Virus record (IMG/VR): IMGVR_UViG_3300023084_000003
Strand: one strand, 5' to 3'
Length of the DNA stretch: 64,000 nucleotides
Source: a virus
In this document: positions 1-64,000 of the stretch, in pieces
How the letters are laid out: each line of letters starts with the position of its first letter
Numbering within the stretch: position 1 is the first letter of the stretch
Position numbers and translations under genes: made by a program
The notes under the pieces: generated by a model
What the model was told of the DNA's origin: nothing
Database searches by the model: none
What the model saw: only the letters and a program-made list of their open reading frames with translations

Positions 1-1371
1 ATCGATGCCTACTCTGTTCATTACAGACGTTGCAGCGAAATCACCATAATAAGCTTGGTTGTCGTTATCGTAATATGTCGGTGAATACATCGCATTGACT
101 GCTGTCACACCGTTATTGTTAACAACAAGTCTTTGGGAGTTACCAGTTCTAACTTCTAAAGAGTCAGCAGCATTAAAATTAATGAAGGTGTCTGCGTCGC
201 CGTCTGCAATGATTTGACCGTACAACTCGATATCATTTATATGAGATGTGGCCGCGGGTTCTACGTAATAAGAAGCATTGTCTGCATCTACAAATTGCTC
301 AGCGACAACATTTCTTCCTACAATCCAGTCATCATTAGTATCTGATCTTGCAGCATAGTTAAGTGAAGAGTTTAAGAAACCAATTTCACCAAGACTTGAA
401 TACAGAGATCTGTTAACGTTTTGGCCGTCCATAATAAGCTGAGCGCCGGCCGCAGTATTATTACCAAGAGTTAGAGTTCCTTGGAAGATATAGTTGCCTG
501 TTCCAGTATCATTTGCATCTGAACGCAAGAATTGAGCAGCTTCTAATCCGTCGACAGTGTCTGCATCAAAACCATTACCGGAGCCTTCATCAGCAGTTGT
601 AATAATTCTACCAAGTGGGGTACCGTTTGTTTCAATCTGCCAATAATCAGATGTTTCATTCCACACAAGAGCTGGGTTTGTAAGAGTACCGCGTTCTACT
701 TCAATACCAGCATTTTCTGTTGGAGTACTTCCTGTATAGTTTGCATTTAGAGTGATAATGTTATCAGAAAGTAGAATCTCTTCTGTATTGATATATGTAG
801 TTACACCTTGTACTGTGAGGTTGCCCGTAATAGTAAGGCTACCGTCCATAGTATCATCTTCATCTGCACGAAGGAATTGTAGTGAATCAAGTCCATCGAG
901 TAAGTCGGCGTCCAAACCAGAACCTGCGCCATCGTTACCAGCATTCCAGAATACGTTACCTAGATACTGCGGCTCGCGTTTAAAGTCAATACCAGTTGAG
1001 CTAAATTCAAGATCGGTTGCACCATTATAAACAATTTCAACACCGTCGGTATCGTCATAGAATCTAATACCATTGTTTTGACCTGAGTTAGTAAGCTCAT
1101 AATCACCTGAACCAAAATTTACAAGTTGAAGACTATCTGAATCACCTCTAAATTCTGCGATAATTGAATTTGCCGCATGACCTCCAGTATTGAAGATCTG
1201 CATTGTTGCTAAACTTGCATTTGATTGAGTAAACGATGCCGATCCAGTAAATAGTGAACTACCGGTTACTTGTAACTCGTCTGTGCTGTTAAATGAAGTT
1301 GAGCCTACTACAATCGCACCAGTTGGTGACAATAGGCCATTTTTGACTATAAACTTTTTATCGTTTGCCAT
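1..1371 (-). CDS. Tail fibre / virion structural protein, 3'-truncated by window edge (457+ aa)
   Basis: Not in the ORF track because it has no stop in the window. ATG at 1371 follows GGGGAGAG and a late promoter. Reads MANDKKFIVKNGLLSPTG... open to base 1. Contains GSGLDADLLDG and GNGFDADTVDG fibre motifs and NAGIEVERG...LVWNETSDYW. Confidence 0.8.
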   Translation of the reverse strand, partial: MANDKKFIVKNGLLSPTGAIVVGSTSFNSTDELQVTGSSLFTGSASFTQSNASLATMQIFNTGGHAANSIIAEFRGDSDSLQLVNFGSGDYELTNSGQNNGIRFYDDTDGVEIVYNGATDLEFSSTGIDFKREPQYLGNVFWNAGNDGAGSGLDADLLDGLDSLQFLRADEDDTMDGSLTITGNLTVQGVTTYINTEEILLSDNIITLNANYTGSTPTENAGIEVERGTLTNPALVWNETSDYWQIETNGTPLGRIITTADEGSGNGFDADTVDGLEAAQFLRSDANDTGTGNYIFQGTLTLGNNTAAGAQLIMDGQNVNRSLYSSLGEIGFLNSSLNYAARSDTNDDWIVGRNVVAEQFVDADNASYYVEPAATSHINDIELYGQIIADGDADTFINFNAADSLEVRTGNSQRLVVNNNGVTAVNAMYSPTYYDNDNQAYYGDFAATSVMNRVGID

Positions 1372-1413
1372 TCGGTTCACTCTCCCCAGTTTGGCGTATA
1401 TTCTGCTTTGATA

Positions 1414-1421
1414 TATTTATA
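1414..1421 (-). promoter_or_regulatory. T4-type late promoter TATAAATA
   Basis: Exact TATAAATA on the minus strand in the intergenic gap about 43 nt upstream of the ATG at 1371. Confidence 0.75.
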
Positions 1422-1426
1422 AGATG

Positions 1427-3946
1427 TTACGTGATCGTAGTACCTACAACTTTAAATACTGTACTTGAGCTTGAAGCAGGTGTTGCTAATAGTTGTACAA
1501 AAGGCCCACTGATCGATACGTCAAAGGTTGCTAGAGAACTACCTGTATACACTGTACCATATTCTGTTGCAATTGCCGTAGATCCATCATGAGTAATTAA
1601 CAATTTAGAAATATGTCTAGCACTACCTTGAGTTGCAGTAATTGTTAACTCAGCTCCGCTATATGTTGTAGGGAATACTTGCACTGTTGTCTGTGCTGTA
1701 GATGTTGTTGTAGTACTTGATGAAACAAGAGTAGAGTGACTTAGATTTAAATTACCCTGTACAGTCAAATTGCCGGTCATTGTATCGCCGGTAACGTTTA
1801 CATATCTAGCATCGGCAGTTGCTTGATCTAAGTAAGTTCTTACACCTTTTGTTACAGAAATTACGTGACCGAAATCGTCAAAGTCTAAAGCTTCAACAAA
1901 TTCTTGAGATGCGCCTGTATTTGCAAAAGCAACATTAGCTTGTGAAGAAGTATCAGTATGACTTATTGTTACGTTAGCACTTAGTGCACCACCACCCGTT
2001 AAACCGGTACCAGCAAGAACATGCGTTGTTTGCGGTACGAAGTTTGAGTCAACTTCAGTTTCAGTATAGTAGCGGTTGTCAAGCTGACCTGCATCCAACT
2101 CAGTTTCTGTGTAGTAACGATCATCTAAATTCAGAGTACCAAGACTTGTTACATGACCAAAACCATCAACCCCAACGCTTTGTATTACACTACCTTGTAC
2201 GTTGGTCACAGATGCTTGAGTGCTCGTGTCTTCGTGCTGAATATGAATTGAAGCATTGTTAGCTTGGTTAAGAGTAAACGTTGTTGAAGCTGCTACCAAA
2301 CCATTGTTTGCAACAATATCAATCTGGCCGTCTCCAACCAGACTAGATGCGGTGTTTGCAGATTGATCAAAGATTTCTTGAGCAGAATATCCATCAAGAG
2401 TATCTGCGTCCAAACCAGAGCCGGTACCCATGAAACCTTCATGGAATATTTTCTTTTCAACGGTGCCAGTACCAGTGACATCATAACTATATCTTAAGCC
2501 ATCTCTTTGAGGATCTGTTGCCGCTTGAGTTGGTGTTGTAAATTCTAAGAAACTAGTTGTTGAATTGTCATAAACACGAACACCATTACCATTTATGAAA
2601 GATAGCGAGCCTTTTACTGTTCCACCTTGGCGAAGATATATCGTAGGACTTCCAGTTCCAGATGTAGTATTTACATTGAATTCACTTTCAAAAGTGTCCA
2701 TCAATGTTTGGTATGTTGTACCATCACCTGTTGCAATTGTCAAGGTGCTATTCGATGAATTCCAAACTACGTCATCTACACCTGCAACTGCAGTATTAGA
2801 CATTGCGGTAATACGTCCGTCAGCTGCTACAGTTACAACAGGAATTTGAGATGCGCTGCCATATGTTCCGGCAGTAACACCTGTATTCGCTATATCTGCC
2901 GTAATACTTAGATTACCATCTGTTGCAGTGGCTGTACCTGTTACATCTCCAGTTAGTGTAACTTCTGTTTCTGTAGAAACATGGAAAACTGATCCATCAC
3001 CAGTTTCTAAAGTTATTGTATTATTAGCAGCAGAATACGTAAAGTTATCCACACCAGCAACAGGAGTAGTATTTGCTGCAGTGATTCGACCTTCGCTATT
3101 AATTGTAAGAACTGGGATTGCAGTAGCAGATCCATAAGTGTTTGCTGTAACGCCAGTACTTGATAAAGTACCACTAATTACTCCACCTACAGTAAGATTA
3201 CCGGCAAAGATACCATTGTTAGCAGAAAGATCACCTGAACTAGTGTTATGGTCGCTCTCACCCAAAACCGACAAGTTACCGCGAACGACAACATTACTAT
3301 CGAAAGAAGCAGAGTTTGCTATAATTCTTTCTGCATTAACGTCACCAGCAAAGTGACCGTTATTTGCACTAACGTCACCTTCAACGTCAAGGGCATCAAA
3401 GCCAAGCGTTGAGATGTTAATTGAATTTGCAGTAAGATCTTCAACTGTTAGATCTTTAAATTCATTTAAGTAGATATTATATATTGTACCATCACCAGTT
3501 GTTAATGTCAACTGATTATTTGCAGAATCCCAAGTAAAATCATCAACACCTGCAACAGGAGTAGTATTAGCAGAAGTAATTCTACCATCAGCATCTACTG
3601 TAATAATTGGAATGGCTGTAGAAGATCCATAGGTGTTTGCTGTAACACCCGTGGCTGTATTAGTGAAGTTAGCCCAATCTAAGTAATATGATCCCTCTTG
3701 ACCATCTAGAAGATCTGCATCTAATCCTGAGTTAGCGCCATCAACTCCCGACAGAAGTGAGAGGATAGCGGCCGCATCAAGGTCTGCCGAAACATCTACA
3801 ATAGATTCGGTATTGGCAACTGGATCGAATTTCTTGAAGTAAAGTTTACCATCAGCTGTGTTAATTGCTACCTCACCCAGCTCCAACTGGGCAGTAGTAG
3901 GCACACGTCCAGCGACGGCACTACGCTTTAATTTAATTGTTGACAT
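1427..3946 (-). CDS. Tail fibre protein (839 aa)
   Basis: N-terminal IKLKRSAVAGRVPTTAQLELGEVAINTADGKLYFK attachment motif typical of T4-like fibres. Two DADxLDG motifs and three copies of TGVTAxTYGSxxxIPxxTxxxxGRIT. C-terminal HDG...TEYG...LLATP domain. Confidence 0.8.
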   Translation of the reverse strand: MSTIKLKRSAVAGRVPTTAQLELGEVAINTADGKLYFKKFDPVANTESIVDVSADLDAAAILSLLSGVDGANSGLDADLLDGQEGSYYLDWANFTNTATGVTANTYGSSTAIPIITVDADGRITSANTTPVAGVDDFTWDSANNQLTLTTGDGTIYNIYLNEFKDLTVEDLTANSINISTLGFDALDVEGDVSANNGHFAGDVNAERIIANSASFDSNVVVRGNLSVLGESDHNTSSGDLSANNGIFAGNLTVGGVISGTLSSTGVTANTYGSATAIPVLTINSEGRITAANTTPVAGVDNFTYSAANNTITLETGDGSVFHVSTETEVTLTGDVTGTATATDGNLSITADIANTGVTAGTYGSASQIPVVTVAADGRITAMSNTAVAGVDDVVWNSSNSTLTIATGDGTTYQTLMDTFESEFNVNTTSGTGSPTIYLRQGGTVKGSLSFINGNGVRVYDNSTTSFLEFTTPTQAATDPQRDGLRYSYDVTGTGTVEKKIFHEGFMGTGSGLDADTLDGYSAQEIFDQSANTASSLVGDGQIDIVANNGLVAASTTFTLNQANNASIHIQHEDTSTQASVTNVQGSVIQSVGVDGFGHVTSLGTLNLDDRYYTETELDAGQLDNRYYTETEVDSNFVPQTTHVLAGTGLTGGGALSANVTISHTDTSSQANVAFANTGASQEFVEALDFDDFGHVISVTKGVRTYLDQATADARYVNVTGDTMTGNLTVQGNLNLSHSTLVSSSTTTTSTAQTTVQVFPTTYSGAELTITATQGSARHISKLLITHDGSTAIATEYGTVYTGSSLATFDVSISGPFVQLLATPASSSSTVFKVVGTTIT
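2720..3660 (-). repeat. Three diverged internal copies of a ~55-aa fibre module (TGVTANTYGS...GRITxA...AGVDxxxxxxxNxTxTxxTGDG)
   Basis: Visible in the translation at about 3490-3660, 2990-3165 and 2720-2890. Confidence 0.8.
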
Positions 3947-4003
3947 ATGTATGTCCCTTTGTTATAATACCTATATAGGTTACAAAATAATAATAGTTGT
4001 TTC

Positions 4004-7000
4004 TTAGAATGTTCCTCCATCAATCTCATTAATAGCAATAGCAACTTGGCCGGCCGTGACGGTTGTATCTACACCATCTGTACCGATAAATGTTAAGCTT
4101 GTGCCGAGAGTGATTTCAGTATTCGCACCGTTTTCATCAACAATCGTAAATGGTTTTGCTTCTAGTGTATCATTATTTATTTCAAGCGTAGAATTATCTA
4201 CATTAACAGAGAACGTCGTACCTGTCAAGGTTAAACCGTCTCCACCAGAATATGTTCCCTCACCTGAGAACTGATACCAACTTACATCATCTGTTCCAAG
4301 ACTAAATGTTTCAGCATCGTTAACAGTTGCAACATATCCAGTACCTCCATTTGTGGTACCGTCAGTTACAAATTGGAAAGATCCAGGAATTTCTGATGAT
4401 TCGTTAAAGTATTCTCCTCTAGTAAGTACCCAAGGAGTTCCACCACTACCAACCTCAGTGACTTCATATGAGCCATTTTCTTCTGCGTTAGTTTGATCTT
4501 TAACAAGTACTCTATCTCCAACATTCCATGAAATGACGCCATCTACAGAGAAAGCGACATTAGTGTTGGCCGTAAGAGTTCCTGCACCGTTATTATATAC
4601 TGCACCTAGATCTACTGTTGTTGCAGCAAGAGCTGAAGGAATAACTCGTAGACCTTGTACTGTATTATCTACATAAGATTTATTGGCAGCATCACTACCA
4701 GCTGTAGGTGCAGCAACATTTGTAATTCTAGAGCTGTTGACATTTAATTCAAGAGCTGTTCCAGTACTGATTGAAACACCGTTAGCTTGAAGTTGCAGAT
4801 CTTGCCCGTTGTCTACATATATTCTTCTATCTGCACCTGATCCACCGATCTTAACATCAGAAGCTTGTACTACTGTTTCAACTTGAATATGTTTAAGGAA
4901 TGAGTTTGTACCACCTGGATGCAAGAAATATGTTTGAGCATCAGCATCTACAAATCTTTCAGCTTTAACATCACCATTTTGTACAACCCAATCACCAGAC
5001 TGTTTATCAGCATAAGCTGCAAAGTTGAATGTTTGATCAAGGAAACCTATCTGCCCGCTTGTAGCATAGATATATGCAGAAGAAGACGCGCCATCTTTCA
5101 TCTCAATTTGAGAATATGCTTGTCCTTCTCCAACTTTCAAACCTTTAATAATAGAGGTTCCGTTTGGATCCATGTAATAGGCGTTGTCGTCTGAATCGTA
5201 ATATCTTGGAGCAAAAACGTTACCAGTAAATACAGCACCGGTAGTGGTAGAATATCTTGTATCTAGATATGCATAGTCCAGAATAAGATCCGGCGTAGAT
5301 CCTGCAGACTGAGTATGAGTAACATTGATACCACTGTTATTAGCAGAAGATGTAACGTCGTTAACGTAGTTTGCAGTAATCGTAACTGGGATTGTAACAT
5401 CACCGGCTTGTACTACTGTATTTGAACCACTTACATCTCCACCTAGATTAATATCAAAGTTTGTAACTTCTGCATAAATTTGGTCGTTAGCATCAATGTT
5501 AAAGAAGTTGATACCTTTATTAAGACCCCCGGCCTGAGCGTCCGTAAACATGAGACCAACGAGGTCATGCACAGTTTCTGTAAAGTCAGGAATCGCGTTT
5601 GCTTGAAGCTCAACCGGAATCTCTGTAGCAAAATCGATACGGCCGTCTGCAGTAATTCTAATACGAGGAGTAAATCCATCATTACCGTAGATACCTGTAG
5701 ATCCTACCATTGGCTCAGTAAGGCCAATCTCGAAAGAGTTGTTTGCTTGATCTGGAACACCTTTTACTTCCAACTGATCTTCAGTGAAAGTAATCGTTGG
5801 GCTTTGAATCAGGTTAATATAGTTGTAAGTATTTGCACCGTTATCACCTGAAATAATATTCAAGTTGGATGTAAATGTATCGACATAAGCTTTATTTGCA
5901 GCATCGGTGGCAGCAGTAGGAGTTGCAACATCAGTGATTCTATTATTGTTTACACTGATATTTCCAGTGGCATCAAGATTTAGATCACCAGCAGATGTAA
6001 TAGTAGAATTAGCAACTATGTTTGTTCCAATGGTAAGTTTCTTAACACCGGCTGTAAAGAATTCTAATTCATCATTGTCTGCATTTGGAGATGATTCGGC
6101 AGTAATCTTTGTATCTTGGTCGATGTCAATTACTGAACCAGCAAGACCCGCCCATGCTACTCCGTCGTAACCCTCGAAGCGAGAATCATCTGTGTTATAG
6201 CGTAACATACCAGTTACTGCTGACGGTCTTTCTGCTACATTACCAACTGGAATCTTAACGGCACCTGTTGTGTCAATAGTAATAACTTCATCACTACTGT
6301 CAAGTGTATCTACAAATAGTTTGTTCCAATTTTTAGTGGTAGAACCCAAGTTGTAAGTTCTATCTGCATCTGGAATTAAGTTACTTTCAAAATCAGCAAC
6401 CACTTGAATGGCATCTGTGTTTGCATCACCAATAGTAATGTTACCGCCGATATTAACGTTTCCAGTTACATCAACATTTCCATAAAAATAAGCAGTATTT
6501 GAAGAATCTATTTTTGCAGCAAGTGTTCCGCCAGTAATAAATCTTAATTCGTCATTATCAGAGCCAGGTGAAGTTTCAGCTGTAATTTTTGTATCTTGGT
6601 CAACATCAATAACGCCTCCCAAACCGGACCAAGCTGTTCCGTCATATCCTTCAAACTGGCCGTCTTGATTATTAAAACGAATCATACCTTGAACGGCTGT
6701 TGGACGTTCTGCAGTATTTCCTCTTGGAATCGTAATGGCGCCTGTTGTATCAATTACAACATTAACATTGGCAAGCATTTGAGTGGAATCTAAAAGAAGT
6801 GTTTGTGTTCCACCAGTGAAAAATTTAAGTTGGTCGTTGTCAGAACCCGCACTATTTTCCGCTTGAATTTTTGTATCTTGGTCAACATCAATAACACCAC
6901 CGAGTCCTGACCAAGCAATACCATCATAACCTTCAAACTGTCCATCAAGAGAATTAAAGCGAATCATACCTTGAGCAGGTGTTGGTCTGTCGCTGCTATT

Positions 7001-8188
7001 TCCTGACGGTAAAGTTACTGCACCGGTTCCACCAATTTGTAGAATACCAGTGTTAGGTGTAATAGAATTAATTACTTGGCTGGCATCTACGTGGAATTCT
7101 GTGCCTTCTAATGAAAGACCGTTACCAGCAGTAAATGTACCAACACCTTGGAATTGAGTCCAAGTAATATCGTGAACATCGAGTTGGAATGTTTCAGCAT
7201 CTGATACTGTTGCTACCCAACCAGTTTGTCCGTAAGTATTACCATCTGTTACAAACTCATATGAGCCAGGAACATCTGTTGCAGTCAGGTTAAAGAATGC
7301 TCTTCTAAGTACCCAATCAATGAGAGTAGAACCGACAACGTCGATGTTATATGAACCGTTTTCTTCTGGATTATTCTGATCTTTAACGAGGATGTTATCT
7401 CCTCTAGACCAGTTTGTAACACCGTCAATATCTAGAACTGCCGTTGCAGGAATCGTAATTGTCGCACCGATAGTTGTATTACCGGAAGCAAAAGTACCGC
7501 CAAGATCTGCTGTTGTTGCGGCAAGAGCTGACGGTCTTACAACAAGACCTTGAGCAGTATTGTCAACATATCTTTTGTTTGCGGCGTCTCGTGGATCTAC
7601 TGGATCCTCAACAACACGAACAGTTAATTCAAGAGCAACTAATTCGTCAGATAGATATTCTCGTGTTACAACGTCTGTATTTGCTTGTGGCGGTGCAACA
7701 TTGATAAGTCTATTATTACTAAATGAAACGTCATTGTTTGGACCTGCTATAGATCCAACATTAGTAAATGACAAACCATCTAGTGTTGATGTATTATCAC
7801 CTAGATTAAGTGTTGTATTTGCAAAGCTAATTGATTGAGAAGAAATAACGCCGTTAGCAACCGAGAAGTTTGATGTACTTAACTCAGCATTAGTAACAGC
7901 TGTAAGATGCCCAAACTGATCTACTGTAACATTGTTAAGTAGACCGAGAGCTGTGTTATTCGTGTTTGCTTGCGATGATGTGTCAGCGTGAGAAACTTCT
8001 ACGTTTGCTGTTTCTATCTGATTTGGAGTTACAACAATACCGTCTCCGGCTGTTATATTAGCAATATAATTGCCGGTTGTATCTGCACCAAGCGCAACTG
8101 AATCTGGTGTTATAAGAGGCTTTTTTTCTCCGGCTGCTACAAGTCTTACTGAGTTTGTTTGGGAGTTAACCTTTAATTTGATAGCCAA
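4004..8188 (-). CDS. Large fibre / virion structural protein (1394 aa, TTG start)
   Basis: Three GMIRFN...EGYDGxAWxGLxGxVIDxDQDTKI repeats. Neck-like NxxxPTAxxDAANKxYVD motifs. Two GDxILVKDQxNxEENGSY domains. TTG start with GAGGT Shine-Dalgarno at the end of the upstream gene. Confidence 0.75.
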   Translation of the reverse strand: MAIKLKVNSQTNSVRLVAAGEKKPLITPDSVALGADTTGNYIANITAGDGIVVTPNQIETANVEVSHADTSSQANTNNTALGLLNNVTVDQFGHLTAVTNAELSTSNFSVANGVISSQSISFANTTLNLGDNTSTLDGLSFTNVGSIAGPNNDVSFSNNRLINVAPPQANTDVVTREYLSDELVALELTVRVVEDPVDPRDAANKRYVDNTAQGLVVRPSALAATTADLGGTFASGNTTIGATITIPATAVLDIDGVTNWSRGDNILVKDQNNPEENGSYNIDVVGSTLIDWVLRRAFFNLTATDVPGSYEFVTDGNTYGQTGWVATVSDAETFQLDVHDITWTQFQGVGTFTAGNGLSLEGTEFHVDASQVINSITPNTGILQIGGTGAVTLPSGNSSDRPTPAQGMIRFNSLDGQFEGYDGIAWSGLGGVIDVDQDTKIQAENSAGSDNDQLKFFTGGTQTLLLDSTQMLANVNVVIDTTGAITIPRGNTAERPTAVQGMIRFNNQDGQFEGYDGTAWSGLGGVIDVDQDTKITAETSPGSDNDELRFITGGTLAAKIDSSNTAYFYGNVDVTGNVNIGGNITIGDANTDAIQVVADFESNLIPDADRTYNLGSTTKNWNKLFVDTLDSSDEVITIDTTGAVKIPVGNVAERPSAVTGMLRYNTDDSRFEGYDGVAWAGLAGSVIDIDQDTKITAESSPNADNDELEFFTAGVKKLTIGTNIVANSTITSAGDLNLDATGNISVNNNRITDVATPTAATDAANKAYVDTFTSNLNIISGDNGANTYNYINLIQSPTITFTEDQLEVKGVPDQANNSFEIGLTEPMVGSTGIYGNDGFTPRIRITADGRIDFATEIPVELQANAIPDFTETVHDLVGLMFTDAQAGGLNKGINFFNIDANDQIYAEVTNFDINLGGDVSGSNTVVQAGDVTIPVTITANYVNDVTSSANNSGINVTHTQSAGSTPDLILDYAYLDTRYSTTTGAVFTGNVFAPRYYDSDDNAYYMDPNGTSIIKGLKVGEGQAYSQIEMKDGASSSAYIYATSGQIGFLDQTFNFAAYADKQSGDWVVQNGDVKAERFVDADAQTYFLHPGGTNSFLKHIQVETVVQASDVKIGGSGADRRIYVDNGQDLQLQANGVSISTGTALELNVNSSRITNVAAPTAGSDAANKSYVDNTVQGLRVIPSALAATTVDLGAVYNNGAGTLTANTNVAFSVDGVISWNVGDRVLVKDQTNAEENGSYEVTEVGSGGTPWVLTRGEYFNESSEIPGSFQFVTDGTTNGGTGYVATVNDAETFSLGTDDVSWYQFSGEGTYSGGDGLTLTGTTFSVNVDNSTLEINNDTLEAKPFTIVDENGANTEITLGTSLTFIGTDGVDTTVTAGQVAIAINEIDGGTF

Positions 8189-8191
8189 GGG

Positions 8192-8518
8192 TTATACCTC
8201 CGTTATAGTAGGAACTACTGTCGCAAGTCCTTCTAGGAGCTTAGACGTTTCTCCGGTGGCCTTTTTCATTAACACATCATATTGGTATTTTCCGGGATTT
8301 AAAGTAGCCGTAGTATCTGCTGAAAGTACTAGGGTTACGTCGTTATTAGCAGTTTCAATATCAAAATCTACTGCTTTTTTGGACGAGTACAACTTACGCA
8401 TATCTGCATGAAACGTGATCGTGCTGAGAACCATCTCGTCATTGTCTTCGTCGAATAGCTCTAAGGATAGACGGAAATCTGTACCTTGATCTATATAGAT
8501 ATTTGCTTTGGATCCCAT
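8192..8518 (-). CDS. Conserved small virion protein (108 aa, BppU-N-like beta-sandwich adaptor)
   Basis: ANIYIDQGTDF...GKYQYDV motif seen in small structural genes of T4-like phages. Has its own late promoter. Confidence 0.6.
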   Translation of the reverse strand: MGSKANIYIDQGTDFRLSLELFDEDNDEMVLSTITFHADMRKLYSSKKAVDFDIETANNDVTLVLSADTTATLNPGKYQYDVLMKKATGETSKLLEGLATVVPTITEV

Positions 8519-8543
8519 TTTAAATCTCTTTTGCTTTTTTCTT

Positions 8544-8551
8544 TATTTATA
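8544..8551 (-). promoter_or_regulatory. T4-type late promoter TATAAATA
   Basis: Exact match 26 nt upstream of the ATG at 8518. Confidence 0.75.
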
Positions 8552-8565
8552 ATAAAATGATGGTT

Positions 8566-8596
8566 TGAAAAAGGGGGTATTAGCAACCCCCCTTCA
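8566..8596 (-). terminator. Intrinsic terminator after the collagen-like fibre gene
   Basis: Minus strand reads AAGGGGGG-ttgctaata-CCCCCTTTTT, a G/C stem followed by a U tract, just after the stop at 8618. Confidence 0.7.
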
Positions 8597-8617
8597 AAGT
8601 CGAGATTTAATCTGCAA

Positions 8618-11600
8618 TTACCCCTTGAATTTGTCTAAATCTTTTTTAAGTTCTTTAACTGCTTCGATGAGAAGACCAACCAAGTTTCCGTAAGATACAG
8701 ACTTAATTTTATCTTCGCTATCATCTTCAATAACAGCTTCTGGAATGATTTGTTCAACTTCTTGGGCAATGAGACCGATTCTTCTAACATCAGGATCATG
8801 TTTCTTATGGAAGTAAACACCTCTCATAGCTTCTACTTTATCTAGAGCGTTAGAAATTGTTTCGATGTTTTCTTTCAATCTAATATCAGAGTTTGTTGTA
8901 ACGTCACCAGTTGCAGTAAAGTTACCGCCTCCAGATCCCAGACCAAATGTAAACCATGCTGTTCCATTCGCTTGGTTTTCAATTGAGAATTGTTGGACTG
9001 AAGTCGTTGCATCAAACAAGAAGTTACCTGTCGCAGACTCGTAACCGAGTTTCATTACAGCGCTAGTACCGAATGTAGCATAAACATCATTCGGGAAGTT
9101 CATGTCCGATGTAATACCTGTTACAGCTCCTGATGTTGTTGTGCCATTAACTGTAAGGTTGCCACCAAGCTCTAGGTTTTCAATATAAAGTGTATCTACA
9201 TCTGATTGATAGTAGAAGTTAGATTCACCGCCTGGGTTTGGACCAGTAGTACCAAGTAGAGGTCTTTGCTCAGCGCCACCTTCAAACATTGCGATAAAGA
9301 GTGCAGTATCTTGAAGAGCAGTTGTGTGAACGTTTTGTAGGTTACCTACACCACCTTCGTTACCAAAACCTTGAGTACCCTGAATACCTTGGAAGCCAAG
9401 CTCACCTTGGATACCTTGTGTGCCCTGAATACCTTGTGCACCAGCACCAGTGAAGCCTTGGAAACCAAAATTACCTTGAAGACCTTGTGTACCCTGAAGT
9501 CCTTGAATACCTTGTATACCACCACCGCCGTCTGGGCCTTGGAAACCATACCAACCTTGAGTACCTTGAGCACCTTGGCTACCGCCTTCACCAGGACCAC
9601 CAGTGAAACCTTGAACACCATCAGCACCTTGGAAACCATAGTAACCTTGAACACCACCGACACCTTCATCGCCGGCAGTACCCTGCATACCCTGTGGACC
9701 TTGCGTACCTTGGTTACCAATTGCACCAGCTCCAATAAAGCCTTGGATACCTTGAATACCTTGATTGCCTTCGCCTCCAGGACCTTGGAAACCTTGATAT
9801 CCATCGAAACCTTGGAAACCTTGAGTTCCTACACCAGGACCACCTTGCATACCTTGAGCGCCTTGGAAGCCAGGATCACCAGTTTGGCCTTGGAAACCTT
9901 GAGCACCTTGGTTACCGTCACCCGGCGTACCTTGGAAACCTTGCGGGCCAGATTCACCGTCAGTACCTTGAAGACCCTGTGGACCTTGAGTACCTTGGAA
10001 ACCAGTACCTGAATCACCTTGGATACCTTGAACACCTTGTGAGGCTTGAGCACCCTGAACACCTTGTGTACCTTGATTACCTTGAATACCTGTACCGCCG
10101 ATACCGTCTTGTCCAGCAAAACCTTGCGTACCTTGTGTACCTTGCCCAGTTATACCCTGTGTACCTTGGATACCTTGGAAACCTTGAATACCGTCTCCAC
10201 CTAGAACACCATCAGCGCCCTGAACACCTTGTACACCTTGAGTACCTTGTGGACCTTGTGGACCAAGAGCACCTAGAGTACCTGAAGGACCTTGGAAACC
10301 TTGTACACCTTGATCACCTTGAATACCTTGCGTACCGGCACCTGTGAAACCCTGAACACCTTGAGTTCCTTGAGGACCTTGGATACCAGCAGGACCAGGT
10401 GAGCCTGGATCACCGACGTCACCAGTTCTAGCAAATGTAATGGTAATATCTTCGTCATTAGCAAATGAACCACCTACAGAACCAGATACGTAAGAAACAT
10501 CGATGGCAAAATAACCTGAAGCTTCCGTTACTCCACTGATAGTATATAGTTGGAAGTTAGCAGGTGTTTGCTTTTCAGTGATCTTAACGTGACCTTTAAT
10601 GGCACTTGTGGAATCATCGATAGTTCTTAGATATGGCTGAATGTCTGTGAAGTTATCATCACGATCATCCATCAAAAGAAGTGTAGCAGAAGATCCATTT
10701 GAGTTATTAATCTTAGCATAACCAACACCAGGATCTGATGTTGCTGTGTTTGTTGACCAAGTATAATCGAATGTTACGCCACCGAAGCTACCTGTTGAAC
10801 CCTGCGCACCATCAGCACCTTGGAAACCAAATGTACCTTGAGCACCTTGTGGACCAACTTGGCCTGGGAAGCCTTGCACACCTTGGAAACCATAATCACC
10901 TTGAATACCTTGAGCAGCTTGGAAACCTTGCATACCCTGTGTACCTTGGAAACCGTACCAGCCTTGTACACCTTGAGTTCCTTGAATACCCTGAATACCC
11001 TGCGGCCCGACCTCGGAAGTAGTAATGTTTCCACCCATTGCGCCGTGTACTGTACACTGATAGTACAATGTATCTGGAGCATTAAATGGAACTCTGAATA
11101 CTAGCTTACCATTATCTGTGCCGTTGTTTGTTACGCCTGTATTGTATGCAGCACCACCATTAGATACTCTAATCTGGAATGGATGACCTACTGCATTAAT
11201 ATCAAATACGTATGTAAATCCTCTTAGAAGATGCAGATCAGGATCAAGTACACCATCGATTGTGTAATCGTTAGGAGCATTTGGCGCAGTAACAGTAAAC
11301 TCACGGGCTCCTTCAAAGCCTTGCATACCTTGGAAGCCTTGAGTACCCTGCACACCTTGATATGCTTGTGGACCTTGTACACCCTGTACGCCTTGAGTAC
11401 CTTGTGTGCCCTGTGTTCCTTGAGTGCCCTGTGTTCCTTGAGTACCCTGTGGACCAATAGGACCGCCTGGAATAAAGTTAATGATAGCAAATTCGTCATG
11501 TGTATCAACGACTTGTGTTTGCCAGTTTGTAACTGTACTTTCGATATTTGTTACGTCAAAGTAACCCCAGTTTTTAGAAACTGAATCCCAAGTAAAGTTA

Positions 11601-13363
11601 GAGAATGAGTAAGCAGCAAAATGATGACCGCCAGGACCGTCACCGTCTCCACCTGCGTGTGAAACAATGATATGACCTTTTGGAGTACCTGGAAGTCCAG
11701 CCAAATAATCTAGAATCTCGTCAATCTGATTTGAATACTGATCAGAAGGAATATCATCTAGAATAATTCTTGTTGCTTGGGTAGGATCCGAGTTGTTGAA
11801 TCTAAAGTTATTCGTGCCAGGATCTGATGTAGCGGTACCGCTGTCAAATGCCCACTCAAATGTTAGACCACCATGCTCGCCGTGAGTACCTTGAACTCCT
11901 TGAACACCTTGGTAGCCTTGAGCACCTTGAGTACCGAATCCACCTTGAACACCTTGTGTGCCTTGGCGACCTTGTACACCTTGCCAGCCTTGTACACCTT
12001 GGTTTCCTCTAAATCCTTGTACGCCTTGAGTACCCTGTATACCTTGAGTAGACTGTGGGCCTTGCGTACCTTGACGGCCTTGTAATCCTTGAGTACCTTG
12101 TGTACCCTGCCAACCTTGGAAACCTTGTGTACCTTGAGCTGATTGAGGACCTTGAGTACCTTGTGTACCCTGCCATCCTTGTACGCCTTGAGTACCTTGT
12201 GGTCCTTGAATACCTTGGAAACCACGATCACCCGAAATGTCAAATGCGACAACGAGTGGATAAGAAGTATATGTGCTAGGTGGCGAAGTTAGTTCTGTAA
12301 AATCTTGTTTAAGAGCATCACCAGCTATGTATGTAACGTCGAGTTCCCAGTAACCAGTTTGATCTGTTAATTCTTGAACTGAAAAGATTACATAATCTGA
12401 TGGATTGTCTCTTTTTGTAAATTTCAAATAACCTTTATTAGTTGACGATGCACTATCCATCGCCTGATAAAGACCTTCAACATTAACATTATGATTATCT
12501 GTATCATCAATCCAAATTTGTGTAACTGCTGAAAAGTTATCAGTATTTGCTAAAGCAGCATTAAAGATAACCCCGCCAGTACTAGGATCTGCTTCTGTAA
12601 TATCATTTAAAAGATTATATGTAAGTACTAGACCAGAGTCTTGTCCTTGCCAACCTTGGATACCGTACCAACCTTGAGTACCTTGTACACCTTGATACGC
12701 TTGAGGTCCCTGAATACCTTGAAGTCCTTGAACTCCTTGGACACCCTGAATACCTTGTACACCTTGATAAGCTTGTGGACCTTGGGTACCTTGAATACCC
12801 TGCATACCTTGGACACCTTGTTGTCCTTTAAAGCCTTGGATACCTTGAACACCCTGTTGTCCACGGAAACCGCGACGACCTTGAATACCTTCTTCACCAA
12901 TAGTACCTTGAGCACCTTGGGTTCCCTGATTACCCGTAAAACCTTGTACACCACGGAAAGAACCAATGTTTACCCAAGTGCTTGAGCCAACATAGATCCA
13001 AAGTTCATCATCAGCTTCGTCAATAACACCGTCGCCGATGTTAGGACTTGGAAAAGCAGTGTTCAATGTGGCCTGGGGGTCGCCACCGGCATCTACATCA
13101 GCGACAGATCCAATGATTGTAAATCCTGGACCGTAGTCACCTTGTAAGCCCTGAACACCTTGGACACCTTGGGTGCCTTGAGAAGTTGCCGCAGCTGCAT
13201 CAAAAAGTACCCAGTTGGTACCATCTGAGTAGCGCATCTGCCCAGCAGTCGTGTAGACAATAGATCCTTCGTGTGCCGCAGGATCGAGCGTCGTATAATC
13301 TTGGGGTAAGCCCTGTCCTATAAGAGTTGTGCGACCTCTAAGGCTTCTAAATCTACTCGACAT
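8618..13363 (-). CDS. Collagen-like (Gly-X-Gln) tail fibre with cupredoxin-like domain and C-terminal S74 intramolecular chaperone (1581 aa)
   Basis: Six (QGx)n blocks separated by globular domains. GHPF...[10 protein letters not shown] motif. C-terminal SDIRLKENI...IGLIAQEVE...[15 protein letters not shown] peptidase S74 signature. Confidence 0.85.
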
Positions 13364-13778
13364 CGTCTTCCTCGCTCTGACCTAATGTGAACGACAATGT
13401 AGCGTCACACGCTAAGTTTGCGGACGCTTTAATTTCCAATAAATCACCCGATGCAAAGAATTGTCCATTTAGAGGCAAAGCGAAGGTGTCATATGCCGGA
13501 ATCGGCATGTTTCTTATTACGTAAAATTCCTGGTTTAATGCGTATCTATGCGTGCGTACATCGACGTTTACAGTGTTTGCTGAGTAATTACATATAATCA
13601 AAGGACTGATGACTTCGCCTACACCCGGCTCAACCACGTTTGAACCGCCAAAAACAAGCTCAGGAACTTCGTAGTTGGGCACTTCAATAAGAATGTCCCA
13701 GTTCGTCGTTAATGTTAAGTTTTTGGCGACCGGTTTTGCGTCGGGCGCCTGGGATGTTGATATAGTTGTAATTGCCAT
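13353..13778 (-). CDS. Conserved hypothetical virion protein (141 aa)
   Basis: TAATG overlap with the giant gene and 11-nt overlap with the collagen gene. Beta-rich, resembles small partners of large T4-like structural proteins. Confidence 0.6.
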
Positions 13779-16700
13779 TATAGTACTGCCCTACTGTTAG
13801 AAGCTCTTCTAGCTAGTTTTCTGACCGATGACGTAAACGGTCTACCCTCAATACGTCCTGTTCTACCATTGATTCTCAGTCCTCTTGCGAAGTACTGGTT
13901 GTTCAATTCGTCAGAACCAGACCATCTAATTCTACCACCATCTTCTGAAAGAACAGAAGCGGTAGCACCAATTGCAGCACCAACGTTTCTAAAGTTTAAC
14001 GGCAACGCATTTCTGTTAACACCTGCTGATGCGCCGTTAAACTGGTGGGCAATGGATTCAACAAGCGAACCAAATGCCAAGAAGTTTGGTCTCAACACTG
14101 TACTAATCAATACGTCGTCAATCAATTCAGTAATCATAGCTCTATGTGCTGCGTTAGGTGCGATATTGGTATTTATATAATCTCTCATACGCTCCCAAGC
14201 TTTATAGAAAGATACTAGCAAATCTACATTGTTTTGATGTCCACTTGCAATCCATCCAGTGCCATTCCAGTAATGAATTTCACCAACATAATCGTTATTA
14301 TCTGGGTTAGATCCGCCTGTTGCTGATACAACGAATGCATCCCATCTCTTTGGATTAGTTAATGCATCACGTTCTGTTACTGTACCCGCACCTTTAAATC
14401 TTAGATCTCTCCAGTTAGCAAACGCGCTTGGTGGGTTAAACACTGGGAATACTGATTTTGAATCAATATCGTATAGTGCTGCTGCAAAAGATCTCATTGC
14501 TTTATCAGAACCTTCGATTGGTGGGTTCTGTGAAGGATCTGTGAAGCGAAGATCGTTTTGTATAATATCAATTAAGTTACCAGCATCACGATATGTTTTA
14601 GGTAGATCGATAAACTTATATGTTGAAGTAATAAATCTCTGTACTTCTTTCTGAAGCGCAACTTTATTATTCAACAAGATATCTCTTGAGAATCTAAACG
14701 CTTTATTCTTCTTGTCTTCCCACATGAAGTCTGGTTGAATTGTTCTACCAAGAGCTCTTGGTGTGTTATAGAATAGTGCGTTGTAGAAAATCATACCCAA
14801 GTCTTTTGCTTGCGCTTGCTGAGCTTCAGATCCCATTTCTGGGCGAAGCTTCTGACCTGGATACTTACCTACTGTAACATCACTTACAATCTTACCAAGT
14901 TGACGATAAGATTGAGCTGTTGCAACTCTTGTATCTTCCGGAATACGAAGTTCGTTATTCCAGTAATAGAAGTCTGCGTTCCAGCGAGATGCTAGGTTAC
15001 CACCGTAGTTCAAATCCCAGCTCATAGCATCAATGATGTAACCTGAGTCACGGCGACACTTAGCTTTGCTGTAATCTACGATAGTAAAGTTGTCTGAGAT
15101 AAACTTAGTTACATCATCTGCAAGATCACCGAGTTTTCCATCGATCATCTTACCTGCTGATACCTTGCTATCATCAACCCATGCTGTGTTAGGTTCGATA
15201 AGCTCAGGAACTGCATCCAATCCATCTCTTCTAATTGCTTCTTCAACAATACGAACCATGTCTGCAGCCCACTCGCCTTCAACTGCTGTCGCTGCTGATG
15301 GACCACCTGCTTCGCCAGCAACATCACCAGTAATAATCTTACTAATGTAGTTTGCCATTTCTTCATAGAAATCAGCAGTTTGTTGACGCTGATCAAATGG
15401 AAGAACGCTTGTTGCATTGTCGAAATACATATTAGCAGCAAGTCTTGTAGCATAGTTTGTTTCGTATTGTACGTCGTGTGAGATAGCGTCGAGCATAATG
15501 CCCACATCTCTACGACATTTTTCTTTAGGATAACTGATACCTTTATAAGTTGTTGAGATATGGTTAACCATGCTCGTTGTAAGTGCTTCAAGAGCATTGT
15601 CAACTTTATCTTTCTCGGTCTTAAAGATTGAAGGTACCCAATCCATATTAGGCTCGATACGTGCAGGTAGGTTATCAGGATTGTTATCATCTGCAATATC
15701 AGCAATCATAAGTGCAAGATGTTTTGCTTCCATAGCAATCTCTCTTCTTGCAGCCAATGATGACTTGTCTTGCTTGAATGATTGTCCTCTAATAACTTTT
15801 ACTGCATTGTCTGTCGCACTTACAAATGTATGTGCTCCAGCATAACCTTTAGCATATCCAGCTTGAACTGTAATTGTTGTTGCTGTTTTAGCATCAATTC
15901 TTAGCGGCTTAGCGAAAGAACCATCTGTTTCTCTTGGATGCGAGATTTGTACAGCAGGTGAACCACATTCGAAAGTAATGCTTTCTTTTTCAAACATGAT
16001 GTAATCACCAACCGCTAGGTTATGAGCACCAAGAGTAACTTCCATCACACCTGTTAAAGGATTGTATGTAGCATTTGTAGGTGTAAAGCGCTTACCGATT
16101 CTTAGATCTACATCTTCATTACGGATTACTTTGCGCATTACTTCAGCCATATGTGTAAAGGCTTTCTTAGTAGGCTCTCTCTGCTCAAGCGGCAGTAGGT
16201 TTGTCATGTTAACAAAGTAGATCTGCGCTGCATTCCACATCGCAGAGTTACCACCGTACTGAATATCATGAGAGATCGCATCAACCATGTAACCAGTGTC
16301 ACGGCGACATTTTTCTGAATCGTACTCAAGATAATCAAATTTGGATTGCAGATAAGAATTAACACCGTTTTGTAGTGTTGTCTTACGTGCTGTAATCTTC
16401 GCAACGTCTGATGCATCGGCATATCCTGTTGCGCCTACAGCTCCAGTATCTGGGAACACGGCTGCAGGTAAACCAAAGAGAGAATCTTCAGTAATCATAT
16501 TAGATACGATATTAAATAGATCTTCTACATCTTGAGCAACCTGAGTAAGAACATTACCGAATGCAGTACTTACTGTTTCAGTATTACCAGTTGTAGGTGT
16601 TACAGGAAGTTTCAACAAAATTCTTTCAGCAACTGTTGCTACATGCTCAAAGATTGCTGCAGTTTCTGTTTTCTGATCTGCAGGTAGAACTGATGTTCCT

Positions 16701-19700
16701 TGATCAAAGTATAGGCTTGCAACATCTCTCATAGCAACGTTTGAGCCATGACGGATATCCCAGCTTACCGCATCAACCATGTAACCGATATCGCGCTCAC
16801 ACTTATCTCTTTGCTCAGCTGAAAGAGCTGCCCAAAGTACTGGATAAGTTTGCTCAAAGTATGCTCTACCTTCTTTTTGCAAGAATGTTCTGTTAGCAAC
16901 CAAGCCATCAGTTGAGTTACCTTCGCTAACACCAATTCTAGATGTTCCGAAGTTGTATGTTAGACCTGATACACCATCTTTCATAATGTTGATGATGTTA
17001 TCAAATGCACCACGAGCTGTTGTAAGAGCTGTACCTGAAAGCTGTGCTTCGATGTCTTTTCTTACATACTTAATTGCTTCAATAGTTTCTGCAAGTTGGT
17101 CATTAATTACTGTGTCTGTTGAAGGATTACCAGCTCTGTAAGCACGACCTGCATACTTACTTGAGTAATCACTATTTGTTTCAACGTCTCTTCTTACAGC
17201 GTCGATAATGTATCCAACGTCTCTTGCACACTTATCTTCATCGTATGTAAAGTAAGTATCATTAATGTATCCAACAACCTCATCTTGGATGAAGCCTTTG
17301 TTCATCTGAAGTGCTTTACGAGCATATGTTCTTGATGGCTCGATAAGAGGTGCGATGTCTGTATTTGCAGATGGAAGATTTTTAAGTCTTGCTTCTGGTT
17401 TCTGAGTAATATCAAGAGATCCAGTATATTCTGGAATTACAAGACGATCATCTGTAATGTTTGAGATGATGTTAGCCAATCTCTTAGCTTCTACACCAGT
17501 TGCCGCGTCAGCAGGAAGACCCGAAGTATCTTGAGTTAGCGCATTACCTGTTGTAGGTGTAATTGCTGTCTCTGTAACAACATCTTCCATAAGATCAGCT
17601 ATATGCTCAAATGCCAGTCTTGTAGGCTCTCTTTGATATAGAGGCAGAACATTAATAGCGCCTTCAAAGTAGTATCTTGCTGCATTGATTGTTGCAGAAT
17701 CTCCACCGTATTCTAAATCTTCGGAAACCGCATCGACGATATAGCCAACATCACGTGGGCACTTATCTTCTTGATAAGCTAGACCATTATATGTTTCTCT
17801 AATATAGTCGATAATTTCAGTTTGATATTTAGCAGTTGCGCCAGCAATTTCTTCAAACATTACGTTTGTTGCTGCGTCATATCCTGTACCAGATAAAGTT
17901 GGTTCTTTAATAGTTGGTGTTGTTAGACCGGTATTGATTCCATCAGTACCATATCCTTCGCCGCCACTTACATAACCGTCTGTATCTTCGTAACCTTCAA
18001 TACCGAATGTTGTTTTGTAATCATCTTCTTCGATGATATCAGAAATTGTTCTGAATAGTTTCTCAACTTCTGTACCAACCGCAGGTGCGACAGATGGTCT
18101 GACACAGTCTGTTGCTGCACTAACAAATGTATGCGCTTCTGCATAACCTTGAGCAGTTCCAACATACATTGTAAGAATATCGCCATCAACCTTAGTAATT
18201 TCAATTGGTGTATTGAAATATGGGTCTGTTGCTCTTGGATGAGAAATCTGAGTTGCAGGAGAACCGCACTCGAATGTAATACCATTTTCTGCAATCACGA
18301 TGTAATCACCAACTGATTGACCGTGGCTTGGAATTGTCAGAGTCATAATTCCAGTTACAGGATTATATGCAGCAAATGTAGGTGTTAGAGTATTAGCAAA
18401 TGTTTGAGTTGTAGCATTTTGTTGTGTTGCCACAACTTCTTGTCTTACCAACCCACCAGCAATATCTGCAATGTAAGCATATGCTTCAGCAGTTACTGGT
18501 TTTTCTTGTTCTGCTAGTACACTTACAGCATTATCGAAGTAAACTCTTGCGTTATTTACTGTTGCAGCATTTGAGCCGTGTTGTACGTCCCATGATACCG
18601 CATCGATAAAGTATCCTAGATCTCTTTCACAATCTGCTACGTTGTAAGAAAGATCTGGATGCGTGTTTGCAATCCATGCTGTTACTTCATCTTGCAAGAA
18701 TGCTTTGTTAGATTGTAGAAGTCCTCTTGCATCTAAAGTATCTTGTGATACGTAAGATGTACCGAATGTTCTTGAGTTCGCATTACCTGCACCGTTATTC
18801 ATGATGTCGATAATTTCATCGAATGCAGCGTCAGCAGCTAGGCCAGCAGCACCTGAAGTAATTGTTGTATTGATTTTACCTTTTAGCCAAGTAATCGCAC
18901 CAACTGTTTCTGTAAGTTGATTGTTAACAACATTTTCTGCGCTTGCGTTACCAGTTCTATATGCCAAACCAGCAAATACTGCGTTAACATTAGAGCCTGT
19001 AGCCATGTCACGACGTACAGCATCAAGAATATATCCGGTATCACGAGCACATCTCTTGTCGTCGTATACGAAGTAGTTGTCTTTCAACCATGCATCGACT
19101 TCAGCTTGCAAGAATGCTTTATTAGCTTGAAGCTGCTTACGAGCAAGTGCACCATTTCTTGTAACTCTTTCAGGCAGCTTAACTACGGCGTCATAATCTG
19201 CTCTTACAAATGTATGAGTACCTGTATATCCACCTGCTGAGCCAGGATTAACTGTGATTGTATTTGCAGCAACTGCTGTAACTTCAAGTGGGAACTCGTA
19301 ATTTGGCTCGCCAATTCTTGGATGAGCAATCTCGATTGTTTCAGAAGTCGCAGTATTAACGCATGAAAGTACAACACTTGCCGGTTTAAATTCGATATGA
19401 TCGTTAGTTGTGAAATCATGAGATCCACCAAAGTCGATAATCATATCACCTGTTGTTGGGTTATAATCAACATCTATTGGTGTATGATAGCTTGCAACCT
19501 TAGCAGGGTCTGTCCAGTAGATGGCATTTGTATCTACTGAATCAACCTTAGCACTTACGAATGTATGTGCACCAGTATATCCGCCAGCATTACCCACGTT
19601 CATTGTAATTGCAGTATCAGTAACTGCTGAAATACGAACTGGTTTTCTAAATGCAGGTTCGCCATCTCTTGGGTGTGAAATTTCACCAATGTCACTTGTG

Positions 19701-22700
19701 GTTGTATTCGCACAAGAGAATCTGATGCTTTCATCTGCAAGCATTACATATTTACCAACCGGTAGGCTGTGCTGACCAATTTCTAGAGTCATATCACCAG
19801 TTAGAGGATCGTATGTACCTGTGCTTGGAGTAAACTTACCAGTATAAACTGATGAAGATGTAATTGCAAACGGTTCTGCTCTTACGAATGTATGAGCACC
19901 AGTATATCCACCGGCATCTCCAACATTAACTGTAATAGAGTCTGCAGTTACCGCGGAAATAGTTAGATCAGTATTAAATGCAGGATCTGAAGCTCTTGGA
20001 TGTGAGATTTCAACTGCTGGTGAACCACATGAGAATGTCATCGCACCTTCGTTGATCTTAATTTTTTCGCCAATTCTTAGATCATGCTCACCAATAGTAA
20101 CAGTCATAATACCTGTGTTTACATTATATGTAGCAGCAGTTGGAGTATATCCGTTGCCTCTTGCATATTCCATATGCTTAATAGCGTCTGCATCTGCGCT
20201 TACAAATGTATGCGCACCTAGATATCCGTCTGAGATTGCACCAGCATCAATAGCAATTGTATTTGCATCTGGTACATCAGTAATCTCAACCATATTGTTG
20301 AAAATTGGATCTGTAACTCTTGGGTGTGAGATTTGTACATTAGTATGAGTGTTGTTAGAACACTGATATGTGATTGCAGTTTCATCAATTACGATGTAAT
20401 CACCTTTACTTAGATTGTGTCCTACCATCTCAAATGTTGTTCTACCAGACGCTGGATCGTAAGTACTTCCTGTTGGAGTGTAGTTACGTTTTACTTCAGC
20501 ATAAGTTTTAACAGCATTTGCTTTCGCTCTTACAAATGTATGCGCACCGGTATAACCGTTTGCATCGCCAGCATTAACTGTAATAACATCGCCGGCAACA
20601 TTTGTAATTTGCATTGGTTTTCTAAATAGAGGATCAGTTGCTCTTGGATGAGAGATTTCAACCGCCGGAGTACCACATGAGAATGTGATAGACTCTTTTT
20701 CTACAATAATCATATCGCCAATTTCATAACTATGATTTGGCAATGTAAGAGTCATTACACCAGTTACCGGATCGTATGTCGCAGTTTCTGGTGTGAACTT
20801 TCTAGCACCGGTATTCATGATACCGATGATTTCGTTAAACGAATCTTTTGATTTTGCGATAGCGATAGAATCTGACATTGTATCAGAAACTTCATCTCTT
20901 AAGTGTGAGAACGCTCCAACTGTTTCAGTAAGCTGATCTGTAAGTAGAGTCTTACTTGTTCCACCACGATATGCAATACCAGCTTGGATAGCATTGAAGT
21001 TTGTACCTAACTGCATGTCTCTCATTGCTGCAGGAACAATATATTCTTTTGTATCTCTCTGACATTTTTCTGAATCGTAGAAGAACCACTCTTCATCAGC
21101 CCAGTTCATCATATAGTTTTGGATCCAAGTACGGTTATGTTGTAGCTTAGCTCTTGCATTACGTTTATCTGCAGAGATTGCAGTGTCGTCACTAAATGTG
21201 ATTGCTGAACCAAGAACTGCTACTGCGCTATCTTTTACAGATACAAGAGTATGTACACCGTTATATCCTGTAGATCCAACATTTACAGTAATTGTAGTTG
21301 CTGTTGTTGATGTAATCGGAAGTGCTGATTTAAACGCAGGGTCCGATTTTCTTGGGTGCTTGAGTTGTACTACATTACCATCTGTCGCACAAGTAAATGT
21401 GAATCCTTCTGGTTCTAGAAGAATATATCTTCCAACGTCAAGGCTGTGAGTACCTATAGTGATCTCAAAGTCACCTGTTGAAGGTGTATAAGTTACTGCA
21501 GTTGGCGTAAACTTGTCACCATCATTCTTGAGAATACCAATAATCTCATTAAATTTCTCATAAGCTTCTGCAGCAAATACCGCAGAATTAGCTTGAGTCA
21601 ACTCGTCTGTTGAAAAACGTAGTCTTTCATATGCAGCAATTGTTTCTTCTCTTTGTGCACCGATTACGTTCTTAGCAGCTTTAAAGTAATATGCATTACC
21701 TGCTGTCACAGAGTTATAGTTTGTGTCAAGCATTGTGTCATACTTAACTGCTGGCAAGATAAACTCACGAACGTCTCTCTTACACTTAGCAGAATCATAT
21801 GCATAGAATTCTTCGTTATTATCCAACCAATCGATAAATTCTTCGATGATGAATTCACGGTTATCTTGTACAACTTCACGAGCTGCAGTTGCAGGAGCAT
21901 TACCTGTATCGGTAAAGATAATGTTGTTTGCAAACTCTTCACCATTCTTAAGAATGTTAAGTGTTTCATCAATTGATGTTGAGACTCTATCATTTACTTC
22001 TGTGTTTGCATTTCTAAAGATGTGCTCGATAGAATCTTTTAGATGCTCAATAGAACCAACTGTTTCATCAAGTTGTTCATTTACAACAACATATGAAATT
22101 GGTGAGCGATAAGTAATACCGTTTAAACGACCCCAGTAGTTACCCTTGGTTGCAATGTCTAGTCCAGTGTTCTCTACGATGATTCCAGTATCACGGAAAC
22201 ACTTGTCTGCATTATACCCTTGGTAGCCAAGACCTACATCAGAATTCAATGCAGAGGCCGGATGTGTAGTGTTTGCAGTCAAGAAGTTAACCATGTCGTC
22301 AACGATTGCTTGTTTGTTCTCTGCAAGAGCGTCTGCAAAATCTGTATTAGAAAGTAACGCAATACCTTGACCTGCTGAATCTTTAGGTGCTTCTGCAGGT
22401 TTAACAATTGTTGTTTTACCGCTGGCTCTCATTGAGATGTCACCGAACTGAGAACCTGAGTTGTTCAATGTAACCTGACCACCATCAAGAGCGAAGAACG
22501 CCTGACGAGTAAAGATTGACAATGAACCAATACCGTTGATACCAGCACCGTTCTTAGCAACGTATCCTGTACCGTTTTGAGTACGAGGTGTAAAACCAAA
22601 ACAAAGTAGGTATGTGTAAAGTGAGTCAGGATCTAGAACTGCTCTGTCCATAAGCGCACAACCGCCACCACGACCAATTAGTCTGTTCGGGAAGTCGTCA

Positions 22701-24691
22701 ATACCAAGTCTTACGACTTCAGCTGTACCGCCTCTTTGTGCAGTCAGGATGTCGCCTGGTTCTACATTACCTTTAAGGTTGCGAACGTGAACTGTATTAG
22801 GTAGATCATCAATATATGAAATAAAGCCTGTGGCACCACTTGAGAATACAACCTCATCATCAATCTCAAAGTTTGCTTGACCCACAACATTAGTGATATA
22901 GAATTCTTGTCCAAGGTCGTAGATTGTACCTTTTGAGTTGAATGGATTAAGTGGAGGTTCAACATCCAAGCGGTTGAAGTTTGAAAGCTGAGAGGAGTCT
23001 CTGATATATGGAGATCTTCTCATTAGAGCACCAGGACGATAAACGATAGCGAAACCACCCTCAGGATGATCGAAGTTATCGACCTCGAAGTTCATATATG
23101 AGAAACCTTGAACGTAACAACCTGATCCAACCTGAATACCGTTTGTTCTTTCCCAACCTGGCTTCTTCTGAATAACTGTTGCATACTGACCAGCAGTTGA
23201 TGTCATTGAGCAATCATCAGGAAGAGAGATTGGTTCATCGACATAATAAGTGCCTGGTCCGACCGAGATGTGTACAGCGTTGTTAATATCGTTTCTATTA
23301 TACGAACCACCGGCTTTCTCTAATGCAAGTTCTTCAGCTCTTTTCAATGTTTGTACTGGTCTTAGAAGTGTACCATCATTGTCGTCGTCGCCGTCTGCTG
23401 AGACGTAAACCTTAAGAGCTTTTTCTGTTTTTCTTGAGAATTCGTCATAAAGTTGACGATAAGTCATTTGCTCTACATCGCCGGTCTTAACATTTTTAAG
23501 AGCGAAATAACTATCTTCGTCGATAGGAGCTTCAAACTTTTTGGTTAGATCCATGTCAAAATCGACAAGCTTAGAATCGTCGATTGTTGAGTTAGAGATC
23601 AATGAATCTTCAACATTACCGTCTGTAAATGTAGATTTATTTTGTTGTAACTCAGTTGCAGCAGAATTGTTTATAGTAATATTTTCTGCAACAGTATTTG
23701 TCATAGTACCTTGGAAAGCAGTGTTTGCAATCACTGAATTCTGTAATGTACTTTGGTCCATAGTTGTATTCGTAAATACGTTATTGTTACCAGTACCGTC
23801 TGAGAAATCTGAATTTACTATACTTGTGTTATTAGCAGTAGAATCATTTAGTTCTGAATTTGTAATAACAATATTGTTTGCAGTTGTATCAAAGATATTT
23901 GAATTACTAATTGCAGTATCGTAGATAGTACCGTTAGCAAAAATAGATCTAGTGATTACAACATTATCGAGATCGGTGTCACGAATATCTGAGTTAGAGA
24001 TAGCGACATCCCAGATCTGAGTATTACCATAGATCTCTGCATCAAAAATGTCACCGTTTGAGAAGTTCGTGGTGACGATAGTTGAGTTAGACATAAACGC
24101 GTCTTCAAGAATAATCTCGTCGATGGTAATGTTTGTAAGAATAAGACCGTTAGCTGTACCTTGATCGATAGTAACGTTATTATACTCTGAATCGTCAATA
24201 GTAGAATTTGTAAGAGTAACGTTGTTTCCTGTACCGTCATTAAACTGAGAACCAGTAATGACAGACTGAGACATTGTTATGTTGTTAGCAGACGAGTTTG
24301 TAATTCTACCAAGATCGATAGTGGTATAGGTAAACACGTTGTTATTACCAGTACCATCTGAGAAATCAGAGTTTGCTATTTCAAGATTGACACCAATAGA
24401 GCCTTCAAGACTTCCGCCAATAAATCGGGTTGTTTCGATTCGTCCATTTGTGAATGTTGAAGTGTTGATAGTAACACTTGTCAAAGTAGAATCTGACATA
24501 GATACGTTTCTAATAGTACCACCGGTGATGGTGATTCTATTAAAAATCTCGTACTGAATAGCTTGAACTAGTTCTTTACGGGTGATGTTCTTTGTGCCGT
24601 CATCACCTTGAATCAAGTTAACAATGACAAAGAGGTCTTCCGGTCTTGTATTGGCGCCGGTTATTGGACCTAATTCTGAAATCTTTGACAT
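13778..24691 (-). CDS. Giant multi-repeat virion protein (3637 aa): pentapeptide solenoid, pectin-lyase-like beta-helix, 11 CxRD helical repeats, 8 HPR beta-domains
   Basis: Uninterrupted 10.9 kb ORF behind a late promoter. VYVSADGDDDNDG...GPGTY beta-helix entry motif. The repeats are directly visible in the translation. Confidence 0.85.
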   Translation of the reverse strand: MSKISELGPITGANTRPEDLFVIVNLIQGDDGTKNITRKELVQAIQYEIFNRITITGGTIRNVSMSDSTLTSVTINTSTFTNGRIETTRFIGGSLEGSIGVNLEIANSDFSDGTGNNNVFTYTTIDLGRITNSSANNITMSQSVITGSQFNDGTGNNVTLTNSTIDDSEYNNVTIDQGTANGLILTNITIDEIILEDAFMSNSTIVTTNFSNGDIFDAEIYGNTQIWDVAISNSDIRDTDLDNVVITRSIFANGTIYDTAISNSNIFDTTANNIVITNSELNDSTANNTSIVNSDFSDGTGNNNVFTNTTMDQSTLQNSVIANTAFQGTMTNTVAENITINNSAATELQQNKSTFTDGNVEDSLISNSTIDDSKLVDFDMDLTKKFEAPIDEDSYFALKNVKTGDVEQMTYRQLYDEFSRKTEKALKVYVSADGDDDNDGTLLRPVQTLKRAEELALEKAGGSYNRNDINNAVHISVGPGTYYVDEPISLPDDCSMTSTAGQYATVIQKKPGWERTNGIQVGSGCYVQGFSYMNFEVDNFDHPEGGFAIVYRPGALMRRSPYIRDSSQLSNFNRLDVEPPLNPFNSKGTIYDLGQEFYITNVVGQANFEIDDEVVFSSGATGFISYIDDLPNTVHVRNLKGNVEPGDILTAQRGGTAEVVRLGIDDFPNRLIGRGGGCALMDRAVLDPDSLYTYLLCFGFTPRTQNGTGYVAKNGAGINGIGSLSIFTRQAFFALDGGQVTLNNSGSQFGDISMRASGKTTIVKPAEAPKDSAGQGIALLSNTDFADALAENKQAIVDDMVNFLTANTTHPASALNSDVGLGYQGYNADKCFRDTGIIVENTGLDIATKGNYWGRLNGITYRSPISYVVVNEQLDETVGSIEHLKDSIEHIFRNANTEVNDRVSTSIDETLNILKNGEEFANNIIFTDTGNAPATAAREVVQDNREFIIEEFIDWLDNNEEFYAYDSAKCKRDVREFILPAVKYDTMLDTNYNSVTAGNAYYFKAAKNVIGAQREETIAAYERLRFSTDELTQANSAVFAAEAYEKFNEIIGILKNDGDKFTPTAVTYTPSTGDFEITIGTHSLDVGRYILLEPEGFTFTCATDGNVVQLKHPRKSDPAFKSALPITSTTATTITVNVGSTGYNGVHTLVSVKDSAVAVLGSAITFSDDTAISADKRNARAKLQHNRTWIQNYMMNWADEEWFFYDSEKCQRDTKEYIVPAAMRDMQLGTNFNAIQAGIAYRGGTSKTLLTDQLTETVGAFSHLRDEVSDTMSDSIAIAKSKDSFNEIIGIMNTGARKFTPETATYDPVTGVMTLTLPNHSYEIGDMIIVEKESITFSCGTPAVEISHPRATDPLFRKPMQITNVAGDVITVNAGDANGYTGAHTFVRAKANAVKTYAEVKRNYTPTGSTYDPASGRTTFEMVGHNLSKGDYIVIDETAITYQCSNNTHTNVQISHPRVTDPIFNNMVEITDVPDANTIAIDAGAISDGYLGAHTFVSADADAIKHMEYARGNGYTPTAATYNVNTGIMTVTIGEHDLRIGEKIKINEGAMTFSCGSPAVEISHPRASDPAFNTDLTISAVTADSITVNVGDAGGYTGAHTFVRAEPFAITSSSVYTGKFTPSTGTYDPLTGDMTLEIGQHSLPVGKYVMLADESIRFSCANTTTSDIGEISHPRDGEPAFRKPVRISAVTDTAITMNVGNAGGYTGAHTFVSAKVDSVDTNAIYWTDPAKVASYHTPIDVDYNPTTGDMIIDFGGSHDFTTNDHIEFKPASVVLSCVNTATSETIEIAHPRIGEPNYEFPLEVTAVAANTITVNPGSAGGYTGTHTFVRADYDAVVKLPERVTRNGALARKQLQANKAFLQAEVDAWLKDNYFVYDDKRCARDTGYILDAVRRDMATGSNVNAVFAGLAYRTGNASAENVVNNQLTETVGAITWLKGKINTTITSGAAGLAADAAFDEIIDIMNNGAGNANSRTFGTSYVSQDTLDARGLLQSNKAFLQDEVTAWIANTHPDLSYNVADCERDLGYFIDAVSWDVQHGSNAATVNNARVYFDNAVSVLAEQEKPVTAEAYAYIADIAGGLVRQEVVATQQNATTQTFANTLTPTFAAYNPVTGIMTLTIPSHGQSVGDYIVIAENGITFECGSPATQISHPRATDPYFNTPIEITKVDGDILTMYVGTAQGYAEAHTFVSAATDCVRPSVAPAVGTEVEKLFRTISDIIEEDDYKTTFGIEGYEDTDGYVSGGEGYGTDGINTGLTTPTIKEPTLSGTGYDAATNVMFEEIAGATAKYQTEIIDYIRETYNGLAYQEDKCPRDVGYIVDAVSEDLEYGGDSATINAARYYFEGAINVLPLYQREPTRLAFEHIADLMEDVVTETAITPTTGNALTQDTSGLPADAATGVEAKRLANIISNITDDRLVIPEYTGSLDITQKPEARLKNLPSANTDIAPLIEPSRTYARKALQMNKGFIQDEVVGYINDTYFTYDEDKCARDVGYIIDAVRRDVETNSDYSSKYAGRAYRAGNPSTDTVINDQLAETIEAIKYVRKDIEAQLSGTALTTARGAFDNIINIMKDGVSGLTYNFGTSRIGVSEGNSTDGLVANRTFLQKEGRAYFEQTYPVLWAALSAEQRDKCERDIGYMVDAVSWDIRHGSNVAMRDVASLYFDQGTSVLPADQKTETAAIFEHVATVAERILLKLPVTPTTGNTETVSTAFGNVLTQVAQDVEDLFNIVSNMITEDSLFGLPAAVFPDTGAVGATGYADASDVAKITARKTTLQNGVNSYLQSKFDYLEYDSEKCRRDTGYMVDAISHDIQYGGNSAMWNAAQIYFVNMTNLLPLEQREPTKKAFTHMAEVMRKVIRNEDVDLRIGKRFTPTNATYNPLTGVMEVTLGAHNLAVGDYIMFEKESITFECGSPAVQISHPRETDGSFAKPLRIDAKTATTITVQAGYAKGYAGAHTFVSATDNAVKVIRGQSFKQDKSSLAARREIAMEAKHLALMIADIADDNNPDNLPARIEPNMDWVPSIFKTEKDKVDNALEALTTSMVNHISTTYKGISYPKEKCRRDVGIMLDAISHDVQYETNYATRLAANMYFDNATSVLPFDQRQQTADFYEEMANYISKIITGDVAGEAGGPSAATAVEGEWAADMVRIVEEAIRRDGLDAVPELIEPNTAWVDDSKVSAGKMIDGKLGDLADDVTKFISDNFTIVDYSKAKCRRDSGYIIDAMSWDLNYGGNLASRWNADFYYWNNELRIPEDTRVATAQSYRQLGKIVSDVTVGKYPGQKLRPEMGSEAQQAQAKDLGMIFYNALFYNTPRALGRTIQPDFMWEDKKNKAFRFSRDILLNNKVALQKEVQRFITSTYKFIDLPKTYRDAGNLIDIIQNDLRFTDPSQNPPIEGSDKAMRSFAAALYDIDSKSVFPVFNPPSAFANWRDLRFKGAGTVTERDALTNPKRWDAFVVSATGGSNPDNNDYVGEIHYWNGTGWIASGHQNNVDLLVSFYKAWERMRDYINTNIAPNAAHRAMITELIDDVLISTVLRPNFLAFGSLVESIAHQFNGASAGVNRNALPLNFRNVGAAIGATASVLSEDGGRIRWSGSDELNNQYFARGLRINGRTGRIEGRPFTSSVRKLARRASNSRAVL

Positions 24692-24727
24692 TCGGTTATA
24701 CCCTTATAAGTCTGCTGTTTTTCTTTT

Positions 24728-24735
24728 TATTTATA
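24728..24735 (-). promoter_or_regulatory. T4-type late promoter TATAAATA
   Basis: Exact match 37 nt upstream of the giant gene ATG (24691). Overlaps the stop of the upstream gene. Confidence 0.75.
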
Positions 24736-25378
24736 AAACAATACCGTATCGTTCACCCGGAATCGATACAATAAAATAGCCTTGATCTTTTTCTGTTTTG
24801 TGACAAAATTGATGAGATATATCAGTTCTATCTTTCACAACATTATAAAGAGCTTCAGGTCCTCCCCAAACTGTCCAATCATCAGTAATATGTTCATAGT
24901 CCGTTCCAGAAGATTTTAAATTATTTTCTGAATCAAAATAATCTATCTTCATGATTCTTTGTTTTAAATTCATATGATAATGTTTTTTACCTAATACATT
25001 ACCTTGCTTATCTAAATAATATCCAGTTCCCCAGTGCCATTCTTTACCTAAATTGTCTGTAGGTTTATTATGAGTTGTAGTCACGTAAAGTCTCAGATTA
25101 TCAGTAGTCAACGTACCTAAATCTATAGCAATCAAACCAGTTCGTGTTCCTTCAGGACCTGGCTCGTACAATCTTCTTGGTACTGAAAATCCATACTTTT
25201 CTAAAAAAGTATCAATGTCTTGTCTAATTTCTTCTGAGTTATTACGAATGTAAATTACAACCGAATGCACATCTTTGCGTCTAACAAATTCTAATGTAGT
25301 TAGGATGCTTATTGGAAATATATCTAATGCTTCATCTAGGATATCATAATAGCCTCTAAAAATATTTGAATCTACCAT
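24731..25378 (-). CDS. Hypothetical protein (215 aa), AT-rich
   Basis: ORF coupled (TAATG) to the upstream adhesin-like gene. No recognisable motif. Confidence 0.6.
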   Translation of the reverse strand: MVDSNIFRGYYDILDEALDIFPISILTTLEFVRRKDVHSVVIYIRNNSEEIRQDIDTFLEKYGFSVPRRLYEPGPEGTRTGLIAIDLGTLTTDNLRLYVTTTHNKPTDNLGKEWHWGTGYYLDKQGNVLGKKHYHMNLKQRIMKIDYFDSENNLKSSGTDYEHITDDWTVWGGPEALYNVVKDRTDISHQFCHKTEKDQGYFIVSIPGERYGIVL

Positions 25379-26889
25379 TAGTTGCCCCCTGCCCCATTAG
25401 CCAAAACTAGTGTAATAGTTTGAGTTACATCTGTTGTAGGATAACCTATTCTTCTTATTTCAACAGAAATATCTGCAGATACATCTACTCCGTAATATGC
25501 AATACCTGCCGAGCCTGCGTTAGAAGGATCTGGATTTCCCCATGTTACTGCGACGTTAGTATCTAATGGAATCCATGTGTTCCAAAGAGGATTACTTATA
25601 ATGATCGAGCCCTGTGGCCCCGTAGAAAGAGTTGGAGTTTGCGGAGAGTTTACAGCAAGCGGAAGGTTCTGCACAACATTACTGTAATTTAATCTTACCT
25701 CATAGCGGTCGCCATTTCCTGTACCAATGTCGTCTTGTAACCAGTCTATTACATCACCTAACGCAGGAACATTACTTCCACCTACATTTGACAAATTTTC
25801 AATAATTTTATCAGTTGTGCCGTCTGATCTAAGTTGGAAACCAAAACGACAGAAAGGACCTGTAGTAGTCGTATTTGTTGCATTAAATCGCCACGTAGTA
25901 TTAATACTATTTGCTGGAACAGGCTGATCTGTTGGCACACTAAATTTTGTTACTGAACCATTCTTTTCTATACGGAAACCAAAATAATATGATTGATTTC
26001 TTTCAGTATTACCACCAGTTGCAGGTGGGGTAAAGATTTGAGTAGCAGCACCCGTATCAAGGTCAAATTTTAAGTAGCCTGGATTTCCGTAACCGCCGTC
26101 GTGGTTACCTACAGCGAATGCTGGAGTTCCGCCTTTACCGAGTTGTACGACATAATCAACCTCTACATCAACATCAACAGTACCGTTCCATCTTCCGCCA
26201 TAAAAACCACCTTCACCGGCTTTACCCCACTCATCTGAGCCACCTCTATTGATAAGACCGAAGAACTCGTAGTTATCTCCATTACCTTGGTCGCCGCCGC
26301 CACCGCCGCCACCTGCACCCCAGTGTCCCCAAGGTGCAGAGCCACCTGCAGTATTTCTAGCAGCTGCAGCCCCGCCTGCGCCGAATGGTGACGCTTCACC
26401 CGCTGTAGCATTCGCACTTGTAAACGCGTTGTTATTTCCTCCAAGACCAGATTGTGCTCCGGCTTTAGTATCAGTCTGGGCTACATCATCTCGTGTTACG
26501 TTAAACGCAGTGAGAAAATTCGCACGATCTATTTGTGATGGTACTACCCCGCCGTTTGCCGCTACTGCAGCATCAAAGGTTGACATAAGCATGATACCAC
26601 TAGGCCCACCAGATCCAGCTCGACTTACAATATCAGAATTGTTTTCAAAACCAGAACCACCTGCACCGCCTCCGCCGTATGCTTCAAACGCTAGATTAAT
26701 TATTCTTGTAGCGCCATAAAATTGGCTCATAGCAATAGGTTCGCCCTGCTGACCGATAGCAGAGTTTTGGTTTTTATTAGGTACTAAACCTCCTCCTCTA
26801 GCATATTCTGATAGAGAGTGCGGCTTAGTGCCGGTAAACTCGTTGGCGATGTCTTGAGTGTTAAGAGGGCCGGAAGTCTTGATAGCCAT
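25378..26889 (-). CDS. Putative fibre-tip adhesin, gp38-like glycine-rich protein (503 aa)
   Basis: N-terminal SGPLNTQDIANEFxG..PHSLSEY...MSQFYG cap motif and several GGxGGG glycine-rich motifs. Lies directly downstream of an S74-chaperone fibre gene. Confidence 0.6.
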   Translation of the reverse strand: MAIKTSGPLNTQDIANEFTGTKPHSLSEYARGGGLVPNKNQNSAIGQQGEPIAMSQFYGATRIINLAFEAYGGGGAGGSGFENNSDIVSRAGSGGPSGIMLMSTFDAAVAANGGVVPSQIDRANFLTAFNVTRDDVAQTDTKAGAQSGLGGNNNAFTSANATAGEASPFGAGGAAAARNTAGGSAPWGHWGAGGGGGGGDQGNGDNYEFFGLINRGGSDEWGKAGEGGFYGGRWNGTVDVDVEVDYVVQLGKGGTPAFAVGNHDGGYGNPGYLKFDLDTGAATQIFTPPATGGNTERNQSYYFGFRIEKNGSVTKFSVPTDQPVPANSINTTWRFNATNTTTTGPFCRFGFQLRSDGTTDKIIENLSNVGGSNVPALGDVIDWLQDDIGTGNGDRYEVRLNYSNVVQNLPLAVNSPQTPTLSTGPQGSIIISNPLWNTWIPLDTNVAVTWGNPDPSNAGSAGIAYYGVDVSADISVEIRRIGYPTTDVTQTITLVLANGAGGN

Positions 26890-28134
26890 TTACTTCCCCA
26901 CTTTTGCTGAGAGTTCCTTAATGGCTTCGATAAGTAGACCTACTAGATTACCATGTCGAACTGCATAAGTTTCTTCATTAGTATCAGGATTCACTGTTTT
27001 ATATACAATGCCAGGTACGACTTTCTCAATTTCTTGAGCCATAACACCAGTCATCTCTTCACCCGGTCTACTCTTATAGTTAAACGTGTATCCGCCAAGT
27101 TGCAAAACTTTATCTAAAGCATTTTCAATTGGATTAATATTTTCTTTCATCGCGATATCTGAGATGTTTGCAAAAGCTGTAATATCTCCGCTGGCCTGTA
27201 TTGTGCCCAGATTTGCGTCAGTGGCGTTGTTAACAACCAACGAACTAAATGTTACATTTGATCCTGTTCCTACTGCCTGACCAATATTAATTGGAACAAC
27301 ATCATTTACTGCAGCTCCAAATGTAACACCTGTTCCTGCTGAGAAAGAACCTTGTGCCCTTGCATTTGTAAAGTAAAGATTATCGGTACCTTCGTCTAAC
27401 GCGTCAGTGTCGTGGTTAATAAGTGAGCTTACTGTACCTTGAACGTTGCCGAAGAAAGTCGCTGGAATATTTGCAGCAGGTCCACCATTTTCAAGTACTT
27501 TACCTGACCCGTTTCCGCCTGTTGGAGATGGATGATATACGTCTCCAGTAAGATCACCAGTTACGTTACCAATTACGCTACCAGTAAAGGAACCAGAACC
27601 GCCTTGAGTTACGATATTATTTGCACTAAATGTTCCACGAACAGTAAGCGCATCTTCAATTACCACATCATCTCTTACGTATAGATCTACAACTTGAAGA
27701 GTGCCATTTGGTAGCAGTCTAAGTTTAGGATCTCCAGAACCTGTGTCTAATATAATAGCAGTGTTTACAGAATCTTCCATACCGAAAGTCCATGTGTCGG
27801 TATTATCTGTAAGTTCGATTCTAGGGCCACCTGCTGTATATTTCAGAACAAGTTGATTCTGATTTGTTGTAGCATTCATTGTAATAGGATTGTGGAATGT
27901 AACGTTATTAGCAGAGTTATAAGCTCTTACGTGATCTGAAAAAAGTTCATCATTTGCTTTTAAATCTGTTGCTTCAAAAGTTCCCACAAGAGTAGCGTTA
28001 CCCGTGGTGTCGTCACCGAGAGCAGATGCGGTTACTACTTCAGCTCTAAACAAATCTACCATTTCATTGGTTTTATCAAACCAGTTTTGAAATGTTTGTG
28101 TAGTTGTAATGTTTGTAATACTTGATTTTGCCAT
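26890..28134 (-). CDS. Tail fibre with C-terminal S74 intramolecular chaperone (414 aa)
   Basis: N-terminal TFQNWFDKTNE motif. C-terminal SDIAMKENI...GVMAQEIE...[14 protein letters not shown]. Confidence 0.8.
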   Translation of the reverse strand: MAKSSITNITTTQTFQNWFDKTNEMVDLFRAEVVTASALGDDTTGNATLVGTFEATDLKANDELFSDHVRAYNSANNVTFHNPITMNATTNQNQLVLKYTAGGPRIELTDNTDTWTFGMEDSVNTAIILDTGSGDPKLRLLPNGTLQVVDLYVRDDVVIEDALTVRGTFSANNIVTQGGSGSFTGSVIGNVTGDLTGDVYHPSPTGGNGSGKVLENGGPAANIPATFFGNVQGTVSSLINHDTDALDEGTDNLYFTNARAQGSFSAGTGVTFGAAVNDVVPINIGQAVGTGSNVTFSSLVVNNATDANLGTIQASGDITAFANISDIAMKENINPIENALDKVLQLGGYTFNYKSRPGEEMTGVMAQEIEKVVPGIVYKTVNPDTNEETYAVRHGNLVGLLIEAIKELSAKVGK

Positions 28135-28320
28135 TTATCTGTTCTCTAATTGATCTAAGCGCTCATTTACTCTAACGAGAGTTTCACGAACAACAACAAG
28201 TTCTTTTGTTAAGAGCTCAACTTTTCTATATAAAGCTCTTTCTTGTTTATATTTATTTAGCGCAGCTTTGTCTGTGTTTAAAACTGCGCCTGTTGATTGC
28301 TCTCGTTTTAGATGTATCAT
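28135..28320 (-). CDS. Small conserved coiled-coil protein (61 aa)
   Basis: ATGA overlap with VrlC-like gene. GAVLNTDKAALNKYK resembles the small gene that follows VrlC in T4-like phages. Confidence 0.6.
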   Translation of the reverse strand: MIHLKREQSTGAVLNTDKAALNKYKQERALYRKVELLTKELVVVRETLVRVNERLDQLENR

Positions 28321-31300
28321 GTTAACGCGATGCCTCTATAATCTTTTACCATAGGTACTTGATGGAGATCATCTGCAATAAGATCAATTCTAATTGCAAA
28401 CTTTCTATATCCGCTAAAGTCTCCTTCAGTGCTTGTATATTCAAGAACTCCATTAGCATCTTTGTTCGCGTCGGCTACTTTATACTTGTACTCTCGATAA
28501 TCTTTTTGATTAATCGCTGAACAATATACACCCACACCTTCTACCAATTCTAATTCAATCCAAGGTAGAGTATCAAAGTCTGCAGCGTCATATGTATTCT
28601 GCGGTCTGATATAAACTTTGATATCGGTGTTTGGTGGTCTGTAACCTGTAACAAAGATTTCCATATCTTCAGCATCAAGATCTTCTGCCAACTCAATTCG
28701 TTTTGAGATATATTTAGAAGTATCTGCTGCAGTAGAAGCTGTCATATACTGATAAGCAATGGCAGCTGATAAGTCCATATCAACCATAGGTGTTGATGTA
28801 GAGTTTGAGCTATTCGACATTTCTACTGTAATATCAAATGGTTTCGATCTTGATGGATCATTTGATTTACTAAAGAGTGTTACACCTTGAGTAAATGTGT
28901 TATTATCACCGAATCTCATTGGAAGCTGATAAGTCGTGCTTGTATTAGCAGGAGGAACAAAAGTACCTTTAAGCTGTGTTCTTGTAATGCTGTCATTTGC
29001 TTTCATAACAATTGGTTGTATATAACTCAAGTTAATATCATCAATTGTAGCAATCGTTGCTGTAACACCAGATGCTAGTCCTATAATACTTCCTGCTGCA
29101 AACCCACGACTTGTTCTTGCTGAGCTTCCTTTAAGATGAAGTTCTGCTCTGTCAAGTTTATCGTAGTAAGAAACTCTACCTACAACGATAGGCTCACCCG
29201 AAGCAACTGTAAAGTGAGCTGGTTTGTCTACAGTCATTTCAGTATTGCTGTTAACGCTTACGACTCTGAATATGTCTTTAGCCACGTTTCCAGAATCTTC
29301 CATTAGAACATAGTCATCGGCGGCATATGTATCACCGAGAACACCGGAATCCGCAGTTACAGTAGTACCACTAATAGTCATTCCACTTACTGTAGCGCCT
29401 TGCTTAGGCTTGATCTGATAGACATACTCGTCTTGTACAAACTTACCATCCCAATCTGACAATGTAAAGAATTCATGATCGTCATTTGTCATAGTAACAG
29501 AACCGACTGAAGCATTAAAGTCATGTCTGTGCAACTTAAACTTGATATCTTCGTCTTGGTAAGCACTCCAAGCTCTGTTGTTTGTAGATGTAAATAGAAC
29601 ACCATCACCCCAGTCTTGTACAACAGCCTGTCCATTTGTAGAACCAGATGTAAGATCAGCGCCACCAACTTTAGATGTAAAGTGCAGATAGTTTGGATCG
29701 TTGGCATCAGGCATTAGAACAACACAGTATTCTTTCTCGATGTCCATTCTTACTGGAGCTGGGAAAGTTACTGTTGTAACCAGATCTGAAGTATCAGAAA
29801 CATTTACTTCTGAGGCTAACAAATGTACTTTACCGAAAGGCAAGATTGTATTTGTTGGATAACCATTTTCCACTTCACGAAGCATAACAGTAATACCATT
29901 CGTTTCTGACTTTCTCTTAAAGTAAAGATCAATCTTTGAAACGAATACACTGTTAGATCCTTCACCCATACCTTTCTTGATAAAGAATGTCTGAGCAAGT
30001 GGATCCCCGTTGCCATTTCCTGGAGGATCAGCGGGTGGATCCGGGCGAGGTCTTCTTCTACGTGGCAGGTTGCGAGTTGTCGTTGTTTCATTATGGAAGA
30101 ACTCTGCAGTTCTTGTAGAGGCAGTCATAGACTGAGCATCTATAGAAATATTATATGAGTTATATGAGATAGTAGCTCTAGATGTTGAACCTGAAGCAAT
30201 ACTTGAGTACTGATCAACGTCAACAATGTAGAGTACTCTTTCACCTACAAAGAATGTTTCTTCAGGAATACTAAATACGGCTCTCAATACGCCGTTTTCG
30301 TCTGTAAGTACATCAGCACCTTTATTACCAAATGCTTGAATATCTCTTGTAGCATTTACTGCAGTACCTGGCGCAACGTCTTGATTAACGTCAATACCAT
30401 CAAAGAAGAAATAATGTTTAGTGTTTGGTCTCAAACCAGATACAAAAATATTTACATCTCTTGCTCTAATAAACGGCATGAATTGTACGTTAGAAACAAA
30501 GTCACCAACTCTTTGGTCGATAGTAGCGTTCTCTCGAGCTGCAATAGTAGAAACTGTACCTTCTTGAATTGGTGTTGGGAACCAGTCATTCGGGTTACCG
30601 ATCTGAGTACTTCCAATAACGTCACCCCACTGAGTATCAGTAAGAGGAATATATCTTTGTAATCCTTCAACAAAGCTTGTAAACGGTGTTGCTAGATCGA
30701 TATTCAAACGTGTTGGGTTTGTTACAGTATCATGAACCATATCATGTGATGGGAACAATTCTGCTGTACCGTTAAACGACCAGAAGTTACTTACGCAGTT
30801 TCTAAAGTTTGTTGCATAAGGCTGGTTAAGTAGCTCAACGTGCGCATTTCTTTCAAGCGTAGCAACATCAGCATCTGCTGTATTCGGGAAGATAGTGGCA
30901 TTCGTACTGGTTTTGTACTTTAGATCCATTGGCAAAGTTTTTACTGCAGGAGTAAGAATCTTTCTATTAAAATGAATCGCTGCTTTGTAGTCAGTATCTT
31001 CTAGGTTAGCAAGAGAACTGTCGTTCATTGGATCTACAAGATAACCATTCTTAAATCTTGTCAATCCATTTTCATCTAGAATTGTCATGTTCTCGACAGA
31101 AGATTCAAGCTGGCTCAAGCTGATATAGTACTCAAGTCCTTCAAGTCTTTTCTCAATCTTTTCGATATCTCTCATTCTATAACGAGGAGTACCTTTTGAT
31201 TTAGCACTTACAGCATACTCAAATTTTCTTTGGTTCGCGGCTTCATTAGGACTTAGAGCTGGATATCCAGGAATTGTAACCTGCGAAATTACCATCTCAT

Positions 31301-33722
31301 CAGCACCTACCTGAGGAGGAACTGGAGTAGCAGATTCTACGCCTTTTACAATCTTAATGCTACCAAATGAATCTACAATAATACTGTCAACACGAGCAAG
31401 ATATGTTTCAATGTCACCTGTTGCAACAGCATTCAAGCAAGGTTGTAGGTAATCCGTTCTTGAGAACTGAGGTGCTTGCTGACCAACAGTCTGAGTAATT
31501 GTTCCGGCAGATGCAGGAGTTGTATGACTATATTGAACAGCAGCATTTTTGTCTGCATGAGGTCTAAAGTCAATGCATTCGCGCATGTTGTAAATCTTTT
31601 TATTGCCAGATGAGTATGTTGGAATTTGCCATGAACGACATTTATCATTTGGCAAAACAGCAGTCTCGTCGTCGATAGGATAACTATCGATCGTAAAGAA
31701 GTATTTACCGCTGCCCGGATTCGGTTCGAAACATTTCATACGTACTGTAATCGTACCAGCATTTGGCTTTGGTCTGCCTGGAATATATTCCATATATGAG
31801 ATATCATAGAAAGTATCTTTCTGGTTGATTCTCAATCTAAAGCTTTCACTGTAATCTGTTCCAGTGTTGTCAGTTACTTCTAGAATCTCATATACATCTG
31901 GGAAGCCAAGGCTGTACGTATTTACTACAGCCGAATAAGTGTTCTTTACATAAACATTGCGCACAAGTTTACCGAACGGTCTTGGATTCGCAGTATATCT
32001 TGTATTTACATATAGAGTACCGGCAGGATCTGAGTTGTCTGCAGGATCAAGGTTAACTGTGATCTCATTTAAGTTGACAGATCTTGAAAAACTTAATATA
32101 TTAATCTTATCATTACCGGCATCGACAAACGTTAGGTCTGCCTGATCTGGTGAGAAGTCATCAGCTTGAATGTCGGAATCAGAAAGTGTAAATGAGTTTC
32201 CTGTAATACCAGCAACTGCTACAGATTCTCTCGTAGGAATAGTCATGTCAGTAATTGACTTAAGACTAAACTGCCCTGTGTCAAAAATAAACGGAGCATT
32301 TTTAACGTCTTGAAGTATTGAGTTGTTTGCAATAAAGATTGTGCCTGAATCGCCATTAATTCTATCCACATCTTTAAACGTGAAGTTTGAATTAGTCATC
32401 TTAATATTGCTTAGATATAGACGATTTTCTGTAATATTTCTTGCATATGCAGAACCAATAGGAGTACCAGCAGAGTTTTGCAATTGCATTGTATTCATAC
32501 CAAGATCTACTGTACCGCTTAGATCTGTAATGTTAACATATCCACCATAATTGATTGAGATGCTTTGATTCTCATGAACAACAGTATTTGCAATCTGATC
32601 AATAGTAAGCTCTTGGTCGCCTCTATGATCGATTCTAAATCCTTTTACGTAAGCAGAACCTTTTCCTATGATAGCTTTTAGATCATCGCCGCGTTTGTCT
32701 ACAACAACATCCATTCTATCTACGATGTAGTTACCTGACTCTTCATATGTTCTACGAGCCAGTTCATCTCCCAAAGCATTGAATTGAGAAACGTCACGAA
32801 TAGTAACAGCGTTACCGTTCTTATAGCGAACCAATGTAAAGAATGTTGCGTCTAGATCAGCAGATGAAGTTGTTTTAGTAACAAGCTTTGGAACAAGTTT
32901 AAGTCTATCTGCACCAGGAGCATTCTCGTTTGTAGATCCAGAAGCATTGTCATAAAGAGTGTTGTCTTGTTCTGGGCGAATAATACTTTCTTCAACTTCA
33001 AAACCAACTGAAACACCATCTGGATTATTGTCATATTTTGAAATAATCAGAGTTTGTTCGTCAGCAAAGAGGAAGTGACCTTTCTGGAAGATAACACCAG
33101 AAGCCGATTGCAAACCAAATGATTGTCCAACCGGAGTAGGCTTGTTCGTAACACTCAAACCAGTTACGTTTGTTAGAACTGTCGTGTCAACAAGAACAGA
33201 ACCATTATATCTTTTCTTTGTAATTGTTAAAACTTCACCGGCAATGAATGTTTTAATCGGAGTATTTGTAGTTGTATCTACAGCGTTGTTATATGAGATA
33301 AAGAACGTGTTTAGGTTAGGAGGTCTTGTTTCAAAGCCTCTTTCTGACCAAATAATGTTTGCTGTAAGGCCGTTAGTTTGGCCTTCAATTTCATACACAA
33401 CGTCTACTGTAGGATCACCAGCGAGGTCATCAGCCACCTCCTGGCTTGGTCTGTAAGTCTGGATATCAAAATTATCTGGGTTATTTACTTTTACGAACTT
33501 TAGATCGCTAAGTTCTGTAAAGTTACAACCTTTAATAATGCTACCTTCTTTGTAAACATTATCGCCAAACTGCTCCACCTGATTTTGAAGGATTGTTTGA
33601 AGTTGCGTCAACTCACGAGCCTGAACTGCGTAAGCAGGTTTAAACAAGATCTTATAAAATTGTTTTTCTAAATCAAAATCATCAAAATATGGTGATATAT
33701 TTAGATCTGTATTAATAGGCAT
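28317..33722 (-). CDS. VrlC-like / DUF4815 baseplate-associated structural protein (1801 aa)
   Basis: N-terminal NISPYFDDFD...FYKILFKP..AVQARELTQLQTILQNQ and internal PLAQTFF and RFKNGYLVD motifs. Confidence 0.85.
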   Translation of the reverse strand: MPINTDLNISPYFDDFDLEKQFYKILFKPAYAVQARELTQLQTILQNQVEQFGDNVYKEGSIIKGCNFTELSDLKFVKVNNPDNFDIQTYRPSQEVADDLAGDPTVDVVYEIEGQTNGLTANIIWSERGFETRPPNLNTFFISYNNAVDTTTNTPIKTFIAGEVLTITKKRYNGSVLVDTTVLTNVTGLSVTNKPTPVGQSFGLQSASGVIFQKGHFLFADEQTLIISKYDNNPDGVSVGFEVEESIIRPEQDNTLYDNASGSTNENAPGADRLKLVPKLVTKTTSSADLDATFFTLVRYKNGNAVTIRDVSQFNALGDELARRTYEESGNYIVDRMDVVVDKRGDDLKAIIGKGSAYVKGFRIDHRGDQELTIDQIANTVVHENQSISINYGGYVNITDLSGTVDLGMNTMQLQNSAGTPIGSAYARNITENRLYLSNIKMTNSNFTFKDVDRINGDSGTIFIANNSILQDVKNAPFIFDTGQFSLKSITDMTIPTRESVAVAGITGNSFTLSDSDIQADDFSPDQADLTFVDAGNDKINILSFSRSVNLNEITVNLDPADNSDPAGTLYVNTRYTANPRPFGKLVRNVYVKNTYSAVVNTYSLGFPDVYEILEVTDNTGTDYSESFRLRINQKDTFYDISYMEYIPGRPKPNAGTITVRMKCFEPNPGSGKYFFTIDSYPIDDETAVLPNDKCRSWQIPTYSSGNKKIYNMRECIDFRPHADKNAAVQYSHTTPASAGTITQTVGQQAPQFSRTDYLQPCLNAVATGDIETYLARVDSIIVDSFGSIKIVKGVESATPVPPQVGADEMVISQVTIPGYPALSPNEAANQRKFEYAVSAKSKGTPRYRMRDIEKIEKRLEGLEYYISLSQLESSVENMTILDENGLTRFKNGYLVDPMNDSSLANLEDTDYKAAIHFNRKILTPAVKTLPMDLKYKTSTNATIFPNTADADVATLERNAHVELLNQPYATNFRNCVSNFWSFNGTAELFPSHDMVHDTVTNPTRLNIDLATPFTSFVEGLQRYIPLTDTQWGDVIGSTQIGNPNDWFPTPIQEGTVSTIAARENATIDQRVGDFVSNVQFMPFIRARDVNIFVSGLRPNTKHYFFFDGIDVNQDVAPGTAVNATRDIQAFGNKGADVLTDENGVLRAVFSIPEETFFVGERVLYIVDVDQYSSIASGSTSRATISYNSYNISIDAQSMTASTRTAEFFHNETTTTRNLPRRRRPRPDPPADPPGNGNGDPLAQTFFIKKGMGEGSNSVFVSKIDLYFKRKSETNGITVMLREVENGYPTNTILPFGKVHLLASEVNVSDTSDLVTTVTFPAPVRMDIEKEYCVVLMPDANDPNYLHFTSKVGGADLTSGSTNGQAVVQDWGDGVLFTSTNNRAWSAYQDEDIKFKLHRHDFNASVGSVTMTNDDHEFFTLSDWDGKFVQDEYVYQIKPKQGATVSGMTISGTTVTADSGVLGDTYAADDYVLMEDSGNVAKDIFRVVSVNSNTEMTVDKPAHFTVASGEPIVVGRVSYYDKLDRAELHLKGSSARTSRGFAAGSIIGLASGVTATIATIDDINLSYIQPIVMKANDSITRTQLKGTFVPPANTSTTYQLPMRFGDNNTFTQGVTLFSKSNDPSRSKPFDITVEMSNSSNSTSTPMVDMDLSAAIAYQYMTASTAADTSKYISKRIELAEDLDAEDMEIFVTGYRPPNTDIKVYIRPQNTYDAADFDTLPWIELELVEGVGVYCSAINQKDYREYKYKVADANKDANGVLEYTSTEGDFSGYRKFAIRIDLIADDLHQVPMVKDYRGIALT

Positions 33723-33734
33723 CTACTGGTTTCC

Positions 33735-35408
33735 TTAAAATTCTAGAACTAGTTTGTATTCTTCTCTGGAGGCCGGTGTTCTTTCTAACGCGATAAAGTC
33801 TTCCATGAAATATACTAATCCTGATCTTTGAGTATATGAAGATTCTACGACATTGTTTGCCTCTGGTGTATTTATGGCTATTTTCTGTCCTGTTGGAATA
33901 ACAAATTTCTTAGTGTAATCTAAAGAAATATCGTTATTTACAGTGTTAATGTAAGGTCCCATGTATTCTGACAAGAAAATAGTGTTTGAATCTGCATCTA
34001 CTTCATGGACCTTTGCAGTAAATACAACTTCGTTATTCAAGTCTGTTTGAGTTATAATATCGTTTTGATTAACGAGTGCATAACCATCTGTTGTTACCGC
34101 GATTCTATTATCAAAAATTTCTGGTGTGCTGTTTGCTGGGAGTACATCGTTATTCGCGTCTCTAAACTCTGGATTTTTTACAACACCAATGTATGAGAAC
34201 GTGTTTGTTTGACCAATTTGATTGTTATCTGTCTCTGTAACATATGCATATAGCAAAATATGTCTGCAGTGCATCTCGTCAATCAAATCGAAACCGTGTC
34301 CTCCAATAGGAGAAAGAACTGGTCTAAGTAAACAACGAACGTCAGTAGATCCAGCGGCGCCAGGATCGAACTCATAAAGAGGATCTTTGATCTCTGCTTC
34401 AATTTGGTGATAACCACTACCAAAATCTAGAATAGTAACCGAAGAAATATTTCCTCCGACAACATTTGCTTTTGCAACTGCGCCAGATCCATCTCCTCTT
34501 ATTACAACCTGAGGCTGAATAGAGAATGATGAGTTTGATGCAAAGTTATTTCCACCTACTGCAGAAAGGAAATCGCCATCACTGATTGTAACTCTACCAA
34601 CAGCTTGACCGTCCGACGATTGAGAAATATATTGATAATCAGTAATAGTATACAAGCGTGATACACCGCCTGGATCTGTACAATATAAAGACATTCCCAC
34701 GTAGTAACCGTTTGTTTGACTTAGGTTAGCTGATCTTACTCTTACCTCACTGTTATTTGGAGGAGCAGACGCAAATATACCGGATACGAAAGGATAGCCA
34801 GCATTCTCAATCGGGTTTGTTACAAAGATATCACTGATAGAAGAACCCGTAACTTCTACCTGAGTATTTGCTAAAGGATCTGAATCTGTAACACCAATAA
34901 GCGGAATATAACCAGAAGCATTGTAAGCTTCAAAATCAGATTCAGAAATCACAAACATAAACTTCCAGACATATTTATCTGCAGTTCTATAGATTTGGTT
35001 TTCTGTTTGTGAGTTGTAGTTAGGTGGATTCAATGATGGAGAATCAAAATTATTAAACAAACACTTATAAACTCTATAGTCTCCAGTGTCATTATTGTTT
35101 GGACCAACTACAGCATAAAACTTTTTATCTTCTAGATCTACTGTATCGTCATATTGCACATATACTTGATCTTTTTGCCAAGCATGGTACTTAATCATAT
35201 AGCGAATATCGTTAGGGAAGATCTTTTTACCAAACAGTGTTTTTTCTAAAAATAAATTTTTATTTTGAATAGAGTTAACAGCGCTCAGGCGTGTATTTGT
35301 CTCGGTTGTTACCGCCGAAACAAAAACATATAAATTATTATCTCTGACTTCTTTATCAAATAGACGTAAATTGTCAGCTTTTAATCTTGTGGTTACTACT
35401 TCGCCCAT
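33735..35408 (-). CDS. gp8: Baseplate wedge subunit gp8-like (557 aa)
   Basis: W...VY..YDD...FY...YRVYKCLFNN...TADKYVWKFMF motif and position in the baseplate operon. Confidence 0.8.
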   Translation of the reverse strand: MGEVVTTRLKADNLRLFDKEVRDNNLYVFVSAVTTETNTRLSAVNSIQNKNLFLEKTLFGKKIFPNDIRYMIKYHAWQKDQVYVQYDDTVDLEDKKFYAVVGPNNNDTGDYRVYKCLFNNFDSPSLNPPNYNSQTENQIYRTADKYVWKFMFVISESDFEAYNASGYIPLIGVTDSDPLANTQVEVTGSSISDIFVTNPIENAGYPFVSGIFASAPPNNSEVRVRSANLSQTNGYYVGMSLYCTDPGGVSRLYTITDYQYISQSSDGQAVGRVTISDGDFLSAVGGNNFASNSSFSIQPQVVIRGDGSGAVAKANVVGGNISSVTILDFGSGYHQIEAEIKDPLYEFDPGAAGSTDVRCLLRPVLSPIGGHGFDLIDEMHCRHILLYAYVTETDNNQIGQTNTFSYIGVVKNPEFRDANNDVLPANSTPEIFDNRIAVTTDGYALVNQNDIITQTDLNNEVVFTAKVHEVDADSNTIFLSEYMGPYINTVNNDISLDYTKKFVIPTGQKIAINTPEANNVVESSYTQRSGLVYFMEDFIALERTPASREEYKLVLEF

Positions 35409-35429
35409 ATCAATCTCGCTGTTTTACAA

Positions 35430-35437
35430 TATTTATA
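35430..35437 (-). promoter_or_regulatory. T4-type late promoter TATAAATA
   Basis: Exact match 22 nt upstream of the gp8 ATG. Confidence 0.75.
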
Positions 35438-35444
35438 AACATTT

Positions 35445-37106
35445 CTAGCCTCTTCTTCTGATTCTAGGACGTGGATAGACTCTTCCTGAAGAAGTTCTAG
35501 GTCTAAAATTTTTCTGTGGGAAGCTGGTGCCTGATTCTGGTCTTTGATTAAACCAACGAGCAAAAAGATTTGCACCGCCTCTTAAACTTTGCCAATCTGT
35601 TGGGTCGTCAGTTCCAGAATCAAACATTTGATTCTCATTTGCATTATCTATAATCCATGCATGGGCTTCGGCTTGAGTCATATTGGGCCATGATTCTGCT
35701 AATATAGCAAGTATACCAGCAACCTGAGGTCCTGACATGCTTGTACCCTGATACTTGGCTAATCTATAACTAGAATTTCTTGGATCAGTTGTTCCGCCAC
35801 TATGCACTGAGCTTTGAATTGCTTCACCAGCACCGTAGACATCTACTTGATCTCCACAGTTACTAAACGTTGCTTTATCTTCATTATTATCGTTGCCTGT
35901 TGCTCCAACGACAATAACAGGAGCGTATCCAGCACCCGATCCTGTTCCTCTATTATAATAGAAGGCGTAAGTAAAGCCATAATAAGTTAAGTAGCAAAGA
36001 TTATTATAGTCCTGATCTGTTGGAGTACAAATTTTCCAATATTCATTGCCAGCAGATGCTACAATAATAATTCCATCATCTATCGCATCTTGAATGTCTG
36101 CTTGTCTTGATGTAAAATAGTTTGGAAACGCATATCCTGTTAATGAGCTATTACCAAAACCACGGGTGTTTAATTCTGACAACGTCATGTCTCTGCCAGG
36201 ATTAAAATCTGTACCACGGTAAATAGTTCTAGTTACATTACCAAAGTTGTTGTCTCCGGGAGTAATTGAAGATCCGTAACTATTATTTGTGATAGTAGGA
36301 TTTTTTCTTCCAGTTGCGGCATTAATAGGCTTAGCGTTGTGCCATGCTCTAATATAATCCCAATAAGTAGATGAGCTGTAACCATTAGTATTCCAGTTTG
36401 GATTAGTAGAATATGGACTAAGATTATAAACATTAGCATCTCTAGCCCAGCCTTGAGTGTTTCCTGCTACTGTTCCGGCACAGTGACATCCATGATTGTT
36501 ATCGTCTTCATCTATTGCATTTGTATAAGATCCAGAACGGTCATAAGTATAAGTTCCAGTACCAGATCCAATATCGTTTTGGAACCAGTTATACTGTATC
36601 ACTCTTGAACCGCCGGATCCATCTGGGTTTACTGCAAACTCTGGATGAGCAGGATCAATATGTCCATCTACAATTACAACGTCAACGTGTTTCCCTGAAG
36701 CCGTAATAGTTAAATCTGAAGTGACTGTTGTTGTTCCACCATCACCCCAGTTGGCTCTATTAGATGTTTCTGATTGACGAAGTAATCCCCAGTTAAGATG
36801 GCTTGCATTCGTAGACCAAGATTTACTGAACTGCCCGTTTGTAATAGTATAGGCTGGTCTTATCGTAATGTCAACCAATTCTGCTAACTCAACATCCCAA
36901 ACTCTATCATCAGCTTTTATAAGTTCAACTTCTGATCTAGTTAGCATGTAATGAGTGTTGCGAGAAATAGTTCTACGTTTAGAAACTTCTACTTCTCTAT
37001 CGGGAATGTACAGATTTCCGCCAGGAGTTTCCATATCATTATAGAAATCCTCTAGATCCTCTTTACGATGAAGAGTAACGATCCATTCTTGTTTTGGTTC
37101 TTCCAT
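35445..37106 (-). CDS. Subtilisin-like S8 serine protease (553 aa)
   Basis: Catalytic motifs VVIVDGHID (Asp), NNHGCHCAGTVAG (His), ASAGNE (oxyanion Asn) and GTSMSGPQVAG (Ser). N-terminal propeptide-like segment. Confidence 0.92.
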   Translation of the reverse strand: MEEPKQEWIVTLHRKEDLEDFYNDMETPGGNLYIPDREVEVSKRRTISRNTHYMLTRSEVELIKADDRVWDVELAELVDITIRPAYTITNGQFSKSWSTNASHLNWGLLRQSETSNRANWGDGGTTTVTSDLTITASGKHVDVVIVDGHIDPAHPEFAVNPDGSGGSRVIQYNWFQNDIGSGTGTYTYDRSGSYTNAIDEDDNNHGCHCAGTVAGNTQGWARDANVYNLSPYSTNPNWNTNGYSSSTYWDYIRAWHNAKPINAATGRKNPTITNNSYGSSITPGDNNFGNVTRTIYRGTDFNPGRDMTLSELNTRGFGNSSLTGYAFPNYFTSRQADIQDAIDDGIIIVASAGNEYWKICTPTDQDYNNLCYLTYYGFTYAFYYNRGTGSGAGYAPVIVVGATGNDNNEDKATFSNCGDQVDVYGAGEAIQSSVHSGGTTDPRNSSYRLAKYQGTSMSGPQVAGILAILAESWPNMTQAEAHAWIIDNANENQMFDSGTDDPTDWQSLRGGANLFARWFNQRPESGTSFPQKNFRPRTSSGRVYPRPRIRRRG

Positions 37107-38117
37107 TTATGCCTCCAGCTGGAGAACTGTTAACACAACTTGTACTGTTGATGTAGACCCAGATTTATTTGTTACTCTTACTGGAATTGTTGTATCGGGC
37201 GTACTTTCGTTACTAAATCCTATAGTACCAGGAGAGATAACTACCGTTTGTGCGCCTGTTGTAATAACTTCAGCAATTACACCCGCGTCTGGCGCAGGGT
37301 CTGATGTTTCTGCTCTCCCAGCATCTGCTGTACGAGAAGCAGCATCAGTATAAACTCTTACCCAAGCTGCTCTGTCTGTTTCGATTTTTAATAGGGCATA
37401 GCCTTTGAAGCCAGTGATTTCTACGTCTGCAGAGGCTCCATCAGCCAAAGATGTAGAAGTACCTGTAGCAGCTGAACGAGTTTGTAGAGATGAACCACCA
37501 CCTCCGCCACCGATCTCAGACTGATTAGCAATACCAACCCACGCGCCGTTATGTGCAAAATATGCTCTACCTTCTGCATGAACATGAGCAAACATACCGT
37601 GGTATGTTGTAGCATTTGGAAGTGCGTTTGTATCTGCGAAGTTGTTTGAGAAATAAATTGGACCAGTTGTTGTAATGCTGTTTGTGCCCATATCGAGATT
37701 TACTGCTTGAACTGCACTAACTGCGTCAGAATCTGTATAGCTTGCCCCAGCCTGTTGAGCAACCCAGTCGTAATCTGTACCATTCCACGAAAGTACTTCG
37801 TTCGTTGCTGCAGTACTTGTATTCAAGTGAGTGTCAATGCCAGCGTCATTGCCTGCTGACGCATCTACGAATGTAAAAGTACCCGCGCCGTCTGTTGATA
37901 GAACTTGTCCTGCAGTACCTTCACTGATACCAAGATCGAGTAATGTTGCAGGAATAGTTGGTTTGCCGGTTAAACTTGCATAGGTCCCGTCAAACATGTT
38001 TGCGACGTTGGCGTAAAGCTCAACAAAGTTATCGTTAACTTTATCCATAGCATCGCGCAACGGATCTCCTGTTCCGTCGTTCGACGTTACGCCGATGTTA
38101 ATATTTTGCCTTGCCAT
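37107..38117 (-). CDS. gp9/gp10-family baseplate wedge-fibre connector-like protein (336 aa)
   Basis: N-terminus MARQNINIGVTSNDGTGDPLRDAMDKVNDNFVELY is the T4 gp9/gp10 N-terminal signature. Confidence 0.75.
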   Translation of the reverse strand: MARQNINIGVTSNDGTGDPLRDAMDKVNDNFVELYANVANMFDGTYASLTGKPTIPATLLDLGISEGTAGQVLSTDGAGTFTFVDASAGNDAGIDTHLNTSTAATNEVLSWNGTDYDWVAQQAGASYTDSDAVSAVQAVNLDMGTNSITTTGPIYFSNNFADTNALPNATTYHGMFAHVHAEGRAYFAHNGAWVGIANQSEIGGGGGGSSLQTRSAATGTSTSLADGASADVEITGFKGYALLKIETDRAAWVRVYTDAASRTADAGRAETSDPAPDAGVIAEVITTGAQTVVISPGTIGFSNESTPDTTIPVRVTNKSGSTSTVQVVLTVLQLEA

Positions 38118-38144
38118 TTCAGCTCCTAAGTTTTTAGTTATTTA

Positions 38145-40352
38145 TTATAATGCGTCAACCTTGAGGATGGTACTATCTACTGTAATGTCTGTTTTATCAG
38201 AAGTTACTGCATAAGTATTCGCACTTTGTCCTGGTCCAACGACTGGTGGACCACCGACAACATAATCATCTTTACGTGTTAATGAGAATTTAGATCCAAT
38301 ATTTGTTTCTACTTTTGTTTTATAAACGAATTTATTAAATGCTTTAGTACCTGCAGGGTGCACTGTTCTTTTGAGAATCTCATCATATTCAATTGGATCA
38401 ACTACACCTTGAATCTCATAAGAGAATTCTTGGTAATAATCGTTATCTCTAATCTTATTTTCAGGCTTAATGTGTGAATTAAAGTTTCCATGATAACCTT
38501 CGGTCACACCCTGTTCTAGCGCGCTTAGAGTACCTTGTGCAACTACATCGTTGTTTGCATCTCTTAGATAAACAGTTTCTTGGTCAATATAACCAAAACC
38601 TGAATTAATTACTTTTACTTTATTAATGCGGCCAATTGAGAATTCAGTAAGAGTACTTACAAGAGCGTTTTCACCGAACTTTCTAGTATCATAGTTTCTT
38701 TCTGCTGTAATTACATTGTATGAGTTACTTTCATGAACAATTGTCCCGGCTGTAAAGCCATAATAAGCATATGGTCTTACTTGTAAAACTTGGTTTGTAG
38801 AATCAAATCCTATAATCTCACCCGTTACTGTTCCTTGTGTAATTATATCGCCTTTATCAAAGTTAGCACTAAATTCTGAAAGAACAAGGTTTTGATCGTG
38901 TCTTTCAAAAGCTTCCATTACTGGATCTCTCAAAATAGCAAACACGTCATTTTCATATGATGCACCCGGATTAACATTAACAAGAGTTCTAACCTTACCG
39001 ATATCAAACGGCGTAAGATCGAATGCCTCGTTGATAACAGAATCCAAGGCAGGAGTTGGATCAGCACCAGACATAGGAACTAGAGCTGGTGGCACGGTAC
39101 TATAATTTGTAGAGTTAATTGGAACATTTAAAAAGTTTCCAATAATATCTGTAATAAGCTCAACAGTTTCTATATTACTTAAAGTAACTGTTACGTCATC
39201 AGGATCTCCAGTATCTGGGAATAGATCGCCCGGCGACGAACTATTTACTTCAGACAAAGAAAAATCTGCAGGTTGAAGAGTAATATTCGGTGTTCTATCG
39301 AGTGTTGAGATTGCTGTACCATCAAACTCGTTTCCAGCATTCATTTTAACGCCAACAGCAGCAGGGTTTTGTCCAGTTACAAAACCTTCGTTTCCACTCG
39401 CATCTCTGAGTCTTTCTTCAATAACGAAGTCTTGGTCTTCATTATCTAGAATAATAACCTGATCTGAAACGTGCAATCTTGTTTCAGCAGTCGAATAACC
39501 AAAACCACCATCTTCAATTGTATATGAGATCGTTCCCGTAAATTCATCTTGCAATTCTGTAACAATTGCTCTGCCACCTTTACCAAGAGAAGATGTAAAG
39601 TCAAAAATATCACCGATATTATTATCTGTAGTTCTAGGTGCAGTCTGATCAATATCAATAGAAGAAGCAGAGCCTTGTACCTGACCAAACTTAACATCAG
39701 TGCCGTCTACCCTTGTAATAATATCATCGAACTTAATAAACGTGCCTTTAACATCGTTAATATAAATTACAGGAACAAGAGTTCTATTCAACATAATAAA
39801 GTTAATTTTATCAACAGCAGCTCGCGCACCAGAAATACTACCGATAATGTTCTTACCCGCTAGTGAATCATATTCGTATATAATAGCTGAATTTGCTGGT
39901 GATGGGAATTCAGCATTGTTTGGGAACAACTGAAGATATGTACCAGTTTTCCAAGAAGAATCAGAGGGTTTTAGAATATTAGATGCAGGATAATATATCT
40001 CTACATCTTCTTGAAAGAACATTCTAAAGAAAAGAACAATACCGCTCTCAGAACCTTTTCTTCTATAAAGGCTCATAATATTTCTTACAATAAACTTGAC
40101 CGTACCTACGTCATCAAGTGGCAGATCTGCAAGAAACTTTTTCTGAAAGAATATAATCATTTCAGATAGAGTTGTAGCAATGTCACGATATTCAAACAAA
40201 CGTCTGTTATTATACACAGACATATTAGTTTGTGTTTCTAGAAACTTATAGTATTCTTCTACAAATTTTACAAGCTCGTGACCTTCATCCCTGTAAAGTG
40301 CAGGGAACTGCAGCTGAATCTGGTGAGCAATATTTTTCTCGATTTTCGCCAT
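38145..40352 (-). CDS. gp7: Baseplate wedge initiator gp7-like (735 aa)
   Basis: QFP...FVEEYYKFLE, YRRKGSESG...LFFRMFF and DNDYYQEFSYEI...HPAG motifs. Adjacent to gp6. Confidence 0.75.
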   Translation of the reverse strand: MAKIEKNIAHQIQLQFPALYRDEGHELVKFVEEYYKFLETQTNMSVYNNRRLFEYRDIATTLSEMIIFFQKKFLADLPLDDVGTVKFIVRNIMSLYRRKGSESGIVLFFRMFFQEDVEIYYPASNILKPSDSSWKTGTYLQLFPNNAEFPSPANSAIIYEYDSLAGKNIIGSISGARAAVDKINFIMLNRTLVPVIYINDVKGTFIKFDDIITRVDGTDVKFGQVQGSASSIDIDQTAPRTTDNNIGDIFDFTSSLGKGGRAIVTELQDEFTGTISYTIEDGGFGYSTAETRLHVSDQVIILDNEDQDFVIEERLRDASGNEGFVTGQNPAAVGVKMNAGNEFDGTAISTLDRTPNITLQPADFSLSEVNSSSPGDLFPDTGDPDDVTVTLSNIETVELITDIIGNFLNVPINSTNYSTVPPALVPMSGADPTPALDSVINEAFDLTPFDIGKVRTLVNVNPGASYENDVFAILRDPVMEAFERHDQNLVLSEFSANFDKGDIITQGTVTGEIIGFDSTNQVLQVRPYAYYGFTAGTIVHESNSYNVITAERNYDTRKFGENALVSTLTEFSIGRINKVKVINSGFGYIDQETVYLRDANNDVVAQGTLSALEQGVTEGYHGNFNSHIKPENKIRDNDYYQEFSYEIQGVVDPIEYDEILKRTVHPAGTKAFNKFVYKTKVETNIGSKFSLTRKDDYVVGGPPVVGPGQSANTYAVTSDKTDITVDSTILKVDAL

Positions 40353-42151
40353 TATGTTATCTTAATCGGTTTAATGTTAATCGTTACATCTTCATCTTGG
40401 ATAAAGAAGATTCTTCCGTTAGGTGACTTAATGTCGTCTCGTTTAGTTGTTGCCATCACTTTAATTCCAGCACCGGTATAGTTCTGCACTGTAAGTCCTG
40501 TTAAGTTAACTTCTCCAGTAGTATAATCTACTGTACCAGTTTTTGGTAGAACAACCTTAGGATCTACAGGATCGTTTGTTACGATTTGAATATTTCCTTT
40601 ACCGTCGTCCTGCATGTAAACTTGAGTATTGTCATATGTGAAAGAGCCTGTTTTAATTGCAGGCTTATAATCTATAAATCCAATTGTATCATCAAAAGGA
40701 TATGGCTTAACTAACTCAGCAAAGAATTTAAATGATGGGTTTGCCGATACGCCTTTTGCTGGTGAATACAAGATATATGGACACGCGTCAATCTCGTTAG
40801 ATTGAATTGATACGTCTACATCATCTATATCACCCGAAAGTTTTGATACGCGAAGTGTTTTATTAAAGTCATCGAGATTATTATTACTATAAGTTGTAAT
40901 AGCAGATCTGATCTCTGTTTCTATTTGATCTGGAGATTTGCTTGTAATATTTGAATCGTAATACACGTCGATAGACAAACAAGCATATAGGAATTCAGAT
41001 TCAATAAAGATCGGTTCAATAGCAACAGGAGATCTTTCTCGTAGGAACTCAATGTATCTTGCAGACAATGTTTGCGATAGACTGTCTTCTCTTTCACCAA
41101 GATAAACTGAAATAGCAACTCGTCCAAACTTTGGAGGTGTAAGATCTTCACCACCGTAAGCAGAAACGGCTTTAATTTCTGGGAAGTTTTGCTTCAATAG
41201 AATCTCATAGTCTGATGTTGTAATTGCTCGCTCTTGAATCTGCAGTGCTTTTGGCGCAAAGTAACGAATGCTTTCAAGAGATTCTCTTTCAGCACCACCT
41301 GACGCAGCACTAATTGTTTCAACAACAGCAGTACCACTATTCAATTCAAGACTAAATACATCAGCGCCATTTGGCTCTTCACCAGAACAGATTCTGTATC
41401 TTACTCGAACATCCTCAAATTCTAGAGGCTGCAGACCGAATCTATTATTACCGAAGTAGATAGTGTATCTTCCATCAAAATATGGTTCTACATAGAATAC
41501 TTTATCTGTTGGACCAACACCAAAGATATCATTCTTTCTTACAAATATGTTTTGGTTTTCTGTTTCTTCAGCGTCAACAAATACGACGATTGAATCTGTA
41601 TCAGCATTCTCGTTTGAGAGGATAACACGAAGAATACCGTCAGCATCAACAAAATAACCTTCGCGTTCAAAGCTCGCAAGCATTTGACCTTCGAAGATCT
41701 CTACATTATCTGCAACAAATGTATTGACTGCAACCTTTTTAGCAACATAAGCTTTATCTGTAACAAACTCAAAGTTCTGACCTTGATATACACATTGGAA
41801 CTGAGTATATTCTGGAATTGGAATAGTTTGGATTCCTGGCGTGTCGTTTGTGATTGTGATTTTAATAACAGCTTTTGCAGATCTTCTACTTCTTGGCAGA
41901 TAGTTCAGTTCTTTAGCATGAGAAACAACCGAGTTCATAAGTACGGCTGAGTCGAGGAACATCTCGTTCAATGCCATATTAGAATAAAAGTTATTATGAT
42001 AAGTGTTATATGCTAATACGTCAAGAAGAACACTCATGTTAGAGCCTTCAAAGTTATAGTCTTTGAATTGTGTTTGACTCTTCATATATTCTTTCAGTGA
42101 CGATTTCACTGTTGCGAAATCTAATTCATTAATTTTGAGTTTAGATGCCAT
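40352..42151 (-). CDS. gp6: Baseplate wedge subunit gp6 (599 aa)
   Basis: LDFATVKSSLKEYMKSQTQFKDYNFEGSNMSVLLDVLAYNT...NEMFLDSA, and ERAITTSDY. Confidence 0.92.
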   Translation of the reverse strand: MASKLKINELDFATVKSSLKEYMKSQTQFKDYNFEGSNMSVLLDVLAYNTYHNNFYSNMALNEMFLDSAVLMNSVVSHAKELNYLPRSRRSAKAVIKITITNDTPGIQTIPIPEYTQFQCVYQGQNFEFVTDKAYVAKKVAVNTFVADNVEIFEGQMLASFEREGYFVDADGILRVILSNENADTDSIVVFVDAEETENQNIFVRKNDIFGVGPTDKVFYVEPYFDGRYTIYFGNNRFGLQPLEFEDVRVRYRICSGEEPNGADVFSLELNSGTAVVETISAASGGAERESLESIRYFAPKALQIQERAITTSDYEILLKQNFPEIKAVSAYGGEDLTPPKFGRVAISVYLGEREDSLSQTLSARYIEFLRERSPVAIEPIFIESEFLYACLSIDVYYDSNITSKSPDQIETEIRSAITTYSNNNLDDFNKTLRVSKLSGDIDDVDVSIQSNEIDACPYILYSPAKGVSANPSFKFFAELVKPYPFDDTIGFIDYKPAIKTGSFTYDNTQVYMQDDGKGNIQIVTNDPVDPKVVLPKTGTVDYTTGEVNLTGLTVQNYTGAGIKVMATTKRDDIKSPNGRIFFIQDEDVTINIKPIKIT

Positions 42152-42568
42152 TTATCTTGTCCTCTCTAGAAATACGTCAACTGATATTGGATTTGATTGG
42201 TTGCGTATCATAAATTCAACACGAACTCTTACAGTATTATCGTCAACTAGAGAGGATACTGTTACATCTAGTAATTCAGCTCTAGGCTCGTAAATATCTA
42301 GTGTTGTTCGTACTTGATCTTCGATTGTTTTTAAAACGCCGGGCGTTATATTTTCAAATAGCATGGCTTTGAGATGACCACCAAGATTTGGTTGCATCAA
42401 TCTTTCACCACGATCAGTAAGTAATAGATTTTTAATTGCTTCTTTTACAGACTCTTCGTCTTTGCGCACTGTCAGATCAGAAGACACAGGACTTTTCTCC
42501 ATATCCTTTTTAAAATCGGAATATATGGAGATCTTTTTAGTTCTACCTGTTAATAGTTCTATTGTCAT
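42152..42568 (-). CDS. gp25: Baseplate wedge subunit gp25 (138 aa)
   Basis: YSDF...SVKEAIKNLLLTDRGERLMQPNLG...IYEPRAEL motif. Confidence 0.92.
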   Translation of the reverse strand: MTIELLTGRTKKISIYSDFKKDMEKSPVSSDLTVRKDEESVKEAIKNLLLTDRGERLMQPNLGGHLKAMLFENITPGVLKTIEDQVRTTLDIYEPRAELLDVTVSSLVDDNTVRVRVEFMIRNQSNPISVDVFLERTR

Positions 42569-44193
42569 ACTGACGTACCTAGTTGTTTTTGTTCTAGTGC
42601 TTTAAATTCTTCAGACTTCCACATTCTTGTTGGGCCTTTATCAATATGAATAAATCCTTTATAACGGCCAAACCCTCTAAAACCTACTTCTTTTGCTAGA
42701 TCTACAAAATCATAAGCTTCTTCAGAAACTGGTGTGCTTTCTCTATTCCAACCAGCCCATGTAATATCAAAAGCCATTCCCTTAGTGTGCTGACCATTAA
42801 GTGTAGTAGTTTTACCAGCGTCATAAAGTTTTTTCTGATACTGCATACTTCTCCAACAGCTGTTTACGATAAGACGCTTACCGACTTTAGCCTGAAGTTT
42901 CATGAGCATAGCTTTTACTTCAGGATCAGTTTGTGTCCATCCAGCACTTCCAAGAGCCGCTACCCAACCACCTTGAATACCAATCTTAGGATGTTTATTA
43001 TCTTTAATTTCTTCCCAAGTTGGCACTCCTTCATACTCTTGAGTTGTTGGAGGCGGTACATTACCTTTTTGTTCAAATTTCTCTCTTGATTTATTTATTC
43101 TTTCTTTGCGTACCTCATCTTCTAATCTGATAGCTCCAGCTCTAATAGCCTCACCTTTTACTCGATCTGACACATTTTTTAGTGTATAAAACACTTCTTC
43201 GTAACGATTTGAAAAGTCGTTGAGTGGATCTTTTAGTTTATTAATCACACCTTCAATACCAGTAATCAAACCACAGATTTTTGCAATTAAAAGTTGTACC
43301 TCTTCAAGAGATGGGTTTTCGAAAACACTCATAGCATAATCAATTTGAGCTCTAAGTTTCTTACCAAGATTCTTAATATTTTCTTCATCAAAGAATTCTA
43401 ATATTTCGTGTTTAAGCTGAGTAATTCTTTTTACAATTTTGTCGTTGACAAATGTTTCGATTTGTCCCATAATATTCTCAACACTAAAGTTTTTAATAGC
43501 ATTCTCTACACGCTTTACGATTTTTTCAAATGCTTTTTCTACCTTTTCTTTAATAGCTTCAATAAGAGCTTTTACTTTAATTTTTTCAAATAATGCTTTA
43601 AGCTCATCTTCAACATTACGTATCTTTGCAAGGAATGTAAAGGCATCCTGAATCAAACCATCGATATCATCAAGTAGATCAAAAAAAGCATCGATAGCCG
43701 CAAATATATTCGGCATAAGTGCACAAAACTTTCCTAGAATACTATTCGAAGAAGACCCAGTATAATAATAGTTAAGCTCAGATACAATCTGCGCAGGCTT
43801 TGTATTATAAAGGTTTTCAATAGAGGTGGGTGTATGATTAAACTCTCTTAAATACTCAGCATATTCTAAAGGAGTAATAGGACCACGATTTAATCTATAT
43901 TCTAATACTTCATTATCATCTGCACCAATGTAAGTCTGCGCGATATCTCTTTTTAAGAAGTCAGTATTAAATTTAGAAAGAGAATCGTAAAAGTTTGGAA
44001 ATCTTTTTACAGATTGAATTAAAACATTTTCAGAAGTGTCCTCGATCATGCTTGCTCTGAAATTAGCTTCAATTTGATCAAGAGCGCTAATCGTAAGCTC
44101 ACCTCTACCGTTTACACCAGAAAGCTTCGTGGTTGTATCTACCTGTTGGCCAGGATTTAAACACTGTTCCATGCCACAACATTTACACGTCAT
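42565..44193 (-). CDS. Helical protein with C-terminal M15A-type zinc peptidoglycan peptidase (542 aa)
   Basis: C-terminal NSCWRS...GQHTKGMAFDI...GFGRYKGFIHIDKG, the H/D/H Zn-ligand pattern of Peptidase_M15_3. Strong GGAGGT SD. Confidence 0.75.
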   Translation of the reverse strand: MTCKCCGMEQCLNPGQQVDTTTKLSGVNGRGELTISALDQIEANFRASMIEDTSENVLIQSVKRFPNFYDSLSKFNTDFLKRDIAQTYIGADDNEVLEYRLNRGPITPLEYAEYLREFNHTPTSIENLYNTKPAQIVSELNYYYTGSSSNSILGKFCALMPNIFAAIDAFFDLLDDIDGLIQDAFTFLAKIRNVEDELKALFEKIKVKALIEAIKEKVEKAFEKIVKRVENAIKNFSVENIMGQIETFVNDKIVKRITQLKHEILEFFDEENIKNLGKKLRAQIDYAMSVFENPSLEEVQLLIAKICGLITGIEGVINKLKDPLNDFSNRYEEVFYTLKNVSDRVKGEAIRAGAIRLEDEVRKERINKSREKFEQKGNVPPPTTQEYEGVPTWEEIKDNKHPKIGIQGGWVAALGSAGWTQTDPEVKAMLMKLQAKVGKRLIVNSCWRSMQYQKKLYDAGKTTTLNGQHTKGMAFDITWAGWNRESTPVSEEAYDFVDLAKEVGFRGFGRYKGFIHIDKGPTRMWKSEEFKALEQKQLGTSV

Positions 44194-46252
44194 AGGAACC
44201 TCCAGTTTCAGGTTTAGAAGTTACGGTAGTAGATGCTTTCTCATAGTTACTTTTAATCTCATCAAGCACTTTCTCAAATTCTCCAACAGTAATCTTAGCA
44301 TTATTCTTCACCAGTTTACCATCAGCATAAATTGGCTTAGAGTATCTGCTTTGACCAGCCTTTGGACCGTTTACAATTGGAAGTGAAGCCCACTCTGCAG
44401 CAAGATTATTTGCAAAGGTTGTTCTAGATATCTTACCGCTGAGATATCCGTCAAGACCGCGGAATCTAAGTAATTCTACAGCCATCTTATCTTGGTTAAT
44501 CGGACTAAATTTATCACCCAATCCTAGACCTGCTTTTGCATATAGTGGATCGCCCGGAGGTGGCGGATCATTGTCATCGTTGTCATATCCACGGAGAGTA
44601 TCTTCCATGATTTGATATCTGCCCATAGCCTCTGAACCTGAAGCGTTATCAACAGATTCTTGATATTGAAGAACCTGTCCAATAGTCATAGTTGTGATTG
44701 GTCTAGATGGGCGCAATGCTCGATCAATTAGTCCTGATACAGCATTATATCCACCATCCTGATCTCCTTCAAATCTTGCAATAAGATTTAGAAGAGGAGT
44801 CAAACTACTTTGCATTGCTGCCGTTGCAGGAGTAGTTGATGCAAGAGTTTCTGTGGTGGATACTGTTTCACCAGAATGGTCAGGTGAAGATGCACCGGCA
44901 CTACCACGAGATCCGGTGTCTTTATTTGTTTGTAGGTTAACGCCTTTCTCAGGAGGCTCTGGAGCTTTAACGGGCTGTGCCTTGGTATCCATACCACCAG
45001 GTCTCGTGACATCCTGCGCGTCTCTAGCAGGATCTGCACTGCCCTCAGCCATGCGAACAAAGTCGTCAATAAATGTTGTAGTACCACGAACCATCACATA
45101 ACCATCAGAACTGACTCTTAACTCAGCATCTCCTTTGAGATCAAATGAGTCTGTACCTTGGAATCTTACGTCAGCACCTTTGATCTTAAAGTCTTCTGCT
45201 GAATCCATAGCAAATAATTTATCAGAATGCCAAAGCATTTCTTCTGACGCAGTACCAAATATTTTTGGTGCCTGAATACCGATACCTTGTCCGGCTTCTA
45301 TCTGGGTTTCTTTCTTCGAAAGAAAAGACATGTAGCCAGCATTAGCTTCTACCTTTACCTGTCCTGCTCTCATCTGTAGGTTTTCAGATCCATTGATAAT
45401 TGTTTCAGGTCCGCCTACACCGAGATAATAATTACCATGTACAATTTGTTTTAGATCTCCTTGGATCTCTTCTACTTTATGGCCTTTTACGTAGACATGT
45501 GCATCACCATTAATTGTAACAGTACTTGCATTACCAACTAATACGTGCTGTTTTCTATCAATGACTTCATATTTGTCTGATCTTGATTTTTCTGTAACAG
45601 TACCACGAGAATCGATCTGTACATAAGAACCTTCCTTATGCCAGACAGTAATTCTTTCTGAGCCGGGAGTATCATCAAGCTCAATAGTATGCACACCACT
45701 TTCGATTACTTTATTATGTGGATATTCAGTATCATATGCTGGTGCGGGTTCATCCCATGTTTCGTCTGAATCTGCTACCTTAACATTTAAGGCTCTACCC
45801 ATCTCCCATTCAACAAGATTTGTTTCGTGTAAATATTCACCACGGGCTAGTTTAGAAACGTCGTGTTGCCCGATACTTTCTGGCTCAGATCCTTTAGCAA
45901 GAAGGTGGGCGTCTTTTGGTGGAATAGTTCCCCAGCCATTTTTTTCTGGATCAATACCATCAAGATTCTGAGTTGGAATTGTACCAATAATCATAGGTTG
46001 CTGAGCATGTCTTCCGTCTAGGAATAAACCAAACACCCATTTATTTGTCTTTGCGCCGTGGAAAACGTTTGCGTCATAAGCACCTGAAACAAGAACAGCC
46101 CAAGGCAACTCATCGTCAGGTATATCTTTATTTGTTCCATGTATACCGAACGCACGTACCTGCACACGCCCTTCTTTACGAGGGTCGACTGTGTTTGCAA
46201 TAACACCCACAAACCACAATGGGTCGCGTATTCCTATACCGTAATCAGGCAT
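44183..46252 (-). CDS. gp5: Baseplate hub / tail spike gp5 with C-terminal lambda-R-like lysozyme domain
   Basis: OB-fold WFVGV...DP..EGRVQVRAFGIH...LPWA. YPHNKVIESG.HTIELDDTPGSERI. VgrG-like beta-helix repeats. C-terminal IARFEG...AMGRYQ...FSPINQD...EWASLP. Start moved from the track's 46291 to the ATG at 46252 (AAGGAA SD). Confidence 0.88.
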   Translation of the reverse strand: MPDYGIGIRDPLWFVGVIANTVDPRKEGRVQVRAFGIHGTNKDIPDDELPWAVLVSGAYDANVFHGAKTNKWVFGLFLDGRHAQQPMIIGTIPTQNLDGIDPEKNGWGTIPPKDAHLLAKGSEPESIGQHDVSKLARGEYLHETNLVEWEMGRALNVKVADSDETWDEPAPAYDTEYPHNKVIESGVHTIELDDTPGSERITVWHKEGSYVQIDSRGTVTEKSRSDKYEVIDRKQHVLVGNASTVTINGDAHVYVKGHKVEEIQGDLKQIVHGNYYLGVGGPETIINGSENLQMRAGQVKVEANAGYMSFLSKKETQIEAGQGIGIQAPKIFGTASEEMLWHSDKLFAMDSAEDFKIKGADVRFQGTDSFDLKGDAELRVSSDGYVMVRGTTTFIDDFVRMAEGSADPARDAQDVTRPGGMDTKAQPVKAPEPPEKGVNLQTNKDTGSRGSAGASSPDHSGETVSTTETLASTTPATAAMQSSLTPLLNLIARFEGDQDGGYNAVSGLIDRALRPSRPITTMTIGQVLQYQESVDNASGSEAMGRYQIMEDTLRGYDNDDNDPPPPGDPLYAKAGLGLGDKFSPINQDKMAVELLRFRGLDGYLSGKISRTTFANNLAAEWASLPIVNGPKAGQSRYSKPIYADGKLVKNNAKITVGEFEKVLDEIKSNYEKASTTVTSKPETGGSYDV

Positions 46253-47657
46253 TTCCTTGATCCGTTCTACTATCAGTTGCAGACCAATCAAACTTTACCA
46301 GAAGAAGAGAAGTTGTAAGTTCTCCATGTTTCATCTGATGACTTGTGGTCTTAATCATATATTTACCACCAAGAGTATCATTTCTTTTTGAGTCAACATT
46401 CAACTGAGCAATATCTAATTGAATGATTTCACCAGGACGTAAATCCAATCTACCCTTAAGTGCAGCTTTTACTTGTACATTATTTAAGTGGTGATAATAA
46501 GAAACTCTGTTCTGCGTAATCGTAGGAACAAATCTTTCTGCTCTAATATTAGATTTAATATCACCAACGCTTTGGTAATCTTTATATACTACAAAATGTC
46601 TTGCATTTTCTTCAGTAAAAGTTTCATCTCTAAAAGCTTGTGTATGTGGCTGAGCATCAGGGCGGCTTTGACGGGCTTGGTTACCGCTGAAGTCCATATA
46701 ATCGGCGTCTTCATCATAATTAAAATTATAGTCTGTAACTTGTTTTCTTACAATGTCAATCTCTGTTACTCTGCTTCTATAAGCTCCTGAAAAAATATCG
46801 GTGGCCGTATCCAAACCTTTATTTACAACTTGTAGTTGCTCAATTCTTTCGAGTTGAGCTAAAGGTCTATTTGGATCCATACTACCAACAGGACCGTAAT
46901 ATAAATGCTTAATTTTCCCAGCATTATGTTTATGAATAAAGAACTCGTCTGTTACCCAATAATAAGATTCGAGAGTCTCAAAGAATCTATATGTACATGA
47001 AGGAACATTTGTATTGAATCCCATGCTTGCAAGTAAATTCATTGTGTAAGCTGGTGTATAACGTGGTATAGTTAAACCAGTTGCCGAAAAAGTATCCTGA
47101 AGATAAAACTTTCTTTGTCCAAAATCTTCTTCAACAATGGTAGATTCTGTAAGGTCGTATCTCTTCGCAGATCTCATTGTAAAATCTTGGCCATACAGTT
47201 GATCTATTTCAGTTTCACCGCCTACCTTTGCGTAATAAGTTTGAAATACTCTTTTTGCAATCTCGTGTATTTGCCCATTGTAGGCTTTGATTACTTTTCT
47301 TTTGTTGGCATTAAAAGTTTCTTTAGAAACAAAGTGCATTTTATATACAGCACCGTCTGTATTTTCCATAGGTGTAATGTCACTTATACGGATCACTCTT
47401 GTTTCTAAAACAACCTTATACGGCATATCAGAAGAAATAATTGTCATAAGCAATGTTTCTTCTGCGCGCAACGGCAAATTCTCAAGAAGACCAACCGTCT
47501 CCTCGATCTCTAAAAATCCCTGATACTGATGAGCTTCCATGCTCTGCGAAATCTCAAAGCCGGTAATAAACTGAGCAATATCCTCTACGCGTTTGGGATC
47601 AAACTCGTTTACAATCTGGCAGGATACGACTTCGCATTGGGATAGATTACGTGACAT
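46245..47657 (-). CDS. Baseplate hub protein, gp27-like (470 aa)
   Basis: Position between gp53 and gp5. I.QS...G.L.IEETVGLLENLPLRAEE and C-terminal G.L.LRPGEII...GGKYMIK...H motifs of hub proteins. Confidence 0.65.
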   Translation of the reverse strand: MSRNLSQCEVVSCQIVNEFDPKRVEDIAQFITGFEISQSMEAHQYQGFLEIEETVGLLENLPLRAEETLLMTIISSDMPYKVVLETRVIRISDITPMENTDGAVYKMHFVSKETFNANKRKVIKAYNGQIHEIAKRVFQTYYAKVGGETEIDQLYGQDFTMRSAKRYDLTESTIVEEDFGQRKFYLQDTFSATGLTIPRYTPAYTMNLLASMGFNTNVPSCTYRFFETLESYYWVTDEFFIHKHNAGKIKHLYYGPVGSMDPNRPLAQLERIEQLQVVNKGLDTATDIFSGAYRSRVTEIDIVRKQVTDYNFNYDEDADYMDFSGNQARQSRPDAQPHTQAFRDETFTEENARHFVVYKDYQSVGDIKSNIRAERFVPTITQNRVSYYHHLNNVQVKAALKGRLDLRPGEIIQLDIAQLNVDSKRNDTLGGKYMIKTTSHQMKHGELTTSLLLVKFDWSATDSRTDQGNA

Positions 47658-47914
47658 CAGTTATTTCTTAGTTTTCTAATAAATTCTTGTTCTATACGTG
47701 GCAAATATTCTCTATCAATTAAGAATATCTCTTTCTTATTTTCATTCAACGCATATTCTTCGTCATAAATCTTCCAAGGTTTCCACTCGTCTGGAATAAT
47801 TCGTTTGATAATAATCTTACGACCTGTTTCAGTACGCAAGATAACGCGATCTTCTTTACGAAGATAAATCGTTCGGAAAGATTCTGGCGCTAGTTTGACA
47901 ATTTCTACTGCCAT
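47657..47914 (-). CDS. gp53 C-terminal portion encoded as a separate ORF (85 aa)
   Basis: YDEEYALNENKKEIFLIDREYLPRIEQEF matches the gp53 C-terminal motif. In frame with the upstream ORF after TAG TAG, with its own GAGGT SD. Confidence 0.7.
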   Translation of the reverse strand: MAVEIVKLAPESFRTIYLRKEDRVILRTETGRKIIIKRIIPDEWKPWKIYDEEYALNENKKEIFLIDREYLPRIEQEFIRKLRNN

Positions 47915-47917
47915 CTA

Positions 47918-48292
47918 CTATACCTCTTTGTAATAATATATAATATTCTCGTCATTATCGTCTTTAGTCCAGTCGATAATGTCCTCACCTGTGAGTCCCG
48001 ATGCTTCACCGTATTTGTCAATTAAAAATAAATTGAACTCGTGATTTGATTTAGGCCATTCGTGATATGGATCTGTAATATTGTTAGCCATATAAACTAG
48101 CCATTCATAATCTACAGAGCCATAATACCACTCTGCGATATCCTGTGCTCTTTCACCTTCCTTAACAGTGTAAGGCATATAAAGAAGTGGATTGTTTGTA
48201 ACTTCTTTTGTAAACGTATTGCGGCGAGTGATGTCTTTAACTTTAACACCTTGGTACTCAATTTCTGGAAATTTTTCAAAATATCTTGTCAT
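47918..48292 (-). CDS. gp53: Baseplate wedge gp53, N-terminal LysM-like portion (124 aa)
   Basis: YFEKFPEIEY...YTVKEGERAQDIAEWYYGSVDYEWLVYMANNITDPYHEWP. Confidence 0.85.
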   Translation of the reverse strand: MTRYFEKFPEIEYQGVKVKDITRRNTFTKEVTNNPLLYMPYTVKEGERAQDIAEWYYGSVDYEWLVYMANNITDPYHEWPKSNHEFNLFLIDKYGEASGLTGEDIIDWTKDDNDENIIYYYKEV

Positions 48293-49380
48293 GCCACCGT
48301 CGTCCCATTATTGTTACCCTGATTTGTTTCAGCAGGAGGGGGTACTGACTTTGCAGTCTTAGGTGGAGGAGTAGCAATACCATAATCGTGTGCTGTCTCA
48401 ACCTCAAGCTCTGATAACTGTATACCAAGTCCTACCGCTGCTGGTTTACCACCTCTCATAATCGATACGCCACCTGTAGGTCCGTAATCAACTGTAATGT
48501 TTTGAATCATAGCTGGTTTAAATTTCATAAAATGTTCACCATTTACACCAAGCAAATAAATGTTTACTGTAGATGGATATCTTAAAAATGCTGAATTGAT
48601 TCCAAATAGATTTGCTGTTTGTGGTAAAGAGTGCTGTTTCAGGTGATAAACAATATTCTTAATTATCTCTGAATCTCTTGTGTTATTTGGAAATAGCTCC
48701 CAGTTAAACTGGTGCTGTCTTAGATTTACACCTTCAAATGTAAGGGTTTCACGAGGGTTCAGAACCTGTCCAGTAGCATTGTTTACTGCACGAGCATAGT
48801 CACCCGGCAATGCTTTTCTTAATAGGTATTGAGCACCAGTTACGACGTCAGCAATATCTGTACCCATAGCATTTTTAAGTGCACCTTGAAGCTGAGCCAT
48901 TGCGCCACCGCCACCCGACGTGCCACCACCTCCAAGCATACTTCCAACCGCAGCGCCCATACCTTGTAGAATTTTTGGAAGATCTCCAATAGTTTGGCCA
49001 TTACCACCAGACTGAATATAGTTGTTTACTCTTGTAGCAATTTGTTCTACAAAAGGATCTCTCTCAAAGTTATTTACTCTGAGGCTCGTTTGGTCTGTAA
49101 GCTGCTTTGGAAAAGGTAACTCGATTGATGTTGTAGTTTTAAGTGTTGCTGCAACAGTTCTACCAAACTGATCTTCCGGTGCTTCAAGAAGTCCACGCGC
49201 GGTTCCCACAGAATCTCCGTCTCCAAATAAAGATTTGAAGTCGTATTGTTTGAACACCATAAGAATCTTATGCGGTTGGCCGTCTGAAGGAAAGCTAAAA
49301 AATTTTGGAGCTTTATCTTCTTCTTTTTTAGTTCTTAGTATTTCCGGTGGGGTAAATTTTTTACCGATTGAGCCGATCAT
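48289..49380 (-). CDS. gp48: Baseplate tail-tube cap gp48 (363 aa)
   Basis: IELPFP, NPRETLTFEGVNLRQHQFNWELFP...DSEIIKNIV, FLRYP and IQNITVDY. Confidence 0.85.
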   Translation of the reverse strand: MIGSIGKKFTPPEILRTKKEEDKAPKFFSFPSDGQPHKILMVFKQYDFKSLFGDGDSVGTARGLLEAPEDQFGRTVAATLKTTTSIELPFPKQLTDQTSLRVNNFERDPFVEQIATRVNNYIQSGGNGQTIGDLPKILQGMGAAVGSMLGGGGTSGGGGAMAQLQGALKNAMGTDIADVVTGAQYLLRKALPGDYARAVNNATGQVLNPRETLTFEGVNLRQHQFNWELFPNNTRDSEIIKNIVYHLKQHSLPQTANLFGINSAFLRYPSTVNIYLLGVNGEHFMKFKPAMIQNITVDYGPTGGVSIMRGGKPAAVGLGIQLSELEVETAHDYGIATPPPKTAKSVPPPAETNQGNNNGTTVA

Positions 49381-49398
49381 TAAACTGCCGCCTTTTTA

Positions 49399-49406
49399 TA
49401 TAAATA
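49399..49406 (+). promoter_or_regulatory. T4-type late promoter TATAAATA for the gp4-gp2-gp54-gp26 operon
   Basis: Exact match 29 nt upstream of the gp4 ATG. Confidence 0.75.
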
Positions 49407-49419
49407 GGTTATTATGATC

Positions 49420-49427
49420 TATTTATA
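49420..49427 (-). promoter_or_regulatory. T4-type late promoter TATAAATA for the gp48 baseplate operon
   Basis: Exact match 40 nt upstream of the gp48 ATG. Confidence 0.75.
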
Positions 49428-49434
49428 CTGAGAA

Positions 49435-49902
49435 ATGAGGCGGCACGTGGCGTATGGTGGAAGGTTTAGACCAAAGAACCCCGTAAAATATAAAGGTGAT
49501 CCAACAAAAATTTATTATAGATCTATGTGGGAGTTCAAATTCTTTCGTTATGTTGATGAACACCCGCATGTTTTATGGTGGGCTAGTGAGGAATATGTAA
49601 TTCCATACTATTCACCAATTGACGGTAAGAGGCATCGGTATTTTCCTGATGTTGTTGTTTGTAAAAAAGGACCGGATGGAACTAAATCTACTATGATGAT
49701 TGAGATCAAACCAAAAGGACAAACAAGACCGCCGGATAGATCTAAAATGAAAACGGCTAAGGGCAACTTATCAAGGCGATATATTAACGAGGTGAAAACG
49801 TACGGTATCAATGAAGCAAAGTGGAAAGCAGCTCGAGCGTGGTGTGCACAACGTGGATGGACATTCCACATATATACTGAGGACCAATTAGGAATCAAAT
49901 AA
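49435..49902 (+). CDS. gp4: Head completion nuclease gp4 (155 aa)
   Basis: GRFRPKNPVKYKGDPTKIYYRSMWE...WASEE..IPY.SPIDG..HRYFPD...IEIKP...NEAKW.AA. Confidence 0.95.
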   Translation: MRRHVAYGGRFRPKNPVKYKGDPTKIYYRSMWEFKFFRYVDEHPHVLWWASEEYVIPYYSPIDGKRHRYFPDVVVCKKGPDGTKSTMMIEIKPKGQTRPPDRSKMKTAKGNLSRRYINEVKTYGINEAKWKAARAWCAQRGWTFHIYTEDQLGIK

Positions 49903-50528
49903 TGGCTGAGATATTTAGCAATATTCTATCACAAGGTATTAGAGCGGGTCAGATGCCTGCTCGTACAGCACAGGCTCGTGAATGGTATAGAGACCAAGCA
50001 AAAGAAGTTACTCGGTCATCTCGTAACAGAACTCGTGCCGATCAATTAATAAGAGAGATTCGTAGAGATGGCGATAGACCACAGCGCAGTCAATTTAGAC
50101 TAGGCGACATGTATCTTTTTACCTATGATCCAAAGCATAAAGACAAGCTTCCGTACTACGATAGGTTTCCTCTTATTTTTCCAATAAATAAAGCTAAGGG
50201 TGGATTTCTAGGTATTAATATGCACTACCTACCGCCAGTATTAAGAGCAAAGTTAATGGATCAGTTGTATACTGTTACGACAAATAAACGTTTTGATGAG
50301 ACTACAAGATTGAGATTGTCATATGATATTTTGAACGGTGCGGCTAAGTTTAGAGAGTTTAAGCCGACAATCAAACATTATCTCAATGCTCATGTGAGAA
50401 CAAAGCCAGCTTACATTTATCCAAGTGAGTGGGATGTTGCATTGTTCTTACCAACACAGAAATTTGTCGGTGCAAATGCTACTCAAGTTTATGCCGACTC
50501 TAGAAGAATTATAAGGGCATCACGATAA
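49902..50528 (+). CDS. gp2: DNA end protector protein gp2 (208 aa)
   Basis: GDMYLFTYDPKHKDKLPYYDRFPL...GFLGINMHYLPP...W..ALFLP. Confidence 0.95.
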   Translation: MAEIFSNILSQGIRAGQMPARTAQAREWYRDQAKEVTRSSRNRTRADQLIREIRRDGDRPQRSQFRLGDMYLFTYDPKHKDKLPYYDRFPLIFPINKAKGGFLGINMHYLPPVLRAKLMDQLYTVTTNKRFDETTRLRLSYDILNGAAKFREFKPTIKHYLNAHVRTKPAYIYPSEWDVALFLPTQKFVGANATQVYADSRRIIRASR

Positions 50529-51319
50529 TGGCATTTAACTTATCACAATTCAAATCCCAGATGGACTGGTTCGGTGGACCAGATCGTGCCTCTTTATTTG
50601 AAGTTGAGCTCAGTGGCTTACCTTTAACTAAATCGAGAGCGGGTTCATATGACCTTAAATTTTTCTGTAAAAACGTAGCCATACCGGGCATGATCTTTAA
50701 CCCTGCTCAGTATGAAGCCGTGGGTCAGATGCGTAAGGTCTATCCTATGGGATTCAACCCAGAACCAGTACAAGCAATCTTTTTACTTGATGCTGATAAA
50801 CAAGTACTTACATTCTTTCATGGCTGGGCTCAGAGTATGGTAAACTTTAGTACCGCGGGTGGAGCATTCTCTGCGGTTGACGGTACAAAACCATTTGAAA
50901 TTAATTATCGTGATGATTACGCATGTCGAATGGTTATCAAACATTATAGTGCAAACTATTTGCAAACCGGACAATACTATGAGGTAATTCTAGATAAAGC
51001 GTTCCCAATTCAAATGGGTGATGTGGATCTTGCATGGGAGAATGGTGACAGTTTTGTTGTTCTACCAGTAAGTATTCAATATGATAGAATCGAGTTCTCA
51101 GGTGAAAGATATGGTTATCCTATAGGCGGGGATGGAAACAGCCTACTTAAATTACTTACAGCAGCCGGTAGAATCAACGACATTATGGGCGGTGGTATTC
51201 TTCCAACTGATGTACAAGATGCAGTTAATAAACTCACTGGAATTAACAGCGAATTTGATAATATTTCTAGCAAAGGTCGAAGTCTCGCAAACCAGGTGGG
51301 TAGATTCTTAGGTGGATGA
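50528..51319 (+). CDS. Tail-tube family protein, probably gp54 baseplate tube initiator (263 aa)
   Basis: F.SQ...GGPDRASLFEV...FFCKNVAIPG...AFPI.MG...L.W motifs of the gp19/gp54 fold. Lies next to gp26. Confidence 0.65.
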   Translation: MAFNLSQFKSQMDWFGGPDRASLFEVELSGLPLTKSRAGSYDLKFFCKNVAIPGMIFNPAQYEAVGQMRKVYPMGFNPEPVQAIFLLDADKQVLTFFHGWAQSMVNFSTAGGAFSAVDGTKPFEINYRDDYACRMVIKHYSANYLQTGQYYEVILDKAFPIQMGDVDLAWENGDSFVVLPVSIQYDRIEFSGERYGYPIGGDGNSLLKLLTAAGRINDIMGGGILPTDVQDAVNKLTGINSEFDNISSKGRSLANQVGRFLGG

Positions 51320-51336
51320 ACAGGAGAAATTAAATT

Positions 51337-52035
51337 ATGCTACCAAAAATTGATCTTCCTATTTTTGAAACAACCTTGCCATCAACAGGTGAGAAAGTCA
51401 AATATAGAGTGTTTACAGTAAAAGAAGAAAAAATTCTTCTTGTTGCTTCTGAAAGCGAAGACCCAGAACAAAACGTCTTAGCAATCAAGCAAGTTTTAAA
51501 TAATTGTTTAATTGATACAGATGCTAGCAAACTAGCTATGTTTGATATGGAATATATGCTTCTACTTATCAGAGCAAGATCAGTAGAAAACGGTGTTAAG
51601 TTTAGCATAGTAGATCCAGACACAAACGAGCAAGTAGATTTGGAATTAGATTTAGATGAGGTAAAGGTTACCAAAGATCCTAATCATACTAATCAAGTTC
51701 CTATTAACGATGACTATGTTCTATTTCTAAGATACCCTACAATAGATGAGTTCATTAAAATCGCTAGTATCGATCCTTCAGATCCTTTAGCGAACTATGT
51801 AATTATGATTTCTTGTTTAGATAAAGTCGCTTCTGAGGACGAAGTCTTTGAATTCCATAAGTATACTCAAAAAGAAATTGATGAGTTTATGGAGGGAATA
51901 TCGGCACCGGTTGTAAAAGGAATTCAAAATTTCTTCGACACCATGCCAAAGCTACGTCATGAAGTATCTTATAAGAATAGTAACGGAGATGAGAAAACTT
52001 TTGTTATTGAAGGAATTAACTCTTTTTTTTCCTAG
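51337..52035 (+). CDS. gp26: Baseplate hub assembly protein gp26-like (232 aa)
   Basis: MLPKIDLP.FETTLPSTGEKVKYRVFTVKEEKILL...FFDTMPKL...IEGINSFF. Confidence 0.9.
   Translation: MLPKIDLPIFETTLPSTGEKVKYRVFTVKEEKILLVASESEDPEQNVLAIKQVLNNCLIDTDASKLAMFDMEYMLLLIRARSVENGVKFSIVDPDTNEQVDLELDLDEVKVTKDPNHTNQVPINDDYVLFLRYPTIDEFIKIASIDPSDPLANYVIMISCLDKVASEDEVFEFHKYTQKEIDEFMEGISAPVVKGIQNFFDTMPKLRHEVSYKNSNGDEKTFVIEGINSFFS
52023..52030 (+). other. Candidate -1 ribosomal frameshift slippery site T_TTT_TTT at the gp26/gp51 junction
   Basis: A T8 run in the last codons of gp26 (TCT TTT TTT TCC TAG). The -1 frame is open and continuous with gp51. GAAGGA lies 8 nt upstream. Confidence 0.6.
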
Positions 52036-52205
52036 TGCTGAGTCATATTAGCCTCAAGGACTATTACAGAATTAATTTCTCGATGGCTCAGCACCATAAA
52101 TACTCTATAAGTGATATTGAAAATTTGATACCATACGAAAGAGATTTGTATTTTAGTATGCTGATTAGTCATATTCAAGAACAACAACAGGCACAGCAAG
52201 GTTAA
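52035..52205 (+). CDS. gp51: gp51-like baseplate hub assembly catalyst (56 aa if started at GTG; likely reached by frameshift)
   Basis: Missed by the ORF track. Translates VLSHISLKDYYRINFSMAQHHKYSISDIENLIPYERDLYFSMLISHIQEQQQAQQG*, with the QHHKYS..IEN.IP.ER motif of small gp51 proteins. Confidence 0.85.
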   Translation: MLSHISLKDYYRINFSMAQHHKYSISDIENLIPYERDLYFSMLISHIQEQQQAQQG

Positions 52206-52209
52206 TTAA

Positions 52210-54270
52210 ATGGCAGTATCAGAAGAAACACAAGCTATCATAGATAGACTTAAAGCAGAAGGTGATTTAATTCGCAATAGCGGAACTAATTCTCTGCGCA
52301 CGATGACTATCAAATTAGATAAGTTTGAAGGTTTGTTTACAAGTATTAATAGACAACTTGTTGCTCAGACCGATCTTTTGAGAGCTCAGGCCGGATTAGC
52401 AGCTCAAGCCCGTAGAAACGAAGAAACAAGAAGACAATACGAAGAACTTACTCCTCCAACAGTAGAAAACGATTCGTCACCGGCTACCTCAGGCCCAGGA
52501 CGAAGTGGAACTGAAAGAAGAATAGACGACGTAGCTAGAAAGCTTTCATCTGCTTTGAGTCTTAAGAATCTAGCAGTAGGCGCTGCTGGAATGTTTGTCG
52601 GATATAATTTCCTTAAAGGTTTCATTAATCAAAAGTATGATGGAGCTTGGGACAAGATGGAAACCGGGATTGGTAGCCTCGGTAGAAGTCTTGCTAATAT
52701 TGACACAACAAAACTAACTGAAAATATTACAAACTTTGTTGATTCTCTACCCAAGCTTACAAATATGATTAATGACATTACTAAAGCATTTCAAGACTTT
52801 AAAACAAAATGGGAAGAATATGGATGGACAGATCTGATCAGTGGCATATGGAATGCTTTAAGCAACGTTACTCTTACCATACTTGGACTGAAAGCAACCA
52901 TAGCTGGTTTTAGAGCCTCTACTGCAATTGCCAATTGGAGAGCTTCTAGAAATGCTATAAAATTGTCAGGTGGTGATCCAACAAAAGTTCCAAAGCCAGA
53001 TTTACCAGTTGCGTCATCAAAAACACCAATTGGTGTGTCAAAAGATGGCAGACCAATCTATGACGATCCTTTAAAACCGGGAAGATATCTAGACGAAACT
53101 GGTAAAATAATTCCTGATTCTAAATTACCAGACGGAATGTCTAGTAATCCAAGCGGTAAGGTTACTACAAATCTTGGAAACATTGATCTGAGTGGAAGAA
53201 ACTTCGTAGTAAAAGATGGAGAATTCTATTCTAGATCTAAACCTGATACTCCACTTAGAGGTGCGGCAAGAGACGCTGCACAACGAGCATTGAGTGCTGA
53301 CATTATTGGTGGCAGAGTCCATATACCTGGCATTAGTACATCACCTCCTATAAGAGCAACTATTTCTGATATTGGAAAGCAAGCTGGGCAAAAGCTGAGA
53401 CCTAAAATTGTTTCTCTTGCCAAAGATAAAGTTTGGAAAGTTTTCGGAACCGCTCTTCCAATTATTGGCATGGGCGTTGGAGCTTGGCTTGCTCTTAATA
53501 ACTTATTTAAAGGAGATTATACATCTGCGGCAGCCAACGGCGTATCCTTGTTTTTGCCTACAATATCTGGTACCGCTGTAGATATTGGAAGTGTTGCTAC
53601 AGAAATTTTCTTTGAAATGTCTGAAGAAGCCTTTGGAGAAAAGACTACCTTTAATCCTGCTAATGAAGCTCACGTAGACTTCATGGTGATTATTGGACAA
53701 GAAGTAGAAAAAGCAATTGAACAATATCAAAAAGAGCAATCAGACAAAAAAAGAAGAGAATTTGACGCTTTACCAGCAGATGAAAGAGCTCGCATTTTGG
53801 GACAACAAGAAAGCAAATTAGGTGAATACTATCGCGGGCAAGATCCGAACTATAGTGTTCTAGAAGATATGTACGCTGTTCCAAACTTTAGAGGACAAAC
53901 AAGAGATAACTACACCGGTCCTTCGTCTTTCTATGGATATGGAACAGGCCCAAACTCTAATACGCAATATCGTTACACACCAAATTTTGGATCTGACGGT
54001 AAGTTTAGATATTTTGATAGAGAAGAACTCGGAACCATCCAAAAAATGTCTTTTAATGGAGGAAGATTTAACAACAGTATGATTGGTCTAGCATCATACG
54101 GAGGAGTTGGCGGTGCTCCTGTTGTAATTAATGCACCTCAAATAAGTGCGCCTGTTGTGAATAATGTAGAAGGTGGGAAGTCGGCCAACTATATTCAGAT
54201 GGCCTCCTTCGGTGGTGGCGGGGGCGGCTTTGGAAGCGACGACCCCTACAACCTATCATTTATTTCGTAG
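52210..54270 (+). CDS. gp29-like tape measure / baseplate hub protein (686 aa)
   Basis: Follows gp26-gp51. Helical and Gly/Ala-rich hydrophobic segments. C-terminal APVVINAP...NNV motif common in T4-like gp29 analogues. Confidence 0.55.
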   Translation: MAVSEETQAIIDRLKAEGDLIRNSGTNSLRTMTIKLDKFEGLFTSINRQLVAQTDLLRAQAGLAAQARRNEETRRQYEELTPPTVENDSSPATSGPGRSGTERRIDDVARKLSSALSLKNLAVGAAGMFVGYNFLKGFINQKYDGAWDKMETGIGSLGRSLANIDTTKLTENITNFVDSLPKLTNMINDITKAFQDFKTKWEEYGWTDLISGIWNALSNVTLTILGLKATIAGFRASTAIANWRASRNAIKLSGGDPTKVPKPDLPVASSKTPIGVSKDGRPIYDDPLKPGRYLDETGKIIPDSKLPDGMSSNPSGKVTTNLGNIDLSGRNFVVKDGEFYSRSKPDTPLRGAARDAAQRALSADIIGGRVHIPGISTSPPIRATISDIGKQAGQKLRPKIVSLAKDKVWKVFGTALPIIGMGVGAWLALNNLFKGDYTSAAANGVSLFLPTISGTAVDIGSVATEIFFEMSEEAFGEKTTFNPANEAHVDFMVIIGQEVEKAIEQYQKEQSDKKRREFDALPADERARILGQQESKLGEYYRGQDPNYSVLEDMYAVPNFRGQTRDNYTGPSSFYGYGTGPNSNTQYRYTPNFGSDGKFRYFDREELGTIQKMSFNGGRFNNSMIGLASYGGVGGAPVVINAPQISAPVVNNVEGGKSANYIQMASFGGGGGGFGSDDPYNLSFIS

Positions 54271-54493
54271 AATCACCTTTGTCAGAAACGAAGGAATACA
54301 TTTCTTTCGCTTTAGACATAAGCTCTTCTACAGAATACATTTCGATGTGCTTTTGAAATTCTTCCATCTGCATCTTACCTGCATCCATCATTTTTTCAGC
54401 AAATGACACGTTCATGTGATACTGCTGATCCATATAATCTTTTGCAAGTGTTAGCATTTCTGAACGAATTTCAAATGGGTTTTTATTAGCCAT
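54260..54493 (-). CDS. Conserved hypothetical protein (77 aa)
   Basis: KNPFEIRSEMLTLAKDY...YSVEELMSKAKEMYSFV. AAAGGAG SD before the ATG at 54493. An alternative in-frame ATG at 54568 also has an AAGGA. Confidence 0.7.
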   Translation of the reverse strand: MANKNPFEIRSEMLTLAKDYMDQQYHMNVSFAEKMMDAGKMQMEEFQKHIEMYSVEELMSKAKEMYSFVSDKGDSTK

Positions 54494-54582
54494 AACTGTC
54501 TCCTTTGTGTATGTATGTGTTAGCCAATTTGGGTGAATATCATAATAACCTGGATTACATATATTCATTTTGTTTTCCTTTT

Positions 54583-54613
54583 AAAGAAATGGGGAGCTAA
54601 CCGTGGCTCCCCG
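54583..54613 (-). terminator. Intrinsic terminator after hsp20
   Basis: GGGGAGC-loop-GCTCCCC 7-bp stem (54591-54612) followed by ATTTCTTT on the minus strand. Confidence 0.7.
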
Positions 54614-54629
54614 CGGATTCGTTACGGAA

Positions 54630-55073
54630 TCACCCGTTTAGAAGTTCTGGAGCTCGGCCGATTTCAATCTTACGAGGCTTCTTCTCTTCCGGAATCACAT
54701 TCTCCAATTTAACTGTCAAAATGCCATCTGCGAAATGTGCACCACGTACGACAATTGTATCTGAGAGTGTAAAGCTACGACGGAAGTGACGCGCTGAGAT
54801 ACCTTTATGTAGGTATGTACGTTCTTCTTCGTCGTCGTTTTTTGTCCCTTCAATATATAGAACACCGTCTTTTAGTTCGATGTCTAGTTCATCTTCGCCA
54901 AAGCCCGCGACCGCCAATTCAATGGCATAGTTATCGTCGTCGATCTTTGCGATATTATATGGGGGATAATTAGTTTGACCCGGTGTTTGTTCTCTCATTC
55001 TTTCGATCATGCGATCAAAACCGATGAAAAGTGGGTCATTGAGCATATCTGCTCTAAAGCTACGTGTATTCAT
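54630..55073 (-). CDS. hsp20: Small heat-shock protein Hsp20 (IbpA-like, 147 aa)
   Basis: FIGFDRM...NYPPYNI...IELAVAGF...YLHKGISARHFRRSFTL...GILTVKLENVIPEEKKPRKIEI. Start at 55073 with AAGGAG SD. Confidence 0.95.
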   Translation of the reverse strand: MNTRSFRADMLNDPLFIGFDRMIERMREQTPGQTNYPPYNIAKIDDDNYAIELAVAGFGEDELDIELKDGVLYIEGTKNDDEEERTYLHKGISARHFRRSFTLSDTIVVRGAHFADGILTVKLENVIPEEKKPRKIEIGRAPELLNG

Positions 55074-55130
55074 TGCTATCTCCTTTATTAAGCAAGATTT
55101 ATAATAAGGGAACCCATTAGGCATTCCCTA
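55074..55130 (-). promoter_or_regulatory. ROSE-like RNA thermometer in the hsp20 5' UTR
   Basis: Leader reads ...GGGAAUGCC-UAAU-GGGUUCCC...AUCUUGCU-UAAUAA-AGGAGAU-AGCA-AUG. The UUGCU motif pairs with the AGGAG SD leaving a bulged G. Confidence 0.7.
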
Positions 55131-55133
55131 TAT

Positions 55134-55141
55134 TATTTATA
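55134..55141 (-). promoter_or_regulatory. T4-type late promoter TATAAATA for hsp20
   Basis: Exact match immediately 5' of the hairpin leader. Confidence 0.75.
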
Positions 55142-55150
55142 TCACATTAT

Positions 55151-55525
55151 TTAGGAGATGTCAACTTTTTTTTCAAGAATTGCGTGTGCAATAATGTCCC
55201 CGTTCTTAAGGGCAACTAAACTGTCACATGTATTCTTGACTATCAATTTAATTTCAGAAGTCTCTTCTACAATCTGAACACACGAAGCGAGAACAAGCGA
55301 TTTCTTAAGTGCCCAATCCTCTTTAATATAAATCTTTGCAATGTATCCTTCCGGCACTTCAAGAGTCTGCCCTGTTGGAATAATTGCTCTTACATCTGGA
55401 ATCAACTGTAATGCATCCGCATCTGGACCGAATCCTTTTACATGCATTTTTTGTAGTTTATTCCAATTATTATAAGTATCAACAAAGTCTCCATGCTTTA
55501 AGGAGACGGCAATATCAATCATCAT
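55151..55525 (-). CDS. Degenerate trimeric dUTPase-fold protein (124 aa)
   Basis: RAIIPTGQTLEVPEGY...IKLIVKN...LKNGDIIAH follows the dUTPase scaffold, but the catalytic motifs 2, 3 and 5 are absent. Confidence 0.6.
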   Translation of the reverse strand: MMIDIAVSLKHGDFVDTYNNWNKLQKMHVKGFGPDADALQLIPDVRAIIPTGQTLEVPEGYIAKIYIKEDWALKKSLVLASCVQIVEETSEIKLIVKNTCDSLVALKNGDIIAHAILEKKVDIS

Positions 55526-55923
55526 TTTTTTCCTATATTGTACTTAGCCTCTAAGTTCCATTCATTTTTCTCTTTATGAGATAGAATCTTAATTTGATTA
55601 AGCTGAGCAACTGGATCTTGAGCTTTCTCCGTATTTACAACTGAGATGAGATCCCATTCCTCAAGCAAATTTACGATAGTATTTCTTCTAGCCTTATCTT
55701 CTTCTGAGAAGGTGTCTTTCTTTCCGTCTAGGATAAACAACTCTTTAAAATGTAGAATTGCATAACGACCTTGTTTGTGAAGAATATGGCAAGTTTGATA
55801 TAAAGTCTTATCTTTACGAGATGAAATACCGATTCGTGTTAGTGTTTCTTTGACTTTTAAAAAGCTATCTGGCGAGGGAAGAGAGATCTCAATTCCCACC
55901 CCTTTAAAAATATCTTCTTGCAT
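55522..55923 (-). CDS. regA: Translational repressor RegA (133 aa)
   Basis: DSFLKVKETLTRIGI.SRK...LYQTCHILHKQGRYAILHFKELF.LDG...RRNTI..LL.EW. Start at the ATG at 55923. Confidence 0.96.
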   Translation of the reverse strand: MQEDIFKGVGIEISLPSPDSFLKVKETLTRIGISSRKDKTLYQTCHILHKQGRYAILHFKELFILDGKKDTFSEEDKARRNTIVNLLEEWDLISVVNTEKAQDPVAQLNQIKILSHKEKNEWNLEAKYNIGKK

Positions 55924-55996
55924 AACCACAGCATCCTTATTATTATTGTTATTATCACGATGCTCACCATGACCATCCAAACAATATTTATATTTT

Positions 55997-56395
55997 TCAC
56001 ACTCCCCCTGTGACAAGTTTGCTATGTACATATTTCATATCTTCTTTACTCAAAGCTTTCTGGTACATCTTGGCTACGGTACGGTTACACTGATAGACCT
56101 GCTGGATTGCATCTAAGTCTGCATCTTTATCGGCCTTTGGCCACTTTGAGAAACGTTTACGCTTGCGTAGTGCTCCACGATAATATTGAAACTGAGCGGC
56201 ATGGAACATATGAGCTCGTTGATTCATTTCATTCGCATGTAAGATAGTATCCTCGAAGTTTGCGAAACCACGATTTACCATATAAGGAATGTACTGCTTT
56301 TCAATCAGTTCTGGATTTTCGTTATTGTTAATCAGATCTTCCTTCGAGAAAGAAGCTGCTGTCATAAAATCAAATGGGTTATAGTCCTTCGCCAC
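55997..56395 (-). CDS. gp62: Clamp loader small subunit gp62
   Basis: PFDF...Y.PYMVNRGF...D.IL.ANEMN...QF.YY...LRKRKRFSKW.K. Probable GTG start at 56395 (the track gives 56407). Confidence 0.9.
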   Translation of the reverse strand: MAKDYNPFDFMTAASFSKEDLINNNENPELIEKQYIPYMVNRGFANFEDTILHANEMNQRAHMFHAAQFQYYRGALRKRKRFSKWPKADKDADLDAIQQVYQCNRTVAKMYQKALSKEDMKYVHSKLVTGGV

Positions 56396-56576
56396 GAGCT
56401 TCCTCAATCTTTTTCAAAATATCATTTAAATCATCTGCACAAGTGGGGCAGGCTTTTAATTCAAGAGGCCCTTCACTTGTATCTAATTTTATACTAAACA
56501 AGTCAGCTTTGTCAACTGTTTTTTCACAATAAAAGCAAGTATGCTTTTTAATAAGACGTTTCATCCATTCGCTCAT
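56379..56576 (-). CDS. Small CxxC...CxxC zinc-ribbon protein (65 aa)
   Basis: CFYC and CPTC pairs. Tightly packed in the operon. Confidence 0.65.
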   Translation of the reverse strand: MSEWMKRLIKKHTCFYCEKTVDKADLFSIKLDTSEGPLELKACPTCADDLNDILKKIEEARGEGL

Positions 56577-56801
56577 TTACCACTCCGGCGCTGAATAATC
56601 TTTGTGCAATTTATATGAAGCTATTCCATCTAATCCATAAGATGGGCAAACGTGAATGTATTCAGGCAAACCTAAATCGTCTTTCTCACCCGCTTCACCA
56701 CAAATGAAGTATGCACCAGTTTTTTCAGGTGAGCTATGCTTCCAAATTTTTAAGAGCTTTTGGTAAAGCTGATATTCATTATCACTAATTTCAACCATCA
56801 T
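56577..56801 (-). CDS. Conserved hypothetical phage protein
   Basis: YFICGEAGEKDDLGLPEYIHVCPSYGLD motif. Start set at the ATG at 56801 to avoid a long overlap (track gives 56846). Confidence 0.65.
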   Translation of the reverse strand: MMVEISDNEYQLYQKLLKIWKHSSPEKTGAYFICGEAGEKDDLGLPEYIHVCPSYGLDGIASYKLHKDYSAPEW

Positions 56802-56979
56802 CTTCTTCCCAATATCTAACATAAAAGTATTTGCCGCAGTTGTCAATCTCTTTCTGCGGATAACCTTCGCTCAACAGCCAAGGAAGGATACTTTCATCTT
56901 CGCCTAAGTCTGCGGGTAAAGGTTTAGGAAAACCATACTTCCAACCGCTGGGCGGATCGCACATCATCACTTTAGCCAT
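56791..56979 (-). CDS. Conserved hypothetical phage protein (62 aa)
   Basis: DPPSGWKYGFPKP...WLLSEGYPQ motif. Confidence 0.65.
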   Translation of the reverse strand: MAKVMMCDPPSGWKYGFPKPLPADLGEDESILPWLLSEGYPQKEIDNCGKYFYVRYWEEDDG

Positions 56980-56980
56980 T

Positions 56981-57202
56981 TCATACTACAATATCAACGA
57001 ATTGTCCCTGTGGTTTCTCATCAATCACTCGACCAGCATGGTCGTAACGGGTCCATTGAACGGTTTCAACCCATGTCACTCCAGTCGGTGTTTCAAGATG
57101 TTTCGTTTGTGTTACCTTAACACCATGAACAGTAGTATTAGTGGTGTAGTAATTACTTGTTGTAATCTGTGGCATGATGCCATATACTTCTACGTTATTC
57201 AT
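56981..57202 (-). CDS. Hypothetical protein (73 aa)
   Basis: ATGA overlap with gp44. Fills the gap in the operon. Confidence 0.55.
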   Translation of the reverse strand: MNNVEVYGIMPQITTSNYYTTNTTVHGVKVTQTKHLETPTGVTWVETVQWTRYDHAGRVIDEKPQGQFVDIVV

Positions 57203-58152
57203 TTAAAGGATGTCTCCATCATGATTTCAGTGAGGCATGCAACCATATTTATCTCAAGATCAGCGACAAAGTTTGCTTTGTACATATAGTCTGCAAGAGT
57301 TACGATAAAGCCTGGCTGAGATCTGAGTTCGACCTTATCATTGGCCATATCATAGATACGACGGAACATCTCGTTCATATCTTGATCTGAGTTCTTTGCA
57401 ACCCACTTACGCATGTTTGTGAAGTCTTTACTCTTTAGAAGTTTAAAGAGTTCATCAAGGGATTCTTGTTTGAGATTAACAAAGATACCTTCATCAATAG
57501 CGCCAGAAGCGGAGTAAGATTGCAACTCTGTAAGTACACGTCGAAAATCAGGGAAGTGTTTTTGGATTACTTTTGCAACAACTGCTTTATCATACGCAAC
57601 GTTTTCTTGTTCAAGAATAGCTTCAACACGGCGTAGGAATTGCATCGCGAGCTTTGGCCGATCGGATTGCTCGATGGTAAAGTCAACCTCTGACAAACGA
57701 GAACGAAGTGGAGAGATTATACGATTTTTAAAGTTACAAGTAAAGATGAACCCGCAATTGCTTGAATATTCTTCAATAAAGTTGCGTAGCGCGGGTTGAA
57801 CATTTGCTGCGTTGAGATAGTCCGCCTCGTCAAAGATGACGTATTTTCTACCACCTGTGAAGGAAACCGCTGAGGCAAACGTGGAGATGTCATATCGGAG
57901 GGTATCGATATTGACGTTAAGTGAGCCGTTTTTAATAATATAATCGCAGCCAAGTTCATCGAGCATAGCTTTTGCGATTGTAGTTTTGCCAACACCTGGA
58001 CCGCCAGTGAGTAGTAAGTTAGGAATAGATTCATCTGCTACAAATTTTTTGAAAGCAGATTTAGTTTTGTCTGGTAGAATTGTGTCGCCAATTACCATTG
58101 GCCTGTACTTCTCTACCCAAAGTACTTCATTTGCTTTTGCATCAATAGACAT
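57199..58152 (-). CDS. gp44: Clamp loader large subunit gp44 (AAA+, 317 aa)
   Basis: LWVEKYRP, Walker A GGPGVGKTT, Walker B IFDEADYL, QPALRNFIEEYS and SRL motifs. Confidence 0.97.
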   Translation of the reverse strand: MSIDAKANEVLWVEKYRPMVIGDTILPDKTKSAFKKFVADESIPNLLLTGGPGVGKTTIAKAMLDELGCDYIIKNGSLNVNIDTLRYDISTFASAVSFTGGRKYVIFDEADYLNAANVQPALRNFIEEYSSNCGFIFTCNFKNRIISPLRSRLSEVDFTIEQSDRPKLAMQFLRRVEAILEQENVAYDKAVVAKVIQKHFPDFRRVLTELQSYSASGAIDEGIFVNLKQESLDELFKLLKSKDFTNMRKWVAKNSDQDMNEMFRRIYDMANDKVELRSQPGFIVTLADYMYKANFVADLEINMVACLTEIMMETSFK

Positions 58153-58171
58153 TCAATCACCATCATCATAT

Positions 58172-58205
58172 AAAAAGAAATGAGGGGGCCGAAGCCCCAC
58201 TCATT
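58172..58205 (-). terminator. Intrinsic terminator with UUCG tetraloop
   Basis: Minus strand reads GGGGC-TTCG-GCCCC, with stem extension AATGAG/CTCATT, followed by TCTTTTT. Confidence 0.8.
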
Positions 58206-58491
58206 ATTGTACCACTTTGTCAGCGAGTGGTGCGTCCTCAGGTACATCCGGAGCTGGAGCATCGGCTGCCGGCATGTTACCATCGGGAGCTCCTTGCGGA
58301 GCATTCTGTTGTAGGAACATTTCGATTTTGTTACGAAGCATTCCAATAATTGCCATCTCGTTGCCGGCTACTGCGCCGCGGCGAGACGCAACGTCTACGA
58401 ACTGTACAACAGTTGCTAGATCCTGAAGAGAAAGTTGGATCGGTTGAGGTGCTTGTCCCTCGGGTGCTTGAGCTGCTTGAGCTTCATTCAT
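58204..58491 (-). CDS. Conserved hypothetical protein (95 aa)
   Basis: LSLQDL...VDVASRRGAVAGNEMAIIGMLRNKI motif seen next to gp45 in T4-like phages. Pro/Ala-rich termini. Confidence 0.7.
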   Translation of the reverse strand: MNEAQAAQAPEGQAPQPIQLSLQDLATVVQFVDVASRRGAVAGNEMAIIGMLRNKIEMFLQQNAPQGAPDGNMPAADAPAPDVPEDAPLADKVVQ

Positions 58492-58497
58492 AATTTG

Positions 58498-59160
58498 TTA
58501 TCCTTTCTGATAAGTCGACTTAGTATCAATTGCCACGAAGTACGTGACGTCCGTACCCTTGAACTCAGAGATTCCCTTTGCGCAAAGAGAAACTTTGTAA
58601 TCCTGAGGCAAGAGCTTAAGATTATCGGTTTTAATGATAATCTTAAATTCATCAGATGTAGTGCCGATTTCAACACCATAATCATCAGAATTTTGATTGT
58701 TGCTATCAATAGCTTTCAACCAGATTTTCCCTTCGGTCCCTACAAAGGCTACCTCAGAGAATTGTAACACACCTGCAGCCTTAAGAACAGACTGTAGGTC
58801 TTCCCAAGAAACATCAACAACTACATCCAGAGATGGCAGTTGAATCTCTTTTTCGGGAGCTGCATGAATCATTGATATGTCAGCGTAAACATATTTCGTC
58901 TTACGACGACCATCGTTGATCATAAAGTATTTATCATGAAACTCTACGTCGGGATCCTTGTAAAGTGATAAAATTGACAAAAATCTTGACAAATCATAGA
59001 TACATGCTTGAGATGGAATCTGATCTGGAATAGTTGCAGACGCAACCAATGTCTTTTCTGGTGTTACTGTTTTAAGTACACCGCCGGGTTTCATAAGAAT
59101 CGACTTGTTGATAGTCGAAAAACTCTTAAGAATGGTAAGAGTACGTTCACTAAACTTCAT
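58498..59160 (-). CDS. gp45: Sliding clamp gp45 (220 aa)
   Basis: MKFSERTLTILKSFSTINKSIL...IYDLSRFLSILSL...NLKLLPQDYKV...YFVA. Confidence 0.96.
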   Translation of the reverse strand: MKFSERTLTILKSFSTINKSILMKPGGVLKTVTPEKTLVASATIPDQIPSQACIYDLSRFLSILSLYKDPDVEFHDKYFMINDGRRKTKYVYADISMIHAAPEKEIQLPSLDVVVDVSWEDLQSVLKAAGVLQFSEVAFVGTEGKIWLKAIDSNNQNSDDYGVEIGTTSDEFKIIIKTDNLKLLPQDYKVSLCAKGISEFKGTDVTYFVAIDTKSTYQKG

Positions 59161-59186
59161 TATATAAGCTCCTTACAAATTTCACA

Positions 59187-60086
59187 TTATGTATTAATTT
59201 TACTACGTTTTTTGGATTTTGTCAACTGTTTTTTATTGGCATAAGTTTTACGATTGCTTTTACTGTCTGCGGTGGCTGACACACCGAGAGAACCAATAGC
59301 AGCCATATTACCTTTAAAGATATAAGTGCCAATGTGATTGAGGTGCATCCAAGGGCACATAATCACTTTCATACCGATGTCACGGGCTTTCCTACAGAAG
59401 AAGTAATCCTCTGATAGATAACGACGCGATTCCGGATCAATTACACAGTCAAAGAACGCTGTGATATCTCGCGAACCATCAAACTTGTCCGTACGAACAT
59501 GATCTGGTTTGTACTGAAGTTCAGGATAGGCATCGCGATATTTCTCAAGTGTTTCTCGTGGAATACACATAAAGCCTGTACCACCCTCACCAATCTCAAG
59601 TGGTTCACCAACATTAAATGTATCTAATTTCTTAACAGGATTAAATACATAGTCTGCTGTATAGTTATCAAGCTCGAATGGATTTTCGTCACCTTTACCA
59701 AGCTCTGCAGCCTTAGCAACCTTTTCCCACGCGATTGTTTTCTTAGGATAAGGTCCTACAACAATATTATGATTCTCGGTGTCTGCTAGATTTACAGCAA
59801 TTAATCCTAGAACATCTTTAGCATTAAATGCGATGTCTGAATCGATGAATACAAGGTGAGTACAATCAGATCTGAGGAACTCATCTACAACATAATTACG
59901 TGCCCTCTGGATAAGGCTCTCGTTAAAGAGATAATAAAAACGGATAGGAATACCATTTGCTGCACACATCATAGCCAGGTCGTTACAGGACTTAGCATAT
60001 GAGCCTGAGCAGTTACCACCGTACATCGGAGTACCGATAAAGAGCTTCTGCTCTTTGAGTTTGTCTAAAGAGATTTCAATTTTCAT
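59187..60086 (-). CDS. GT-A-fold glycosyltransferase-like protein (299 aa)
   Basis: IGTPMYGG, ESLIQRARN, HLVFIDSDI (DxD), GTGFM, YLSEDYFFC and C-terminal HIG. Confidence 0.65.
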   Translation of the reverse strand: MKIEISLDKLKEQKLFIGTPMYGGNCSGSYAKSCNDLAMMCAANGIPIRFYYLFNESLIQRARNYVVDEFLRSDCTHLVFIDSDIAFNAKDVLGLIAVNLADTENHNIVVGPYPKKTIAWEKVAKAAELGKGDENPFELDNYTADYVFNPVKKLDTFNVGEPLEIGEGGTGFMCIPRETLEKYRDAYPELQYKPDHVRTDKFDGSRDITAFFDCVIDPESRRYLSEDYFFCRKARDIGMKVIMCPWMHLNHIGTYIFKGNMAAIGSLGVSATADSKSNRKTYANKKQLTKSKKRSKINT

Positions 60087-60718
60087 ATTTCTACTTGCTC
60101 CATATCATTTTCTGCTCTATGAATAGCCTGAATCCGAAGGATGTCTGCTGCGACATCATGTCTGCTATCATGAGCACTAAATACTTTTTCCCATTGCTCA
60201 GTATCTGCAACGGGCACGAATCCATTCTTTGTTGTAAAGTTAAACTTCGCATCAATAAATGTACGAGTATCACGTATACGCCAGTAAGGAATGTACTCGT
60301 TTAGAAACTTGTCCTTGCCTACGGCCATTGCCATATGATCTAGAATAACTGGGTCAAAACCGTTTGAACGGCTCCACCAGTAATCAACTTTATCTTGAGT
60401 ACGAAGATATCCGATCATCTGCTCAATAAACTGTGGTAGCTTAAGATCATCTGGCTTTGGTTTTAAAAGCTTACGAACTTCTGGTGCTTGCTGTAGCCAC
60501 CAATCAAGATCTGACTTTTGATATTCAAAGTCATAGTTCTTTATTTGATCTTGCAAATCAAGTTTTGCTTTTTGAATGATACCTAAAAGTTCTTGAAAAG
60601 AATAAGGCTCATCAAGAAAGCGATCCCATACAAATGTTGCATAAGAACACTCAATGCCAGGCGCCTTACGAGCACACTGGCCAATTGTTTCAAAGTCTAG
60701 GATAAAGTCAGTTCTCAT
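60083..60718 (-). CDS. dexA: DEDDh 3'-5' exonuclease, DexA-like (211 aa)
   Basis: ILDFET (Exo I), WSRSNGFDPVIL (Exo II), RDTRTFI and HDSRHDVAAD (Exo III). Confidence 0.8.
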   Translation of the reverse strand: MRTDFILDFETIGQCARKAPGIECSYATFVWDRFLDEPYSFQELLGIIQKAKLDLQDQIKNYDFEYQKSDLDWWLQQAPEVRKLLKPKPDDLKLPQFIEQMIGYLRTQDKVDYWWSRSNGFDPVILDHMAMAVGKDKFLNEYIPYWRIRDTRTFIDAKFNFTTKNGFVPVADTEQWEKVFSAHDSRHDVAADILRIQAIHRAENDMEQVEI

Positions 60719-61923
60719 AGAAAAGCCTCAAGTGTAGTAATGTTTTCTTGGTATTCAAGCTTCTGAGTACCATTATACTGCAAAATGTAATCGGTGTCAA
60801 CCATTTTTCTTAGACCTTTAAGTGTTGCTAGAACCTCTGTGGCCATGTCTGTGGCTGTTTGCACAGGGACATTTTGGCAAATATGATTTGCTACCTTAGG
60901 GCCCGCATCGACCAATTCAAAGTCTTCGGGCAAGCCCATGATTGACATAGCTTCTCGGTAATTAATAAATCGATCTTCATCAGGATGAGTAAGCATAGTA
61001 GGATAGTGGCCAACGAAAGCGCCGATACGATCTTTTGGAACAATGACACCTCTTCTCATAATCGACCCACCCTTAGCAAGTTTCTCATGTTTATAGTGGC
61101 ACTTATCAACTTCTTTCTCAAAACCGTTTGCAGCCATCCAGTCAGCAACTTCATTATAAGTTTTACCTGCTCTTTCGATATAAGAGAAAGAATCCACACC
61201 ACGAGCTGACGTTGGATCTACATCGCGAGAATGCTCTGTATGAGTTTTGCCTCCTTCAATCTCTTCAAGAATGTACTTATAGTACGGGTTGTCGGAAGGC
61301 TTTTTAGTATTGATAGGTTCAGTTTGAAAGTTTGATTTTACATTACGAATTAATTCTTCGATTGGTGTGTACTCACGATTGTAGTATTCAAAGATTGGTA
61401 CGCCGTTATCTCGTTTCCAGAAGAAATAAAATGAGCGTTCTCGTACCTGTGGAACACCATGAAGTAGAGATCTAGTCCGGTATACACTCATCGTATATCC
61501 ATTGTCCTTACCAATCTGTTTCAATTGATTACGAACATTAGTTCCAATCTTACCAGCAAATCCTGGAGCGTTCTCGCCCCAGAAACAGTCTGGTCTATAT
61601 TCACCAAGAATATACTTTGCAGTCTCAATCATCCATTTGTTGTTTTCGTTGTCGTCACCGTATCCATGTGACATCATTGATAAACCAGCGCATGGACACA
61701 CTGATGATACAACATTTGCTCTTTCGCCTGGCGGTGGCCTATGTCCTTTATCTAGAACATAATATGGAATCTTGTTGTCGTAATAATTTAGAATATGTTT
61801 GTCATTACCAGCAAAAGGTTCATATGACATAAAATGAATTGGAGGTGCACCAAAGGCTCGATGGGAACCAATAGTTTCACCTCCAATTAGTGGTACGATA
61901 CTTGCGTGGGTAATATCACTCAT
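60715..61923 (-). CDS. C5-cytosine DNA methyltransferase-family protein with atypical SAM-binding motifs (402 aa)
   Basis: Motif IV PC (VCPCAGLS), motif VI ENA, motif VIII PQVRER and motif IX RFINYREAMSIMGLP. Motif I reads IVPLIGG and motif X reads CQNVPV. Confidence 0.75.
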   Translation of the reverse strand: MSDITHASIVPLIGGETIGSHRAFGAPPIHFMSYEPFAGNDKHILNYYDNKIPYYVLDKGHRPPPGERANVVSSVCPCAGLSMMSHGYGDDNENNKWMIETAKYILGEYRPDCFWGENAPGFAGKIGTNVRNQLKQIGKDNGYTMSVYRTRSLLHGVPQVRERSFYFFWKRDNGVPIFEYYNREYTPIEELIRNVKSNFQTEPINTKKPSDNPYYKYILEEIEGGKTHTEHSRDVDPTSARGVDSFSYIERAGKTYNEVADWMAANGFEKEVDKCHYKHEKLAKGGSIMRRGVIVPKDRIGAFVGHYPTMLTHPDEDRFINYREAMSIMGLPEDFELVDAGPKVANHICQNVPVQTATDMATEVLATLKGLRKMVDTDYILQYNGTQKLEYQENITTLEAFL

Positions 61924-62921
61924 GCTAAAAACTTTCTCACTGTTGAGAGCGCTGTGCTCACAGCCTGATGCATATCAAGATAGGCATACAAACCGCAGCG
62001 ACCGATAAAGGTCATATGCTCTGGTATTTCGGCTTTATATTTTTTGTATAGCTCTCGGTTCTTACCATCGCGATCTTTTACTGGATAATAACGTTCATAG
62101 TTATTCTCAGAGTAATCGCATGGTTCCTCGAACGTTAGCGTTGTGATATATTTATTATCGCCGTGACAGGGAATATTCTTCCATTCAGTAACACGAGTCT
62201 TTGGGCCGTGATGAGTAAAGTTTACAGTAGCGGTTGGTAATGCCCGTGGAATCGGCAGGCTTACAGTCTCAAACTTGATTGAACGATATGGAAGCTTATC
62301 ATATTTCCATTCAAACCATTCATCAATTGGCATAGAATTAAACACATGATCGTATTCTTTATCCATATGATAATTATATTCAGTATTTAAAGATACAGTT
62401 ATATTGTGGTGAGTGAGAATGTTCTCAACCATTTTAGTATAGCCATGCCGTGGCATGAATTGTATCTTATCATTTGGAAAGTATTCTTCGTTGTAATCAT
62501 CACGAATAGGAACTCGATTGATAATATCAGGATTCAACTGATCAAGTTCGACACCCCACATCTTCTTGGTATAAGGTCTGAAGAATACGTCGAGAACATT
62601 CTCCTCACCGACAATATCTTTTGTTTCACGATTTACTGGTAATGTGACGTATTGTCCATCCGAGAGTTGAGCTTTAACTTTGTGCCGATACTCAACCCAC
62701 TCAGTAAACTGTGAAAGCCATTCAAATACTTCTTCATTATTAGTATGAAATAGATGAGGACCATACTTATGAACTCGAATGCCATGTTCATTCTCATAAT
62801 CATATGCATTACCGGCTACGTGATCTCGTTTATCAATTACATCTACATTATGTCCTGCTCTTGCAAGCTCACGAGCAACCACACAACCTGATAGACCCGC
62901 ACCTACTACTAAATACTTCAT
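61920..62921 (-). CDS. glf: UDP-galactopyranose mutase (333 aa)
   Basis: GAGLSG FAD motif, AGNAYD, VHKYGPHLFHTN, LPYRS, TRVTEWK, ERYYP and GRCGLYAYLDMHQ. Confidence 0.95.
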   Translation of the reverse strand: MKYLVVGAGLSGCVVARELARAGHNVDVIDKRDHVAGNAYDYENEHGIRVHKYGPHLFHTNNEEVFEWLSQFTEWVEYRHKVKAQLSDGQYVTLPVNRETKDIVGEENVLDVFFRPYTKKMWGVELDQLNPDIINRVPIRDDYNEEYFPNDKIQFMPRHGYTKMVENILTHHNITVSLNTEYNYHMDKEYDHVFNSMPIDEWFEWKYDKLPYRSIKFETVSLPIPRALPTATVNFTHHGPKTRVTEWKNIPCHGDNKYITTLTFEEPCDYSENNYERYYPVKDRDGKNRELYKKYKAEIPEHMTFIGRCGLYAYLDMHQAVSTALSTVRKFLA

Positions 62922-64000
62922 GCTGCTAATACTCTCTCAAGCTCGTTTCTTTGAATGCTCTGATCCAAAGGATGGTTATCATATAGAGCATCTCGCTGAG
63001 CTTTGGCAGTAGCTTGCAATTGAGTAAGATCCATTGCTTCTACGTCTTGTACTCGAAGTCCAGCAAGACCCTCATCTTTATAATACACCATCATTTCTGG
63101 TTTGTCACCAATAATAATAGAACCGGCGTCAGCAACCTGCAGTGGGCGTGCTCGCCACCACCCAGATCCGGCATGGAAGTATCCGGGCATTAGACAGCCC
63201 CATTGTTGTTCGAATACTTTTACCATTTCCGGTTCGGTTTTACGCTCTGACTTATATTTACCACGCTTTGCGCCATAGTAAACAATCTCCCACTTCCAAT
63301 CGTCAGGTTGCTGCGCCTTGAGCCATTTTCGCGTTTTCTCTTGAACAAGAGACGCAAAATTCCATTTCATTTCTTTTTCTGGTGTATCACCAAAGAAACT
63401 ATCCAAACCAACACTACCTGTTCCATAACCGTTGTCTGCACGACGATTTAGATGATAAGGATTTGGATTATATGTGTAAACGTTTTCTTCTTTCCAGCCA
63501 AGTTCTAGTGTTGACATATCACCACCTGCAAAGGCGCTTACAAGCAAACGATTCTCTTTACTGGTGATAATGTTACAAGCATCGATATATTGTTCTTTAT
63601 ATGACGCTACAGTTTCTTTATCTTCTACACCTTGCCATAGATCAAAGAGATACTGGCGGAATACACCTTCATCGTTTGCTTCGAGCTTCTCTTTATATGT
63701 TTCAATAGTGCTGTAGATCTGTTTAAACTGCCAATCGTCAAAAGCTAAGATGCAGTTTGGGCGAGCATGTACGGCATACAGTCCGGACCATAGGAATTGA
63801 CAGAAGGCCTGGATGCTGTGAATGTATACCACTACCTCATCATAGTGATCTAGGTTCTCGCCTAGTCTGACAGGCCGCTGTTCAACCTCATATCCCATAT
63901 CTTCAAGGCAACGAATGAGTGAATAGTGAGATGGCACAACCTGAAGTTGTTGCTGCAGAAAGAAGTCTTTCGTACACTGCAGCTTATTCATACCTGTTAC
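62918..64000 (-). CDS. GT-B-like glycosyltransferase (resembles T4 beta-glucosyltransferase), probably 5'-truncated by the window edge
   Basis: The frame is open past the track ATG (63991) to the edge (GTA ACA GGT ATG = VTGM). VVPSHYSLIRCLEDMGYEV...HYDEVVVY and WWRARPLQVADAGSIIIGD echo, from memory, the N-terminal and R-x-x-E-type segments of T4 BGT. Confidence 0.5.
   Translation of the reverse strand, partial: VTGMNKLQCTKDFFLQQQLQVVPSHYSLIRCLEDMGYEVEQRPVRLGENLDHYDEVVVYIHSIQAFCQFLWSGLYAVHARPNCILAFDDWQFKQIYSTIETYKEKLEANDEGVFRQYLFDLWQGVEDKETVASYKEQYIDACNIITSKENRLLVSAFAGGDMSTLELGWKEENVYTYNPNPYHLNRRADNGYGTGSVGLDSFFGDTPEKEMKWNFASLVQEKTRKWLKAQQPDDWKWEIVYYGAKRGKYKSERKTEPEMVKVFEQQWGCLMPGYFHAGSGWWRARPLQVADAGSIIIGDKPEMMVYYKDEGLAGLRVQDVEAMDLTQLQATAKAQRDALYDNHPLDQSIQRNELERVLAA

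Follow-up and report, generated by a model that had tools for sequence, protein, structure and literature searches.

What does a cluster of sugar-transferring and DNA-acting enzymes at the edge of a phage replication module modify, and with which sugar? The window analysed here, 64,000 nt of viral DNA (IMG/VR record IMGVR_UViG_3300023084_000003), ends in such a cluster. An earlier sequence-only reading had described five ATGA-overlapping genes upstream of the sliding clamp gene, and the ORFs, family matches and structure matches uphold this layout: the five genes lie on the minus strand and are joined at all four junctions by ATGA overlaps (Table 1). The BGT-like GT-B gene of that reading is real, but it is cut by the window end. 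The ATG at 63991, which gives an ORF of 62918-63991, is internal; the true start lies eight codons further, and the full protein has 365 aa.

Table 1. Features at the end of the window and the evidence for each assignment
Feature	Coordinates	Strand	Evidence or remark
BGT-like GT-B, predicted hmC-DNA (galacto)furanosyltransferase	62918..64000	-	structure match; cut at window end
UDP-galactopyranose mutase (Glf), furanose donor synthesis	61920..62921	-	PF03275
C5-cytosine-MTase-family protein, island frame gene	60715..61923	-	PF00145
DexA-type DEDD 3'-5' exonuclease, optional neighbour	60083..60718	-	phrog_255, PF16473
GT-A-fold glycosyltransferase with basic C-terminal tail	59187..60086	-	AF2 model and structure matches
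gp45 sliding clamp, context gene	58498..59160	-	phrog_223 5.8e-73, PF09116 8.7e-18
Sigma-70-type promoter TTGACA-17-TATAAT	60772..60800	-	consensus match 12/12

The sigma-70-type promoter is located within the 3' end of the MTase-like gene, approximately 55 nt ahead of dexA. The cassette region carries early-type promoters, and no TATAAATA late promoter was found across 57-64 kb, though the structural genes carry such promoters. A megablast search against phages gave no match, and blastn returned short matches only (Cr30, C48C1, phiM12-type phages and FBB1). Our best explanation is that an uncultured marine T4-like myovirus carries a pre-replicative island for cytosine hypermodification, with its distal half at the window end.

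A dCMP hydroxymethylase beyond the window end

The sequence-only reading had found no source of 5-hydroxymethylcytosine (5hmC) in the window, which is correct, and had proposed a search for a gp42-like hydroxymethylase beyond position 64000. Such a gene was found approximately 1.1 kb outside the window, in contig L001, whose alignment to the window (97.9% identity, 9.9 kb) ends exactly at base 64000. The hydroxymethylase is therefore known from a near-identical contig and not from the window itself. Upstream of the GT-B gene, L001 encodes a T4 gp42-type dCMP hydroxymethylase, a dCMP deaminase and a small UDG-like protein. The hydroxymethylase (L001:8174-8869) matched T4 dCMP hydroxymethylase 1b49 at 6.4e-63, and has the catalytic Cys, an Asp at the N177 position (dCMP specificity), an Asp at the L143 position and a retained Asp at D169. 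The motifs FICTN and RSND...ND were present in 24 of 28 homologues, these being the ones matched by the motif scan. Alignment also showed them in members of the other two lineages, as well as in FBB1 and in Aeromonas phage 25.

A D169N substitution at the ThyA-D169 position is the signature of thymidylate synthase (TS) homologues of the 5-hydroxycytosine (5hoC) type (PMC13326640). We rejected a 5hoC reading of the island, as every homologue checked has Asp (RSND) at this position. Because all gp42 homologues here keep the Asp, the predicted base is 5-hydroxymethyl-C.

The accompanying nucleotide enzymes are less T4-like. Neither a T4-type gp56 dCTPase nor a gp1 dNMP kinase, the two enzymes that enforce complete replacement of C in T4-type systems, was detected with Aeromonas phage 25 queries in two relatives, G003 (91% complete) and G004 (100%), and there was no PF08761 match; as a positive control, the same gp56 and gp1 queries matched FBB1 at 2.5e-58 and 9.9e-41, respectively. 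A search of the upstream 10 kb of L001 revealed no Walker-A kinase, and a Tmk-like kinase lies beside gp42 in one lineage. A DUF1599 protein is a constant neighbour within the island. Our guess is that it serves as a dCTPase analogue; a profile search showed no similarity between it and Aeromonas phage 25 gp56 or MazG-like proteins.

The mutase, the GT-B protein and the variable cassette

The Glf protein matched PF03275 at 5.8e-51 over profile positions 2-203 of 203, with an FAD/NAD-binding N-terminus (PF13450, 1e-20). It also aligned full-length to the solved UDP-galactopyranose mutase (UGM) of D. radiodurans, 3hdq (3.6e-75), with LPYRS, YYPV and GR..Y.Y aligned and a deletion of approximately 30 residues in the helical domain.

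For the GT-B protein the evidence is structural. The AF2 model (pLDDT 93) had T4 BGT as its best Foldseek match (E 3e-7), and T4 BGT also ranked top of 48,161 chains by VIA-align (Z 17.0, rmsd 3.7, 293 residues), with T4 AGT at Z 15.5 and the DNA glycosyltransferase of phage HY126 at Z 13.3. It should be noted that GT-B folds are generic, and that T4 BGT surpassed glycogen synthase by just 1.3 Z units. The protein matched no Pfam family, PF09198 and PF11440 included, and phmmer found no match among PDB sequences, such that the likeness to BGT and AGT is at the level of the fold. The family comprises 680 members (clusters at 90% identity), all of approximately 365 aa and with an invariant F-D-D-W-Q motif. 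Distant sequence relatives were identified within the RB69-type arabinosylation cluster of Morganella phage Rgz1 and in Gordonia phages.

Across approximately 110 related viral loci we observed a fixed frame, consisting of DUF1599, gp42, cd, a variable cassette and the MTase-like gene, usually followed by DexA, GT-A and gp45. The block DUF1599-gp42-cd-(UDG-like)-GT-B-Glf-MTase was kept in 32 loci, with GT-B identity down to 45%. In 78 more loci, anchored on the MTase-like gene, the cassette slot held GT-B with Glf, GT-B alone, or homologues of the PF11440 DNA alpha-glucosyltransferase (for example the T4 AGT homologue L108:6772-8004, PF11440 E 3.6e-73), and sometimes an additional epimerase or UDP-glucose dehydrogenase. 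Glf adjoins GT-B in every Glf-type cassette, and in lineages with 45-77% GT-B identity a GalE-like epimerase lies directly upstream of GT-B. Since the slot is filled by GT-B and Glf (with or without a GalE-like epimerase), by GT-B alone or by true T4 AGT homologues, we conclude that it is a DNA-sugar cassette. On this reading, the GT-B(+Glf) version is one allele of a hypervariable sugar cassette, with T4 AGT homologues and Glf-less GT-Bs as other alleles. In a quick IQ-TREE run, all nine marine Glf-less GT-Bs formed a single clade with 100% support and a long stem, a topology that would fit a switch of donor.

The pair of GT-B and Glf also occurs elsewhere. Erwinia phage FBB1 and Aeromonas phage 25 both encode a Glf-GT-B pair and an hmC-type gp42, and showed no match to PF09198 or PF11440, in a search run without a positive control. 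Kyanoviridae phage C48C1 has a TET/JBP-GT-B-Glf arrangement, and in locus L033 GT-B-Glf adjoins a Mom-family fusion. In four independent genomic contexts, the pair is accompanied by gp42 or TET/JBP. The synteny evidence, most of which stems from related phages, is not wholly independent.

A predicted galactofuranosyl-5hmC and its alternatives

Taken as a pathway, these observations make it probable that the product is DNA containing galactofuranosyl-5hmC. The gp42-type enzyme, as judged from the 97.9%-identical contig, would convert dCMP to 5-hydroxymethyl-dCMP, which would then be phosphorylated and polymerised into phage DNA. Glf, whose family assignment is clear, would convert host UDP-galactopyranose to UDP-galactofuranose (UDP-Galf), and sister phages encode a GalE-like epimerase of their own. 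The BGT-like GT-B is predicted, from its fold, its slot and its co-inheritance, to attach Galf to the 5hmC of duplex DNA at its hydroxymethyl group, and the modified base would protect the DNA against restriction and Cas nucleases. The core of the sequence-only reading, namely a DNA acceptor, a GT-B acting on 5hmC and a mutase making UDP-Galf, is thus strongly supported by context: gp42 beyond position 64000, AGT homologues in the slot and the four contexts of the pair.

The identity of the sugar is itself inferred, because in some species UGM-family enzymes also accept UDP-arabinopyranose or UDP-GalNAc. The same DNA glycosylation with another mutase-made furanose (arabinofuranose from UDP-Arap, or GalNAc-furanose) is nevertheless unlikely. 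In its favour, RB69 and DLP3 decorate their DNA with arabinose (PMC13326640), distant relatives of the GT-B lie within arabinosylation clusters, and for the epimerase of the sister phages the one family match is the generic PF01370. Against this, Glf resembles authentic UDP-galactopyranose mutases along its full length, and in the window's own lineage the 10 kb upstream of the cassette yielded no enzyme that would supply UDP-Xyl or UDP-Ara. UDP-Gal, moreover, is a universal pool, and GalE with Glf is the classic route from it.

We consider it distinctly unlikely that all five genes form one pathway, with GT-B adding Galf to 5hmC, GT-A extending it to a disaccharide, and the MTase-like protein and DexA taking part. 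Translational coupling by the ATGA overlaps favours such a system, as do the presence of GlfT2 among the structure matches of GT-A and the di- and trisaccharide DNA bases known in T2/T6, RL38J1 and RB69 (PMC13326640). The GT-A protein (AF2 pLDDT 84) has a GT-A fold, with STIV A197 (7.9e-7), ppGalNAc-T2 and GlfT2 as top Foldseek matches and with D82 and D84 of its D-x-D motif invariant; phmmer found no match among PDB sequences. It follows the island in nearly all marine-clade loci, yet it does not change along with the first-sugar cassette, and its family is more than ten times the size of the GT-B family. Homologues are encoded upstream of gp45 in Stenotrophomonas phage DLP_6, which lacks any TS-family gene, and in Caulobacter phage Cr30, which has canonical ThyA only, as well as in podophages; conversely, the complete genome G004, FBB1 and C48C1 all carry GT-B/Glf and have no GT-A. 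This double dissociation led us to reject GT-A as an obligatory partner, and it is probably a separate conserved gp45 neighbour with another acceptor, outside the hmC sugar module. DexA (phrog_255, 6.6e-30; PF16473, 1.4e-9; 30% identity to Aeromonas phage 25 DexA, E 7e-19) is missing from its place in many of the related loci; it is an ordinary T4 accessory exonuclease, dispensable to the module. The single five-gene system of the sequence-only reading is therefore not retained.

It is highly improbable that Glf and GT-B act on something other than DNA, be it the Thr-rich fibres, proteins of the capsid or the envelope of the host. Some phages are known to encode glycosyltransferases that decorate virions or O-antigens, very large fibre-like proteins are encoded in the window, a separate tailoring cluster rich in GT genes is found a few kb beyond, and the Gordonia phages with distant GT-B homologues infect hosts with Galf-rich walls. 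However, authentic AGT-family DNA glucosyltransferases fill the slot in sister phages, gp42 or TET/JBP accompanies the pair in its four contexts, the promoter context is early with no late promoter, and the best structure matches of the GT-B are DNA glycosyltransferases.

T4 is known to camouflage its DNA from host nucleases with sugar, and the galactofuranosyl-5hmC system of Glf and GT-B is most likely a variant of this camouflage. It shares with the T-even glucosyl-5hmC pathway a gp42 orthologue whose residues for catalysis and specificity are identical, neighbouring genes for dCMP deaminase and DexA, a GT-B with T4 BGT as best structure match, sister phages with true AGT homologues in the slot, and a location in the replication module near gp45/gp44. 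It differs in its donor, a furanose from the phage Glf in place of the UDP-glucose of T-even phages, in a GT-B without sequence-level similarity to BGT/AGT, in the T4-type gp56 and gp1 undetected in near-complete relatives, in the constant DUF1599 and divergent C5-MTase-like proteins, and in its marine, uncultured host.

The sequence-only reading was aware of no Galf-modified DNA base, a statement that needs updating: a phage-encoded UDP-galactopyranose mutase has been proposed to supply UDP-Galf for glycosylated (galactosylated) 5-hydroxycytosine in Rhizobium phage RL38J1 (Lee et al., NAR 2026, PMC13326640). In the 5hoC systems of RL38J1/Pootjesviridae and of RB69/DLP3, as here, a TS-family enzyme makes a modified dCMP and DNA GT-Bs add sugars (PMC13326640); the mutase proposed as UDP-Galf source in RL38J1 and the distant GT-B relative in the RB69-type arabinosylation cluster are further likenesses. 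In contrast, their D169N TS homologues make 5-hydroxy-dCMP, with an ether link directly at C5, whereas 5-hydroxymethyl-C is predicted here, and the phage families and gene order are different. Metaviromic C5-MT/TET (5mYOX)/GT clusters (Burke et al., PNAS 2021, PMC8256090; bioRxiv 10.1101/2023.12.21.572611) also decorate 5hmC by GT-A or GT-B enzymes, often with a sugar epimerase, and C48C1 represents a TET/JBP-GT-B-Glf version of them; here, however, 5hmC would be made pre-replicatively by gp42, and there is no TET in the two near-complete relatives (91% and 100%). That survey noted many GT-B genes beside ThyS, dCMP deaminase and clamp genes, and neither paper mentions a mutase or a furanose sugar.

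Should galactofuranosyl-5hmC be confirmed, an abundant group of ocean phages, with contigs of up to ~220 kb, would carry a new natural DNA base. The island would illustrate the modular evolution of DNA camouflage, with a fixed hmC frame and a swappable sugar cassette (Galf, alpha-glucosyl and others), as expected from an arms race with modification-dependent (type IV) nucleases. Furanose-specific DNA glycosyltransferases are also potential reagents for 5hmC labelling.

The C5-MTase-like frame protein

The MTase-like protein matched PF00145 at 1.1e-19, only from residue 75. Its catalytic motifs are intact (IV, VCPCAGLS; VI, GENAP; VIII, QVRER; X, QNVPV). The canonical AdoMet motifs I-III were not found: PLIGGE stands in place of the FxGxG of motif I, with the first Gly lost, and the Glu of motif II is unconserved. 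PLIGGE is invariant in the family, and VCPCAGLS, GENAP, QVRER and QNVPV are invariant in 27 island members and dominant in 150 cluster representatives. The family profile aligns to solved C5-MTases only from position 64, the first ~63 positions (~70 residues) being unalignable.

The analogy with MTase/TET/GT clusters drawn in the sequence-only reading did not hold, as the MTase-like protein has no TET partner: TET/JBP (PF12851) gave no match in genomes G002-G005 and was seen only in phage C48C1, which itself lacks a PF00145 gene. We therefore rejected an MT/TET route to 5hmC. Because a T4-type dCTPase is undetectable in near-complete relatives, the most economical guess is that this constant frame gene methylates residual unmodified C. 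Alternatively, the intact covalent-catalysis motifs, the rewritten cofactor pocket and the constant place between cassette and replication genes, in a gp42 island without dCTPase or TET, lead us to speculate that the protein is a non-AdoMet enzyme acting at the DNA level in the hmC pathway, for example in one-carbon/hydroxymethyl installation or exchange on residual C, or in 5hmC activation. We regard this as very unlikely; to our knowledge, the only instances of such one-carbon/hydroxymethyl chemistry to date are in vitro side reactions of C5-MTases. A distant relative of the protein, P0510, was not found in viral contigs, and fused forms gave one zf-CXXC hint only. An identical MTase-like protein is present on a 221-kb contig.

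Gene run at the window end and a nearby predicted hydroxymethylase

The source of the window is a T4-like myovirus, with late structural genes carrying TATAAATA promoters followed by the clamp and clamp loader. The sequence-only reading had described 59187-64000 as an overlapping run of five genes, encoding a BGT-like glycosyltransferase (GT-B), a UDP-galactopyranose mutase (Glf), a C5-MTase-family protein (MTase-like), DexA and a GT-A-like protein. This description proved correct, as ORF, family and fold results agree. Five minus-strand ORFs are linked by four ATGA overlaps; Glf and the MTase-like protein matched Pfam families PF03275 (5.8e-51) and PF00145 (1.1e-19), and the DexA-type exonuclease matched phrog_255 (6.6e-30), with 30% identity to DexA of Aeromonas phage 25. 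The outer proteins of the run, GT-B and GT-A, had no Pfam match, and their structures were predicted from deep alignments. The GT-B gene is truncated at the window end, homologues starting 8 codons earlier. The full-length protein (365 aa; model pLDDT 93) has a GT-B fold, and its nearest solved structure was T4 beta-glucosyltransferase (Foldseek, E 3e-7). An independent all-against-representatives search agreed, ranking the T4 enzyme first among 48,161 chains (Z 17.0), compared with Z scores of 15.5 for T4 alpha-glucosyltransferase (AGT) and 13.3 for the DNA glycosyltransferase of phage HY126.

A gp42-like hydroxymethylase, which the same reading had proposed to look for past base 64000, was found on contig L001. 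This contig is 97.9% identical to the window over 9.9 kb, the alignment ending exactly at base 64000, and runs 10 kb further. The L001 genes directly upstream of GT-B share its strand, with starts that overlap or abut. Among them, the TS-family protein matched T4 dCMP hydroxymethylase (6.4e-63); the catalytic Cys is retained, and the residues corresponding to ThyA N177 and L143 are both Asp. Where RB69-type homologues have Asn in place of ThyA D169, they yield 5-hydroxy-dCMP instead (Lee et al., NAR 2026, PMC13326640). Because Asp (RSND) is retained at this position in all island homologues checked, and in Erwinia phage FBB1 and Aeromonas phage 25, the predicted base is 5-hydroxymethyl-C (5hmC).

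The neighbouring UDG-superfamily mini-protein carries GINPS and HPSPLN motifs, lies between the dCMP deaminase (cd) and GT-B, is kept in many island loci and could guard against U or 5hmU formed by deamination. In most loci, the DUF1599 gene lies upstream of gp42, to which it is immediately adjacent in the lineage of the window; the gene before it usually encodes a 152-aa protein bearing a nuclease-like D...ExK motif. It is possible that the two are analogues of T4 dCTPase and the C-DNA-specific nucleases. Further along L001 (~5-8 kb past the window end) is a separate tailoring cluster. Within the window, near regA, a protein of 124 aa resembles dUTPase weakly (PF00692, E 0.0036, under the curated cut-off) and might bear on the control of dCTP/dUTP pools.

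Coordinates of the gene run, neighbouring genes and related loci
Feature	Location	Strand	Remarks
GT-B	window 62918-64000	minus	
Glf	window 61920-62921	minus	
MTase-like protein	window 60715-61923	minus	
DexA	window 60083-60718	minus	
GT-A	window 59187-60086	minus	
Perfect sigma-70 site	window 60800-60772		
Second sigma-70-like site	window 59197-59225	minus	11/12
Weak dUTPase match	window 55151-55525	minus	
UDG-superfamily protein	L001:9615-9980, ~0-0.4 kb past window end	as GT-B	121 aa, weak PF03167/DUF1643 matches
dCMP deaminase	L001, upstream of GT-B	as GT-B	
ORF	L001, upstream of GT-B	as GT-B	79 aa
TS-family protein	L001, upstream of GT-B	as GT-B	231 aa
DUF1599 protein	L001, upstream of GT-B	as GT-B	119 aa, "nucleotide modification associated domain 1"
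DUF1599/152-aa protein pair	L001:7828-8187 / L001:7367-7825		
Tailoring cluster	L001:1840-4743		TauD-family dioxygenase, nitroreductase-like, methyltransferase, Asp/Asn-hydroxylase-like
Alternative cassette alleles in sister phages	L108:6772-8004, L119:6579-7988, L062:5104-6528, L073:4200-5639, L070:6209-7995		T4 AGT-family (PF11440), 338-340-aa partners, epimerase + UDP-glucose dehydrogenase pair
Sugar genes, G004 lineage	L025:5005-6975		
TET/JBP-GT-B-Glf, phage C48C1	OQ984149.1 49583-53030 (L035 / L038)		
DUF7487 + Mom-family fusion	L033:12014-13648		544 aa

A variable, probable sugar cassette and its likely acceptor

Using GT-B as the query, we gathered 32 viral loci. Even where GT-B identity falls to 45%, they retain the block DUF1599-gp42-cd-(UDG-like)-GT-B-Glf-MTase. 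Lineages at 45-77% add a GalE-like epimerase immediately 5' of GT-B, and one has an extra Tmk-like kinase before gp42. A further 78 loci, anchored on the MTase-like gene, all shared the frame and differed in the content between cd/UDG-like and the MTase-like gene, which was GT-B with Glf, GT-B alone or other genes. The L108 gene in this slot matched the whole Pfam profile of T4 DNA alpha-glucosyltransferase (PF11440, 3.6e-73), three more slot genes matched it more weakly, and some alternative cassettes also held an epimerase and a UDP-glucose dehydrogenase. Since members of an established hmC-DNA glucosyltransferase family occupy this slot in sister phages, and GT-B with Glf does so here, the slot is best read as a DNA-sugar cassette. 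The nine marine Glf-less GT-Bs formed a single clade with a long stem (support 100%, quick ML tree); the Glf-less label required 3 changes versus 10.1 in shuffles, a clustering that relatedness inflates. Just upstream of gp42 in the G004 lineage, UDP-glucose/GDP-mannose dehydrogenase-like and cytidylyltransferase-like proteins suggest a more elaborate sugar.

GT-B and Glf also occur outside the island, in independent contexts. Kyanoviridae phage C48C1 encodes TET/JBP (PF12851, 3.3e-17), GT-B and Glf in succession, and has neither gp42 nor a PF00145 gene. Its dioxygenase may act on thymine, in which case the product would be a Galf (galactofuranose) analogue of base J. In the Straboviridae phages FBB1 and Aeromonas phage 25, a Glf-GT-B pair is flanked by motA and asiA and an hmC-type gp42 is present; a search run without a positive control returned no T4 BGT or AGT family match in either. 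At locus L033, GT-B-Glf is directly followed by a Mom-family fusion, with no gp42 nearby in the contig. Morganella phage Rgz1 has a distant GT-B relative within an RB69-type arabinosylation cluster.

Transfer of the sugar to something other than DNA is made less likely by the AGT swap in the same slot, by the linkage of GT-B/Glf to gp42 or TET and by an early-promoter context, with a perfect sigma-70 site and no late promoter across 57-64 kb of the window. A furanose other than Galf is possible, as the donor is deduced solely from Glf family membership. Glycosylation of 5hmC is known, and GT genes adjoining ThyS have been surveyed (bioRxiv 10.1101/2023.12.21.572611); phage-made UDP-Galf has been proposed as the sugar donor for 5-hydroxycytosine in RL38J1 (Lee et al., NAR 2026, PMC13326640). 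Galf on 5hmC, the probable product here, would be new.

The MTase-like protein, GT-A and DexA

The MTase-like gene was present in every marine island locus, and missing in FBB1, Aeromonas phage 25 and C48C1. Its PC, ENA, RxR and QNVPV motifs are invariant and motif I reads PLIGGE, whilst the first ~63 family-profile positions (about 70 residues) could not be aligned to any solved C5-MTase, even when a family profile was used. Clustered at 50% identity, proteins with this signature make up a large clade of at least 150 clusters, of which one has a zf-CXXC fusion. Burke et al. (PMC8256090) described clades of phage C5-MTs whose motifs diverge and for which no activity could be detected in E. coli. 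No TET was found in near-complete relatives; as these also showed no T4-type dCTPase or dNMP kinase, the plainest guess is that the protein methylates residual C.

The proposal that the five genes form one unit was not supported. GT-A (299 aa, pLDDT 84, invariant D-x-D) has >7,800 relatives, including some in pelagiphage podoviruses, and sits upstream of the sliding clamp gene gp45 in Stenotrophomonas phage DLP_6, which has no TS-family gene, and in Caulobacter phage Cr30, whose only TS-family gene is a canonical ThyA. Conversely, GT-A is missing from the complete 219-kb relative G004, FBB1 and C48C1, all three of which carry GT-B/Glf. This double dissociation argues for GT-A being a conserved neighbour with another acceptor; addition of a second sugar by GT-A is conceivable. 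Many loci have no DexA in the slot. The second sigma-70-like site, also strong, falls within the 3' end of GT-A, directly upstream of gp45.
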